In this document: positions 1 through 64,000 of the stretch, piece by piece | Numbering within the stretch: position 1 is the stretch's first letter | Layout: every line of letters starts with the position of its first letter | Assembly: GCF_009834535.1 (NCBI RefSeq) | Contig: NC_045696.1 | Span: forward strand, 4,466,001 to 4,530,000 | Direction of reading: 5' to 3' | From: Camelus ferus | Taxonomy: Eukaryota | DNA length: 64,000 nt | The notes under the pieces: model-generated | What the model saw: the letters and a program-made list of their open reading frames with translations, nothing else | Databases searched by the model: none | Told to the model about the DNA's origin: nothing | Translations under genes and position numbers: made by a program

Positions 1-2138
1 AGAAACGAAATCTGTCTAAATCATGAATTGGAAAGAGATTGCATTTTCATAGACCTTGTCCCGCAAAGCGTATGTTCATCTTTTTATATGTGGAGCATCT
101 GGGATTTTCAATAATTAAAAGAAAGCTCAGAGCCAGACAGTTCCTTGAGGACCCCAGAGAGATTTAGGCTCCAGGTTCTGTGGCACTCAGTAACACTTCC
201 AATTCACTGGTTTAAACTGGACGTTTTAGAATTATTTTCTGGTGAAGACTGGTAACTTCAGTGCAACAGGATTAAATAAATAGACTAGATGGAAGAGGGT
301 GTGGCTGGTCTCAGGTACTCCCACCCGGGGGAACGGATTTCTCCAGGTTATTTACTTGAGCAGCCAGTGGTCAGGGCAGGGCGAGCATCCAGCCCACCCT
401 TGCTCTGGTCTCTGTCAGCCCCTCCACTGCTGCCCCATTTCCCCTTCCTGCCCACGTCTTTCTGGGTGAGACCCAGGTGGGCCCCAGCCTCACGCAGGCG
501 ACAGCCCCAGCGCCCGCGGCCTCCCGCAGCCTTCTCTGTGACTGGACAGCCCCGTGGTCGCAGCCATCCTTTTTCTTTCCGTGGCCTGGCTTTCGTTTTT
601 TCCTGACACCTCTAATGAGTGAAATTTGTGAGGTCGTGAGCTCCCAGGGTTTCCTTGCCCACACACCAGCAGCATGCTTGAGACAGAGGCTTCCCCGTCC
701 TCTGCACTTCTAGAGTGTTTGCCTTTGGCCTTGACTTTTCCTGGCTCATCTGGCTGCCACCTCTCAAAGCCTTCTAGTGTGAAAGGGCACAGACTGCAGT
801 CACCCAGATGCTCCCTGAGCTCAAGGATGGTGTGCAAATAAAAGCACACCAACGCATCCTGCAAAGTGGCACCTCTAGTGGGCAGGGGCTGTCCCGAGGA
901 GGTTGCACCCTTGGTAATGAGCAGGGCTCCCCACTAGCAGTGATCACCCCTGGAGGGCTCCTTGGATTCGTGTCCTGCTGTGCCCCTTATGCAGAAAGGA
1001 TCAGGTAGGGGACAAGCACGCTCCCTCCAAAGCATGTTAATTATACCTCCTCTCCCCCGGAAATCCACAAGGCAGGCTCTGGCCAGAATTCACCAGCCGA
1101 GAGTGTCAGGCGAGGACAGCCGCAGACCTCCTCCTCGGGTCCCCCTGGCAGTTTAAATCTTTCCTTCCCAGTGAACATAAATGAGTCCCCCTCCTCACAG
1201 CAAAATGAGGCAGTTGGTCTCATTTATCTGACATCAAAGGTAGGTTAAGGCGTAGGAAAAAGAATGGGGATGGAAAACACTCTTCAGAGCCCCAAAGCAA
1301 GAAGCTTATTTGCTTTTTGCATTTTCTAGAGACTTTCAGAACCATTCCAGAACGTTAAAAGCTGTGCACCCAATTGGAATAATTGAAGCTGAAATGTCAC
1401 AATGGTATGAATTGCTTCTCAGAGCCAACTGCCAGTCGGGCTGCTGTATTTAATAACGTGAGTACTACAGGTCCCCCAAGTGAGGAGACAGTTTTGCCAC
1501 CAACTGTGGCTTTTTTTTTTCTTTTTTTCACTTTCTCCTTCCTGAGGTGGCCTGGCTGTGGTCCAGGCTCTCCCGAGATCTCTGCCAACAGGAGAAGCAC
1601 CTGCCGGGCCTCTTCCTCGTAGCGCACAGGCTGAGTCTGAATGAGATGAAAAGGGCTGGAAGAACTTGTCCTGTTCTGCTCCCATGCGGTGATGGCTCAA
1701 TTTCCCACAACGTATAGGAATAAAATATGCACGGCTGTTCTACCTGAAGAGCAGGAGCAGGAATTGTTCGGACTTGGTCCACAAATAGAATCATCAGGAA
1801 ACGCTCTGAACCCAGGGGCCCCCGGGGAAATGGTGTCAGGGAGATGGTGTGTCTGAGCAGCTCAGGGCTCAGGGAGAAGCTCCTCCCAGGAATCAAAGCA
1901 CTCGGGGCCCAGCACGGGGGTCCCACCGCCGCCTTCTCGCAGACGCTAAGCTCTTCCTGCTGATCAGGTTGAGAATGTATCCATTCACCTGCCTGGTCGT
2001 GAAGGTCTGAGCTCCTCGAGATGTCAGGAAGGGTTAGGACAGCTGTGCTTTTCTAGGTGGAGGCAGTGGACTTCTGGGAGTCTTGAGATCCAAAGTACTT
2101 CCACCAAATCTTATCAAAGTGACTTTCTTAAAAATAAG

Positions 2139-2267
2139 TTGTTTTATTTTATTTTTTGGTGGGTGAAAGTAATTAGGTTTATTTACTTTTGGAGGGGGTA
2201 CTGGGGATTGAACCCAGGACCTTGTGCATGCTAAGCATGCTCTCTACCACTGAGCTGTACCCACCCC
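2139..2267 (-). mobile_element. tRNA-derived SINE (Vic-1-like)
   Basis: Reverse complement reads GGGGTGGGTACAGCTCAGTGGTAGAG...GGTTCAATCCCCAGTACC (Pol III A and B boxes) followed by an A-rich tail. Confidence 0.85.
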
Positions 2268-2325
2268 ACATTTGCTGTTTTCACTGAGTTGACTTTTGCA
2301 TTGATGATGTGGGAGCACTGATGAG

Positions 2326-2885
2326 TGTATTAGAGCTCTCAGGAGAAACAGGACCAATAGGGGGTGTGTGTGTGTCTGTGTGTCTGTGTGTGTCTGTGTG
2401 TCTGTGTGTATGTGTACTGCAAGAAACTGTGCTCTTTGATGGGATAATACATACATAAATAATGTAATTGTAGATTAGGTATATGGATGGATGGATAGAT
2501 AGATAGACAGACAGACAGATACGAAAAACACATACACACAAGAGAGATTAGATTAACGAATTGGCTCAGGGGATTATGGGGGCTGCATGTTCAAAATCTG
2601 CAGGGCAGACAGGAGACCCAGGAAGGGTGATGTCGCAGCTCAAGTCCAAAGGCTGTCTGCAGGCAGGATTCTCTAGTCCACAGGGCACACAGTGTTTCCT
2701 CCTACAGCCTTTAACTGGCTGGATGGGGCCCACCCAGCTCCTGGGGGTCACCTGCCCTACTCAGAGTCCACTGGTATTTGTTAACCAAGTCTAAAAATAC
2801 CATCACAGCTACATCTAAACTAGGGTTTGATGAAACAACCAGACACCCTAGCCCAGCTGAGCTGACACATAAAACTCACCATCAC
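2326..2885 (-). mobile_element. MLT2-type ERVL solo LTR with internal microsatellites
   Basis: TGTATTAG..CTC..GAGAAACAGGACCAATAGG start and TGACACATAAAACTCACCATCAC end resemble MLT2 consensus ends. Contains internal (TG/TGTC)n and GATA/GACA repeats. Confidence 0.8.
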
Positions 2886-3007
2886 CCCAGGGTAAACCTG
2901 CTGGGGCCTTGGTGTGGATGAAGTCAGGGCACCAAACTATGCTAGTAGCTGTTGGATTCTCCACACTCACGATAAAACAAACAAGCAAACAAACAAATAA
3001 ACACCAT

Positions 3008-3540
3008 TTCACTTAAGAATATCCTTGATGAAATAGTAAAAAAAAAAATTAATTTGATTGCTTCTCAACTGTTGAGTTCATGTCTCTTAAAGTTCTGTGT
3101 GACAAGCTGGGAAGAACACAGAACCCATTTTGATTGCATGCTGAAGCACAGTATTTGTTAGAAGGAAAAACACTTGTCTGATTGTGTGACCTTTGAGCTA
3201 AACTAGCCACGTTTGGGTTTTCATGGAATACCGCTTTAACCTGAAGGAGAAACTGCAAAACTATGATTACTCAGACTTGAGGGTTTGGCAGACATGGCCG
3301 TGAAAGTAAACACATGGGGCCTCTCACTTAAAAAAAAACAATGGACAGCATTTGTTATCAAAGATAAAATTTGACCTTTTGAGTACAAATGCGAATGAAA
3401 AATTGAGCTTGGTATTTTCCTAATACTTAGACTTTTGTGATGTTATATCAGCAATGTTGATGTTTTTGGCATTGTATAATGTGTAATTCGCAGAACCAAT
3501 ATTTTCCAAACACCAATGTGTGGTGCTACAAAAGCATACA
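3008..3540 (+). mobile_element. Charlie1-like hAT DNA transposon, degenerate transposase fragment
   Basis: The disrupted translation LKNILDEIVK..INLI..LCDKLG..LHAEAQYLLEGKTLV resembles the Charlie/Buster region around the HTEVRWLSRGK motif. Confidence 0.75.
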
Positions 3541-5149
3541 TGAGTGAAGGAGCCATTCCGAGTGCCAGGAGCCTGGCAGATTTTAATGTCACAGAGTCTG
3601 GAAAGGCCAGGGCTTCTGATCTCACAGCCCTGCAGGGAAGGGACATCACTCCTGGGGAGTGGGATTTCAGGACAGGGGTCCAGAGTAAAAGGTCCCCGAC
3701 AAGCAGAGGGCAAACTGGGGACTAGGATGTGCTACTCAGGATTGTCGTGAGAAACGGCAAACTAACCAGACCTAGTTTGAGCGGGGGAGAGCATTTTCTG
3801 CGATGATACTGAGTTACCCTTTTACCCAATCTCAGGAAAGGCAAGCAGCATCGGGGTCTCCAGGAGGACTAGGCTTGCAGTGGAGACTCTGTCTTCCCCG
3901 CTTCTCCCCACATACAGTCATCTCCTTACTCACCTTCCTTCCCTGCCGGCTTTCTCCATGTGATGCCCACACGGCTGCTGACAGCCCATCAGCCTCCAGG
4001 CTAGAGACCACCCTCCCCCAAGGTTTCAGTATGAAAAATTCTGTTTGGATCTGATGCCAATCCCTGGATCAATTAAGGACAAAAATGTGGGACAGGTCGG
4101 CTCATGGGGCACAGACAGGGCCCTGGTGTCCATCTGTGCCTAAGCATCCTTTCTAGAAACAGGGCCTCACAGGGAACTGGGCAGCCTGCTCGCTGCACAT
4201 ACAGAGGAGAGGGTCTCTGTGCCACAGGGAGCTGGTCCTTCTCATAAGACAGATTTGGCTTCATGTCGCAGTCTGTGACAGTTCCTTTGTGTTACCTCTG
4301 TTGTCAAGCTTCAGCTTGTAATCAACAGAGGCACATGGGATTAAGAGGAAGACTCTGCATCCATGTGACACAGGGGCTTTGTGGGGGGACCCTTGTGTCC
4401 CTTGAGGTCTAGCGCAGGGGTGGCAGTTAGAGACAGACCCCCACTGAAAGGTCAAGGACAGGGGTCATGCCCCACCCCCTTGGGCAGCTCTCTCCATGGC
4501 CAATCTCATTTTATTTGGGAGAATAAGGGAGGAGGAGGAGTTCCTTCTCTTGGGCTAGGGCAGGAGCCAAGAGGGAGACTCTTCGGAGCCTGCACCGGCA
4601 GAACGTGGGGGCCAGTTGAGACCGAATGGTAAGTGGGAAGAAGTCTGGTTGAATCGTTCCAAGATTTCTGCCCTGAGTCACCGGGTGATTGATGGCCCCT
4701 TTCCATGGAGGAGGAGAAGTGTCTGGGGTAGGGGGAGAAATGTAAGTTAAGCATTGGACATATCCGAACTGAGGGGCCTGTGTGATGTCCAAATGGGGAC
4801 ACCCCATATTCAGATGGAAATTTGATGGAGGCTCAAGAGAAGCACTTCCCCGGAGACAGGGTCGAGGCAGAAGCATCGGCTGGACGGGAAGCCACTGTGG
4901 CAGAGAGAGTATTTTCTGTGGCTGCCGATGGTGCTTGTCAACCCCAGACACTGATGCGACAGCAGGCAGGTTCCAGAATCTTTTCTGCCCTTGCCGTGGG
5001 GCCCCATGAACAATACAGAGCACTTTTGTTTTATTTCCCTCTTGTCTCTTCCTCGGCACTGTTACCCAGCGCGACTCTGGAGTTCCATTTTGGTTCCGAC
5101 AACAGCCCCTTGCCCGCCTGCACCTCCCCCCTCACCCACTTTCCTTCCC

Positions 5150-5340
5150 GGGGTTACCGTCACCTGCCGTTATGTTTCCCATTTACTTTTATTTATTCAT
5201 TGTTTTTCCCCTCCACGGGAGTGTGAGCCCAACGAGTGCGGGGCATTTTCTGTTTTATTCGCAGCTGTGTCCCTTGAACTTAAAACAGCGCCTGGCATAA
5301 AGCAGGTGCTCAGTAAATACTTGACAAATAAGCGAATTTA
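5150..5340 (+). mobile_element. L2 3' end remnant
   Basis: ...AAAACAGCGCCTGGCATAAAGCAGGTGCTCAGTAAATACTTG..AAT, a typical L2 terminus. Confidence 0.65.
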
Positions 5341-5559
5341 CTCACAAAATCGCCTCTTCCATTTCTCTGTGTAAATACTCATGCTTAAAACTTGACTTTT
5401 AAAGGGAAAGGAGGGGAAAGATCTCTTTATTCATGGCTGTCTTTCCCCGCCTCCCCCAACACCAAGCAGCCGCTCTTGTCTCCTGGGGATGAGGCTCTCC
5501 GGCGGGACACCACACAGTCAGCACATTTGACTTTCTGATTTCAGAGTGACACAAATTTG

Positions 5560-5700
5560 ACTGAGTCTGTTTCTGTTTTGTAGATAAGTTCATTAGTGTC
5601 TTCTTCTTTCTTTTCTCTTCTTTTTGTTTGTTTTTTTTAGATTCCACATATGAGTGATAGAATATAGTCTTTTTCTTTCTCTTTCTGACTTTAGTCACTT
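5560..5700 (-). mobile_element. L1 3'UTR fragment
   Basis: TTTAGATTCCACATATGAGTGAT..TTTCTCTTTCTGACTT matches the other L1 3' ends in this window in reverse. Confidence 0.75.
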
Positions 5701-7147
5701 TTGATGGAAATACTATTATGATTCAGCTTCTCCCCAGCAGGGATTTGGTTGCGAAAACATCCCCGGGGGTGAGAAGAATATCTGATACACGATCAGGCAC
5801 TAACCAGTAGCACTTGCTAATTTAATGAGTGCATGAAAATGGTCGGTTTACCTCCCCCAGTCCCCCCACCCGCCCCACCCCCGTCTATGTCTACTGCAGC
5901 GTGAACCTGCCTTCAGGCTCTCTTGGTGACTCAGGTCAGTGCTTCTCAACTCCCATCCTCCCCGCCTAGCCAGCACCACCTTTGCCCCCCTCCCCCAGGG
6001 CTGTCCAGGAGAGTGTGGCCTCTGGGTCAACCACGCTACCAGCCAACCACATCCTTCACTGCAGGTCCCTGCAGAAGGCGAGCTGAGTTCAGCGTTCCCT
6101 GGGCAGCCCGTGGTCTCCTCCTACTCACTGTGGGCATGGGGACCCTGGGAAGGGGGACACTCAGGGATGGCCTTCTCTCATTGGCTTTCTCATCCTGAAC
6201 TGCCATCATGTGCCTGGCCCTGGCTGTGCACAGACTTCTGCCCAGCTCCTCCCAGGAATCCTGGACCAGATGAGAGCAGAGGTCACAGAGGGAGAAAGAG
6301 GATGTGACAAAGTGGAGATATGGGAGAGGGCGCAGGAAGGAAAAGGCAGCCTCGCGACATTATTCTCAAACACTCACCATTACTGGGAAAGGTCCCAGGG
6401 AGCAAGATGAAACACTGAGTGACAGAGGGAGAGTGCGTCCCTTGACAGGAAGCGATAGCACGGGATACATGGGGGAAGGGACTCCAAGCCCCAGGTGGGC
6501 AGAACTGGCATGATTGAAAATCCACTGCCAGATGAATCCCTCCATGTGGCTCACAGCCTGTCTGGGCTTTCTTTTCTTTTTCAACAAGCATTGGGTAAAT
6601 TCCTATTGCCTTGCATGGGAAAACAATTGTTCGGAAACTGGCTGTGGCCCAGTGCGCTGTCTGGCGTGACCACTAGTTTATGCAGCGGTTTCCCCTGCAG
6701 TTGTGCAGTGCACAGCCTGAAACACTGGGCCCTGCTGCCATGGGCTATGAGCAGCTTGGGCTTAAGCTGAGAGTCATGGCCACAGTTTTGGAGGCAGCTT
6801 TTAGGTTGGAGGGTGAGGATGCACGCTGAGAGTCATTGCAGCAGCCTCACCTTTCCAGCAGAGGGGCGGTAGTAGCTCTAGACAGGTGACCCTGCTGTAC
6901 TTTTGTACCTGGGGCCTTTCCTCTGCTCTTGGATCTTGGCTCCTGGGCCCTCACCTGCTTTCTAGGATCTGGTTGTTACCTTCGTTAGTCTGGGGCCTGG
7001 GTAGCCCCGCCTCCTGGAATCTGACCTTTTTATACGTGGACCTACCCTGGTTCATGGACCACCTGGGCCTCTTTACCTGTGGGCATCTTTGTTTAGCTCT
7101 TCTCACAGGTTTATCTGTCACTTGCTGCAGATGATGAATCCTGGGAG

Positions 7148-7375
7148 ATATACATATCATAAACATTATATAAAATATGTAAGTATTATAAATAATACTA
7201 TATTTATATATTGTAAATAATTATATTATATATTATATTTATATATTATAAATAAAAATATATAATTTACCCAAATATTTATATATAATTATATTATATA
7301 ATATGTTAATATATTACAAATAATTATATTATATAGAATATGTTTATATATTACAAATACAAAGTATATAACTTA
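7148..7375. repeat. Degenerate AT-rich low-complexity tract
   Basis: About 230 bp of almost pure A/T with recurring TATATTAT and AAATAAT units. Confidence 0.85.
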
Positions 7376-8474
7376 CCTAAGGACGTGTATTTATTTAGCT
7401 AAAATTAATTTAATTTACTTGCTTATTTTTCATTCAATTTTTTTTAGCTCACATGTTTACTAATTTGGATTAGAAATAAAGTTTCACTTTAAAACATGTT
7501 CACCTTTCTAGGACTGTTCTGCTGAGGCCCGGGGAGCACTACCTGCCGCGGCTTTGGCTTTGGGGTTTGGTCCTGCAATGGTTCTGAGGCTGCAGCCTGC
7601 ACTGTGAGGCCTAACCACTAAACTGTGACGCATGGTCTGCGTGGTGGGGGCAAAGCTGTGTCATAGTCCCGCCCGCAGGGCTTTGCCAGGGGCCGGGCTG
7701 CTGTCAGTGCCTCTCCGCCAAGGCTCTGTGATGGAGCAGATGGGACCTGGACACACTTAGGGAGGATTTTCATCCTCGAGATGCTGACAGCCTTGGTTGG
7801 AAAGAGAAGACACAGGAAATTTTCACCAAGAATAGGCATAAAATAGGTGCCAAGTGAGCGGCACGATGCTAAATTCCTTGGAGGAGAAAGTGTGAGAGCC
7901 AGCAGTCCACGGCAGCCCCACCCTTGACCGCGGCTGCCTTCCTAAGAGAAACCGCGCTGATGACGTTTCATTACTGGGATGCTGTCTGGTCTGCCTGAGT
8001 GCTGGGGGGGCACGCTCCCCAAGGGGGAGGATGTGAGAAAGTGACAAGGAGCCACATGGGACCCCTGGGTGGGGAACGGCATAGAGAGGCACCAGGCGAC
8101 GTAAGGACCAGCTTGGACCCCTTTGGTTAAAATGAAAGGTTCACTGAAGTCAAGGGGAGTGAGAAGTGAGTCTGGAAATTAGGGCAGAATTCTCAAAACA
8201 GCTAATTCCAAGAGGACAGTAAGTTTTCCTCCTCAACGTACTGTGCGGGGTTTAGCAGGGCTGATGGCCTGCCTGCCCAAAGCCCGGGACGCGTTAGCAC
8301 CTCCACCATAACTGTACTTCAGGAGGTGTGATCCGTTACATTACATTGAGGGTTACAGTGACCCTGGGGTGGTGCCTAACAGGAAAGGATGTGCCCTAGA
8401 GGGACCCCCAGGGTCTGAAATGCTGAGCCTGTGGCTGGCATGAACTCGTATTTCCTAAGAGTGGTCTAAAGCCT

Positions 8475-8733
8475 GTGTCTTCGTCCACGTGGGCAGCTGT
8501 AACAAAATAGCCCAGACTGGGTGGTTAACACACCAGGTATTTATCGTTCACAGCCCTGGAGGAGGGAAGTCTAATGGGGTGGGGGCAGCAAGGCTGGGGA
8601 GGGCCCTCTTCTGGGCCCAGACTTCTTGCTGGCTCCACTCTCACAACCCAACACCTCCCAAGGGCCCCCACCTCTTAATTCCATCACATTGGGCATTGGG
8701 ATTTCAACACAGGAATTGTGTTAGGACACAGTC
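8475..8733 (-). mobile_element. MaLR (MLT1/MST-type) LTR remnant
   Basis: GCTGTAACAAAATA..AGACTGGGTGG..TTTAT..CACAG..CTGGAGG..GGAAGTC and CCCAAGGGCCCCCACCTC..CATCACATTGGG..TTTCAACA motifs. Confidence 0.75.
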
Positions 8734-9281
8734 AGGCAAAGGCAGTCTGAGCTTACCATTACTGCCAAAAGCTTGTGTTCTTTTGCTACTAAATGTTAAA
8801 AGTATTCCCTTTCCTTAATCCTTACATTCACTTCCTCTTGCTTTCATCTTTGACCATATCAGAGGAAAAACTTGTGGCTGGAAAAGCCGTTTCATTTGGT
8901 AAAGATGGTTAAATAGGTTTTATTTCTTGCAAAACCTTGCTTCATAACAATTCAGTGAAGAAACAAGAATAACATGTTAGAAACTCCAGTGCGGGACTTG
9001 CTACTCTGATGGAGTCCTTGAAGGGGAACAAGAAAGCCCCAGATGCTTTCTGAGCTGGTCATTCTCGGCTGTTCTGTCCCAGGGCTGTTCTCTGCTGGGC
9101 CTGGAGGCTGACCTCAGTGGGTGCATGTGCCCTGAACCCTGACCCTCTGGTTTCCAACGGGGTCACCAATGTGAGCAGGGGCAGAAAATCTGCAGGGCAG
9201 GTGCGGTGAGGAGAGCTGAGGTTTGGAAATGGCTTCCCATGGTGACGCAGGAAAAACGGGCGTGGGGCGTGAGGAGGGCTG

Positions 9282-9856
9282 TGTCGCAGGCTTCGGTTGA
9301 GCCCCTGGGACGTGCCCCGCCAAGTGTGGGTCCTTGGCTTTCGCGCAGGAAAGAATTCAAGAGTGAGCCACAGTTGAGTAAAGGTAGATTTATTTAGAGA
9401 GCTACATCGAAAGGAAGAGGTGTGGGGGTTGGGTGCTCAGATTAGGTACACACTCCGTAGACAGAGTGCTGCTGACTCCGAAGGTGGAGAAAGAGAGAGG
9501 GTGGCGGCAGGCCGCAAGGCACCGTGTTGCCAGTTTTTATGGGCTCAGTAGCTTCCTGTGCTAGTAAGTGGAAGGACCAGTCTAACTACCCTGGGAAAGG
9601 GGCTGGGATTCCAGGAAGTTGGCCATTTCCCACTCTTTGACCTTTCGTGGCTAGCCTTGGGGCTGCCATGGCGCCTGCGGGCATGTTATCTACCACGTTA
9701 TGACGATGGGTGTGTAAGGAAGCTCAAGGTCTGCTAGAAGTCAAACATCCCACCGCCTCAAGCCTCAAGGCCTCCTGGGGCTGAGTCTGTCACCATTTTG
9801 ATGTTAATTGTTGTGTTGTTTCTTGAATGGCTGTGCCCTGCCCCCTTCCTGTCTCA
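9282..9856 (-). mobile_element. ERV1-like solo LTR (575 bp)
   Basis: TG...CA termini and a 4-bp near-TSD GCTG/GCGG. On the minus strand there is a TATA-like CATAAAAA near 9535-9542 and AATAAA at 9389-9394. Confidence 0.8.
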
Positions 9857-11009
9857 GCGGGACATCCTTCTCCTCTGCCTGCATCTGGGCCAATGGTCCT
9901 CTCGTTGAACTCTCTTCCCAGAGACCTCTGAGAAGAACTTGAAGACATCTCTCTCCCCCTCTAATCTTGATGGGGAAGGGACTTCCATTAAACAGAGCTC
10001 ATCCTTTCCATGCACCCTGCTTCGGTGCTGAGCCCTAGGGGAGCTAGCATCACGTGCCTCGCTCTGTTTCCTTCTCACAGCAATGCTTTTTGGATCGAGG
10101 CCTTTTCAGCAGAGGGGGAAGTCGGGGCACAAACCCGCGGCCTGTGAATCCACAGCCCACATCCGCCCACATCCGACCACATCTGTGCTTCCCCTTCTAG
10201 AGTCCTTTCATTTCCTGATTTTTCTTTGATTTTCTCAGTAAAATTTTCCTTTTTTTAAGAAAACAGTGGTCATCATTTGATACATTGGGCACAGTAAAGT
10301 ACTTACTCCAGTTCAAACAACTGAAACAAAAGTACAGTTTTTAGTCATCTACCTAAGTTCATAATTTTCTCAGTTTTATCAATATTTGTATCAAATTGTC
10401 CAGATGACTCTGCTCCATTTTTCCCAGCATAACTAGTACGCACTGGACACTGTAAACAAATAATGAGGTAATATTTCTACATTTCACAGAGATATCCAGT
10501 TAAAAAGTAGTTACGCCGAGTTAGTGAAACAGATTCAAAATAAAATATAAAATGAAATATACTCATGATATGCTATGTTCATGGTCAAATTTGTCAGCAG
10601 ACTTTTCCCATATGTTTTATTAGTATAATTTATTTGTTACAATTATTTTTTTATAAATAAATTGATCAATAATTGTTTTTAATTCTGGATTTGAATTTGT
10701 TATAGTGAAATGATGGCTTAAAGTTCCCTTAAAGTTGGTTTCATTGAACTTCAACCAGCGTATATCCAAAGCCGACACAAATGTGAAATGGAAACTCCCT
10801 AACACCTTTTCTAAATGTGTTCTTGTTTTCAAACCTAAACGAACCGAGAACTTACTACCAAAAGAATGTCACAGTTCAGCAAGAAGTGGGACGTGCTGTC
10901 CTTTGGCTTTTAGTCCTCCCACTAAATAGAATTTAGTGGAATAATAATAATAATAATAATAATAAATAATAAACAACCTATTTCTCTTGGTTGTAAAAAC
11001 CTTTTTAAA

Positions 11010-11150
11010 ATTTTTTTTATCATAGTAAAACTTACATAATAAAAAATACCATTTTAACTATCTTTAGGTGGACAGTTCAGGGACATTAAGTGCACTCACC
11101 ATCCAGCACCAGAACTTTCTCCTTTCCCTAAGTGAAACTATGGACCCTTC
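11010..11150 (-). mobile_element. Old L1 (L1MB-like) 3' end fragment
   Basis: ACATAATAAAAAATACCATTTTAAC..ACAGTTCAG..CATTAAGT pattern. Confidence 0.6.
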
Positions 11151-13734
11151 AAAACAATGTTTGTGAAGCTTGATTCTGTGCTCAGTGTACTGTCAACTGG
11201 AACAGCTAGCATCATGTGAGCAGTTGATAAGCACATGCTCCTCAACCAACTCCTCGTTGATGAAATAAATACGAACACCAGAAGTCAAGATCGTGGCTCT
11301 CTGCTGTGCCAGTAGGGAATCCACTGAGCTCAGTAACCACTTCCCCACCAGCACTCTGGACACAGGTGTCCAGTTGGCTGCGATCCCTCTGATTATTCAA
11401 AGCTTCTCCTCACAGATCTCCACTGTCGTCACAAGAATGTCGCTTCTTTGTCAGAAGGACTTGCTGGAGTCACTGAACACCTGCTGTGACCTGGGTCCCT
11501 GAGATCTAACAGATACTATGCTGATCCAACGGTCTGATAATCTTGCATTAAAAAAGGGAGAGATGTTTTTGGCAGGACTTTGTCATCATGATCCCATGCT
11601 GCCTCCATCAGCATCTTTTGCTCATAGACACACCTGCAACACCTGTGTGTGCCCAGCATGTATTAGTCAGGGGAGTGAGTCAAAGCACCCACTTGTCCAT
11701 ATTGTAAAATGGCAGGGACGGTTCATGCTCATCTCCAGAGATGATGTCCGAGCCACCTGCTCCAACGTTCCCCACCGCCTGGCGTGGTCTGCCTGTCAGT
11801 ACCCGTGTTGTCTCACACCCGCCCTCTCCAGTGACTTCCCACCCCCTCTACACCCTGGTACCTCCAGACCCTCCCCGAAGCCACCCCCCCTCTGCAGTTC
11901 TCTGTGACAGCATTTCCCTCTGGAATTCCCTATGAGCACAGATGCCTCTTGTCTAAACCAGATTGGTACGTCTGACTTACTGCCATAAAACCAACCACTT
12001 GCCAGACATTGTTCCAAACTGTTGAGCAGAGATCCCTCCATCTTCAGATAAGGAATTGATTATGAAAAGGGGAAGTAACTTGCCCAAGACCTGGGGTCAC
12101 GGGAGGCCGTCTGGCTATGAAGCCCACGCTCGTGGCTCTGTGCTCTGCTCGGACTCCTGACCAAACCCGTTCTTCCTTGGCGTTTGTATGACACAGCCCT
12201 TGTCTTTTCTTAAGACTCCTCAGATACAGTTGTTAGCATTGCTGGTAAGCCAGTGATGTATTGGATGTTCTCATTTGGAGGAGCGAGACTCCCATCAGAC
12301 ACTCACACAACGGAAACCCCCAATATTATGGTTATAAAATGATGCAGATGGTGCCTCCCTGTGTCCGGTTACAGGAGAGCCCCTTCTCACTCTCAGCCAC
12401 CTGCTCTTCACTGTAAAATCACTCTCCCTTTGCGGACTTACCTGTTCAGAGAAAAAGTATCCAATCTTTGATCTGAAAGTGTATGTGTTCCTGATATCAC
12501 ACATACCACCTTATGCATCTCTGCCTTGCATTTCCCTCTCTGAAAAAGGGTAGAGGAGTAGCTACATCATAGGGTTATTGCATAAGTGATCAATAAGTGT
12601 CAACTGACGTGCAAGCTTTATTGAAGCTGAGGCACAATCATTGCTCCCAGTCTCCTCACTAATATTTTTTCCAGAAATTATTCAAAAGACAATTTGAACT
12701 AAATACATCCCACATATTTTCTTAAGCATTTATTTGCCCACTCAAATAAGACCAAAGAGCTACTAAATTCAAATAAGCCTTGAATCCAGTTTCCATTTTG
12801 AAGCAATCAATCCCAGTTAAAAAAGGATTGATGTCAGTACTTACTGTATAAATACTGTAATCCAAAGAGATTTTTAGTCAGTTCAAAGAAGTTATGAAGT
12901 TTAAAAAGATCTCTTAAGAAGTTTTACAGGTTGACCTCTGAGAAAGCATGGACTAAAAGTCAAAGCTTTGGTAACACAGGCACTTCTTAATCATTAAGTA
13001 TTTCCTGTATTTGTAGCATCAGCCACTTAAAGCTGTTTATCTGTCATGTTTGTGCACCCAGAAGTCACTATTTGAATTAATGCAACCCTTCTGATTTACT
13101 TTTTTTCTGACATTTGTAATAAATGGCTGCCTCCTGAGGGATGTGTACCTGCCTTGGACTTCTGCCACCATAATCCCTAGGACAGAATAGACTATTGTTG
13201 AATGGTGCTTTATGAATTATGAAATTTGCTAACTACATGGTGTCACTGAACCTTACAGCAGCCCTGAGAGGTAGTGTTATTATGCCCATTTCACAGACTC
13301 AGAAACTGAGGCTGTGGATTCTTAACCATCTGCAGGGCTCATACCAAGGTAGATTTTTTTTTAAGAGGCTGAGAGCTTAGAGGAGTGTAAGGACTGGATT
13401 AAACTTCAGGTGAATCATGTTGTCTCATTAGACTTGGCTTCTTTATACTACTGATGGTTTTCATGAATGACCTGTAAATTCACTTCTTGGATTAACAGTC
13501 TACAATTTTAAGATCCCAGAATGGAAAGCATTCATATGTATTACATGAGTGAACCTTTTTGCCATTTCTGGATTAACTGTGTTTAGTTTGGTTTATCCCT
13601 GAAAATTTAGATCAGGTTTTAGACTTTTCAAATGCAAGGTCTCACAATTCTTTAGTGGTTTGATTCGTTCTCTGAGAGAGTTAGGCCCAACCACCCAGAG
13701 CCTTCTTCAACACAGCCAATACTTTTCCCGCCCC

Positions 13735-14412
13735 TTTTAAGAGCAGTTTTAGGTTCACAGCAAAATTGAATGAAAAGTAGAGTTCCCATATACCCTCTTT
13801 TCCCCCACAGACACAGCCCCGTTATCAGCATCCCCTACCACTGTGGTAGATTTGCTGTAATCAGTGAACCGACACTGATACGTCATAATCACCCGAGGTC
13901 CATAGTTCACATTGGGGTTCACTCTTGGTGTTGTCCGTTCTGTGGGTTTTGACAAGTGCATGGTGGCACGCATCCACCATTATGTGTCATACAGAGTATT
14001 TTCACTGCCCCAGAAGTCTTCTGCGTTCTACCTAGTCATCGCTCCCTTCCCCACTAAACCCTGGCAACCACTGATGTTTTTATTGTCGCCTTAGTTTTTT
14101 CTTTTCTAGAATTTCATATGGTTGGGATCATATCGTATACAGCCTTTTCAGATTGGCTTCTTTCACTTATTCGTATGCATTTAAATTTACTCCATGTCTT
14201 TCATAGCTTAACAGCTCATTTCTTTTTAGTGCTGAGTAATAGTCCATGGTCTGGGTGGACCACAGTTTATTTATCCATTCACCCACTGAAGGACAACTGG
14301 TTACCTCCAAGTCCTGGGGATTACCAGTTAAGCTGTTGTAAACATACGTGTGCAGGTTTTGTGTAGACACAGTTTTCAGCTCCTTTGAGTAATCACCAAG
14401 GAGCAGGTAATG
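13735..14412 (-). mobile_element. L1MC-type 3' end
   Basis: GAGCAGTTTTAGGTTCACAGCAAAATTG..GTTCACTCTTGGTGTTGT..CTGGCAACCACTGAT..TTCAGATTGGCTTCTTTCACTT. Confidence 0.85.
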
Positions 14413-16999
14413 CACTTTTTAAACACCTGGTGGCAGATGTTCAATGGGCATTGGCTTCTTCACTGGGCAGAGTTCCTCGAGAAGGTTAGCTGGTCAGCAT
14501 CATTACCTGGTCCCCCAGGCTGTGCTACGTGGCAGGTGGTTACAAAGTGAGCCCCTGTCATGTGGTCATTGCTGTCTTCAGTGCTGGAGAAGAGACAAAA
14601 GGCGTCCGTGCTTTGCTGTCCTCATAAGAACTCCCTGAAAACACCGTCTCCAATCTCTGTGATAAATGCACCATGGAAAACTCATATTTGCATAAAACCC
14701 CAAAGCTTCATTGTCATCATTCAAGAGGAAACTACTGCCCAGGCAATCTGATGTGAGGAACCGGACTCATGGGGGCAGGCCAGGAACCACAGTGATTCCC
14801 GGATGTGGTGTGGATGGATCAGTCTATCAGAGGCAGGGATCTGGCAGGTAAAGTTGCTGGCAGTCTGGGAATTTGGGGCCAGCCCAGAGTTAACATTTTT
14901 TGAATTGTACTTTCTGCCAGGTGGCGGAGTCAATGGCTTATCTTTGCCCCCACCACTCTGTTATGTCGTATTTCTCACCCTTCCCAACATCGTGCTTCCC
15001 ACTCGGTCTGAACCGGCCAGGACCCCCAGTCACACACTCACACAGCAGCCTGGAGCCTTCCATGAGGGCTGCGTCACAAATGGGCCTTGAATTGCATTTG
15101 TCTATTTATTTGTGTCTCCTCCCCGACCAGGGAACAGCTCTAAAGGCAGGAATCTGTCTCTGGTTTTCCCTCTCCTGCCCAGGATCCAGTAAGGCCCCAG
15201 GCACACTTGCTGAAAGATGAAACCACTGGTCGACCCTCCAGTGTCCCAGAGAGAACGCGGAACGGGCTGTCTCCCCATCAAGGTGAACACGGAAAGTCAC
15301 AAGCACACCGTCATGGTGTCTTCACTCCTGGGTGTGAGGTCTGTCTTCAGGTCCGGCCCTCAGAACTGAAAGGCTGGAGTCTGGATCTTTCCTCTCTGCT
15401 CAGGTCTTGGCCTTCTGCTTGGTTTCCTGCACTTTGCATGCAGTTTAATTACGCTGTGGAATGGAAATCCCGGGACCAAGACAGGTCCCTAAAAGAAAAT
15501 CATCTCTCATCTCTCTTTCCATGTATGTATATCTCTTTAATTTATATTTAAATATAAAATACTTATAAATATGTATCTATAAAACATATATTTAATTTTT
15601 ATTTATTTATTTTTATTTATATACAATATCAACAGAAACATCTAATTTTTCCTTCACTTTGCATGTTTATCTTACTTTTCTTGAGCATCCAAACAGGATC
15701 TCAAAAATTGAATCTACTTCCTTTCTGTTGTGTCATAAAAACTAGAGAAATGGAGGGAGGGGAGAAACAGAACTGCCATCAAAGATGGCATGACCACTAA
15801 CCTGAATGCAGGGGAAGCACGAGGCAGCACGCATGCCTGGGTTCGGTGGCTAATAAAGCATCTGTCAATTGTAAGTAATAATTCTGGGGAAGGAGTGGCC
15901 TCTGCTGCTGTGGGCGCTTCTCATCCTCGGGGCTGGGGCGGCCATGAGCACTTTACATACAGAGTTTATTCATGGGATAATAAGGTATAAAAATAAAAAC
16001 ATTTATTTTTATTCTGGTTGTAGAAGTGGGGAGGGGATGCCGCTGTAACAATACACAGGAATTGTTAGAGATCAGGCATAAATGACACCTGCTCTAGGGC
16101 TCAGACGTGAGCTGTAGCATGTCACTGGGATAGAAAGTTTTGAGGGTGTATCCTAGATGACCTGAACTGCAAAAAGCAGCTTTTCTGCAAGTGAAAATCT
16201 TTGTTTTATTGTTTGTCCTCCCTTGTATTCTCAATTTTTATGTGGATTTGTCCTTTTAGAGGTGCAGACAAATATATACTCACTGCAGCACTCGAATATG
16301 CATCCTTCAACAACTCCCTGCAGCGCACAAATCAGTGCAGCCCGGCGGGTCAGCGCCCCGCAGGCAGGTCCCGGCTCCCAGGAAGCCGGCTGCTGCCGCA
16401 CCGCTCAGCCCGCAGCTGGTGATGACAGCTGCTTGGAGCTTGGTTCTGCTCTGCCTGAAGTTAATTCCCTGATCGACCTTCAAGTTCCCTGGTGTGTTTT
16501 TGCTAATCTAAGGTGACTTCAAGTGAAGTCTCAGGAATGGTTCAACAGCATGGTGAACATGCCCGCCACACGTGTGCCCCATTTGGGTACCAAAGGGTGA
16601 GGGGTCTGCCTGCCTTTGGAAACAGAACTTCTCTCCAGAGCAACTGAAGTGAGAAACGAACAGGTCAGAGCACTCATATTCTTGGTTCCCTCTGTTCCAG
16701 GTTCCCTCTGCCTCCGGTCTGTGGGCCATGCCTGGGGTGATCAGTTGTATGGGGACTCATAATGGACCCATCATAGCGGCTGATGTTCACCCAGCACTGA
16801 CCGTCCCAGAGGCCAAGAGCGAGGAGCTGGCCTTTGAGTACCTGCATTTCTCTGAGACATCATCTAACTTTGAGACAGAGAATTGAAAGCAGGTTTGCAG
16901 ATCATAGTGGGTGTAAAATAAAACTACTTCCTGACTACATCTTCCCCAAGTTCAGCCCCTTCCATAAACTGACATGCCGCATGGACATCATCAACCTCA

Positions 17000-17130
17000 A
17001 TCCTCTCAAAACACTCTAAGTGTCTTAAGTGAGGTCACTATGCCCATTTTACAGATGAGGAAACTGAGGCTTAGAGCATTAAGTGATTCATTTGATAGGA
17101 GGTCAAAGAGCTCAAGAACAAAACTAGGCA
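17000..17130 (-). mobile_element. MIR (representative copy; further MIR remnants near 12030, 12510, 13230, 21550, 21810, 22550, 27560, 31070, 32770, 45370, 52740, 57270)
   Basis: Core CCCATTTTACAGATGAGGAAACTGAGGCTTAGAG..TTAAGTGA. Confidence 0.85.
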
Positions 17131-18670
17131 AAGAAACACATGCCATTGGGTTAATACAGTTAAGCTGGATGAGGAAAGGCTGCCTGAAACTATATGTGCT
17201 GTTGATTTCTCCTTAGAGACTTTGTTCCTGTCTGGAAGTTGGACACTTGGCTCTGGTATTGTAATAAAATCTTATGGAAGCAATTATATCAGCACTTAAT
17301 GAGAAACTGGTGTGTAGCGAATGAAGCATTAATATTCAAGTGAAGCAGAGTGATATTTGGTAAAGAATCCAAGTCTAAGATACTCTTAATCCTTGAATCT
17401 GATGTTGGTTTATTCAGAAGGGCATTAAAAGTGGTATTTTATTACTTGGCATGAGAAGGGACCAGGCTGAAGGGACAGAACTGGGAACTCAATAATCCCC
17501 TGAGGATCAGTGATCAGTTAGTTAAGAACAGAGATGGTGAGAATGACAACAGTGGAATGACAGTGACTCCAGACTCAGCTCCACCCAGGACGGTGGCCTA
17601 AGTCAGAATCCCTGCATCTGGCGTGCTGATGCTTGGAATCTGGGAAAGGAGACTGTAGTCAGTCAAGTTCTTGCAGTTGCTGGGAGTGAAAACATATCCT
17701 TAGCTTTGCAACACCTGAAGGTTGACCAACCCTAGCACCATCTCAGAGCCAAACCCAGCAGCTGCGGTAATTTGGTTCTGATTCAGCTGAAATGTTTGCC
17801 CCTAACTCCTGGGTGTCCATGCCTGCAGTGCCCTGGTTCACTTTCACTGTCTCCAGGATTCAACCCATTTGCAGATCTATTTGCCCTTCAAGTTCACACC
17901 ACGTATTATTATTATTTTTGTTGTTTTCATTACTTCCACATCTACCACCACCACCATCACCATCACTATGTTGTAAGTCCTCCTTCCTCCCGGAGTAGTT
18001 ACTCTTCTCTTACAATCAAATTACATTAATTCTGGAAGTCATATGATTTTGTCCTGTGAAACATGCCTACAAACCCTAAGCACAGCTACCATGAAAAAGT
18101 TCTAAAAAGTCTACAAGTAGATTTATGAGAGAACACAATAGGCCATAATAAAACTGCATGGATTGGGAATTTTTCAAAATGAAATATGGGGGAAATAGTA
18201 TAGAATAGTAGAATGGAAAACTGAATATTAGCTTAAAGATAACTTACTAAGTTCCTTTTTTATCTAGTCTGTATATTTGATTCCATCTTCCTGCTAAAAA
18301 GATAAAATAAAGGCTCATGTCTTAGACAAAACTTTCTGAGGGTAAAATTTAACAAATTATCTAAGTCAAAGTATACCAGTGATTTATAATTTTGCGCTCT
18401 AGGCTGTTAACAAAGTTTCAAGGCAATATCAAAATAGTGTCCTCCATGCCTCTAACCTACAGCATCCAGGTGTGGTCATAAAACACTAGTCACACATGAG
18501 CCAGGGATGTGTGGTCCCTCCTGGCCTGAGCCCTGGAGAGCTCTGGCAAGTTCTGCTAGGGGAAGTTGGAGACTGATTCAATTTTCTTTACCCTTTGACA
18601 TAAAACTCCAAGAAGAAATGGCAGCTTAGAAATTATTTTCCAAGGTAAAACATAAAGATTTGTTAGAAAG

Positions 18671-19180
18671 GTATATTTATACAATGGAATACTACTCAGC
18701 CATAAAAAAGAATAAAATAATGCCATTTGCAGCAACATGGATGGATCCGGAGATCGTCATTCTAAGTGAACTGAGCCAGAAAGAGAAAGAAAAATACCAT
18801 ATGATATCACTCATATGTGAAATCTAAAAAAAAAAAAAAAAAAAAAGCCAAACAAACTTATTTACAGAACAGAAACAGACTCACAGACATAGAAACAAAC
18901 TTATGGTTACCGGGGTGGTGGGGTGGTGGGAAGGGATAAATTGGGAGTTCAAGATTTGCAGATACTGACTGGTATACATAAAATAGGTAAACAAGTGTAT
19001 CTGTATAGCACAGAGAACTATATTCAATATCTTCTAGTAGCTTATGGTGAAAAAGAATATGAAAACGAATATACGTATATTCATGTATGACTGAAGCATT
19101 TCTGCTGTACACCAGAAATTGACACAACAATGTAAACTGACTATGCTTCAATAAAAAAAATTATAAATTAAAAAAAACAA
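18671..19180 (+). mobile_element. Young 5'-truncated L1 (3'UTR plus A tail)
   Basis: CAATGGAATACTACTCAGCCATAAAAAAGAAT..GCAGCAACATGGATGG..., ending CTTCAATAAAAAAAA. Confidence 0.9.
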
Positions 19181-20324
19181 AAGAGAACAAGGGATGAAAC
19201 AGTAGGATCAGGCGAACTCCACACTCAGCATGTGCTCTGTGATAAAACGGTTGTTTTGTAGCTTATGGGTTTTAGTGCACTTTGCTTCTGAATCAAATAG
19301 AAGCTGTTTTCAGTTCTTTACACAACTCTTTTCTCCTTCTTTACAGAGGCAGACCTCTTAGAGATGGAGTGGGCTGGTGACCTGAAATGAACGGGATCAT
19401 GAGGAAGGGGCAGAGTGATAATTCTGGAGTCATAATCGAGACAGTAAAACGCTAAAGCACACTATTTTCAGGACATATTTAAGACTGTAATTACTTGGCA
19501 ATGGTGAGTTATAAGATAATTTTCATAGTCACTATAGATAGGGGCAGGGTAAAAATCTTTGATGTTATGTTAGATCATTCAGACTCCTAAATTGTCTTGT
19601 TAAGTCATTTAAAATTAAAGTAGATAATCTTACTATGCCTAAATATGAAAACTTTTAACTAAATATTTTAGGTATGAAAATCATTAATAATGAATTCATT
19701 CCTTCAAATAACTTAGATAGGATTTTAAATTTCTGTTACGATACAACAAAATCTTCAACCTTGGCTTTATAAAAGCACTGGTGTTTTAAACGTAACAACT
19801 TACTACCCAACTTCCTTTAAATAAGAACTCTGTCAGGTTTTTGTTTGTTTGTTTTTTCACTCTGAAAATTGATGTTCAGAATAAGGACCATGAAGTTGAA
19901 TAAATAGGGGAAGCTGGTTCAGTTTGTCCTGAGTTTCTGGATCCTTCTCCCAGGATGGTGTTTGCCTTTTTTTTCCCTTAACTCAGAACTTAAGCCCCTT
20001 TTCCTTTTCCAACATAGTTCTGCTTTTATATCAATAAGTGCATATGCTTAAGGAGGTGTGATGAGTAACTCCTTCCAGGCATAACTGAGATCTACTTGCA
20101 AGCAGAAATTCAAGTCCCAGGAATGGAATATCAATTAAGAAATCCCAGGTACCATTGAATTGTTGGGAAAGCATCTGGAGTGGGGAGTGGACACAGGAAT
20201 ACGATCTTGCATCTCTGAGGTCATGTTAATGAAATTCTGTCCCATGCTAAAAATATCCTTGGAATCATAAAGACTGAATTGTATTTGAATGGTTTGGATG
20301 TGTGTCACTGTAGTGCAGTCTCTT

Positions 20325-20545
20325 GCAGACACTAACTACTATATATAAAATAGATAAACAACAAGGTCCTACTGTATAGCACAGGGAGATACATTCAATG
20401 CCTTGTAGTAATAGCTTATAATGAAAATAAAATGAAAAGGAATATATATGTATGTATGTGTGTATATATGTATGTATAACTGAATCACTATGCTGTACAT
20501 CACAAATTAACACAACATGGTAAATCAACTATACTTCAATAAAAA
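20325..20545 (+). mobile_element. Short L1 3' end
   Basis: AACAACAAGGTCCTACTGTATAGCACAGGG..ACTATACTTCAATAAAAA. Confidence 0.85.
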
Positions 20546-20654
20546 CAGTGCTCACTCATATAGGATAATAACTGTTTTAAAATTTGCATCAATGAAGGGC
20601 CTTGTGCTAAATCTTTTCACATCTATTGTCTCATCTAAGCAAACTCTTTTTTAA

Positions 20655-20880
20655 ATTTTTTTTTTTATTGAAGTACAGTCAGTTACCATGTGTCAGTTTC
20701 TGGTGTACAGCACAATGTCCCATTCACGCATATACATACATACATTCGTTTTCATATTCTTTTTCATCAAAGGTTATTACAAGATATTGAACATAGTTCC
20801 CTGTGTTCTACAGAAAAAACTTTCTTTTAAATCTATTTCTACATATAGTGCTAACATTTGTAAATCTCAAACTCCCAAAT
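20655..20880 (-). mobile_element. Short L1 3' end
   Basis: Poly-T followed by TTATTGAAGTACAGTCAG..., the reverse of the 18671 family 3' end. Confidence 0.85.
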
Positions 20881-21046
20881 CTTGAACGTGTCCAGACACT
20901 GCTGCCCTGTTCTCCCACCACCCCCAGCTCTTTCTGGATTCACTCAAGTCCTTGACCTTCAATAACTCTTTTCAAAACCTCTCCTGACCAAGTCATCCTC
21001 AACTCCTTTGATAGCATTAATTTTGCAGTTCATACATTAATTAGTC

Positions 21047-21332
21047 TAGGGGTCGGCAAACCACAGCCCAGACACAAAACAGTTTTAACATCTTTAAGTG
21101 ATTGAAAAAAAGCAGGAGTATTTGTGGCATGTGAAAATTGTGTGAAATTTACATTTGTGTCCATCAATAAAAGTTTTGGGGGAACACAGTTAGGCCTGTT
21201 CATGTCCGTCTCATCTGTGATTGCTTTGGGGTACTAAGGCAGAGGTGGGTGGTTGAGACTATGATTATATGGCCCATAAAAACCTAAAATATTTACCATC
21301 CAGTCCTTTCAGACAAAGGTTGCTGACCCCGG
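21047..21332 (+). mobile_element. MER58-type hAT MITE
   Basis: Terminal inverted repeats AGGGGTCGGCAAAC / GGTTGCTGACCCC. Internal AATAAAAGTTTT..GAACACAG and CCTAAAATATTTAC. Confidence 0.8.
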
Positions 21333-22310
21333 CACCAGACCGTCACCCTCCCATGTCTTCACCATCTCGGTTTATGCCTTGAATTATTCCTGAGCTTCCC
21401 CCAAGCTGAGAAGCGTAGAGTATGTGCTGTAGTCTGGGTTGATATGAAGCATAAGAAGTGACTCCCAGGAGAAGCGGATGCGCGACTCACGTGTGGGTAA
21501 TCGGGATCTGACTAATAATTGAAAAACTTAGTCCAGGCAGGAAATAATACCTATTTAGTGCTCCTTATGATAGAAACTCTTTACAAATACCTCGTTTAAT
21601 TGTCCCTTCAGTCTTGTGTGGAAGGCATTTTTACTCCCATTTTACAGATGAGAAAACTCAGGCACAAATTGGTTAAGGGATTTCTAAGGGTCAGCTGATC
21701 AGTGGAGGAGACAGACCTTGAAAGAGCTTAATCTGAGTCTCCAGACCTCATCTTAGCCACTTTGCTCTGCTGTCTCAAGACCTTTGGTGGAAAGTTGAAG
21801 ACTGACTTCAAATCCAAATCCCCCAGTGCTTAGCTGTGTGACCTTGGGCAAGTCCTTAACCTCTCTAGGGGCATGAGAAGTATTTCCACACATGCTCACT
21901 GTGAGGCTGAGAAAAGGTGGTCTCTGTGGATATGCCTGGCAGACGCCACGACAAATGTGACGGTCAAATCTTAAAGTTCCAAGCTTTATAAAATTTCCAA
22001 ATGTCCAGCAGTATTTATTCCTGATTTAAAACAAACTATTTCCATTAGCCACAGTATCTTATTTATCTCATGCTTTTAAAAGCCAGGTGTCCTGTGGCTC
22101 TGATGTCGCTCTTCATTGTTGAGAGAGGAGCTTGCCCTGGACCCCACGTGTCCTGGGCCTTGTGTTTTCCGCCAGCATCCATGGAACAGTAATAGGCTAA
22201 CTTGTTAGCTTGTAATTGGGGTCAAGTCTCAGCCCCTTCACAGTTCTTGATCTATGTGTGGTGCTGACTGGTCAGAGTATGGGCAGCAGTAAGTAAAGGT
22301 ATGCGGACCA

Positions 22311-22466
22311 GGGGAGGGTATAGCTCAGTGGTAGAGCGCGTGCTTAGCCTGTTTGAGATGCTGGGTTCAGTCCCCAGTGCCTCTGTTAAAAGTAAATATG
22401 TAGATAAATAAGTAAATAAACCAAATTACCTCTCCCACACCCCAATAAAATAAAATAAATTAGTTT
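22311..22466 (+). mobile_element. tRNA-derived SINE (Vic-1-like) with target-site duplication (TSD)
   Basis: Head GGGGAGGGTATAGCTCAGTGGTAGAG and A-rich tail. TSD TAAAGGTATGCGGACC (22294-22309) / TAAATGTATGTGGACC (22467-22482). Confidence 0.9.
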
Positions 22467-22997
22467 TAAATGTATGTGGACCTTTCATTAATTGGTTGTG
22501 CTCAGAAAATAGTTTTCTGGGACACAATGTCCAGCTTGGGTGAATAATGGTAATGGTAATCACGGCTGATGTTTACTGAGCCAAGCGCCATTCAACGTGC
22601 ATATCTGTATCTCATGCTCTACTAAGTGCACCTTGTTGGGGTAGGTGCATCCTTCTTTAGGTGAGGAAACTGAGACACAGAAAAGCTAAGTCACATGCCA
22701 AGGTCCATGGCCAGTGAGGGCTGGAAATGGGATTCAAACTGCACTCTCCTGACCCCGTGCCTGGGCTCCTGCTCCCCGAGCAGCACCGGGGTGTGTGCTG
22801 GTCACGTCAGGTAACAAGAGGACTGGGCTGGACGGGGACCTGGGCAGAAAACCAGGAGGAGTGGGCTCCAGCCAGACTTTGAGCTAACTGTGCCAGACCT
22901 TCAGCAAGCTCCAGACCCCCCGCCTCCAATGACTGTGCTGAGCCTGAAGAGCTCCAAAGCCTAGCTTTGAGTAATATGGCTTTCAAAGAGCTGTTAT

Positions 22998-23519
22998 ATT
23001 TCTTTTTTATGGCTGAGTAGTATTTCATTGCATATAGTAGGATTTCATCTTCTTTATACTATTCAGCCATAAAAATAAATAAAATAATGTCATTTGCAGC
23101 AACATGGATGGACCTAGAAATTATTATACTAAATGAAGTAATTCAGAAAGAGGAAGACAAATATCATATGATAATCACTTATATATAGAATCTAAAAAAA
23201 TGATACAACTGAACTTATTTACAAACCAGAAATAGGTTCACAGACAAAATAAACTATGGTTACCAAAGGATAAAGGGGTTGGGGGGATAAATTAGGAGTT
23301 TGGGATTAGCATTTACACACTACTGTGTATAAAATAGGTAAACAACAAGGACCTACTGTATAGCACAGGGAACTATAGTCAATATCTTGTAGTAACCTAT
23401 AGTGGAAGAGAATCTGAAAAAGTATGTACATATGTATATGTATAACTGAATCACTTTGTTGTACACTTGAAACTAACACATTGTAAATCAACTATACTTC
23501 AATAAAAATAAATTAAAAA
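22998..23519 (+). mobile_element. L1 3' end with 5' inversion
   Basis: 22999-23057 is antisense L1 and 23058-23519 is sense. TSD AAAGAGCTGTTAT / AAAAAGCTGTTAT. Confidence 0.85.
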
Positions 23520-25049
23520 GCTGTTATGTATAAAGTGCTTTGCACCTTGAATAAGATCTTAAAAAGAAATGGACAGAGTGTTATAGACCTATTTGGGAAA
23601 AAAAAAAAACAGAAAAAAGCCTGAGTTCAAAATATTAATTTTTACCAACAGTGAAACAAAACCCTATGTTGTTACTGTGTACAACAAGATTATTTGATTG
23701 CACTAAGGTAACATTGTCGGGCACCCACTTCCATTAAATTTTCATTTTGTCAGTTGATGATACTGATGTTGTAGATGCAACATGAGAAAACGCCAAGCAT
23801 AAGAGAAAGGGGTCCGGAGGGCACCGGACCACCGTCTGCACCTGAGCCTGCAGAGGGACTGGTTTCTGCTCACAGGCGTCTCCAGTGATGTGAGTCCACA
23901 GCACCGACGTGTCAGCCTTTCTAACACCAGGACTAACAGCCCAAAAGGTTGAGGAAGGGCTTGGAGAGAAGTCAACCAAAATGCCTAAAATCTGATCCCA
24001 GTGGATCTGAGAGGAAAGGCAGGTGGAATGTGACACTTGAGGAGGACAAGACATCACTTTAAAACTGCCTTCCAAGATTATCAAGGGCATTTTAGGGACA
24101 ATAATGCCTATTCTAGAATTTCACAAATATATGAATGCAAACTGTAATACAATGAGCTAGGAGAAGAAAAAAGGACAAAACTTTTTTTTTTTCTGTAAGA
24201 AAAGCTTTACTAAGGACTAAAGTGATCACACACAAAAAGTCATGTAATTTGCCTTGACCTGCGAAAGAAATATACTGTCAACTTTTTCTTTTTTAACTGA
24301 GAAAATGTAGCTGAAATCTACTAGAAAGTGTGAAAGGGAACCGGGAAAGGATGCGTGGAAGATAACCCTTGTGATATCGAAAGTTTATTCTAACCTTGCA
24401 CATGAGCTTGGTGGCTGGGATGGGTTAGTTAGATTGGTGATTCTTTTTTCTCAGATATTTAGTCCTTATTCCTGGCTTATGACACTCTTGTCCCTTAAGT
24501 ATTCTATTATTTTTATTATTTTTAAAAAGTAATATAGGTACTATGAGTAGCTTAAAATTTAAAACCAGTACCCCTCCTATTATGTGTTAGCAATAAGAAG
24601 TGACTTGGAAATTTCAGATTTAACAGGAGTAGTCATCAGCCCTGATTCTCTCCCAGGGGAGGAAGGGCTCAGAGAGGAGTCCAAGACCAAGAGGGGAAAA
24701 GGCAGGAGACCCCAGTTCAATAGGTGTGAGTGTCCAATAAAGAATGAGTGTCCTTGTTCCCAGTTCCTCCCAGTTCACCCTCCTCAGGTCAAACACCATC
24801 AAACGGTGTTTGATGTGACCAGGAGGATTCAAGAACTGCTGCCACTTTCCTGGGAGTCCCAGGTACCCACACCATGCAAACCACCCATCAATAGGTAATG
24901 TCTATGCAGACATCGGCCACCAGGTGGTGTCCAACCGCACAAAGGACCAACCTGGGTTGAGCCCTGTGCCCAGACCCCCAGGAAAGGCAGGCTCACCCTG
25001 GTCACTCATTAGCCTCCAAAGAATGCCACTCTGCATTGACATGGTTTAT

Positions 25050-27400
25050 TTTAAACACCTTTTTTTTTTCAATGCCATTTTACCATAGCATTTCTAAATT
25101 AAAAAAAAAAAAGATATTACTTTACCCTTCCCACCCCCAACTTGCACTCCCCAGAAGCTATTTTCAATTTCTAAGGGCTTTTTTTTTCTTTTCCAGTATT
25201 GACTTCCATATTTAGAACTTAATAAAACTGATTATATTGTGATTTCTTCATTTCATTCAGTTGAAGACGTCATTTACTGACTTCCTACCGTGGGTGATGG
25301 AGTTTTTGTTCTCTTACACCTTAAGAAGACCCTTCTCCTCCCTACCCTCTCAATATATTAGTGTATCGACTTTTGACTAGTTCTGTTTCCATATTTATAT
25401 GATCACTGTGTAGACAGTAATCACACTTGGCCAATGGAGTCCTGCAATTACCTTTCCTCTCCTATACAAATTTTGTTATTCCTGAAGGTACTTCACTTCT
25501 TCCACTTGTTTTGTTTTCTACATCACTATCATTGTGGTCCTACCCATGCAAACAGAACTCTCCATCTCTCACTCATTCAGAAACATCAGGTTATCTGTTA
25601 GCGTCTAAACAGTTTTGTTCTCAGAAGCCTCCCTCTTGTTGCTGTCTGTGCTCTGCCCCAAAGCGGACTGGCTGCACTTGAGAATGACTGACAGCTGTCA
25701 TCCTGGGCTCTCCCTTCTCCATTCTTCTGGGGTGCCTCTGTCTTTCTCTCGTGGGGATCCCTGCTTCTTGGCAGGGAGCATGGGGAATGTCTTTCTCTTC
25801 CATGCTTCACTCTCTAGTTTTGGTGAAGTAAGTCTTTCAGTAGCTTTGGGAGAAGCGATTCATGGAAGGTAATGTTTTAGAGAGGTTTGTCTTTCTTCCA
25901 CCGCCCACTGTGAGGTTGATGGAGAGGCCAAGGTAGACCAGTAGACCAGCGTTTCTTCTTCCTCAGATATTTTAGACATCCTTCTTCTGTGTCCCAGTGT
26001 TGCTATTGAGAAATACAACGCCCTCTGGGCCATGATCATTCAATGAGAAAGATTTTAGGAAACTTTTAGGGTATTTACCTCATCCCTAGGGGTCACAAAA
26101 TTCAGAACTGACGTGCTTCGGAATCCTTCATACATTCATTCGTTTATTTTTGTTCTGGGTACTTATTGTGCCTCTTCATTCCAAAAGCTCATGTCCTTCA
26201 GTTCTGGGAAGATTTCCTGAATAATTTTCTTGATAGTATGTTTTTCTCTTTATTCTCTTTTTTCAGAAGCTCCTATAATTCAGATATTGGATCCCCTTGA
26301 TTCGTATTCTAGTTTTTTTTTCCCTCCTACATTTCATCCTTTTTTCTTTTTCATTCTACTTGCTGGGAGACTTTCTGACAACTTTATCTTCCAATTATCC
26401 CACTGATTTTTTAAATTTCTGCTATGATATTTTCACTTTTCAAGAGCTCATTTTTATGTAAGTCATCCTTTCCATATCATGATATACCTGATTCATAGTT
26501 GAAAATGTTTTGGTTATTTCCCAGGGGTCATTAATTATAAGGCTTTTTTTTTCCAGTTTCCTTCTGCTTAGTTTGGGCCTTTCTTAAAATGTCTGTCCAT
26601 CCTTGGATGTACCTTTATATTTCAAGAGGAGAACCAAAGTTGTCCATAGGAAACTCTACGTATCACGTGTGGGGGGTGGGAGGGAGGAGCTTGTTAGTTG
26701 GTGGGCTTCCCTTTAGGCTCTTCCACAGAGGAGTCCCCAAATGTTGGGTCTTTTCTTCCTGTAAAGACCACTTCCCCAAAGAGCAATCTGCAGTCTCACA
26801 GAGGAGGCAGAGGATGCAGGCAGGGGTGGTGTAAGTTTGGCTGCCGCATTCTGGAACCTGAACAAGGTGGGGAGAGAGGCTCTTAGGGATGTGGATTTCA
26901 ACTGAAGTCCCCCCCCTTTTTTTTTCCTGACAATCTACCCCCATCCACAGGGTTTCCAGGGTTCCTGATACTGAGTCCAGATGCTCTCAGGGGGGTTGTC
27001 CTAGTCTCCTGACAAGATCTTCCAGGAGACACCTGTCAGGGGAGTGTACCTGGGAGGCCACCTCTCCTTGAAGACTCCCCTTCAGAGCACCTGGTGCCTC
27101 CGGGTCCGTCAGTCATTCCAGGTTCCTAAAGCCCCAGCACCTTACCTGTTGTTGAGCCTTCCCCACAGACAAAGGTTCCAGCTTCTCCTTTGTGAAGTCA
27201 GCACACAAACTCCCCTTCCATGGCTTTTCAAGTTATGTTGGCACCTTTCGCGCACCATCATCTCCATTTCCACTCTCTGTCCTTTGGGACTCAGTTCTTG
27301 CACTGTCTTTGGAGTCCGGTTCCTGGGGGCAGAGTGAGTCCAGCTCTCCATGGTTTACTGGAAACTCCCTAGCATCTACCATATATTGTCTATTTTTAGG
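25050..27400 (-). mobile_element. Highly degenerate old L1 (L1ME-like) fragments
   Basis: T-rich strand bias and ORF1-region-like antisense motifs (GTTGCTATTGAGAA, CTTCAGTTCTGGGAA, CTCCTATAATTCAGATATTGGA). Boundaries are approximate. Confidence 0.5.
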
Positions 27401-27477
27401 CCTTTAGAGAATGATCCACAAAAAATTTAGAAAGTGTTTCCTACAAAAGTTAGGGAATGTGAGGACAATTCAGGCAG

Positions 27478-28620
27478 CCGTAGTTTAAGAGCCGCCTCGG
27501 AACACCTGCCAGCAGCTGGAAAGACAGCGCCGCTCCTCCACCACATTTATTAGTGGACTCTCAGTCTCCAAGCCTGTTTCCTCCTCGGAAAATGAGCCTC
27601 AGCTGGTAATACCCGCATCACACAACTATCGCGGGGGCGAGGAGCAGCCATGCATGCGAAAGCGCTCTGAAAAGCAGCAAGTGTCGCCGTCAGTGCGGCC
27701 TATTTTGATCACCTATCTTAAAGCTGGCAGGTTTATGAGTGCAATGTAACATTTCTTTACCCTTTTCAAAAATAGATGTAGTCAGCCATGACGTAAGGCT
27801 AGATTCGATATAGGATCTGGAATATAGGTAGGCCGACCAGCCCACGTCTTCATTTTCTGGACTGAATGCCCTCCAGCCCCGCCCTTCCTGCCTCTCTCCT
27901 GCCTCGGACTCCGGATGCTCCGAGGCTCGGCTGCTGCTTTAAGACTGCAGAGCGCCCCGGCGGCCAGAGGCGGGGGAGGGGAGCCCCCGCTCGCCTCCTC
28001 TCCGCTCGCTCCTCGCCCGCCCGCCCGCCTCCCAGGCAGGGAAGGTTAGCGAGGGATCAATGTGATTCGGGCCGCAGGAGAGGAAAGATGAGCCTGCCCG
28101 CCCGCCTGCTGCCTGGATGTGGAGGCTGAGGGCTGGCGCACGGGAGGCCGCTTGCTGCGCATTCGGGGCGCCGGGTGCCCGGGATGAGCTCACGCCCGCG
28201 TCTGCGGCTCTGTCCACCTGCCGACCTGCCGGCGGCCGCCTGAGCTGACGGCGCACCTGGGCTGCAGCCCCGCCGGCCCGCTCTGGCCGCAGCGTTGGGC
28301 GCGGCGCCCGGGAGCAGGTGTGCAGGAGCGCAGCGCGCGGCGAGCGCAGCCCTCGCCCCGGAGCCCGGCCGCGCCGCGTGCCCGGGCGGCTCGGCAGCGG
28401 CGGCGGCGGGCGGGCAGCGGCCCTTGGGCAGGTGGCGAGCGAGCGGAGCCGGGCGGAGCGCGGGGGGCGAGGCCGGCGCGGCAGAGCCTCGCCGGAAGGA
28501 GCCGCCAGCGCCCTGCTGCTGTTGCTCCTTTGTAAACTCTGCTCATGGAAAAGTGTCATACAATGGACATCGAGCTGCTAAACAGGATTTCGGTGATTAA
28601 CCCTCTACCGTGTTGCCAGT
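27478..28620. promoter_or_regulatory. Orphan CpG island containing copy 1
   Basis: CpG enrichment extends about 450 bp left and 130 bp right of the duplicated block. CRE-like TGACGTAA at 27789-27796 and GC box CCCCGCCC at 27877-27884. Confidence 0.75.
27930..28482 (+). repeat. Direct duplicate (copy 1) of DSCAM core promoter/5'UTR
   Basis: Aligns to 58661-59212. 27985-28482 is identical to 58715-59212 (498 bp). The first 55 bp differ by 3 substitutions and 1 indel. Confidence 0.97.
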
Positions 28621-29754
28621 TGATAAATTGCAAACAACTGAGCCATCTTTCCAGCTAGATTGACTAGCAAAGCCACAGCTTAATCTAACTTCCCCTAAAT
28701 GGGCCTTTGATGTTCTCGACACTCTTGCCTCCTACACACATACACACACACACCCCAACCCCCCGGCAACCCACCGTCCACTCCTTCAGAACATTTCAGA
28801 GGAGTCTCGGTTTCCTGCCAGGTTCTTCCTTCTGGCGGGTCATAGTGACAGATTCCAGGCTATGCTAAATCGAGGTGCTCATTTGTATTCTGTTGGAAAA
28901 GCTTAGGGTAGAGCTTGTAAGGGGCCATAGGGTGAGGTCTGCACTTCACGTTGAGCTTAAATTAGGGCCGACAGTCACCCATCGTCACTGTTTTAACCTA
29001 CTTTCTGGTTTTGCCTTTGCAGTTGGTGTGAGAGCTTCAGGGAAGAGGTTTTCCCCCACAGAAAGGAAGTGAAACGGACTATTTCTGGTCATTCTCGCCT
29101 ACGATTGCTCTCATGGAACACAGGAGGCTGGGCGCTCAAGCTCTTTTGTATCTTAATGTTGGGGAAAGGCATCCAGGTGGATCCGTTATTTCAGGTTCTG
29201 GCAGGACGCTACCATTTCGCTCTGCCCCGCTGGCTTGGGTCCCCTCTGTGGACAGTCTTCTCCATCCTCTTTCCCTGCTAATATCTGGGAACAACCCTGA
29301 TGTTCCTGAGTGGCTCACACTGTTCCTGGCTTATGCCTGGGGCAGAGAAGAGAGGCAGGGGTTCATCCTCATCCCAAAATGGGTTCCTCTCTGCCTAAGC
29401 GCTGTCTGGATTAACTTACCTGTACTCCTCCAGTGGACCTGCCCTGTTTTAGAGATGGATAATGATGATAGCTTTGTAATCTGTAGTGTTTTGGTCACTT
29501 TTTGTTGTTTTCCTACTTGAAAACCAGTCATGTTAGCCCTCCAGCCCTGCCTGAGCACCTGCCCTGGGCTGGTACCCTGAAGCTCATTTGATCCACACGT
29601 GGATCTTCAGAGGCAGATAATATTCCCCTGAAGGTACTGGTCCACTGCTGATATGGGTAGGCAACATGCTCAGGTCACCCAACTGCAGATCTGAATATTA
29701 AGAGAGAAGCTTACAGATTAAGCTTCAACAATCATCCCTGATCCTCCTCTGCTG

Positions 29755-30592
29755 CATGTGGGGATATAAAATTGGGCAACCACCTTGGAAAGCAGTCTTG
29801 GAGTTCCCAAAAAAATTTAAAATAGAGTTACTATATAGCCCAGCAGTTCCATTCCTAGGTATATACCCAAGAGGAATGAGAAGAATCTCCATACACAAGC
29901 ATGTACATGAATATTTGTAGCCGAATTTTACATAATGTAGAATAATGCTAAAAGTAGAAACAACTCTGATGTCCATCAACTGATGACTAGCAAAACTAAA
30001 TGTGGAGTATCGATACAGCAGAATATTATTCACGGGGAAGGGTATAGCTCAAGTGGTAGAGCACATGCCTAGCATGTATGAAGTCCTGGGTTCAATCCCC
30101 AGTACCTCCTCTAAGAGTAAATCAATTAACCTAATTACCTGCCCCCCCAAAAAACTGAATAAATAAATGTCACTGTTCAGAATATTATTCACGCATTGAA
30201 AGGACTGAAGTATAACACATGCTACCACCTGGGTGGAAATACTTGAAAATACTGTGCTAGGTGAAAGAAGCCAGTCACAAATGGTCACATGTTGTATGTT
30301 TCCATTTATAAGAAGTGTCTAGAATAGGCAAATCCGAAGAGAAAGCTGGTAGAATGATGCTCGCCTAAGGCTGGAGGTGGGGGATTGGGGGGGGCAATGG
30401 TGTTGGAGGGAAATGGAAAGAGAGCTAGATGGGTGTGACGTTTCTTCCTGGGATGACAAATATCTTCTGAAATTAGATTTGGTGATGGTTGCTCAACTCT
30501 GTGAATATTACCAAACCATTGAAATGTAAAGTTTAAATGGGTCAAATGTAGGATATGTGACTTATCTCTCAATAATGCTGTTATTTAAAAAA
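29755..30592 (+). mobile_element. L1MB-type 3' end (interrupted by SINE)
   Basis: CAGCAGTTCCATTCCTAGGTATATACCCAAGAG..GGTGATGGTTGC..CTCAATAATGCTGTT. Confidence 0.85.
30034..30177 (+). mobile_element. tRNA-derived SINE (Vic-1-like) inserted in an old L1
   Basis: A/B-box head. Perfect flanking direct repeat CAGAATATTATTCAC(G) at 30019 and 30178. Confidence 0.92.
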
Positions 30593-31472
30593 TATCAGCT
30601 CTGTAAGTCATAATCACATAAATGTCAGTGATTTAGATCTGGGGGAGAAGCCCTTGTCCTTACAAGGAAGGAGCAGAAAGAATTTGCCCTTTTGGAATCT
30701 CAGAGCTATTATTATTTTTGTGTATTTAATGTTGCATGGGAATATGGATTTGAAAAATTATAACCATTCTTTCCTGAGTAAAATAGTCGTCTGTATTTAC
30801 ACAAATAGATGGGCAATCATCAATCCACATTATTTGTTCTTTAGTTTGGTTCAGCAAAGAAACAAATAATAATTGCTTTCTGGAGCACCATGGAATAAAA
30901 AACTTCTTATTGTTTAGAAAAATTTTGACCCTCAGAATTTAAATATTATGTAAAACATATTTTCTTCCTTCTATGTCTCAATTCATAGTAATAAAAATAG
31001 AGAATAGCAATAATCTGATATTCCTATAAAGTTATAAATTCTTAGTGACCTTTTAATATCCTAGCTTTTATATACATGTTTAACAATATGTTTGTGAGAC
31101 TAGCATGAGCAGTATTATTCCCATTTTACATGGGTACTTAATATCAAGGATTAGGGAGGTTAGGTGATTTATACCTGATAATACAATTCACTGAGGCAAG
31201 ACTAAAATCCAGGGCCCCACACCTCCTCTTGTATGTATGTACATGTGTATACAGATATTCTTTCTGGGGTGACAAACATCTTCTAAATGTAGAGTTGGTG
31301 ATAGTTGCTCAACTCTGTGAATATTACCAAACCACTAAAATGTAAAGTTTAAATGGATCAAATGTAGCATATGTGAACTCTCTCTCAATAATGCTGTTAT
31401 TTAAAAAGTATCAGTTCTGCAGGTCACAGTCATTTAAATGTAATTGACATTTAAGTGCATATATTTGTATAT

Positions 31473-31504
<32 letters not shown>

Positions 31505-31507
<3 letters not shown>

Positions 31508-31984
31508 GAATACTACTCAGCCATAAAAAAGAATGAAATAAGGCCATCTACATAACATGGATGGACCTAGAGATTATCATACTAAGTGAAGTAAGCCATA
31601 CAGTTACAGTAAGACAAGTATCATATGATATCATTTATATGTGGAACCTAAAAAAAGATACAAATGAACTTATTTACAAAACAGAAAGACTCACATAGAA
31701 AAACTTATGGTTACCAAAGGGGAAAGGGGGGGAGGGAAAAATTGGGAATTTGGGATTAATAGATACACACTATTATATATGAAATAGATTAAAAAAAAAA
31801 CAAGGTCCTGCTGTACAGCACAGGGAACTATATTCAATATCTTGTAATAACCTATAATGGAAAAGAATCTGAAAAAGAATATATAATATGTATATAATTG
31901 TATTTATGTTATATTTATATAACTGAATTACTTTGCTGTACACCTGAAACATTGTAAATCAACTCTACTTCAATTTAAAAAAAG
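31505..31984 (+). mobile_element. L1 3' end preceded by (CA)n
   Basis: Same family as 18671 and 23058. (CA)n at 31476-31505. Confidence 0.88.
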
Positions 31985-33411
31985 AGAGGCCCAGGTTTGA
32001 TTTCAGCTCCATCTCTGCCTGGCATCATCTCAAAGGACTGAACACTTCTGAGTTTTGATTATTTCACCTACAAACAAGAGCTGGGTTGCTGGGGATTTTA
32101 TTTGAGACAGTGCACATGAAGGCACCTTGTTAACTCCTAAGCCAAAATGAGTGTACACAGTGGACATTTTGGTGAGTGAGGTCAGACTGGGTAATTTCCT
32201 TGATTTTAACAATGTGCACAGGCTGGTGCTAGTGGAGACTGTGGGATGGTTGAGGATTAATTCTGATGTCCTCTCCATCACTGCATCAGTGTCCTCTAGG
32301 AACCCTGTGACCCTCCCAGACCTTGCACATCCAACCTTCATCTTTCTGGCTTTGGGAGGAAAGAAGGCATTTACTAATCTACCAAGTTTCAGGCACTGTA
32401 TCAGGAATGTTTATGTTTGTTCACCTGGCTCAGATGTTGATAACAGATATCTAGTAATTTGATAAGGGATTAAGATGGGACCCTGCCTGGAAGTAATAAT
32501 GTTTTAGTGAGAAGTTAAAAGGAATCAAATCTTTCCATTATTTGTTCAACAATCGTTTATTAAACATCTACCAAGTGGCAGTCCTGCCAGCTCCTTTGGG
32601 AAGGCGAAGATAAGACATTCACCCTGGCAGCCTCGTGAGGAGCTCATGTTTCAACGCCAGATCCCGGGTTGAGCATGGGTGTCCAAAGCTGGCCAGCAGG
32701 GTTGACGTCTTGGCTACACCAGGGCCAGTAGCCATGTAACCTTGGCCAGGTTCTGTAACTTCGCCAAGTTTGGGGTTCCAGGTTGGTAAAATGGTGAAAG
32801 GATCCTCTCTCCCTCCTAGGCTGTTGGAAGGACACTTGTAGAGAGCTTCACATGGGAGGGGCAAGGAGAGCTCAGTAAAGACCTGATGTTCTTGAGTGTG
32901 ATTTGGGCACGTGAGCACTTGATGGTCTCCAAAACGTGAGGTGGGTCAACAGCCAGCGGGTGGAACATGTGGGGACCTGGAGAAGGTGCTGGAGCTCAGC
33001 CTGGCAGAGGAGGGGTGACAGCTGAACTGGCTCCAGTAGTTAAGGGTGGGCTCTCTCCAGACAGAGGGATAGGAGGAAATTTTTGGCAGAGGAAACCAGC
33101 ATGACATGTTTGGTGTGTTTCGGAGCTGTGGCTGTCTGGTGGTGCTAGCACCCAGCAGCCTGCACATGAGCTTCATGGGAGAAGATGCGTGTCCAGGCTG
33201 GGATGTGGTTTTCCAGGACCCTCTAGGCTGTGGGAAGGAGCCTGGACTTTATTAATGGGAAATGCATTGAGAGCAGAGTTCCCAAAGTGTGTTCCCAGAA
33301 CACTAATTCTATAGGATGACTTTTAACCTAATAAATGCTGGTTATTAAATTTCTTAAACTACCTAAGTAACACATATGTTTGCAACAAGTGAAATGATGC
33401 CCTAATATGTT

Positions 33412-33597
33412 TTTTTAATTACCATTTTAACTGTTTCTTCTTTAAAATATTTGTTTATTTTTGAATTTTTTTGTAATTTTGGGGGGAGATAATTAGATTT
33501 TATTCATTTATTTTATTTAAGTGGAGGTAGTGGGGATTGAACCCAGGACCTCCTGCATGCTAAGCATGCACTGTATCACTGAGCTATACCCTGCCCC
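33412..33597 (-). mobile_element. tRNA-derived SINE (Vic-1-like)
   Basis: Same head on the minus strand. Degenerate TSD ATGCCCTAATATGTT / ATGCCATAAAATGTT. Confidence 0.88.
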
Positions 33598-36500
33598 AAT
33601 GCCATAAAATGTTAATTATCTCTCCCCTCCCATAGTCCTTCCAGTCCCATCCCAAGGTAACAAACAAGCGTTAGTAGGCTGGCCAGTGTCCGTCTCCACT
33701 CTCTACAAACGTAGACACACACTTAGAGAAACCCTGATGAAAAGGGTGACCCTATCACAGCAGTGACTGGTGGAGGGGCTGATACTCTCAGACAAGGGCT
33801 CTGCCCAAAGGTCCCTCAGATCACACCATCCAGGAGACTGACTTCCCTGAAAGTCAGCCTTTGTGTACATCACCAAGAGATGGGTTCGTGATGGGTGAAA
33901 TGCCTAAACAGTCCCCACTGGACATCTTGGTTACTCTAGAGAGAAGCCTCTCCAGCCAGTATGTTAATGAAGAGATCTGATATCATAGGACCTGAAGGAA
34001 AGGGACAAACAGAGACCACCAATGGCTAAAGCAGCCTGGAGAAAGAGTGCAATGTATCTCTTACTCACAAGAAACCCACCCAAATATTTTTATTTCATCT
34101 AACTTTTAAAATCAGTCCTTCAGAGATCTGGCAGAGTAAGCAAAATATGTCTTATTTGGGCTTTGCTAGTTCTGGATGAATTGTTCCCCATCCTGAGGAA
34201 AGACTCAGGCTGTTAGTGTGACTGGGCTAGGACACAGAAGACTGTGGCCAGCTCAGTCTGGGTGGGTCTGGGAACCATGTCACAGACAAAGGCAGAGGCC
34301 AGCACACGCACTTGCAGGGGTGGAAGCCCTGGACCCAGGTCACACACTCCAAATATGTGTGACCAAAGAGCTTCAAGTGGCATTTGGATATCAAATTTGT
34401 ACAATGCAACGAACCTTTAAAAATCACTTGGATTCTTTTTATTTTATTTGAGATGTTACACAAGAGGTACCCAGGCCACATTTACAATTTGTTCATTTTG
34501 GGAGGAAACATTTGACTTTTAAAGTGAAACTCTATTGCTTGCAAGAACATGTCTAGTCTCACGGCAAAATAGAAGCAAAAGGCCACCCAGTAGTATCCCA
34601 TCCTTACACATCCTGTCCCGCCACCGTGAATCTGAAAGGCCAGGGTTCCTGTTGAGTAGGGAATAGATGTGAAATTCTGTCTCCACTGAGCATTCCCGCT
34701 CCTCCACCCCAGGAGAATCAGATGGCAGGTGCAATGAAGGATCATGTACCAAGGTGTAGGGCACCAATGAGATATGATGACACAACTGAGGAGTGTTCCT
34801 AGCAGAAAGCTTTTCTACATCTAAGAATGAAGGGGCAAGGGGAACAAAAGATATTGTAGGACTCTCGTGATAGTTACAAGAACCATGGAAGACAGGATTG
34901 CACACAGGTTCATGGGGAACAAGCCACTGACAAAACCATGGTGTGGGAGGGAGGGAAGAGGGAAATTTAATCAGACCTCACTCTGCCCTCTGGCGTGTAT
35001 TGGTCATACTCCCTGGAAGCCAGAATCCCAAGGAGCCTGGATGATGCAGTCCATGGAGGTCAGCTGCTTAAAGCACATATGGCAGACAGAATAGGGCAGA
35101 GTAGTGAATGGAGACCAGTCAGTATGCATGATGTCTGTGATATAGTCATCCAGTCTGCATTCTTACTATGTTTTGAAAGTTATAAATAAATATATGTTCA
35201 CCCTGCATTTTTATTCTATTTCTAAGCTTATATCTTTAAGAGCTCATTAGCTATTGTTATGAAACATTTGCTCTCCCATGAAGATCATCATGGCTTCAAG
35301 GTGAAACAAACAAACAAACAAAACATTGTTTCCTAAGCAAAGAGCCTTTATGTGCACTGAGAAATTTTAGTAAATATACCCTGTAACATTCTATCTGCTT
35401 CTGGCTTATGCAGTTTTTAAACAGCTGTATTTAGATGTGATTCCTATATTGTGCAGTTCACCCTAAATTGAACTGAGTTATACACCTATCTAAAGTGTAT
35501 AATTCAATGGTTTTTAGTATATTCACAGAGATGTACACCCATCACCACATTGAATTTTACGACATTTTTGTCACCCTCAGAAGAAACCCTTCACCTATTA
35601 GAAGTCAATTCTCATTCTCCCTTTATAGAACCTCCTCCAGCCCTAGGCAACCACGAATCTATTTTCTCTATGAATTTCCCTAGTCCCTATATTTCATATA
35701 CATGGAATCATACAATATGGAGTTTTGTGACTGACTTCTTTCACAGTGTTTTTAAGATTCATCCATATTAATGATCAATACTTCATTCCTTTTTATTTTG
35801 GAATAATATTTCATTGTATGAATATACCATATTTTATTTATCCATTCATCTGTTGATGTACATTTGAGTTGTTGCCATTTTTTTTTTTGCTTCTATGAAT
35901 AACGCTTCTAAAATATTCATGTACAAGTTTTTATGTGGACACAAGTTTTCATTTCTCTTGGGTAGGTGCCTAGGAGTGAAACTGCTAGGTCAGATGGTAA
36001 CTCTGTTTAACTTTTTAAAGAAACTGACAAGCCATTTTCCAAAGTGGCCATCCCATTTTACATTTCCAGCAACAGTGAATGAGGGTTCAGTTTCTTCAAA
36101 ATCCTTTAGACATTTGTTATCTCTTTTGATATTTAGTGAAAGCAACTTCATTGAGGTTTTGATTTCTTTTCCCCGATGACTAATAATGATGGTGAGTGTT
36201 TTTTCATATTATCATCCACTTGCACATCTTCTTTGGTAGAATGTCTAATTAGATCTCATTATTTTAACTGGAGTATTTATTTTTTAAATCATTGTGCTGT
36301 AAGAGTTCTTTATATGTCCTGGATATAAGTTCCTTATCAGATGTATGATTTGGAAATAAGGGGTATAGTCTCACCTTCCTGATGATTTTGTTTGCAGCAA
36401 AGGAGCTTTTAATTTTGATACAGTCTGATTATGCACTTTTCTTTTGTCAGTTTTGCTTTTGATGGTATATCTAATAAGATTTTGCCTAATGAAGGTTTAC

Positions 36501-36811
36501 AAAGACTTATTCCTCTCTTTTCTTCTAAGAGTTTTGTAGCTGTAGCTCTTACATTTAGGTCTATGATACATTTTAAGATAAGTTTTGTGTGTGGTGTGAG
36601 GAAGGGGTCCAATTTCAGTCTTTTGCATGTAGATGTCCAGTTGTCTCAGCATCGTTTGTTGGAAAGATTATTCTTTTCCCCTTAAATTGTTTTATCACTT
36701 TTGTTGAAAATTAACCCACCTCAAATTAAAGGATTTATTTGTGGACTCTCAAGTCTTTTCCACTGATTCTCAGCCACACTATCTTGATAACTGTAGCTTT
36801 GTAGTAAGGTT

Positions 36812-37005
36812 TTCCCTCCCAGTTTTACTGAGATCTAATTGGCATATAACACTGTATAAGTTTACAGTGTACAACATGATGATTTGATGTATGTACATAT
36901 TGCAGAATGATTACCACAATAAGCGTAGTTAACATCTCTCAACCTCACGTGGCTATCTTTATTTTTTTCCCTTTTGATAAGAACTTTAAAAATCTATTCT
37001 CTTCT
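36812..37005 (-). mobile_element. Nested short L1 (L1MA9-like) 3' end
   Basis: TTTTACTGAGAT..TTGGCATATAACACTGTATAAGTTTA..., flanked by TAGTAAG(G)TT repeats at 36802 and 37006. Confidence 0.75.
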
Positions 37006-37203
37006 TAGTAAGTTATGTAATCAGGAAGTATGAGTCCTCCAACTTCATTCTTTCTTTTCAGTATTGTTTTTACTATTCTGTTCCTTTTCATTTGCTTATA
37101 AATTTTAGGGCTAATTTCTCCATTTCTGCAAAAGAGCCATCCAATATTTTGATAGGGATTGCACTGAATCTGTAGGTCAGTTTGAGGAGTATTGTCATCT
37201 TAA

Positions 37204-38940
37204 TATACATTGGGGGAAAAGCAGCCTCTTTAACACATGGTGTTGGGAAAACTGGACGAAAAAGAATCAAACTGGACTACTTTCTCACACCATATACAAA
37301 AATAAACTCAAAATGGATTAAAGACTCAAATGTAAGACTTAAAACCATAAAATTTCTAGAAGAAAACAAAGGCAGTATGCTCTTTGACATTGGTCTTAGC
37401 AAGATTTTTTTGGTATGTCTCCTCAGGCAAGGGGAAAAAAAGAAAAACAAACAAATTAAAAAGCTTTTACATAGTGAAGGAGACTATCAACAAGATGAAA
37501 AGATTGCCTACAAAATGGGGCAAGTTATTTGCCAATGATATACCCAATAAGGGGTTAATATCCTAAAATATTATACTTATACAACTTATACAACTCAACA
37601 ACAAAAAAATAAACCACCCGATTGAAAAACGGGGAGAGGATCTGAATACACATTTTTCCAAAGACATACAGATGGCCAGCAGGCACATGAAAAGATGTTC
37701 AGACATCACTAATCATCAGGAAAATGCAAATCAAAACCGCAATGAGATATTACCTCACACTTGTCAGAATGGCTGTTACAAAAAAGACAAGAAATAACAA
37801 AAGTTGGTGAGGATGTGGAGAAAAGGAAACCATCATGAAAATGTAAATTGATGCAGCCAGTATGGAAAATAATAAGGAGGTTCCTTAAAAAATTAAAAAT
37901 AGAACTACCATATAATCTAGTAATTCCACTCCTGGGTATTTATCCAAAAATAAACAAAAACATTAATTTGAAAAGATATATATATATATCCCTATGTTCA
38001 TTGCAGCATTATTAACAATAGCCAAGATATGGAAGCAACCTAAATGCACAACAACAGATGAACCGATAAAGATGTGTGTATCTATACAATAGTATTTTAC
38101 CCAGCCACAAAAAAGAATGCAATTTTGCCATTTGCAACAACATGGATGGACCTAGAGTGTATTATGCTAAGTGAAATAAATCAGACAGAGAAAGACAAAT
38201 ACTGTGTAATTTCACTTATATGTGGAATGTAAAAAATACAAGTGAGCAAACAAAAAGAGAAACAGAGTTATAGATACAGAGAACAAATGAGTGGTTGCCA
38301 GAAGGAAAGGAGGAAAGATGAGAGTTAATAGGGAAGGGAGATTAAGAGGTACAAATTTACAGTTGCAAAATAAATGAATCATGAGTATGAAATATACAGC
38401 ATGGGGAATATAGTCAATAATAATATCTTTATATGATGACAGATGATAACTAAACTTATCATAGTGGTTATTTTAAAATATGTAGAAACAGTAACACACT
38501 ACGTTGTGCACCAGGAATTCACATGTAGTTGTAGGTCAATTATACTTCAGAAACAAACTCATAGAGAAAGAGGTCAGATTTCTGGTTACCAGAAGGGGAG
38601 GAGGGGAGAGGGCGAATTGGATGAGGGTGGTCAAAAGGTACAAACTTTCAGCTATAAGATAAATAAGTAGAAGGGATGTGATGTCCAACATGATAAATAT
38701 AATTAACACTGCTCTATGTTATATGCGAAAAATTTTAAGGGAGTAAATCCTTGTATTTCTCATCATAAGGAAAAACATTTTCTTTTTCTTTTATTTTGTA
38801 CAATATATCCAATGATGAATTTTCACTAAACTTATCGTGGTAATCATTTTATGATGCATGTAAGTTAAATTATTATGCTGTACACCTTACACTTGTACAG
38901 TGCTCTATGTCAATTATATCTCAATAAAACTGGAAGGGAA
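37204..38940 (+). mobile_element. Nested sense-strand L1 (ORF2 C-terminus plus 3'UTR)
   Basis: [32 protein letters not shown] remnant. Ends GTCAATTATATCTCAATAAAACTGGAAG. Confidence 0.9.
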
Positions 38941-41900
38941 ACAATGAAACTATGGAGTGAAATTTTAAAAAATTTCTTCTCATGTGTCACTTATAAAAAT
39001 ATGTTATTAAAGAATTATTCCCTAGTTTTTCTACAAAGCAAAAAAAATCACTATTGTCTTTTGATTTATAAACTTGGGGTTTTTTTCATTTACTTTTGCT
39101 CTTTACTTTTTTCAACAATGTTTAATAGTTTTCAGAATGCACCTTTTTCATTTCTCTTGTTAAATATACTTCCAATTATTTTATTCTTTTTGATGTTGTT
39201 GTAAATGGAATTGTTTTCTTAATGTTATGTTCAGGTTGCTTATGAAAATTGTATAGAAATACAATTGATTTTTGTATATTCACCTTGCATTCTGCATCCT
39301 TGCTCAAATTGTTATTTGTTCTATTAATTTTTTTTGGTGAATTCCTCAGGATTTTCTATATACAAGATTGTCATTTGCAAATAGAGGTCGTTTTGTTTCT
39401 TCCTTTCCAATCGCCTGGATAGAACTTCCCGTACAGCAATGAACAGCAGTGGTGAGAGCAAACATCCCTGACGTGTTCTTGATCTTGGGGGAAATGTCTT
39501 TCACCATTAATTACGACAGTAACTGTGGGGTTTTTGTAGATGCCCTTCATCAGACTGAAAAAATTTCCTTTTGTTCCCAGTTTGCTGAGTGCTTTTATTA
39601 CAGAAGAGTGTTGAATCCTGTCTAATGCTTTCTCTGCATTTATTGAGATGATCCTGTGGGGGTTTTTGCCCTTTATTCAATTGACACATGTTACATGAAT
39701 TGATTTTCAGATGTTAAACCAGTCTTGCATCCTGGCATAAATGCTACTCATTCATGATGTACAATCCTCTTTATGGGTTGTTTGATTCATTTTCTAACAT
39801 TTAGATAAGGACTTTTGCATCTATATTCACAAGTGATGCTGGTCTGTAGTTTTACTGTGATATTTTTGGCTGGTTTTATTATCAGGTTACTATTGACCTA
39901 ATATAATGAACTGGGAGACATTCTTTCCACTTCTAATTTTTGGATGAGCTCATGAAAAATTAGTATTAATTATTTTAAAATATGTGATGGAATTCACCAG
40001 TGAAGCCACCTAAGCCTGAACATTTTTTGTGGGTTTTGATGACAAATTCAATCTCTTTACTTCTTATAGGTCTAGATTTTCTATTTCTTTTTGAGTTAGT
40101 TTCAGGAGTTTGTGTTTTTCAAGGAATTTGCCCATTTCAGTTAAGTTATACAATTTATTGGCATACATTTTTCATAGTATTTCCTTATAATATGTTTTAG
40201 AAGATCACTAGTAATCTCTTATGTTTATTTTCTAATTTTAGTAATTTGAATCTTCGTTTTTCTAAGTCAATCTAGGTAAAGGCTTATTAATTTTGTTAAT
40301 CTTCTCGAAGAAGTTTTTATTGACTTTGTGATTTTTCTATTTCCTATTTCATTAATTTTTTATCACTTTTTATTATCTCCTTCCATCTCCTTGCTTTAGG
40401 TTTAGTTTGATTTTTTTTCTTCCCCAGTGTCTTAATGGAAGTGTAAGTCACTGATTTGAGAACTTCCTTATTTTTAATATAGGCATTTGCAGCTATAAAA
40501 TTTCCTCTAAGCACCACTTAATCTGCATTCCATAAATTTTGTCTTTCATTTTCAACTGTCTCAAACTATTTTCTGATTTCGATTTTCATTTCTTCTTTGA
40601 CCCACTGATAATTTAGCATCATGTTATTTAATTTCCAATTATTTAAATATTTGTGGTTACTAATTTTTTCCAATGTGGTCAGAGAACATAATTTGTGTGA
40701 TTTTAATCCTTGTAAATTTCTTTAGGCTAGTTTTATGGCCCCACATAGGGTCTATGCAGAGAATGTCCCATGTGCATTTGAGCAGAGTGTATAATCTGCT
40801 CTTGTTAGGTGAAGTGCTTGGTAGATGTCTGTTAGGTCTAGTTGGTTTAGGGTGTTGTTCAAGTCCCCTTCACTGACCTTCTGCCTGGTTGTTATATCCA
40901 TTACTGAACATGAGGTGTTCAATAATTATTTCTGTGTTGTCTATTCCTTTTTTCCATTCTGTCAGTTTTTGTTTCACCTATTCTGGGGCTCTGATGTTAG
41001 GTCATATATATTTATAACTGCTATAGCCTATTGAAGAATTGATGTTTTATCACTATAAAATTTCCCTCTTTTTCTCTAGAAGCTTTTTTTTTTTGCTTTA
41101 AAGTCTATTTTATCTGATATTTAAATAGCTGCTCCAGTTCTTTTTACCATTACTGTATGTCATTTCCCACCCTCTTACTTTCAATATGTTTATATCTTTG
41201 AATTTAACATGTGTCTTCTGCAGTTACCATATAGTTGGATCTTGTTTTTGTTTTGTCCAGTCTGACAATCTCTGCTTTTAGTTAGATGTTTAATTCATTC
41301 ACATTTAATCTTATTATTGACATAGTTGAAATTCCCTGCCCTTTTACTTTTTATTTTCTGTATGTCTAATGTCTTTTTTGCTTTCTTTTACATTAAATGA
41401 ACATTTTCTAATGTAGAAATTTAATTTCTTTAATGATTTTTCACTCTATTTTCCAGGATCTTTTCTTTATTGATTGCTCTAGGATTTACAATATATATCT
41501 TCTTAGCAGAATGTCCTTTAAATTTATATTCACTTAATTCAAATGAGATTATGGAAATGTTACTCTATATAACTCCATGCCTTCCTCTTATTTTTTGTAT
41601 AAGTTTGTTATATTAATCTTCTTATTTATCATTTCTGCTTCTCTTTATTTCTTTCTGCTGATTTGAGTTACAATCTTTTATCATTTTCTTCCTTCAATAC
41701 AATTTGTTCCCACCTGTAGGTTATGGAACTGATAATACAATTGCATACATGTTATTTTATGCAATTGATTTTTAAATCAGTTAAGAGAAGAAAGGAGAAG
41801 AAATATGCAATTATACTCTCTTCTACAATTAACTATGTAATTACCTTTATTGGCATTCCCTGCTTCTTTGTATGAATTTGACTACTGTCTAGTGTCAACT

Positions 41901-44900
41901 GTATTGTCTGAAGACCTTCCTTTAGTACTTCTTACAAGGTAGGTCTGCTAGTAATGAATTTGCTCAGTTTTTTTTTTTTTTCCAGAATTTGCTCACTTGG
42001 TTTTCTGGAAATATTATTAATATCACTTGCACTTTAGAAAAATAGCCTTCCTAGGTATAAGATTCTTGCTTTGGTAGACAGATTTTTTTTGTTTGTATGC
42101 TGTTTTTAATACTTTGAATATGCCATTCCACTGCTTTGGTTTCCATTGTTTCTAATGAAAAGTCAGCTGTTCGTGTTATTGGAGTTCCCTGTATGTGGTA
42201 AATTATTTTTCTCTTGCTGGTTTCAAGATTTCTCTTTGTTTTTGGCACTCAACATTTTGTCCAAAATGGGCCTGGGCTTAACTCTCTTGGATTTATATGA
42301 CTTGGAGTCCGTTGAGTTTCTTAGGTAAATGACTTGTATTAAATCTGTGCAGTTTTCAGCTATTTTTAAGAAGTGTTCTCTGTGCCTTTCTCTCTCTGCT
42401 CTTCTGATGGTCTCATTGCCCTTATGTTGGTGTGCTTTATGATTTCCCACGTTCACTGATTTCTGTTAATTTTTCTCATTCTTTTTTCTCTCTGTTCTGC
42501 AAATTGCATAGTCTCTATTGACCCGTGTTTAAGTCCACAGATGTGTTCTTTTGCCAGCTCATACCCACTGTTGAGGCCCTTAGTGGATTTTTCATTTTGG
42601 TTATCCTACTTTTTAACTCCAGAATTCTCACTTGGCTTGTTCTTATAATTACTGTCTCTTCGTTGATCTTCTCCCCCTTGGTGAGACATTATTACGCCAT
42701 TCTGTAATTCCTGAAACCTGGTATCCTGTTGAACATTTTTTATAAGAGCTGTTTTCAAGTCTTTATCTGCTAAACTCTAAATATGTGTCTCTCAAAGGCA
42801 GTTTCTGCTGCCTGGATTTTATTTTTATTTTTATTTTGTTTTTGTTGTTGTTTAGTTTTCCTGTGTCTGTGTTACTCTTTCTTCTTTCATTGCATGTTTC
42901 ATATATTTTTGTTGTTGAAACATGGACGCTCAGCAAGTCTGGAGACCAACCACCCCCGTGCCCTGAGGCTTGTTGGTTTGACTTTCATCTGCTTGGTGAC
43001 TTGGCTGAGCCCTGCCAGTGAAGTCCATTTCCTCTTCAGTGTGCCACCTTTGATGTTACCCCTCATAGGTAAAGCCTGGGACATGCACAAAGTCACCCAA
43101 GGCATGACACTGGTTTTGGCCACTGTGTCATTGACTACGTCTTTCTTCAATTTCCCTGTTGAGCTTCTGGCTGCTCTGCCTCTGTTGGTATCACACTCAG
43201 CTATTAGCTCCATTAATTGCTAGCTGATTACTCTGTTGTTGTTCAACAACACTCTGGGGCATAAATTGCTCCGCAGTCTGATCCAATTAAAGTCAGACTG
43301 TTTTTCAGGGTGTTATCTGAAGCCAATGAGGCTTGCTCTGACTTTAGAATGACTCTTCTTAACTCTCTTTCCATAGTTCTCTCTGTTAAACTTGTAGTTT
43401 TTCTCCCATTTCACTTGTTGCTATCATGGGGCCTCTTCTTAATTGTTCACCAACAAAATCTCCATTTTTTTTGACAGTACTTTGTGGCTTGAAATTTCCT
43501 ATGCTCCGTTCCAAATGAAGTAAGTCCCCTTAGGGATATCTGTAGAGCTCTCTGTTTTTACAACCTGTATCTACCCCTGGGAGGAGCTTCTGTAATATTT
43601 TCTGGAGCTGGGAGTAGGAAGAGTGACCTGCTTCTCTTGGAGTGACACTCCTTCTTTATGAGTAGGGTGTGGGACAGGAGTGGTAGCCTCTGGTATTCTC
43701 AGCTTGGTTTTCCTGGCGTGGAATTTTCACCCAACAAGTGAGCTGGGATAAGGGCAGTCAGGGCCCAGGATTCTTGGCCTGTTGTGCCAAGCAAGGGTCA
43801 CACTTCCATCCTATAATTTGGGGCTGGGTGGAAGAGGGAGCCCCAGACATTTTGGCCATGCTTGCCTGGAATAGAACTTCTGCAACATAGAGCTAGGAGG
43901 AAAAGGATGAGAAATGTTGGTGGCTTCCTTGTGCTGGGGAGAGACTGTAACTTTGGGATGAAAACTGAAGGAATTGGGAGCCCCATGTTTTTGGTTGTAC
44001 CTGCCTGGATTAGACCTTCTGTCACACTGAGGTGCGAGTCGGGTGGAGAGGGAGCGTGTTATGGCTTAGATGTTACAGACACTCACTACTCTTACTGAGA
44101 TTTTGTATATTTTCTGGAATAAGTATTTCTCCATTTGCTGTATTCCTTTAGGACAATTCTAAAGACACAATTTAAGAAAAAAAAATTTACCAATTATTTT
44201 TGTTTGTTTCACTGAGGAGAGGGTCCATGTAGCTCAACGTGCCACCACTCCAGAAGCATTTCTTTATATTTTATTGTTTATTTTTGTTTAGACTTTAGAT
44301 GTTTATGTTTTTAAATGTTTTTTATCAGACTTATACATATACTTAATCCGAAGAGTCATATAGTTTACAAGATTTGCTACAAAAATATCATTCCATCCTC
44401 TCTTTCCTTCACCCTAAAGAAAATAACTTTTAACTCTTTCTAATTGACTTAAAATGATCACTTTGTTTAGAACTAACATGCTTATATAGCAACATTTTAA
44501 AAACTCCAGTGTTAGGCATGATCTATTAACTTCCCATGACAGTAGATGAAGATTGGTCTCCATTTCACCCTAATAGTCTCCACATGATGAATGTGTGCTT
44601 CCATCCTGCCCCTTGAAGATAGTTGTCATGCTGGTTAGACCAATACCCCATGTTTTGTTTGCCCCACTTCGACCTTCCTACCTCTCTGTGCATGCAGGGG
44701 ACTGGTGTCTGTCTTATTTCCTAACATATCCACTGGACCTGGAACTCAGTAACTCAGTTGGTACCGGCTGAAGGAATGAGTTTGCCTTGGTGCCTCTTCT
44801 CTGCCTTCCCTTAGAGAGTGGGGTTGTCTTTGAATTCATAAAGTAGTCTGTGACCTTGGCTCTTCGGCTGGACAGGACATCCTGAACCTTCTGTCCCACT

Positions 44901-44971
44901 ACAGTTCCTGCAGCTTGGTTACTGCTCTGCTTCCTGGACAGTCAATAGAGAATGAGAAAATTGACCTTTAC

Positions 44972-45090
44972 AGCAGTGGTTACCACCCACCTGCCTGCTG
45001 GAATCATCTGGGGAACTTAGGAAATGCCAAAGCCTTGACCCTACTCCAGTCCAACCTCTCCAGGGGATTCTAACATGAGTATCACTGACT
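44972..45090. mobile_element. MER5-type hAT MITE remnant
   Basis: CAGTGGTT..GAATCATCTGGGGAACTT..CCAGGGGATTCTAA..CACTG. Confidence 0.55.
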
Positions 45091-47318
45091 TTAGCCCATT
45101 TACACTTGTCTTAAGCAGAATAGTAACTTATTTGGCTCCCTGGACTCTTGGCTCATAGCAGATTGACATCAGTGGATATGGGAGTGGGAGACGTAACAAA
45201 AACTGATCCCAAACACCAAGCAATAGAGGTCCCCAAACACAGTAGGAGCACTAGGCTCAGGGACAAGTGGGCCTCTGACTCACACCATGGTGTTCACAAT
45301 GATGAGCTTCAGTGGTCAAGAGAAATTCTGCTATGTTCCGGTTGCGTTCCTTAAGAAGGCAGGACATAATAACTCATCTGCAATGAGCTTTGCCAGGCAC
45401 GGTTCTGAGCAGAGATGATGCTTTGTTGAAACCTTACAAGGACCTTACAGGTCGTGATCTGTTGATATTCCCACTTTGCAGATGAGGAAACTGGAGCCTT
45501 GAAAGATTGAGTGAGTCGCTCAGGTTCCCATCACTAGTAATTGTTAGCCCTCATCTGGCTGGCTTTAAAGTGAAAATACTAATCTTCATTTGAGGAAGTT
45601 CCTTTTGTTCGCCAAAAAGACAACTTATGATGGAAAAATTCATTTATGAAGAACCTATCAGTGTTACCATGTTAGTGGACTATTTCTATGTTTACATAAA
45701 AATTACCTGTAGGAAAGGATTGGATAATGGTTGACAAATGTAAACTTTTCAGTACTTTACTTATTTAATTTGTATTCCATGCACTTTGGTAGATAAAGAG
45801 AAAAATAAAACTGATGCTACCATGTTTTACTGTTTTGCACCTTCTAAATTGAGGCAGATCCATACAGAATTGTATTTGCTGGGTTTTTCAAGTCTGAAAA
45901 CAGTGAATAGGAGAAACACACTGATTTGCCCATCTTCCCTCCACTGGCCTGGCTTGAGGCTATCCCAGTAAATGTCTGACCCGAGACAGGATGTTCTTTT
46001 TGAGCTGGACTGGCCCCATTTTTGCCTAGCTTTCTTGTGTGGTGTGTTCAGATCAGGTTGCTTTCCTAAGCTAACTCTCATAAATGTCTGTGAATAAGAA
46101 AAGGGAGAGCCTGCAGTGTTGGGAGATTTACATTCCTTCGTGGCAGCAAGAAGGTCATTCTGAATACCTGCTTGGAGGTAAAAACAAAGCTTTGCGCTTT
46201 CTCCGCAGGTTCTAAGTGTTCTCCTCAAAGACAGGTCATTGCAGTTCCTTCTGGGAAGTCCAAAGATAGAAACAAGAAACTGAGTGAAAGAATATTGTGT
46301 ATTCATCCACACTTCTTCTTCTAGTGGTTGATATGGAAACCCCCACCTAAGGGATGGCTGGGTGTAGGGCTCTGCGTCAAAGGTATTATTATTAACAAAG
46401 TGTCCTCCACAGAGAGTTCCCCAGAGGGCAAGTCTTCAGCCAGATGATGCTCTGATACCCTTTCAGCTGGGACTCAGGTGGCCCCATGAAGGGAGAGAAT
46501 TTTAGAATCAGCTGTTTTCACTGAAGGGCAAGGAAAAGAACTAATTTGGCATTTGTCTTTCATTAATTGAAAGAAGCGGACTTACTAAGTCTTAAGTTGA
46601 CTTCCTTGGCCTTTGATTGACCAAAGGGCCAGTGTGAGTGCTGGGAGAGGTTTAAATAGATACTGGACTGATTGAGAAACACAAATGAAAATTTCAGAGT
46701 AGAAATGGATGGGGAATCCCTAACTAACTTGTTGGTTGTTTGTAGTTTATTGAACTAAATATACTGCTAACAACCCTTAGGGGACCATAGTTACTCAACT
46801 CAGCTCTCAGCTGGGATTACCACTGTGGCTTCTCAGAGTGAAGAGGGACTTCAGAAACCAAAACAAGTGTGAGTGATCTGAAAATGTGAGGAGGTACCAG
46901 TATTTACACAGTAATGAAAACATCAGATGATTTGGGGCTTGTTTTTTTTTTTTTTTATTACTGTATACTTTCAGATAGCATCAATAAACATTAATTTAGG
47001 TTTCCACAGGGCAAAAGTACCCAGATATTGTAATACTTAAAATATACACAAAATAACTTAGATCCTTAAGTCATGACTGTGAAAAGTTGAAGGAATGAGT
47101 TACTCACTTTTTTCTGATTACTGAGGAGTGAGAGAGGGAGAGATGTACATTCAATTTAAGGAAATGCCTGTCTTGTTCGGTAATACAGAATCTGTTCTGT
47201 ACTGTTTTTGTTTTGTTGTTGTTGTTTGTTTTTCTTTTCTTGCATCACTCTACTGTGAAAAGTGCAGGCTTAGATATTTCTAAAAAATTTCTCTGGCTCT
47301 AGAGTCATGACAAGTATC

Positions 47319-47460
47319 CAGCACTGTCCAACATAACTGTCTGCAATAATGGAAATGCCCCTTTAAATTCACCTTTAAATGCAAATAGCTACATGTGGCC
47401 AGTGGCAGAGACACTAGTTCTGACATACTGGTTCATATAGTTCTAACATATTGGACAGAA
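47319..47460. mobile_element. MER3/MER33-type hAT MITE remnant
   Basis: CAGCACTGTCCAA...AAATAGCTACATGTGGCCAGTGGC...ATATTGGACAG inverted ends. Confidence 0.6.
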
Positions 47461-49399
47461 TGTTAGTAATTTCTTAAAGCTCATTGATATATTTTTATGC
47501 TAATGACTTTTTTTTGAAGGAAAGAAGTATCTCTTTTCCTTTTTCTGTTTTATTAGGTAGAATTATTACAGTTCAACTGCACATACACATATTTATGCTA
47601 ATGACTTTTATTTGAAAAAGTATACGTATGCTGAGTAAAATGAAATAAAAGTAATAAGAAAACATCTATTTGATGGGAAAGACTACTTCATGAACTTATG
47701 TGCCGCTCCCATGTTCTACTACAGTCCCCCTTTGGAGATACAACCCAGGGTAATAGCTTCTTATCTCTCTCCATGAGTTGTCTATGCATGTATAAACGTG
47801 TAAACGTATACATATTTCTTTATATAAGTGTGAATATACCATCCCACCATTTTCCTACCCTACATTTTTTAATTTCAAAACATCCTGGAGATACTGTCCT
47901 ATGAGGTCTAAAGCTGCCTCTTCTTTTTAATGGCTGCATAGTAGTCCAGCAACTCCGAGAACCATTATTTACTTACCTGGCCACCAGTAGTGGATGCTTT
48001 GTTTTTTTACTTCCAGTTTGCTATTGCAAACATCACTTTAATGATCATTCATCCACTTACATACTTGTGTGTGGGTGGCACTTTCCATGATGGTAAATTG
48101 CATGAGAAGAGACCTCTCAAAAACAACACCAGGATATAAATCAATTAGGATTTAATGAGTTCTCCTCCTCGAGTTGCTCTTGGAAACACACGAGTGAGTA
48201 GTTTCCATCTGATGGGCATAATGCTGACAGTAAGCACCACAGGAGAAATGATTCTGTTTAGTTCACCAATGTATCTCATGTGCCCCGAGTCTTAGCCCAT
48301 AGCAGGAGCTCAATAAATATTTGTTAAGTGAATGAGTAAAGGTCCTAGTTTTAGATCATATTCTGAGGTTTTTTACCTACTTTGAAGAGTCTTCTGAAAA
48401 TTGATTGGGTTACTTTTGTCATGGATAGCAAAAGCTACTGATAACTCTGGCAATCAAGTACTTTTTTATTTTTTAATTGCTTCATACCCATTCCTGGACT
48501 AATAGTCATTACTGTGCTTAGAGAAATAGCAACAAAGAAGTTAAAGTGTTGAGAGTTGTTCGTCAAAACCTTTCTTAAACTTTGATAAAATCATACAGAA
48601 TCTGGCATGGATAAAGATGTCATTGCCCATTTTGTGGACTAAGAGTTTTGCTTAGTTGCTGCCCTGGGCTTCCCTCAGCTAAGAGGACCTGGCCCTCGGC
48701 CACCTTAGTGCATGTGAGGTTTCTGCAAAGCAGGATGCTGAACAGAAGGGAAACCAAGTTTGCACAGTTGATCTCGGGCAAGATTTCCCAGTGGACTTTG
48801 ACTCTGGACCTCGCTTTCATTCCATCTTCTCCCACCACAGATTTCCACGAAAGCTCTCCACTGTTTCTTCTACAACCACCTAGTCCCCCTCTCACTCCCC
48901 TGAACCTTCCCCTCTGCAGAAGCTTACCCCAGGTAAGCCCTGGGCTTTGTTGCTGTCACCCCCTCTGGGCTTGGCTTCTGCCCCCTCCCCTACCCCACGG
49001 CTCAGCCCTCTTCAGGGGACTGGGGGACTGAACGTAAATCTCTTTAGGGAGATTTATGATGAGAAAAGTTTGAAATGGGCTCTCATCCAGTACCCTTTCA
49101 GTGCAATGGGAGCTGAAGATGAAGCCTAAGTCTCATGTCCCATGGGGCTCTCTGAGGAAGTGGACGGCAAGAAGAAGTAACAATATCAATAACAATATGG
49201 AAGAATGAGCCCTCGAGTCCACAGTTGCGGAGGAAAGTGGGCTCACAACTGGATTTCAGCGAGGCTGGACCAGAAAGGTCAAGAGAGAGGGAGACAGAGA
49301 ACATGGCCTTCTTGGGGCAGCATGCGCACTAGGATGCTCCCTGTGGTTACTGTGGTACCCAGACCTTGTCAGGCTTCCTAATGTTCTTTATTTTATGTC

Positions 49400-50600
49400 A
49401 TTATCGTCTTTCAATTTAATTTAAGATACTCTTATCAAGAAAATAAACAGGATCAAACAGCCCAAAAAGGATAGTAAACAAGTAAAAAGTAGATATTCCA
49501 GTACATAGATAACTACTATTTTCAGTTTGACATTTATATTTTACATAAATGAGATCATGTTATGCATTCTGTATTTTTTCCTAAATCAGCCTTTCTTATT
49601 TTCTTTAAGTTATTTTCTCCCTTCTTTCTCCCACTCTCCCCACCTCAGCCCAATCAGTAACAAACACTTGCAGTGGTGTCATCATCTTCCACTCTTACAA
49701 GACTGCACACATCCACATACTCGCTTACGCACACACACACAAGCGCACAAAGATACAGGGTTTCTGTTATTGTTTGTTTTACAAAAAATGAGATGTTTTA
49801 TGTAGTCCTCCACATCTTGCTCTTTTCAATTAAATGTGGTAGAAGTGTCCTCACATCACTTTTTTTTACTGTAATGTCGCAATATTTTTATGTTCCAAAA
49901 TTTATTCAATATCCCTCATTGATGGGCACTCAGATGATTTTCTTTCTGTATCTTTTTTCTTTCTTTTTTCCCTCTTTCTGTTGTCCCAGCAAACGATGCT
50001 GCAATGGATAGCACTGTACAAATAGCTTTTAAGTACTAGTTATTTTTTACCTCAATAGGATAGATTCCCAAGAGTAGGATTGCTAAGTTGAAAGGGAAGC
50101 ATACTTTTGCATTTTGTTTTTTTAAAAATACATATTGCCAGAATCTGTTAAAAATAAAGGAAGCTGCAAAAGCATCCCATTGCCACCAGCAATGTCTGAA
50201 AGTGCCCTTTCTCCCCGCATCTTGCCAACATTAGAATTTCCACTTCTTTTTTTTTTTAAACAGAGGTACTGGGGATTGAACCCACGACCTCATGCATGCC
50301 AAGTGCACACCCGACCACTGAGCTATACCCTCCCTTCCCTAGAACTTCCACTTCTTTTAATTCCTTGTGATTTGGTGGTAAGAAGCAACATCTTGTTGTT
50401 ATCAAAACTTACATTTTGTTGCCTATGAATGTGGTTGAGTGACTTCTCAGGTTACCTAGCTACCTTCTCTTCCATGAACTGTCAAATTCAAGATCTGAGC
50501 CTATTTTTTCTATTGGCTTGATTGTCTTTTTGTTATCAATTCTGTGTTCAGTCTTTTATTGACATTTGGCTTTTGTCTGTCCCGCGTGTGTCCCCTTGCC
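49400..50600 (-). mobile_element. Degenerate L1ME-like fragments (host of the 50251 SINE)
   Basis: GGATAGATTCCCAAGAGTAGGATTGCT..CCACCAGCAATGT..CATCTTGCCAACA antisense L1 motifs. Confidence 0.6.
50251..50339 (-). mobile_element. Short tRNA-derived SINE (Vic-1-like head plus poly-A)
   Basis: Head on the minus strand. TSD TAGAATTTCCACTTCTTTT (50232) / TAGAACTTCCACTTCTTTT (50340). Confidence 0.88.
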
Positions 50601-51794
50601 CAGCCTTCACTTGTCATCCACCTTGTTCTGTGACGTTATGCTGTTGGAAGCGTGCATTGTTCTGGGTGCTTTACACAATCTACCTCAGCTAATCGTCCTG
50701 GCGGCCCTGTGGCATAAATAGGGTTAACAGAACTGTCTTTTGAAGCCAGAGGCTAATTCCACACCACCACCCCACTCCAAGGGTCACACAGTTCAGTGGC
50801 AGTTCCAGGGCCTGACTTCACAGTCATCTGACCACAGTCATCTGACCACAGTGCTCCAAACACACATCCACTGGGAACAGAGGCTTGCCCCCCTGGCCTT
50901 TCCTACTGGTGTTTTGGTCCCTGTTCCTCCCCATCCGCTATCCCCCCAGGTAATGATGGGGCCCTTGAGGCACTACATCTCCATCCCGTGGTGTCTGGTG
51001 TGCAGCCCATGAAGCCACAGGCGGGAGCTGTGCCTGGGCACTCGGGGGTCACCCAGGAACACTGGACTGTTTTCCCTGTGGCTTCCCTAGGGCCACATGG
51101 AGTCATGTCTCATGATGTCAAAGCTTCATGCTCAGACCCAGAAGGAATCCTTCCCCACATTCAGAGCTGAGGCACCTCCTGTAATGAGATCCAGAACACA
51201 GCTACCTGAACTTCTCACATCCCCAGGAATGTTGAGGGAACACTAGTCTTTGGGGAACATTCGCAAACCCTGGTTTTAGCCCTGGGCAGACACAGGGGAC
51301 TGGCCTGGATCCCGCAGGATCTACAGTCCAGCTCCCCCCATCTCCCCTCTTCTGTGGCCCCTCCCTGGCCGCCCCTCTTCCCTGTGCTGGAAACCCTGTG
51401 GGCTGCTGTGATTAGCACTCTCCATACAGGCTCATGTTTCCCTTTGAAGTGTTCTCCGCTTCTAAAACGTGTTTGATGCAAACCTCGCCTCGACCTTCTC
51501 TTACAATCCAAATCCCTAGACTTGGTAACTGTCTTCATTTGGAAAATAACCGGTTAGCGTGCCTATTAGCCAGCCACCTGCCCAGTGGGGAGTAAAGAAA
51601 TATTTATTTTGATGAAATGTTTACGCACATTGAGATTATTTGATGGATAAGAAGGTTGTTTTACCCCCTCCTTCTGGGTGTCTTTTTGGCTATTCCTATT
51701 CAACACGTCTCCCAGAAAGTGGAACAGATGAGACATAAGTGAGGGTCCGAGAGGTTTTGCTTCTAATGAAGTTTCTCTTGAAAACCTAGTCTTT

Positions 51795-52410
51795 CTATTT
51801 CATCACTCAGCAGACATCCACTGAGCATTTACTATGTGCTGAGCATTGTTGTGGGTGTGGGGAATGCACCAGTCCCAGCTTTCACAGAGGTGGGTAAGCC
51901 AGTTAGTAAATATACGTCTTTACTAGACAAATAGAGAAAAATAAAGCTCAGAGGATAAATGTTGACAGGGTAGAAATGCTATTGGTACGGGGGGTCGGTG
52001 GTTGTCAGGAAAGCCACTCTGAGGAGAAGGCGTTGGAGCTGGGGGTAAGATAGTAGGGAGTGAACGCCAGGGGCATCTGAGGGAAACCTGTAGAGTGTGG
52101 GAATATGTCCAATGTGTTTGAGGAAAGTCAGGGAAGCGGGGCTGAGTGTGCAGCAGGAGACCCACATGACAGGGTGGTGGAGGTGGTGCCAGAGGAGGAA
52201 GAGGGGGTCGCGAGCACAGGCCCATGGCCACGGTCACGGTAGGGACTTTGAATTTCATGCTGTGAAAGATCAGAAGACAATGGAGAGTTTGGAATAGGGC
52301 TTCCTGTGATCTGTGCGTTTGTGTAGAAGAAGATCATGCTGGCTGTTTTACAGAGACTAGACTGTGGGGGTGAGGGTAGATGTGGGAGGAGCACTGGAAG
52401 CCTCTGAGAG
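51795..52410 (-). mobile_element. L2 remnant
   Basis: ATTTCATCACTCAGCAGACAT..CTGAGCATTTACTATGTGC..AGGGACTTTGAATTT..AAGATCATGCTGGCTG. Confidence 0.7.
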
Positions 52411-52492
52411 ATGATGATGTCCCTGTTTCTGGTCAGTGGCTTCCCTGTCCACACAGGCAACCCAGATGGAATCCTGGGAGTCATCTAGGTGT

Positions 52493-52691
52493 CCTCCCTA
52501 CCTCTCACCACCTCCTCCCTATCACTCACCACTTCCTGCCTGTCTCTCATCACTTCCTGTCTATCACTCACCACTTCCTTGCCTGTCTGTCCCCACTTCC
52601 TGACGCTCCCACTTCTGGTCTCTCTCTCCCACCAGTTCCTCCCTATCTCTCACCACTTTCTGTCTCTCCCACCAGCTCCTCCCTGTCTCCC
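52493..52691. repeat. Degenerate ~21-bp pyrimidine-rich minisatellite (~9-10 units)
   Basis: Units such as CCTCCCTATCACTCACCACTT, CCTGCCTGTCTCTCATCACTT and CCTGTCTATCACTCACCACTT. Confidence 0.8.
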
Positions 52692-54158
52692 TGTTCAGAG
52701 GAGACCCATCGTCACCAGGCCCATAGAATCGTGCTTGGGTTCCAGCCAAGTTCTGCCTTTAGGGCTGGGTGCTGCAGTGCAAGTTTCTGGGCCTCTCTGA
52801 GCAGAGTCTTCCCGTCTGAAGAATGGGAACGACAGGAACAGCTCTTGTCGCAGGGACAGGAATTGGTCTGGGTGAGCACGTGCAGCACCTGGTACAGAAC
52901 TGGACAGGCCAGTGCTGAGTAAATGCCAGTGATGTACTGAAGAGCCACTAGGTTCATGGTGACAGCAACTCTCACCATGTTAGTAGTAGTTCTAAGTCTG
53001 ATCCTCTCGCCTTTTAAATATCTCCAACCTATGCAAGTGCCTTCATCCCAGGGCCATGGCTTTCACCAGGCCTTAATCATTTCCCTTTGGACTCAGGCTG
53101 ATTTTCTAACGGTCTCCTTGTGTCCTTGAAACCCTCAGGCCATTCTCCACTGTGTCCCTAGGAAGGAATGTTCCCAAAATGTAAATCTGATCGTGTCACT
53201 TCCTGCTTCCTCTCGCCTTTAGGACAAAGTTCAAACACCTCATTGCACCAGTCCTTCTGTTGCCTGTCTCACTTCCTGACATGCTTGCTCCCACACCACA
53301 CACACACCCTTAGCTGGCTGAGCTACATGTGCCAATTACAGCCTCCCAATTATAGAGCTTATCTGATCAAGTGATTATAATTCAGATCCACTAAACTCTG
53401 AGGTTAGTAGGGACTGTGCCAGTTAGTTTTTTTACATACAGCAACTAATCTTAAGTGTACAGCCTGATGAATTTTTATGTGTCTGTGTATTCTTGTAACT
53501 TTCACCCAGACAGAGTCAGACAGGGGGTATTTCAAGCAGCCCAGAGGCACCAGAGTGCCTCTCCCAGTCCACACTTACTCATCTTTAAGCTCCCAGGAGT
53601 CATTAGAGCAACTTGGAGGTAGCAGGTGTGTTCCAAATATTTGTTGAACGTCTCCATCAGTTCACTGGAGGAAGAATTGTATGGGCCACCGCTGACATTC
53701 TTGACTGTCTCTGCCCTTTGCTGTTCTGAGACCAGAGGTGTAATAGTGCCTGACTTCAATTTAATCAAAGCAGCAGCAGGCCAGAATGAGGCTTTATCAA
53801 GTAATAAATTTACTCCAAATGTTTCTGCAGGTCCAGTTGTAGACAGTAATGATTCCATGTAGTTGTTCTCTGTGTAATCCTTATCGAAGCCAGTTCCCTT
53901 ATCTCATTTGATCATCCCAACAATCCTTGAAGATAAGAAGAGCAGGCATGATTATTTCATTTTCCAAAGGGAGAACCTGAGAATCCAGGGTGAATTCCAA
54001 ACTCTCTTGGGCACATACACCACAAATGGCCCTCGGGTCCTCATGGTGCAAGTGAGAAGTGCACTAAGACCCTGGAGTCCCCAACCAAGTCCATGTTCCT
54101 TTCTCTTAGGAAACTCTTCCCATGTCTCTCGTCTTTTGAGTTCAGGCATCTTGGGTCC

Positions 54159-54595
54159 TGTTATGGGTTGAATTGTGTCTCTTCCAAATGATATTGAAAT
54201 CCTAGCCCCCGATATCTCAGATGTGACCTTATTCGGAAGTAGGCTCTTTGCAAGTTGCAGATGTAATCAGTTAAGATGAGGTCACACTGAATTAGGGTGA
54301 GTCCCTCATGAAATATGACTGCTGTTCTTATAAGAAGAAGGGAAGAAGGCAGAGAAACACAGAGGAAGAAGGCCATGTAAAGACAGAGACTGGAGTGATA
54401 CCTCTACAAGCCAGGGAACGCTAAGGACTGCCGGCCACCATCAGAAGCTGGAAGAGGTAGGAAGGATGCTCCCGTGCAGGTTTCACAAGTGTAGCCCTGT
54501 CAAAAGCTTGATTCTGTCCTCCAGAATTGAGACGATAAATTTCTGTTGTGTTAAGTCATCTGGTTTGTGGTAATCAGCCTGAGGACACTAACACA
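54159..54595 (+). mobile_element. MLT1-type MaLR solo LTR
   Basis: TGTTATGGGTTGAATTGTGTC start and ..ACTAACACA end. 5-bp near-TSD GGTCC/GCTCC. Confidence 0.88.
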
Positions 54596-54960
54596 GCTCC
54601 CATTTGGGCAACTCTGTATCCTCTTGGTCAGAATCCACTCCATGCATCAGAAGGGGGGAGCCTTTCCACTTTGTCCACTGATGACCTTGCCACCTGTAAT
54701 GTCCTCCTCACTTGTCCCCATCAACGTGCAACCCTTGGCCCCTCCTCTAGAACGCAGCTCAAATGCCACCTCTTCAGAGATGCTCTTCTTGATTCTGCAA
54801 CAAAAAAGGGAGGAGTAACCGACCATGAAACTTGGATGATGATGCTTCTCAAGTGAGTGTTGTTTCTTATTTGGCATCATTCTGGTGGACACAAAATTAG
54901 CCTCTTTGACTCTGTGTCTCTTCTGCCAGGAAGGCTGACCCAAGCAGAAAGAGGACAGAC

Positions 54961-55012
54961 TGTGTGTGAGTGTTGTGAGTGTGTGTGAGTGTGTGAGTGT
55001 GTGTGTGTGTGT
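54961..55012. repeat. (TG)n/(TGAG) microsatellite
   Basis: Read directly from the sequence. Confidence 0.9.
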
Positions 55013-55959
55013 TGGGGGGAAATTCCACGTGGAATGCTCTCAGGTCAAAGGCTGATCTTTAGGAGGCCAAGATTTACATTAATCAGAAGAACCAAAAATA
55101 AGAATTACATTGTTGGTGGAGGTCATCAAGAGGACCCCACCCCCAGTTGACCCTCAAGCTGGACCCAGGCAATCAGAGGCTGCTTCCTGCCAGCCCCCCA
55201 TCTCATGCCTTTCTGTACTAGGTGCTGCTTCAGGGACGCAACCTTGAGGGAACTAGGTGTTGCGACTGTCTGGACTGGATATGTGACTGAACCCCAGTAA
55301 GTCTTCTTGTAATACACTTTTAAGATTCTAGGGGTGGGTGCAAAGACCTACCTATCTTGAGACACCCAAGACAAGCTTCCTATGTAAGTCCACTTGCTTA
55401 TTACACCTGCCACCTGCCTTCCAGTGTGGCTTCCTCTGTCTTTTCTCTCTCTCTCTGGAGCCAGTCACCCAGGGAACCCCCCAGGTTTCCAACCAACCCA
55501 CGTTAAACCTCCGTATCTCAATAAAGCTGGCTTTTCCTGATGTCTGCTGGGTCAGAGTAGAATGCCCCCTTTCCTTGACTTAGTGTTGCATGTTAACATC
55601 TTAAATGCACTTGCTGGCTCAGCTAAATTGCCATGTGCCCCAGAAGACTTCTCCAAGGGTGACTACGAAGCACTCTGTGTACGTATCACAGAGCAGGCTT
55701 GGCCTTCCGCCTGCATCAGAATCTACATTGCTTTTCACCAGCATTCTCTGTGCGTGTGCCCGGCTTTGGGGACAGCTTCTGGAACAGGAGAGATGCAACA
55801 TCTGATCTCAGGAAGCTCACCATTTTGTGGGATATAAGTACGTTTTTATACTGAAGTATGTTCTAAAAATATTTGCAAGAAGAGAGGTTGGTGCTCTGGT
55901 AGGCCCATTCTAGGTCATTAACCAACTCAGTCTGTGGCAGATGCATTAGAGGGGTAACA

Positions 55960-57257
55960 CAGAGGGCTGGCTTCGTGATGTTACAGACCCTTTTGAGTTG
56001 GGCCCCAACAAGGGCCCTTCGACCCAGTGCCGCTCACACCAACAGAATGAGACTGAGTTGGGTCCAGGAGCAAAGGAAGGTTTTACAACTCCAACAAAGA
56101 ACGGAGTGGTGTGGGCTCTGGCTTTAGAGCACAGGCTCTTGCGAAAGGCGGGGCTGCTTTGCAGGCGAGAGGGGCGGAGTCACTGCAGTCTGCGCATGCG
56201 TGTTTCACGCAAAGTGCAGCCTCTCTGCGCACAGCCGGCCGCCGCCATCTTGGGCTGCGGTGCGGGGTTCCGCGCTTCTCCTCACACGAAGTCGGCCGCG
56301 GTTGTGACGTGTCAGGGATAAGGCGTCTGTATTCGGGACGCTGTCGGCAACTGGATCTCAACTAAGCACAAAAGGTTAGACCTTATCTTATTTCCCAGAC
56401 TCCATCTTATTCCCCGCCCCGGGGACCCCAGAGGGGTGAGAAATGAACTTGCCCTGGAATCACCCCTTCTGAGAAAAGCCGGCCCTTGTGGTTAAGTGCT
56501 CTGTAGTTGCCATCTTGAAATTTTCACTGAATTTTAAAATTAATGTTATCCCTGCATTTCTGGCTCCCGCGCCCTCCTGCCTCCCGTCACCTCCTCAGGA
56601 GGGGCTCTTGGCCGCCCACTTCCCCAGGCCGTGGTGCCCTGGGCCTTGGCCACCTCCACCTCCCCAGCCTGCGGTCACTCCTGCTCCGGGTCGTGCTGCA
56701 GGAGCAGGCTGGGTTCTGCTGTGCCCTCCGCCCGTGCGGGGGGCCTTGGGACCGCACGGGGAGGTTGAGGCTGGGCACGTGAACCAGCGCGGTGTGCCAG
56801 GGCGCAGCCCGGCGGTGCCCGCCCCGCCCCACCCCGCCCTCCCCAGGGCGTACTCCCCAGGCGCCTTGGCCAGGGCCTCCTCCGAGCCAGGGTCAAGTGC
56901 TGCCCAGCACGGAGCCTGCATTCCCTCTGGGATCTCCTGTCCACTGCGTGCTGGGGCTGCAGCCTGCAGGAAGGGGAGACCGACTTCCCCCTCCCGAATG
57001 GTCCACTGGCGGTCATAGATGGGGCCACTGGTGCTTCCCTGAGTCACATCACTCACCCGGGACTATTCCTGTGCCGGAGGCAGCATGGCGTTAAACAGCA
57101 AATAAAAAACACCCTGACAGGTTGGGAGAGACTGAGAAAGAAAGGGAAAGACTTTATACTTTAGCACCTTAAGTGGCACTTTTATCCTTTTTGTGAAAAG
57201 AGCCCCCCTCCCCTTTTCATTTTGCACTGGACCCTGCAAATTATGTAACCGTCCCTG
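55960..57257 (+). mobile_element. MER91/MER115-like hAT-Tip100 element (interrupted by an LTR)
   Basis: Left end CAGAGGGCTGGCTTCGTG. Resumes at about 56463 (..GGTTAAGTGCTCTGTAGTTGCCATCTTGAAATT). Right end TTTTCATTTTGCACTGGACCCTGCAAATTATGTAACCGTCCCTG. Confidence 0.7.
55979..56462 (-). mobile_element. ERVL-like (MER74/MER54-type) solo LTR, CpG-rich
   Basis: TG...CA termini. The minus-strand 3' end ACTCAGTCTCATTCTGTTGG..CCCTTGTTGGGGCCC..GGGTCTGTAACA resembles U5 ends of these LTRs. No TSD was found. Confidence 0.55.
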
Positions 57258-58599
57258 CTGCTAAACTCAGTAATAACCACAGCATCATCTATCACGGTGA
57301 CCACATGCTAGGAATATGTCATCGGACCTTCACAACCGCATTAGGAACCTTGATAATTCTGCATATGAGGATGAGGCCCGAGTAACGTGCACAAGCCCGC
57401 ATTGGGTAAGTGGATAAGCGGTGCTCAGACCCGGAGTGTGTCTGACCCCAGAGCTGGAGTGTCTAACTCCTAAGGCTGAGTGGAGCCTCACAGATGGCTG
57501 GTATGCAGTTAAGAATTTGTGATTCGAATGGATGGGTGGAGGAGACGGATGCGGGAGCAGAAATCACCCGTTACCTGCCTTCCTGGACTGCATTTAGGAA
57601 AGACCAGAGCATGAGCACCCGGGGCAGGCAAAGCCAGAGGACACTGGGGAGTGTGGTATGGCAGGGCTGGGCTGGCCCCTAGTGGGCGGCAGCACGTGAC
57701 CACCTGCAGCTGCAGAGCGATGGCGAGCAGCTCGCAGCAGCATCACTGGCTCAGCTGGCCCTTCCTCATACATGGGGCCTGGCCATCTTGTGCCCAACTC
57801 TGGTAAAACACCATTTTGTTTCTGCCTCACCATTTGCTTTTCCTGTTATTTTGTGAGCTGCTCTAGGTGTGCTGAATCCCCCTTGTACTTGGAGGGGTGC
57901 ATGGAGCTTAGCACGATACCCAGGGCCTTGGAAGCCCACTAATTTCCCATGAGACTGCCCTCCTCCTCAAATGCTTCTCTCAGTCTTTCCCGCCTTGCCT
58001 CTCAAATTCTATGTGGGATCCTAAATTGAGGTGCATTCCAGCCCTGTTGGTCATTATTCTGAAAAGGGATGGAATATGGAAGCATGCCCTTTTTAAAGGT
58101 TGTATTTAAATATTATTATGACTTTAACGACCATACAGAACATTCAGGAAATGTTGTCACATTGGCATTTCACAGTGATGTGAAAGGGGTTATATGTTTG
58201 GAATTACTCAAATTATCAGCAATTTTAATCAGTTTTTTTTTCACCATTCAGAAAGCAAAATTAGAATTGCCTGTGTTTGTAGTCTAGGATGTATCTGAGA
58301 TAATTAAAAATTAGCCGGTGAAACCATAGAGATCTTCATAGTAGCAGCAGGATTTGGAAGCTGCTTTTCCCTCTAGGCAAATGAACTGGACTTTTATGAC
58401 AGTAAATACGAAATCTAAATCTAGCTGTACATTTTATTTAAACTGCTAAGGTTTCATGGTCACCTCTGCTTATCTGGCAACCTTCCGGAATAGTCACCCC
58501 TGGCCATATCTTATTAGCAGCCGGCAAGAAAATAACTAAAAATAATCGGCTGTTGAAATGATTATTTAAGCCTCGAAGAAATGCATCTTGATGACTGTG

Positions 58600-59242
58600 C
58601 GTTGACTGTGTGGTGGCTGCGCTCTCGCCGGTCCTGCCTCCAGTTCGGTTCCACTTATCCGCTGCTGCTTTAAGACTGCAGAGCGCCCCAGCGGCCAGAG
58701 GCAGGGGAGGGGGTCCCCGCTCGCCTCCTCTCCGCTCGCTCCTCGCCCGCCCGCCCGCCTCCCAGGCAGGGAAGGTTAGCGAGGGATCAATGTGATTCGG
58801 GCCGCAGGAGAGGAAAGATGAGCCTGCCCGCCCGCCTGCTGCCTGGATGTGGAGGCTGAGGGCTGGCGCACGGGAGGCCGCTTGCTGCGCATTCGGGGCG
58901 CCGGGTGCCCGGGATGAGCTCACGCCCGCGTCTGCGGCTCTGTCCACCTGCCGACCTGCCGGCGGCCGCCTGAGCTGACGGCGCACCTGGGCTGCAGCCC
59001 CGCCGGCCCGCTCTGGCCGCAGCGTTGGGCGCGGCGCCCGGGAGCAGGTGTGCAGGAGCGCAGCGCGCGGCGAGCGCAGCCCTCGCCCCGGAGCCCGGCC
59101 GCGCCGCGTGCCCGGGCGGCTCGGCAGCGGCGGCGGCGGGCGGGCAGCGGCCCTTGGGCAGGTGGCGAGCGAGCGGAGCCGGGCGGAGCGCGGGGGGCGA
59201 GGCCGGCGCGGCGCTCGCGGGAGGCCGGGGAGCAGCAGGGGC
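58600..59242 (+). promoter_or_regulatory. DSCAM: DSCAM CpG-island promoter and GC-rich 5'UTR
   Basis: Very CpG-dense stretch leading directly into the DSCAM ATG. It has a TATA-like CTTTAAGA near 58668, GCCC/GGC repeats and four upstream ATGs. The exact TSS cannot be seen. Confidence 0.88.
58661..59212 (+). repeat. DSCAM: Copy 2 (native DSCAM) of the duplicated block
   Basis: Same alignment as copy 1, at offset 30730-30731. Confidence 0.97.
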
Positions 59243-59285
59243 ATGTGGATACTGGCTCTCTCCTTGTTCCAGAGCTTCGCGAATG
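59243..59285 (+). CDS. DSCAM: DSCAM coding exon 1 (signal-peptide exon, 43 nt, phase-1 donor)
   Basis: ATG TGG ATA CTG GCT CTC TCC TTG TTC CAG AGC TTC GCG AAT G translates to MWILALSLFQSFAN, the mammalian DSCAM N-terminus as I recall it. It is followed immediately by the donor GTGAGC and preceded by a GC-rich leader. Confidence 0.95.
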
Positions 59286-62200
59286 GTGAGCCTTTCGATT
59301 TGTGATGAATTTCATTTGTACTGACCGGAGTGTAGGGGGATTGGATGCATGGGTGAAGTCTTTCCCTTTCCCTCCTGTCTCTGTGTTGATATTTTCATGC
59401 TTTTATTTTTTAAAAATATTAATCATCTTTATTTGGGGAGGAGAAGAGGCAGTGAAGAGAGGCAGGGGGAAAATTGCTCTGTAATCATTTAAAGGCGCTT
59501 ACCTAGCAAAGTGACAGCTCTGAGCTAACTCCAGTACTACCTCATTCAGAATAAACCAGGTTTGGTGAGAGGAGGAGAGAAGGGAAAGATCGCCACTTTG
59601 ACACATCACAGCCTGAAAGGGTCATGACATTCCAAGTGCAGGCAGGTGGAGGGGTCAGTTGAGAGCGTTTGCCTTCAGATTCAAAGCTTTTTGAGCTTTT
59701 AAAACATGTGCTTAAATTCTGCTACAATTCATCTCCAGCAGCAAGAACGCCTTTAGGAAAGATCTATCCTTCCACCTCCCCCCTCCCAGACCCCCCACCC
59801 TCTTGGTACTACAGAGTCCTCAGTCATCTATGTAAAAATATGCACCGATAAGCATTACATCATCTGAAATGTTGACAAATTCTTTAAAACACCTGTATGG
59901 TTGTAAAAATGAATGTTGTAAATAGCATTCCTTTCCTCATGCCCGTCTAATATTATATCTTGAAATGCTTTCTTCCTGGATATTTGAAAAGCTATTGCTC
60001 TTGACTGAGTCAGATCCAATTAGTAAGTGTGACTGCACCTTCGGTTGCCTGTCACCGCGTAAATATGAACTTGCGTGTATGAATGGCTTCCTCTCATTTG
60101 GGAATGAGAGGAAATTGTCATCATTTGGCATTGCCTGGGAGTAGCTACAGCTTAAATTCCCATTTCAAATTTCGGAACACAAATCTGCATAAAATGTATG
60201 ACTTGCTGACAGTTAAAATTAAACCATTAAGCAGAATCCACTACCCAGAAGGGAGGGGGGATGGGGAGGAGAGAGAGAGAAAGGAAGGAAATCTCGCCCT
60301 TGTGAGAAAATACCAGAAGCCAAGGGGAGGTTGTAAGATTTTCCTGGAAGAGGCACAGGGCAGCTCTAAGTGTCAGCTGCATAGGGGTGCGTTTTCTTTG
60401 CCTATCAAGGTAGTACTTAAAGAATTGACACACTGATGGGCCAGAGGAAATGTATAAACTTTGTAAAATTAAAAAAAAAGATGACTAAGAAAAGATAGCA
60501 CTGCAAGAAGGAAGTCCTGAAATTAACATTAAAATGATACTTTGCTCTCTAATATAACCTAAAGCAAAGTGTTCAAAACTTTTCATTTTGAGATTTCCTA
60601 GCAGGAAAGAATTGCAACAAGTTCTGACATGACACCCATCTTTCCCAGAGGGCACTATACCTCTTCTGCAGCCTCGTGGGAATTTACCTTGGGGGATAGA
60701 TCTGCTTTAGCTAATGTGCAATGATGCATCAGGAAAGTCAGCCCTTTATACTGCTCTGCTAATGTGAACTCAGAGAAAATGTGAAAATGCTCACATACAT
60801 GCCACAAAGCCTTGACGGCCTGTTTTACCTGTCAGGACGTACATCTCCGGACTCCTCAGAAGGGCCTGGATTATAGGATGAAGCATAATTTCCACCCTAT
60901 TGGCAAGTATGTATTTCAGGGAGACGAAAGAGGTTGTGCTTCAGATTGTCAGTCAATTGGTATCTATTTTACAGTTTCCCAGTTACATATGACAGAAATA
61001 GTATGGAAGAATTTCTGGTACAGTCTCTGAAAGGGAGGTACTAAAATGTGTGACTTTTTTTGCAATCAGTTTTACTAAAATAATCATGATAGAATCATGT
61101 ATAGTGAGAAAATCATACAAAACTTCAAATAATCTAGTCTATGGACAGTATGTGCAATGACTAGGTATGTGCATATATACTGAGTCCTATGAGCACTGTC
61201 TTCTTACACCTTTTTCATGACCCTTAAAATTGATTGATAATCACCATTATTGATACTGTAATGGATACAGGTAGATTTCACAGTATGAGATAGATACTGT
61301 ACATGCCAATTAATATTTTACATTGCTCTATTGCATGCTCTAATACTGTCTACCAGAAGGCTATGGTACTCTCTTATATAAAATGGCCTTCTCTTTATAT
61401 GTTCAAGCATTTAAAAAAAAAAAAAAAGGCCTGACTGTAGAGCTTTGGACTCTTTCATTTTGAGGGGGAACTAGCTTTAAAGAGTTTTTCAAGGAATGAT
61501 GTTCAATGCATAGTTTGGAAAGGATCATAAAATGTATAGTCATGTCAAAATCAAATAAGAGTCCAGTTTGGAATGATGCCTGTTCATAGGATGGTATTTC
61601 AAAAATGTGAAATTAAATGGTTCTTACCTATTTGAGCGAGACTTGGAAAAAAAATGGAGGCATTTTCCCCCCAATAACTGTCATATTTTGGTCTTCCTTA
61701 ATTTTGAAAAATTCCTGAATGTGTGTGATAAAAGATCTATGAATTCTAATACCTAAACTGATTACTGCTAGGCCTCAAACATCAAAATGTCTGGTATGAT
61801 AAAACAATCTATTTGTAAAAGATTGTTCAGTTTGATATTTTGGGGTACTAATCAAATAAGGCCACAGTGTATCTGCATTTTTCCTACTGATGTAATGGGA
61901 TGCACCTTTATTTCTTAATGAAAGTATGATTGCTAGATAGGCTGCAGACAGTATGTTGGGTAAAAAAAGCAGAAGTCAGAGAGCAGTCCCTTCATGGGTT
62001 AAATCCTTGATTGAATTACCTCACCTGATCAGGGACAGTCATCATGTTTTAAAGCAGTCAACTTGTCCTGCGATGTTCTGAAAATGCTCTCAGGAGAGCT
62101 TCAGTTGCAGTGCACTGGAATGGGTCTGCACATATGTGCATACACATACTGCAACATTTCCATGGGATGGGATCACAGTGTGTTGTGTGTTATCACAGTT

Positions 62201-64000
62201 TCTCTTGATTTTAACCCCCATGAGCACATTCTCATTTACGATTCTTGTGAAGAGCATAGGTGGGCCTCCAGACACGCAGAACAATGACTAATCAGCAGAC
62301 TTGGTCTATAGAATACATCTGTGCTCTTTCCTGCATCTCTGTTATTATGTACACATGTGTCCCTGACATCTTTCCCTGAGCCGTGCAGTTCTGGGCTTTG
62401 CCGCTGTGCCGTTTTCAGGGAGCCCGTGGAGCTTAGAGAAGCTGGGTGTGAGGAGAGAGAAGGGTGCTCGTCATAGGGAAATTGGGCTGTGTGGCACCTT
62501 TCCGTGTCACCTGTCATCACAGGAAATTACATACTGCAAACTTGTATTTGATTTAAATTTAGGAGCAGATGTTTGTGACTGCAAATGCACCTTGTGGACT
62601 TTAAGGTGATTTTTATTTAATTGGTGTGAATATGTGGAAGTAGAAAAAGGTTATTAGGTGAATAGATTCAGGGCTTCCTCCTCTTTCTCCTTCTCCTATT
62701 TTTATTAAGTAGATTAAAATTCTATCCCTGAGTGACAGGGTTCATCTAAAATTTCTAGGTCTCTTAAGCTGCGTGCCCCTGCAAGATGCCCTCTGTAGGA
62801 AAACAAAATGCCATGCAGACCTTTAATAAATGCCAGCTGATTCTTCTCGACTTATTACTCTCTCCTGGATGCCACTTTAGTGTGACCACAGTTTGTTGCT
62901 GCCTCAGGGAACCAGGGACTCACGGCAGATCTGGTACAATACAGCATGCTGATAGGGGAAATAATTTTGACCAAGGGAAAAAAGCCAATCTAAATCCCTA
63001 ATTCCTGGACTTCCACGTAGCTGTCAGAGTATTTTATCACTGATGTGTCTGGGATGAGGTGTAGTGAGTATTTCGTTAAGAGACCTAATGCAGTAGGCAT
63101 TGAAACCCATGTGAAGGAGAGAGAGGGGGTGGGGAGAGAGAGAAGAAAATAGAGAAGGTCATTTTATAAAGAGAGACCTAAGAACACTGCAGGAGACTAG
63201 AAATTTGTATCTGAAAAAATAAAATGACAGATTTTTCAGTGGATGTATTTACAAAATCTGCGGCATCCCAATGTCACAAAATTAGCTGAATTCTACGGCT
63301 GAGATTATGAATGTGCCTCATAAATAATTAATAGCAGTGAAAATAATACAGTTAGCATTAGGTTAGGCAGAGCACTCAGCAGCCTTTCAGAGGCGGGCAC
63401 GTGGGTTTTCTGGGTTTCCAAGTGTGTTTGGCGGAGCAGGCAGGGAGGCCCCTGGCCTTCCCAGGAGGACGCCGTGTCTGGGCATTTTCTGGGCGCCGCG
63501 CTGCCGCGCATTCTGGCTCTCGGTGACCGGCTCCATCGGAGGCCTGAGAGATAGTGAGGTGGTGCTACCTGCATGTCAATTGTGTCCCTGCTACAGGACA
63601 CTAGTGGGCGGCAAACCTCACAAGACTGGTGCAGCCAGCCTTCAGCAGAGCAGACGAAAGCGCCGCCTCCGAGGAGCAGTGAGCGCACTGCGCCTTCCTC
63701 TCGCGGCTCCTCAAGTTCGCCGGGCCCAGACTCCCAGCTCCCGGAGTTCAGTCCAGTGGGAGCAACGAATGCAAAGGCTATGGCAGGCGAGGCAGGGTCC
63801 GCCGTCTTTGTTTCCAACTTTACAAAGCAGGCCCGTGTTCACCGCAACACACTGAAATCTAGAAGGTGCAGAAAAAGGAACAGACAGTGTCCAGGGCTGG
63901 TGGGCCGCGGAGGGCGCATCGGCCTCCCAGCTTCCAGCTGGCAGGGGAGCCCGGCCTGGGCGTGCGCCTCCTCCCGGCCGAGGTGGCGGCTCCGGAGCAG
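59286..64000 (+). other. DSCAM: DSCAM intron 1 (start; continues beyond the window)
   Basis: Begins with the GTGAGC donor. No exon-2 coding sequence (expected VFSE... continuation) is seen in the remainder of the window. Confidence 0.85.
63380..64000. promoter_or_regulatory. CpG-rich segment in DSCAM intron 1 (runs off the window end)
   Basis: Sharp rise in GC and CpG content after about 4 kb of AT-rich intron. Confidence 0.6.

What the first reader, a model, noticed from the sequence alone, without database searches (positions are those of the whole stretch)
27930..28482. Second copy of the DSCAM core promoter and 5'UTR 30.7 kb upstream, cut off just before the DSCAM start codon
Seen: a 553-bp direct repeat of 58661-59212. 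It runs from just upstream of the TATA-like CTTTAAGA through almost the whole GC-rich leader and stops 30 nt before the DSCAM ATG. There is no poly-A tail, TSD or TE boundary at its ends, so it does not look like a processed retrocopy. No other DSCAM sequence is duplicated in the window. Known: DSCAM is a dosage-sensitive neuronal adhesion gene, and I know of no twin promoter for it. Inference: this may be a 'shadow' promoter module that drives a different transcript with DSCAM-like control, or acts as an enhancer or decoy for DSCAM.
Basis: partly seen in the sequence, partly recalled or inferred. Interest (0 to 1): 0.85.

Follow-up and report, generated by a model that had tools for sequence, protein, structure and literature searches.

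The report
Old twin of the DSCAM leader
A 553-base copy of the start of the DSCAM gene (its GC-rich untranslated leader) really does sit 30.7 kb upstream; another mammal has it too, so it is old, and its near-perfect identity to the original comes from repeated copying between the two, not from recent origin.

Summary
The repeat is real: 27930-28482 matches 58661-59212, with only these two copies in the 2.09-Gb assembly. All differences (3 substitutions, 1 indel) lie in the first 55 nt; the other 498 nt are identical. The downstream gene is DSCAM. It is neither an assembly artefact nor recent. Contigs of another, clearly diverged mammal ("species Z", unnamed Logan/ENA records) carry the same leader joined on both sides to homologues of the camel copy-1 flanks, and Z also has the normal DSCAM copy. 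Over 128 aligned positions the two camel copies are identical and Z's two copies differ at 1-2. Camel and Z copies differ at 7-9, and each species' private changes appear in both of its copies. That is concerted evolution by gene conversion. Outside the converted tract, copy 1 and its flanks diverge far faster than the true DSCAM promoter flank. This fits a conversion-maintained passenger better than a selected twin promoter. Even so, copy 1 and its unique flanks form a ~1.3-kb CpG island that has escaped CpG decay, so it is probably unmethylated and may fire as an orphan promoter.

The parts
27930..28482 (+). Copy 1 of the DSCAM leader (553 nt). It runs from just upstream of the TATA-like box to the point that lies 30 nt before the ATG in the original.
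   Evidence: alignment; one of only two copies in the genome.
58661..59212 (+). Copy 2: the leader of the true DSCAM exon 1 (552 nt).
   Evidence: It is contiguous with the DSCAM ATG.
27985..28482 (+). Gene-conversion tract, 498 nt identical to 58715-59212.
   Evidence: 0 differences. (camel copy 1 = copy 2 at 128/128 translated positions, while camel versus species Z differ at 7-9).
27930..27984 (+). 5' 55 nt of copy 1, outside the conversion tract. It holds all 4 differences from copy 2; at two of them (27972 and the indel) the other species share the copy-2 state.
   Evidence: Clustering p about 1e-4.
27701..27914 (+). Unique 5' flank of copy 1, homologous to the sequence that adjoins the leader in species Z contigs (P0128, P0132, P0133, P0134, P0137, P0122).
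   Evidence: tblastn of the flank-only part of P0128 against the masked window hits 27914-27804 (62% of 37 aa) and 27772-27701 (50% of 24 aa), E 7.9e-13; best place in the whole genome. E 8e-5 in 1.84 billion representatives.
28484..28633 (+). Unique 3' flank of copy 1, homologous to the sequence on the other side of the leader in species Z contigs (P0131, P0133, P0134, P0135).
   Evidence: 28633-28484, 46% of 50 aa, E 5.6e-7; this frame matches at C1:4494067-4494633, E 0.012 genome-wide.
27401..28700 (.). CpG island around copy 1, about 1.3 kb and wider than the repeat itself.
   Evidence: every 300-nt window from 27401 to 28700 has CpG o/e >= 0.67 and GC >= 0.5. Unique flank 27600-27925 has o/e 0.78 (top 0.7% of 1206 background windows; median 0.22). 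Flank 28483-28600 has 0.76 (top 2.3% of 1218).
58517..58655 (+). Proximal upstream flank of the true DSCAM exon 1, strongly conserved in other mammals.
   Evidence: P0127 100% of 17 aa plus 86% of 29 aa (E 1.3e-16); P0130 77% of 43 aa; P0139 71% of 38 aa; P0125 88% of 17 aa; Lynx P0123 83% of 12 aa.
59243..59285 (+). Coding part of DSCAM exon 1 (signal-peptide start MWILALSLFQSFAN plus the first base of the next codon). The GT donor is at 59286-59287.
27921..27928 (.). Upstream arm of an 8-nt inverted repeat whose other arm is at 28484-28491, just outside the two ends of copy 1. It also reads as a 7-of-8 direct repeat (27922-27929 versus 28484-28491).
   Evidence: Read directly. By my estimate it is roughly 1e-3 likely by chance, allowing a few offsets. 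Not testable in species Z at protein level.

Best explanation
Copy 1 is an old insertional duplicate of the DSCAM exon-1 leader, which is a CpG island. It spans from about the TATA-like box to 30 nt before the ATG and lies 30.7 kb upstream in the same orientation. It arose before the camel lineage split from at least one other, clearly diverged mammal (species Z). Since then, recurrent interlocus gene conversion with the true DSCAM leader has kept about 500 nt of it identical to the original within each species. The tract stops about 55 nt short of the 5' end, where copy 1 has drifted. SHOWN: the duplication, its two copies, conservation of both junctions in Z, and the within-species identity with shared private substitutions. 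INFERRED: (a) Conversion, rather than selection on copy 1, keeps it intact, because its unconverted 5' end and flanks evolve much faster than DSCAM's. (b) Copy 1 and its flanks are unmethylated in the germ line, because unique flanking sequence has kept its CpGs; it therefore behaves as an orphan CpG island and may initiate some transcription. (c) The origin was a DNA- or cDNA-templated patch at a break, not L1 retroposition.
For: Structure. Not an artefact: 3 DNA runs hold 1.00 and 4 more hold 0.99 of 251 sampled 31-mers of 27000-29400. One of the 1.00 runs is not flagged as a possible source. About 115 of the 2371 possible words are specific to copy 1, so about 12 should have been sampled, and a run lacking them would score about 0.95 (my calculation, assuming random sampling). 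Conservation: antisense ORFs called on unnamed contigs give 6 proteins with the leader joined to a homologue of the copy-1 5' flank. Four proteins have it joined to a homologue of the copy-1 3' flank, and 2 of these (P0133 from Logan, P0134 from ENA) carry both on one contig. Flank-only tblastn against the masked window lands exactly beside copy 1 on each side (E 7.9e-13 and 5.6e-7). These are also the best places in the whole genome. Species Z also has the DSCAM-type copy (P0127 with the copy-2 5' flank, E 1.3e-16; P0136 and P0122 with the ATG side). Concerted evolution: camel c1 vs c2 128/128; Z c1 vs Z c2 126-127/128; camel c1 vs Z c1 121/128; camel c2 vs Z c2 119/128. Three camel-private and 3 Z-private states are each present in both copies. 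Faster decay outside the tract: 46-62% against 86-100% translated identity. CpG retention in unique flanks. No poly-A, and only 5' leader sequence.
Against: Every cross-species comparison is at the level of translated antisense ORFs from short unnamed contigs (730-1216 nt). No nucleotide sequence of Z could be fetched. De Bruijn contigs can take the wrong exit through an identical repeat. P0122, with the copy-1 5' flank and the DSCAM ATG side, shows such a mixed path or a real recombinant. Linkage of the two Z flanks on one copy therefore rests on 2 contigs plus parsimony. P0127 was assigned to Z because it shares Z's leader states, which is partly circular, although the tree-by-species pattern holds whichever close relative it comes from. 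The identity and distance of Z are unknown; 'outside Camelidae' is inferred only from flank divergence. Only one other species shows copy 1 (searches found nothing more). Methylation, chromatin and transcription were not examined. Two RNA runs hold 0.29 and 0.25 of the sampled words, slightly above the ~0.22 expected from the leader alone. This could mean the flanks are transcribed, which would favour a working promoter.
Confidence: 0.7

Rival explanations
1. Selected twin promoter: copy 1 is a working alternative promoter and first exon, either of DSCAM itself or of a conserved upstream non-coding RNA. Selection for an identical leader and regulatory content, helped by conversion, keeps it alike.
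For: It has been retained for a long time in two lineages. The whole 1.3-kb region has CpG-island character, including unique flanks. The TATA-like box is retained in copy 1 of both camel and Z although it lies outside the tract (V/A-L-K in the antisense frame). A 7-residue block (KGATAAG in the antisense frame, about 28510-28530) is conserved in the 3' flank. A TGACGTAA motif sits at 27789-27796; I recall it as CRE-like, and the Z residues there are compatible with it. RNA runs hold slightly more words than the leader alone would give. Orphan CpG islands often act as promoters (PMC2944787 and PMC5927659; title and start of abstract seen).
Against: Flanks and the unconverted 5' 55 nt evolve at roughly the pace expected of unconstrained DNA, unlike the DSCAM proximal flank. 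No candidate splice donor within 150 nt downstream is compatible with the Z residues (my reading). None of the alternative DSCAM N-termini in the database (P0003, P0015, P0020, P0074 and others) maps near copy 1. The one weak hit, P0015 at 30666-30692 with E 0.15, has no donor. No paper among those found mentions a second DSCAM promoter.
Confidence: 0.2
2. The conservation claim is an artefact of the contigs: the species-Z proteins come from mis-joined or contaminated short contigs, or from a camelid. Copy 1 would then be a recent camel-lineage duplication, with a few errors or mutations near one end.
For: The contigs are short and unnamed. At least one (P0122) shows a mixed path. Only one non-camel taxon shows the flanks. 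The 498/498 identity is what a very young duplicate would show.
Against: Each junction is local and is seen in several contigs from two collections: 6 for the 5' junction and 4 for the 3' junction. The Z flanks differ from the camel's by 38-54% of translated residues with indels, far more than the 1-2 residues in 268 that separate the camel-like records P0121 and P0138 from the window. Z's leader is no closer to the camel's (119-121/128) than the lynx's is (121/128). A young duplicate would not explain 4 changes packed into 55 nt beside 498 unchanged nt that hold about 70 CpGs.
Confidence: 0.05
3. Assembly artefact: the 553 nt were placed twice by the assembler or a gap-filler and exist only once in the animal.
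For: GC-rich sequence is error-prone in assemblies.
Against: Seven runs from 4 studies hold 0.99-1.00 of the sampled words of a stretch in which about 5% of words exist only if copy 1 is real (my calculation). Copy 1 carries its own variants. An orthologous copy with the same flanks exists in another species.
Confidence: 0.02

Closest known systems
Concerted evolution of nearby duplicates by interlocus gene conversion (textbook case recalled: the human fetal globin pair HBG1/HBG2)
   Same: Paralogues are identical within a species yet differ between species. Private substitutions are shared by both copies. There is a sharp boundary between the homogenised tract and diverged sequence. The copies are in direct orientation, tens of kb or less apart on one chromosome.
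   Different: Here the unit is only about 0.5 kb of non-coding leader and CpG island, not a gene. One partner (DSCAM) is under strong constraint while the other shows none outside the tract, so conversion may be effectively one-way. That direction was not tested.
Orphan CpG islands acting as unannotated or alternative promoters (PMC2944787; PMC5927659; title and start of abstract seen)
   Same: It is an intergenic CpG island away from any annotated start, with CpG retention implying absence of germ-line methylation.
   Different: Orphan CGIs are defined by measured non-methylation and by transcription or H3K4me3, and none of this was measured here. This one is a copy of a known gene's own CGI.
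Class 2 templated-sequence insertions: patches of distant, often transcribed sequence used to repair a double-strand break (PMC5110952; abstract and passages read)
   Same: A few hundred nt were copied from elsewhere, from a transcribed region, with no poly-A and no L1 target preference.
   Different: Those are recent human polymorphisms with NHEJ signs at the junctions. This one is ancient and its empty site is unknown. Microhomology is at most 2 nt. It is flanked by an 8-nt inverted and near-direct repeat. The source is only 30.7 kb away, which would also suit a replication template switch.
Clusters of duplicated variable first exons with their own promoters (protocadherin and UGT1A clusters; recalled, not checked here)
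   Same: A promoter and first-exon sequence is repeated upstream of a neuronal adhesion gene.
   Different: There are only two units. The upstream one lacks the start codon and a recognisable splice donor, so nothing shows that it can serve as a first exon.

Membership tests
L1-mediated processed retrocopy | Poly-A tail at the 3' end of the insert | tested here: not met
   No A-run after 28482 or T-run before 27930.
L1-mediated processed retrocopy | Copy anchored at the 3' end of the mRNA, usually 5'-truncated and spanning spliced exons | tested here: not met
   It holds only the 5' leader of exon 1 and stops 30 nt before the ATG. No other DSCAM sequence is present.
L1-mediated processed retrocopy | Target-site duplication of about 7-20 bp | tested here: inconclusive
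   There is a 7-of-8 direct repeat offset by 1 nt, but the same letters form a perfect 8-nt inverted repeat.
Class 2 templated-sequence insertion (break-repair patch) | Insert templated from a distant or transcribed region, without TSD, poly-A signal or poly-A tract | tested here: met
   Definition from PMC5110952.
Class 2 templated-sequence insertion (break-repair patch) | NHEJ signs at the junctions (microhomology, non-templated bases, microdeletion) | tested here: inconclusive
   There is 0-2 nt of possible microhomology at the 5' junction and none at the 3' junction. The empty site is unknown, and the event is too old for fine detail.
Interlocus gene conversion / concerted evolution | Paralogues more alike within a species than orthologues between species | tested here: met
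   128/128 (camel) and 126-127/128 (Z) within species, against 119-121/128 between species.
Interlocus gene conversion / concerted evolution | Lineage-specific changes present in both copies | tested here: met
   3 camel-private events (alignment columns 113-114, 168, 193) and 3 Z-private states (columns 180, 192, 231), each in both copy types.
Interlocus gene conversion / concerted evolution | Defined tract with diverged sequence outside it | tested here: met
   0 differences in 498 nt and 4 in the adjoining 55 nt (p about 1e-4). No significant similarity beyond either end.
CpG island (length >= 200 bp, GC >= 0.5, CpG o/e >= 0.6; criteria recalled) | Composition criteria | tested here: met
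   Copy 1: GC 0.78, o/e 0.91. All 300-nt windows from 27401 to 28700 pass.
Orphan-CGI promoter / alternative or 'shadow' promoter | Unmethylated in vivo, with transcription initiation (CAGE, H3K4me3) at the site | not testable with these tools
The only support is indirect: CpG retention in unique flanks and word shares of RNA runs.
Segmental duplication (>= 1 kb at >= 90% identity; definition recalled) | Length of at least 1 kb | tested here: not met
   553 nt; no significant similarity beyond the ends.

The most novel reading that the evidence does not exclude
The twin leader is a conserved, working second start site in the DSCAM regulatory domain. It would be an upstream CpG-island promoter carrying the same leader as DSCAM, shared by several mammalian orders and locked to the gene's own promoter by concerted evolution. 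Both would then respond to the same factors, with copy 1 acting as an alternative start, a competitor or decoy, or the source of a regulatory RNA for a dosage-sensitive neuronal gene.
Probability: 0.2. Interest if true: 0.7.

Novelty: new member of a known kind. Interest (0 to 1): 0.45.

Why it matters
DSCAM dosage matters for neuronal wiring, so anything that duplicates its promoter-proximal CpG island inside its own regulatory neighbourhood deserves a look. If the twin is active, it could compete for factors, start transcripts that run into the DSCAM promoter, or act as a second start. Two direct repeats 30.7 kb apart are also a substrate for unequal recombination. That would delete the strongly conserved proximal DSCAM promoter flank and put the gene under the copy-1 flank; contig P0122 has exactly that arrangement, though it may be an assembly mix. 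More generally, this is a clean small example of how near-identity misleads about age. A 0.5-kb non-coding duplicate looks brand new, yet it is shared with a diverged mammal because gene conversion keeps resetting it.

Tried and rejected
Junction-spanning reads, depth, empty alleles and transcripts therefore remain unexamined. 
They are no evidence of expression or tissue. 
(3) Exact-word scans of JGI metagenome contigs for the 3' junction and for a leader word found 0 and 0.
(4) Finding DSCAM by Pfam I-set (top 150 dominated by one giant gene on C5) and by Dscam_C PF12355 (0 hits; that family rang nowhere) led nowhere. PF25059 worked.
(5) A full-text search for the exon-1 peptide found 0 papers.
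(6) Similarity between the flanks of copy 1 and copy 2 beyond the repeat ends is not significant. Local alignments reached the observed score in 120-264 of 1000 shuffles. Anchored alignments did so in 232-1578 of 3000 at the 3' end and 282-1689 of 3000 at the 5' end. Whether the original duplication was longer stays open.
(7) The alternative DSCAM N-termini do not map near copy 1. The C. bactrianus N-terminus MHNVNSSS (P0003) is not encoded anywhere in the window. The others were searched. The rhino match at 30666-30692 (E 0.15) lacks a donor and adjoins a local repeat family, so I dropped it.
(8) P0124 (possible copy 1 of a third species) and P0126 had no significant flank match to either camel flank and were not counted.
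(9) Searches for more species carrying the copy-1 flank returned only P0128 and P0122, and P0122 plus one spurious hit. These libraries hold few mammalian non-coding ORFs, so this says little about absence.
(10) Rfam found only three tRNA-like SINE heads.
(11) Earlier findings of this scan: nothing for this genome, for relatives or by words.
(12) Recent-duplication and artefact readings are rejected as set out under rivals.

Full report
**Observation.** Window 27930-28482 (553 nt) aligns with 58661-59212 (552 nt) in direct orientation, 30.73 kb apart.
- The differences are three substitutions (27959, 27972, 27984) and one 1-nt indel (27982). All lie in the first 55 nt.
- From 27985 to 28482, 498 of 498 nt are identical. 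Four events falling in the first tenth of the repeat has p about 1e-4.
- The copy ends 30 nt before the ATG at 59243. No poly-A follows it.
- Relaxed blastn finds no other shared sequence between the two neighbourhoods.
- The window's own assembly (2.087 Gb, 2043 contigs; window = C1:4466001-4530000) contains these two copies and no third. Both flanks of copy 1 are single-copy.

**Gene identity.**
- The 14 codons from 59243 encode MWILALSLFQSFAN, followed by a GT donor at 59286.
- That peptide is the N-terminus of 7 of the 22 DSCAM proteins whose N-terminus could be read (mouse-like rodents, lemurs, a seal and a bat).
- The best genome-wide match to Pfam PF25059 (FN3_DSCAM-DSCAML_C, 104.6 bits) lies 613 kb downstream on the same strand.
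- That exon is 100% identical to Camelus bactrianus DSCAM (P0003) and 94-99% identical to other mammals' DSCAM.
- So the window is the DSCAM 5' end of a camel or a very close relative.

**Real, not an artefact.** I could not lay reads. Two other lines of evidence remain.
- Sequencing runs. Fourteen runs of one organism from six studies hold at least 0.96 of 251 sampled 31-mers of 27000-29400. Three hold 1.00 and four hold 0.99, and one of the 1.00 runs is not flagged as a possible source of the assembly. About 115 of the 2371 possible words exist only if copy 1 is real (junctions and copy-1 variants). About 12 of these should have been sampled, so a run without them would score about 0.95. This is my calculation and assumes random sampling. 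Runs at 0.96-0.97 cannot be told apart from carriers with a few SNPs.
- A second species. This evidence is stronger and is set out next.

**The copy exists, with both junctions, in another mammal.** The GC-rich leader is open in its antisense frame, and gene callers have called that ORF on short contigs in public collections.
Opening their clusters gave 9 more.
- Some are camel-like copy-2 records (P0121, P0138). Some are copy-2-type records of other species: leader plus a homologue of the camel copy-2 upstream flank. These are P0123 (annotated in Lynx canadensis), P0125, P0127, P0130 and P0139.
- One group, here called species Z, carries the leader joined to sequence that matches the flanks of camel copy 1. 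Six proteins carry the 5' flank (P0122, P0128, P0132, P0133, P0134, P0137). Four carry the 3' flank (P0131, P0133, P0134, P0135).
- P0133 (Logan, contig 1111 nt) and P0134 (ENA, contig 906 nt) carry both flanks on one contig.
- To remove the leader's influence, I searched only the flank parts against the 64-kb window with both copies masked:

| Query (flank-only part) | Best place in the window | Identity | E-value |
|---|---|---|---|
| Z 5' flank | 27914-27804 and 27772-27701 | 62% of 37 aa; 50% of 24 aa | 7.9e-13 |
| Z 3' flank | 28633-28484, abutting the junction | 46% of 50 aa | 5.6e-7 |
| Copy-2-type flank of P0127 | 58655-58517 | 100% of 17 aa; 86% of 29 aa | 1.3e-16 |

- Against the whole camel genome, P0128 matches best at copy 1 through leader and flank (query residues 1-150). 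It matches copy 2 only over the leader (residues 1-98), with nothing else at E < 0.05. P0131 behaves correspondingly.
- Reading Z's residues across the 3' junction (…L-R-L-C-P-R-R…) against the camel's antisense sequence puts the junction at the same place within about a base. This is my reading at protein level only.

**How far is Z from the camel?**
- The camel-like records differ from the window at 0-2 of 268 residues. Z's flanks differ at 38-54% of translated residues and by several indels.
- Z's leader is no closer to the camel's (119-121 of 128) than the lynx's is (121 of 128).
- I infer that Z lies outside the camels and probably outside Camelidae. Its name is unknown and I did not try to trace the records.

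**Concerted evolution.** Over the 128 aligned positions covered by all full rows:

| Comparison | Identical positions |
|---|---|
| Camel copy 1 vs camel copy 2 | 128/128 |
| Z copy 1 vs Z copy-2-type | 126-127/128 |
| Camel copy 1 vs Z copy 1 | 121/128 |
| Camel copy 2 vs Z copy 2 | 119/128 |

- Three camel-private events and three Z-private states are each present in both copies of the species concerned.
- A duplication older than the camel-Z split, with copies that nevertheless group by species, is the signature of interlocus gene conversion.
- The tract has the same shape in both species. It covers the 3' ~450-500 nt but not the 5'-most 55-90 nt, where copy 1 differs from copy 2 in camel and in Z.
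- At two of the camel's four differences (27972 and the indel), the lynx and the other outgroups share the copy-2 state, so copy 1 carries the derived changes.

**Function: what the evidence allows.**
- For promoter-like status:
  - Copy 1 has GC 0.78 and CpG o/e 0.91.
  - Its unique flanks, which conversion cannot refresh, have kept their CpGs. 27600-27925 has o/e 0.78 (top 0.7% of 1206 background windows, median 0.22). 28483-28600 has 0.76 (top 2.3%).
  - The simplest reading is that about 1.3 kb around copy 1 is unmethylated in the germ line, that is, an orphan CpG island. Such islands often initiate transcription (PMC2944787, PMC5927659; title and start of abstract seen).
  - The TATA-like box survives in copy 1 of both species.
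- Against a selected twin promoter:
  - Wherever conversion does not reach, copy 1 decays. Its flanks are 46-62% identical to Z's in translation, against 86-100% for the DSCAM proximal flank. Its first 55 nt have drifted in both species.
  - I found no candidate splice donor downstream that the Z residues would conserve.
  - None of the alternative DSCAM N-termini in the database maps near it.
  - The papers found say nothing of a second DSCAM promoter. One search returned 11 papers, 10 listed, none on this by title or abstract. One search returned 2 papers, the one listed being about Drosophila.
- My best reading is a conversion-maintained passenger copy of the DSCAM CpG island that is probably unmethylated and possibly transcribed. 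A selected regulatory role is a minority possibility (about 0.2).

**Origin.**
- It is not an L1 retrocopy: it has no poly-A, is not 3'-anchored and holds only 5' leader.
- The structure fits a templated patch at a break. This resembles class 2 templated-sequence insertions (PMC5110952; abstract and passages read). A local replication template switch from 30.7 kb away fits equally well.
- The 8 nt just outside the two ends form a perfect inverted repeat that also reads as a 7-of-8 direct repeat. It could be a small palindrome at the break site or a worn target-site duplication. The event is too old, and Z too poorly resolved, to decide.
- Similarity beyond the repeat ends within the camel is not significant.

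**Limits.**
- All cross-species evidence is protein-level, from short unnamed contigs.
- One contig (P0122) joins the copy-1 5' flank to the DSCAM ATG side. This is either an assembly path through the identical repeat or a real recombinant.
- Only one other taxon is documented.
- No reads, methylation or chromatin data were seen.
- Whether humans or mice carry the twin is unknown to me and was not tested.

Noticed in passing
P0122 (Logan contig, 1012 nt) compared with window 27804-28508 and 58645-59244: One species-Z contig joins the copy-1 upstream flank, through the leader, to the DSCAM ATG side. This is the product expected from unequal recombination between the two direct repeats, which would delete about 30.7 kb and the conserved proximal DSCAM flank. 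It could equally be an assembler taking the wrong exit through an identical repeat.
   Followed up: partly
window 56001-56500: A second CpG-rich block (GC 0.58-0.62, CpG o/e 0.77-0.94) lies about 2.2-2.7 kb upstream of the DSCAM leader, separate from the repeat. It may be part of the DSCAM promoter island or a distinct element.
   Followed up: no
window 27460-27715: By eye this resembles an old MIR-type SINE (recalled consensus, not tested). It is unusually rich in CpG for such an old element, in line with long-term lack of methylation next to copy 1.
   Followed up: no
window 27789-27796: A TGACGTAA motif (recalled as CRE/bZIP-like) lies about 135 nt upstream of copy 1. The species-Z residues at the homologous place (Y-V-I in the antisense frame) are compatible with its conservation but cannot prove it.
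   Followed up: partly
window 2193-2264 (-), 22314-22385 (+), 30038-30110 (+); also 33507-33596 and 50246-50335: tRNA-like heads of a SINE family are scattered through the window. There are three Rfam tRNA matches at 30-47 bits and repeat families D5 and I4-I8. The 30-kb spacer between the two copies is largely repeat-laden.
   Followed up: no
P0003 (Camelus bactrianus DSCAM, 1928 aa): This database isoform starts MHNVNSSS instead of the signal-peptide exon. That N-terminus is not encoded anywhere in the 64-kb window in any frame, even allowing 2 mismatches. Its first exon must lie elsewhere, presumably in intron 1.
   Followed up: partly
P0123 (Lynx canadensis, 230 aa) compared with window 58591-59244 (-): An NCBI model named 'uncharacterized protein DOCK8-AS1-like' is simply the open antisense frame of the DSCAM leader and upstream flank. 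The name looks like an annotation accident, though it hints at an antisense transcript at the DSCAM promoter in lynx.
   Followed up: no
window 58979-59302 (+) and P0045 (dog, partial): The frame of the DSCAM start codon is open for 88 codons upstream of the ATG. A partial dog DSCAM model translates that leader as protein (96% identical over 52 aa). This is a GC-rich open frame, not evidence of an N-terminal extension.
   Followed up: no
window 7185-7349: An AT-rich stretch of ~34-nt tandem-like units (family D7).
   Followed up: no
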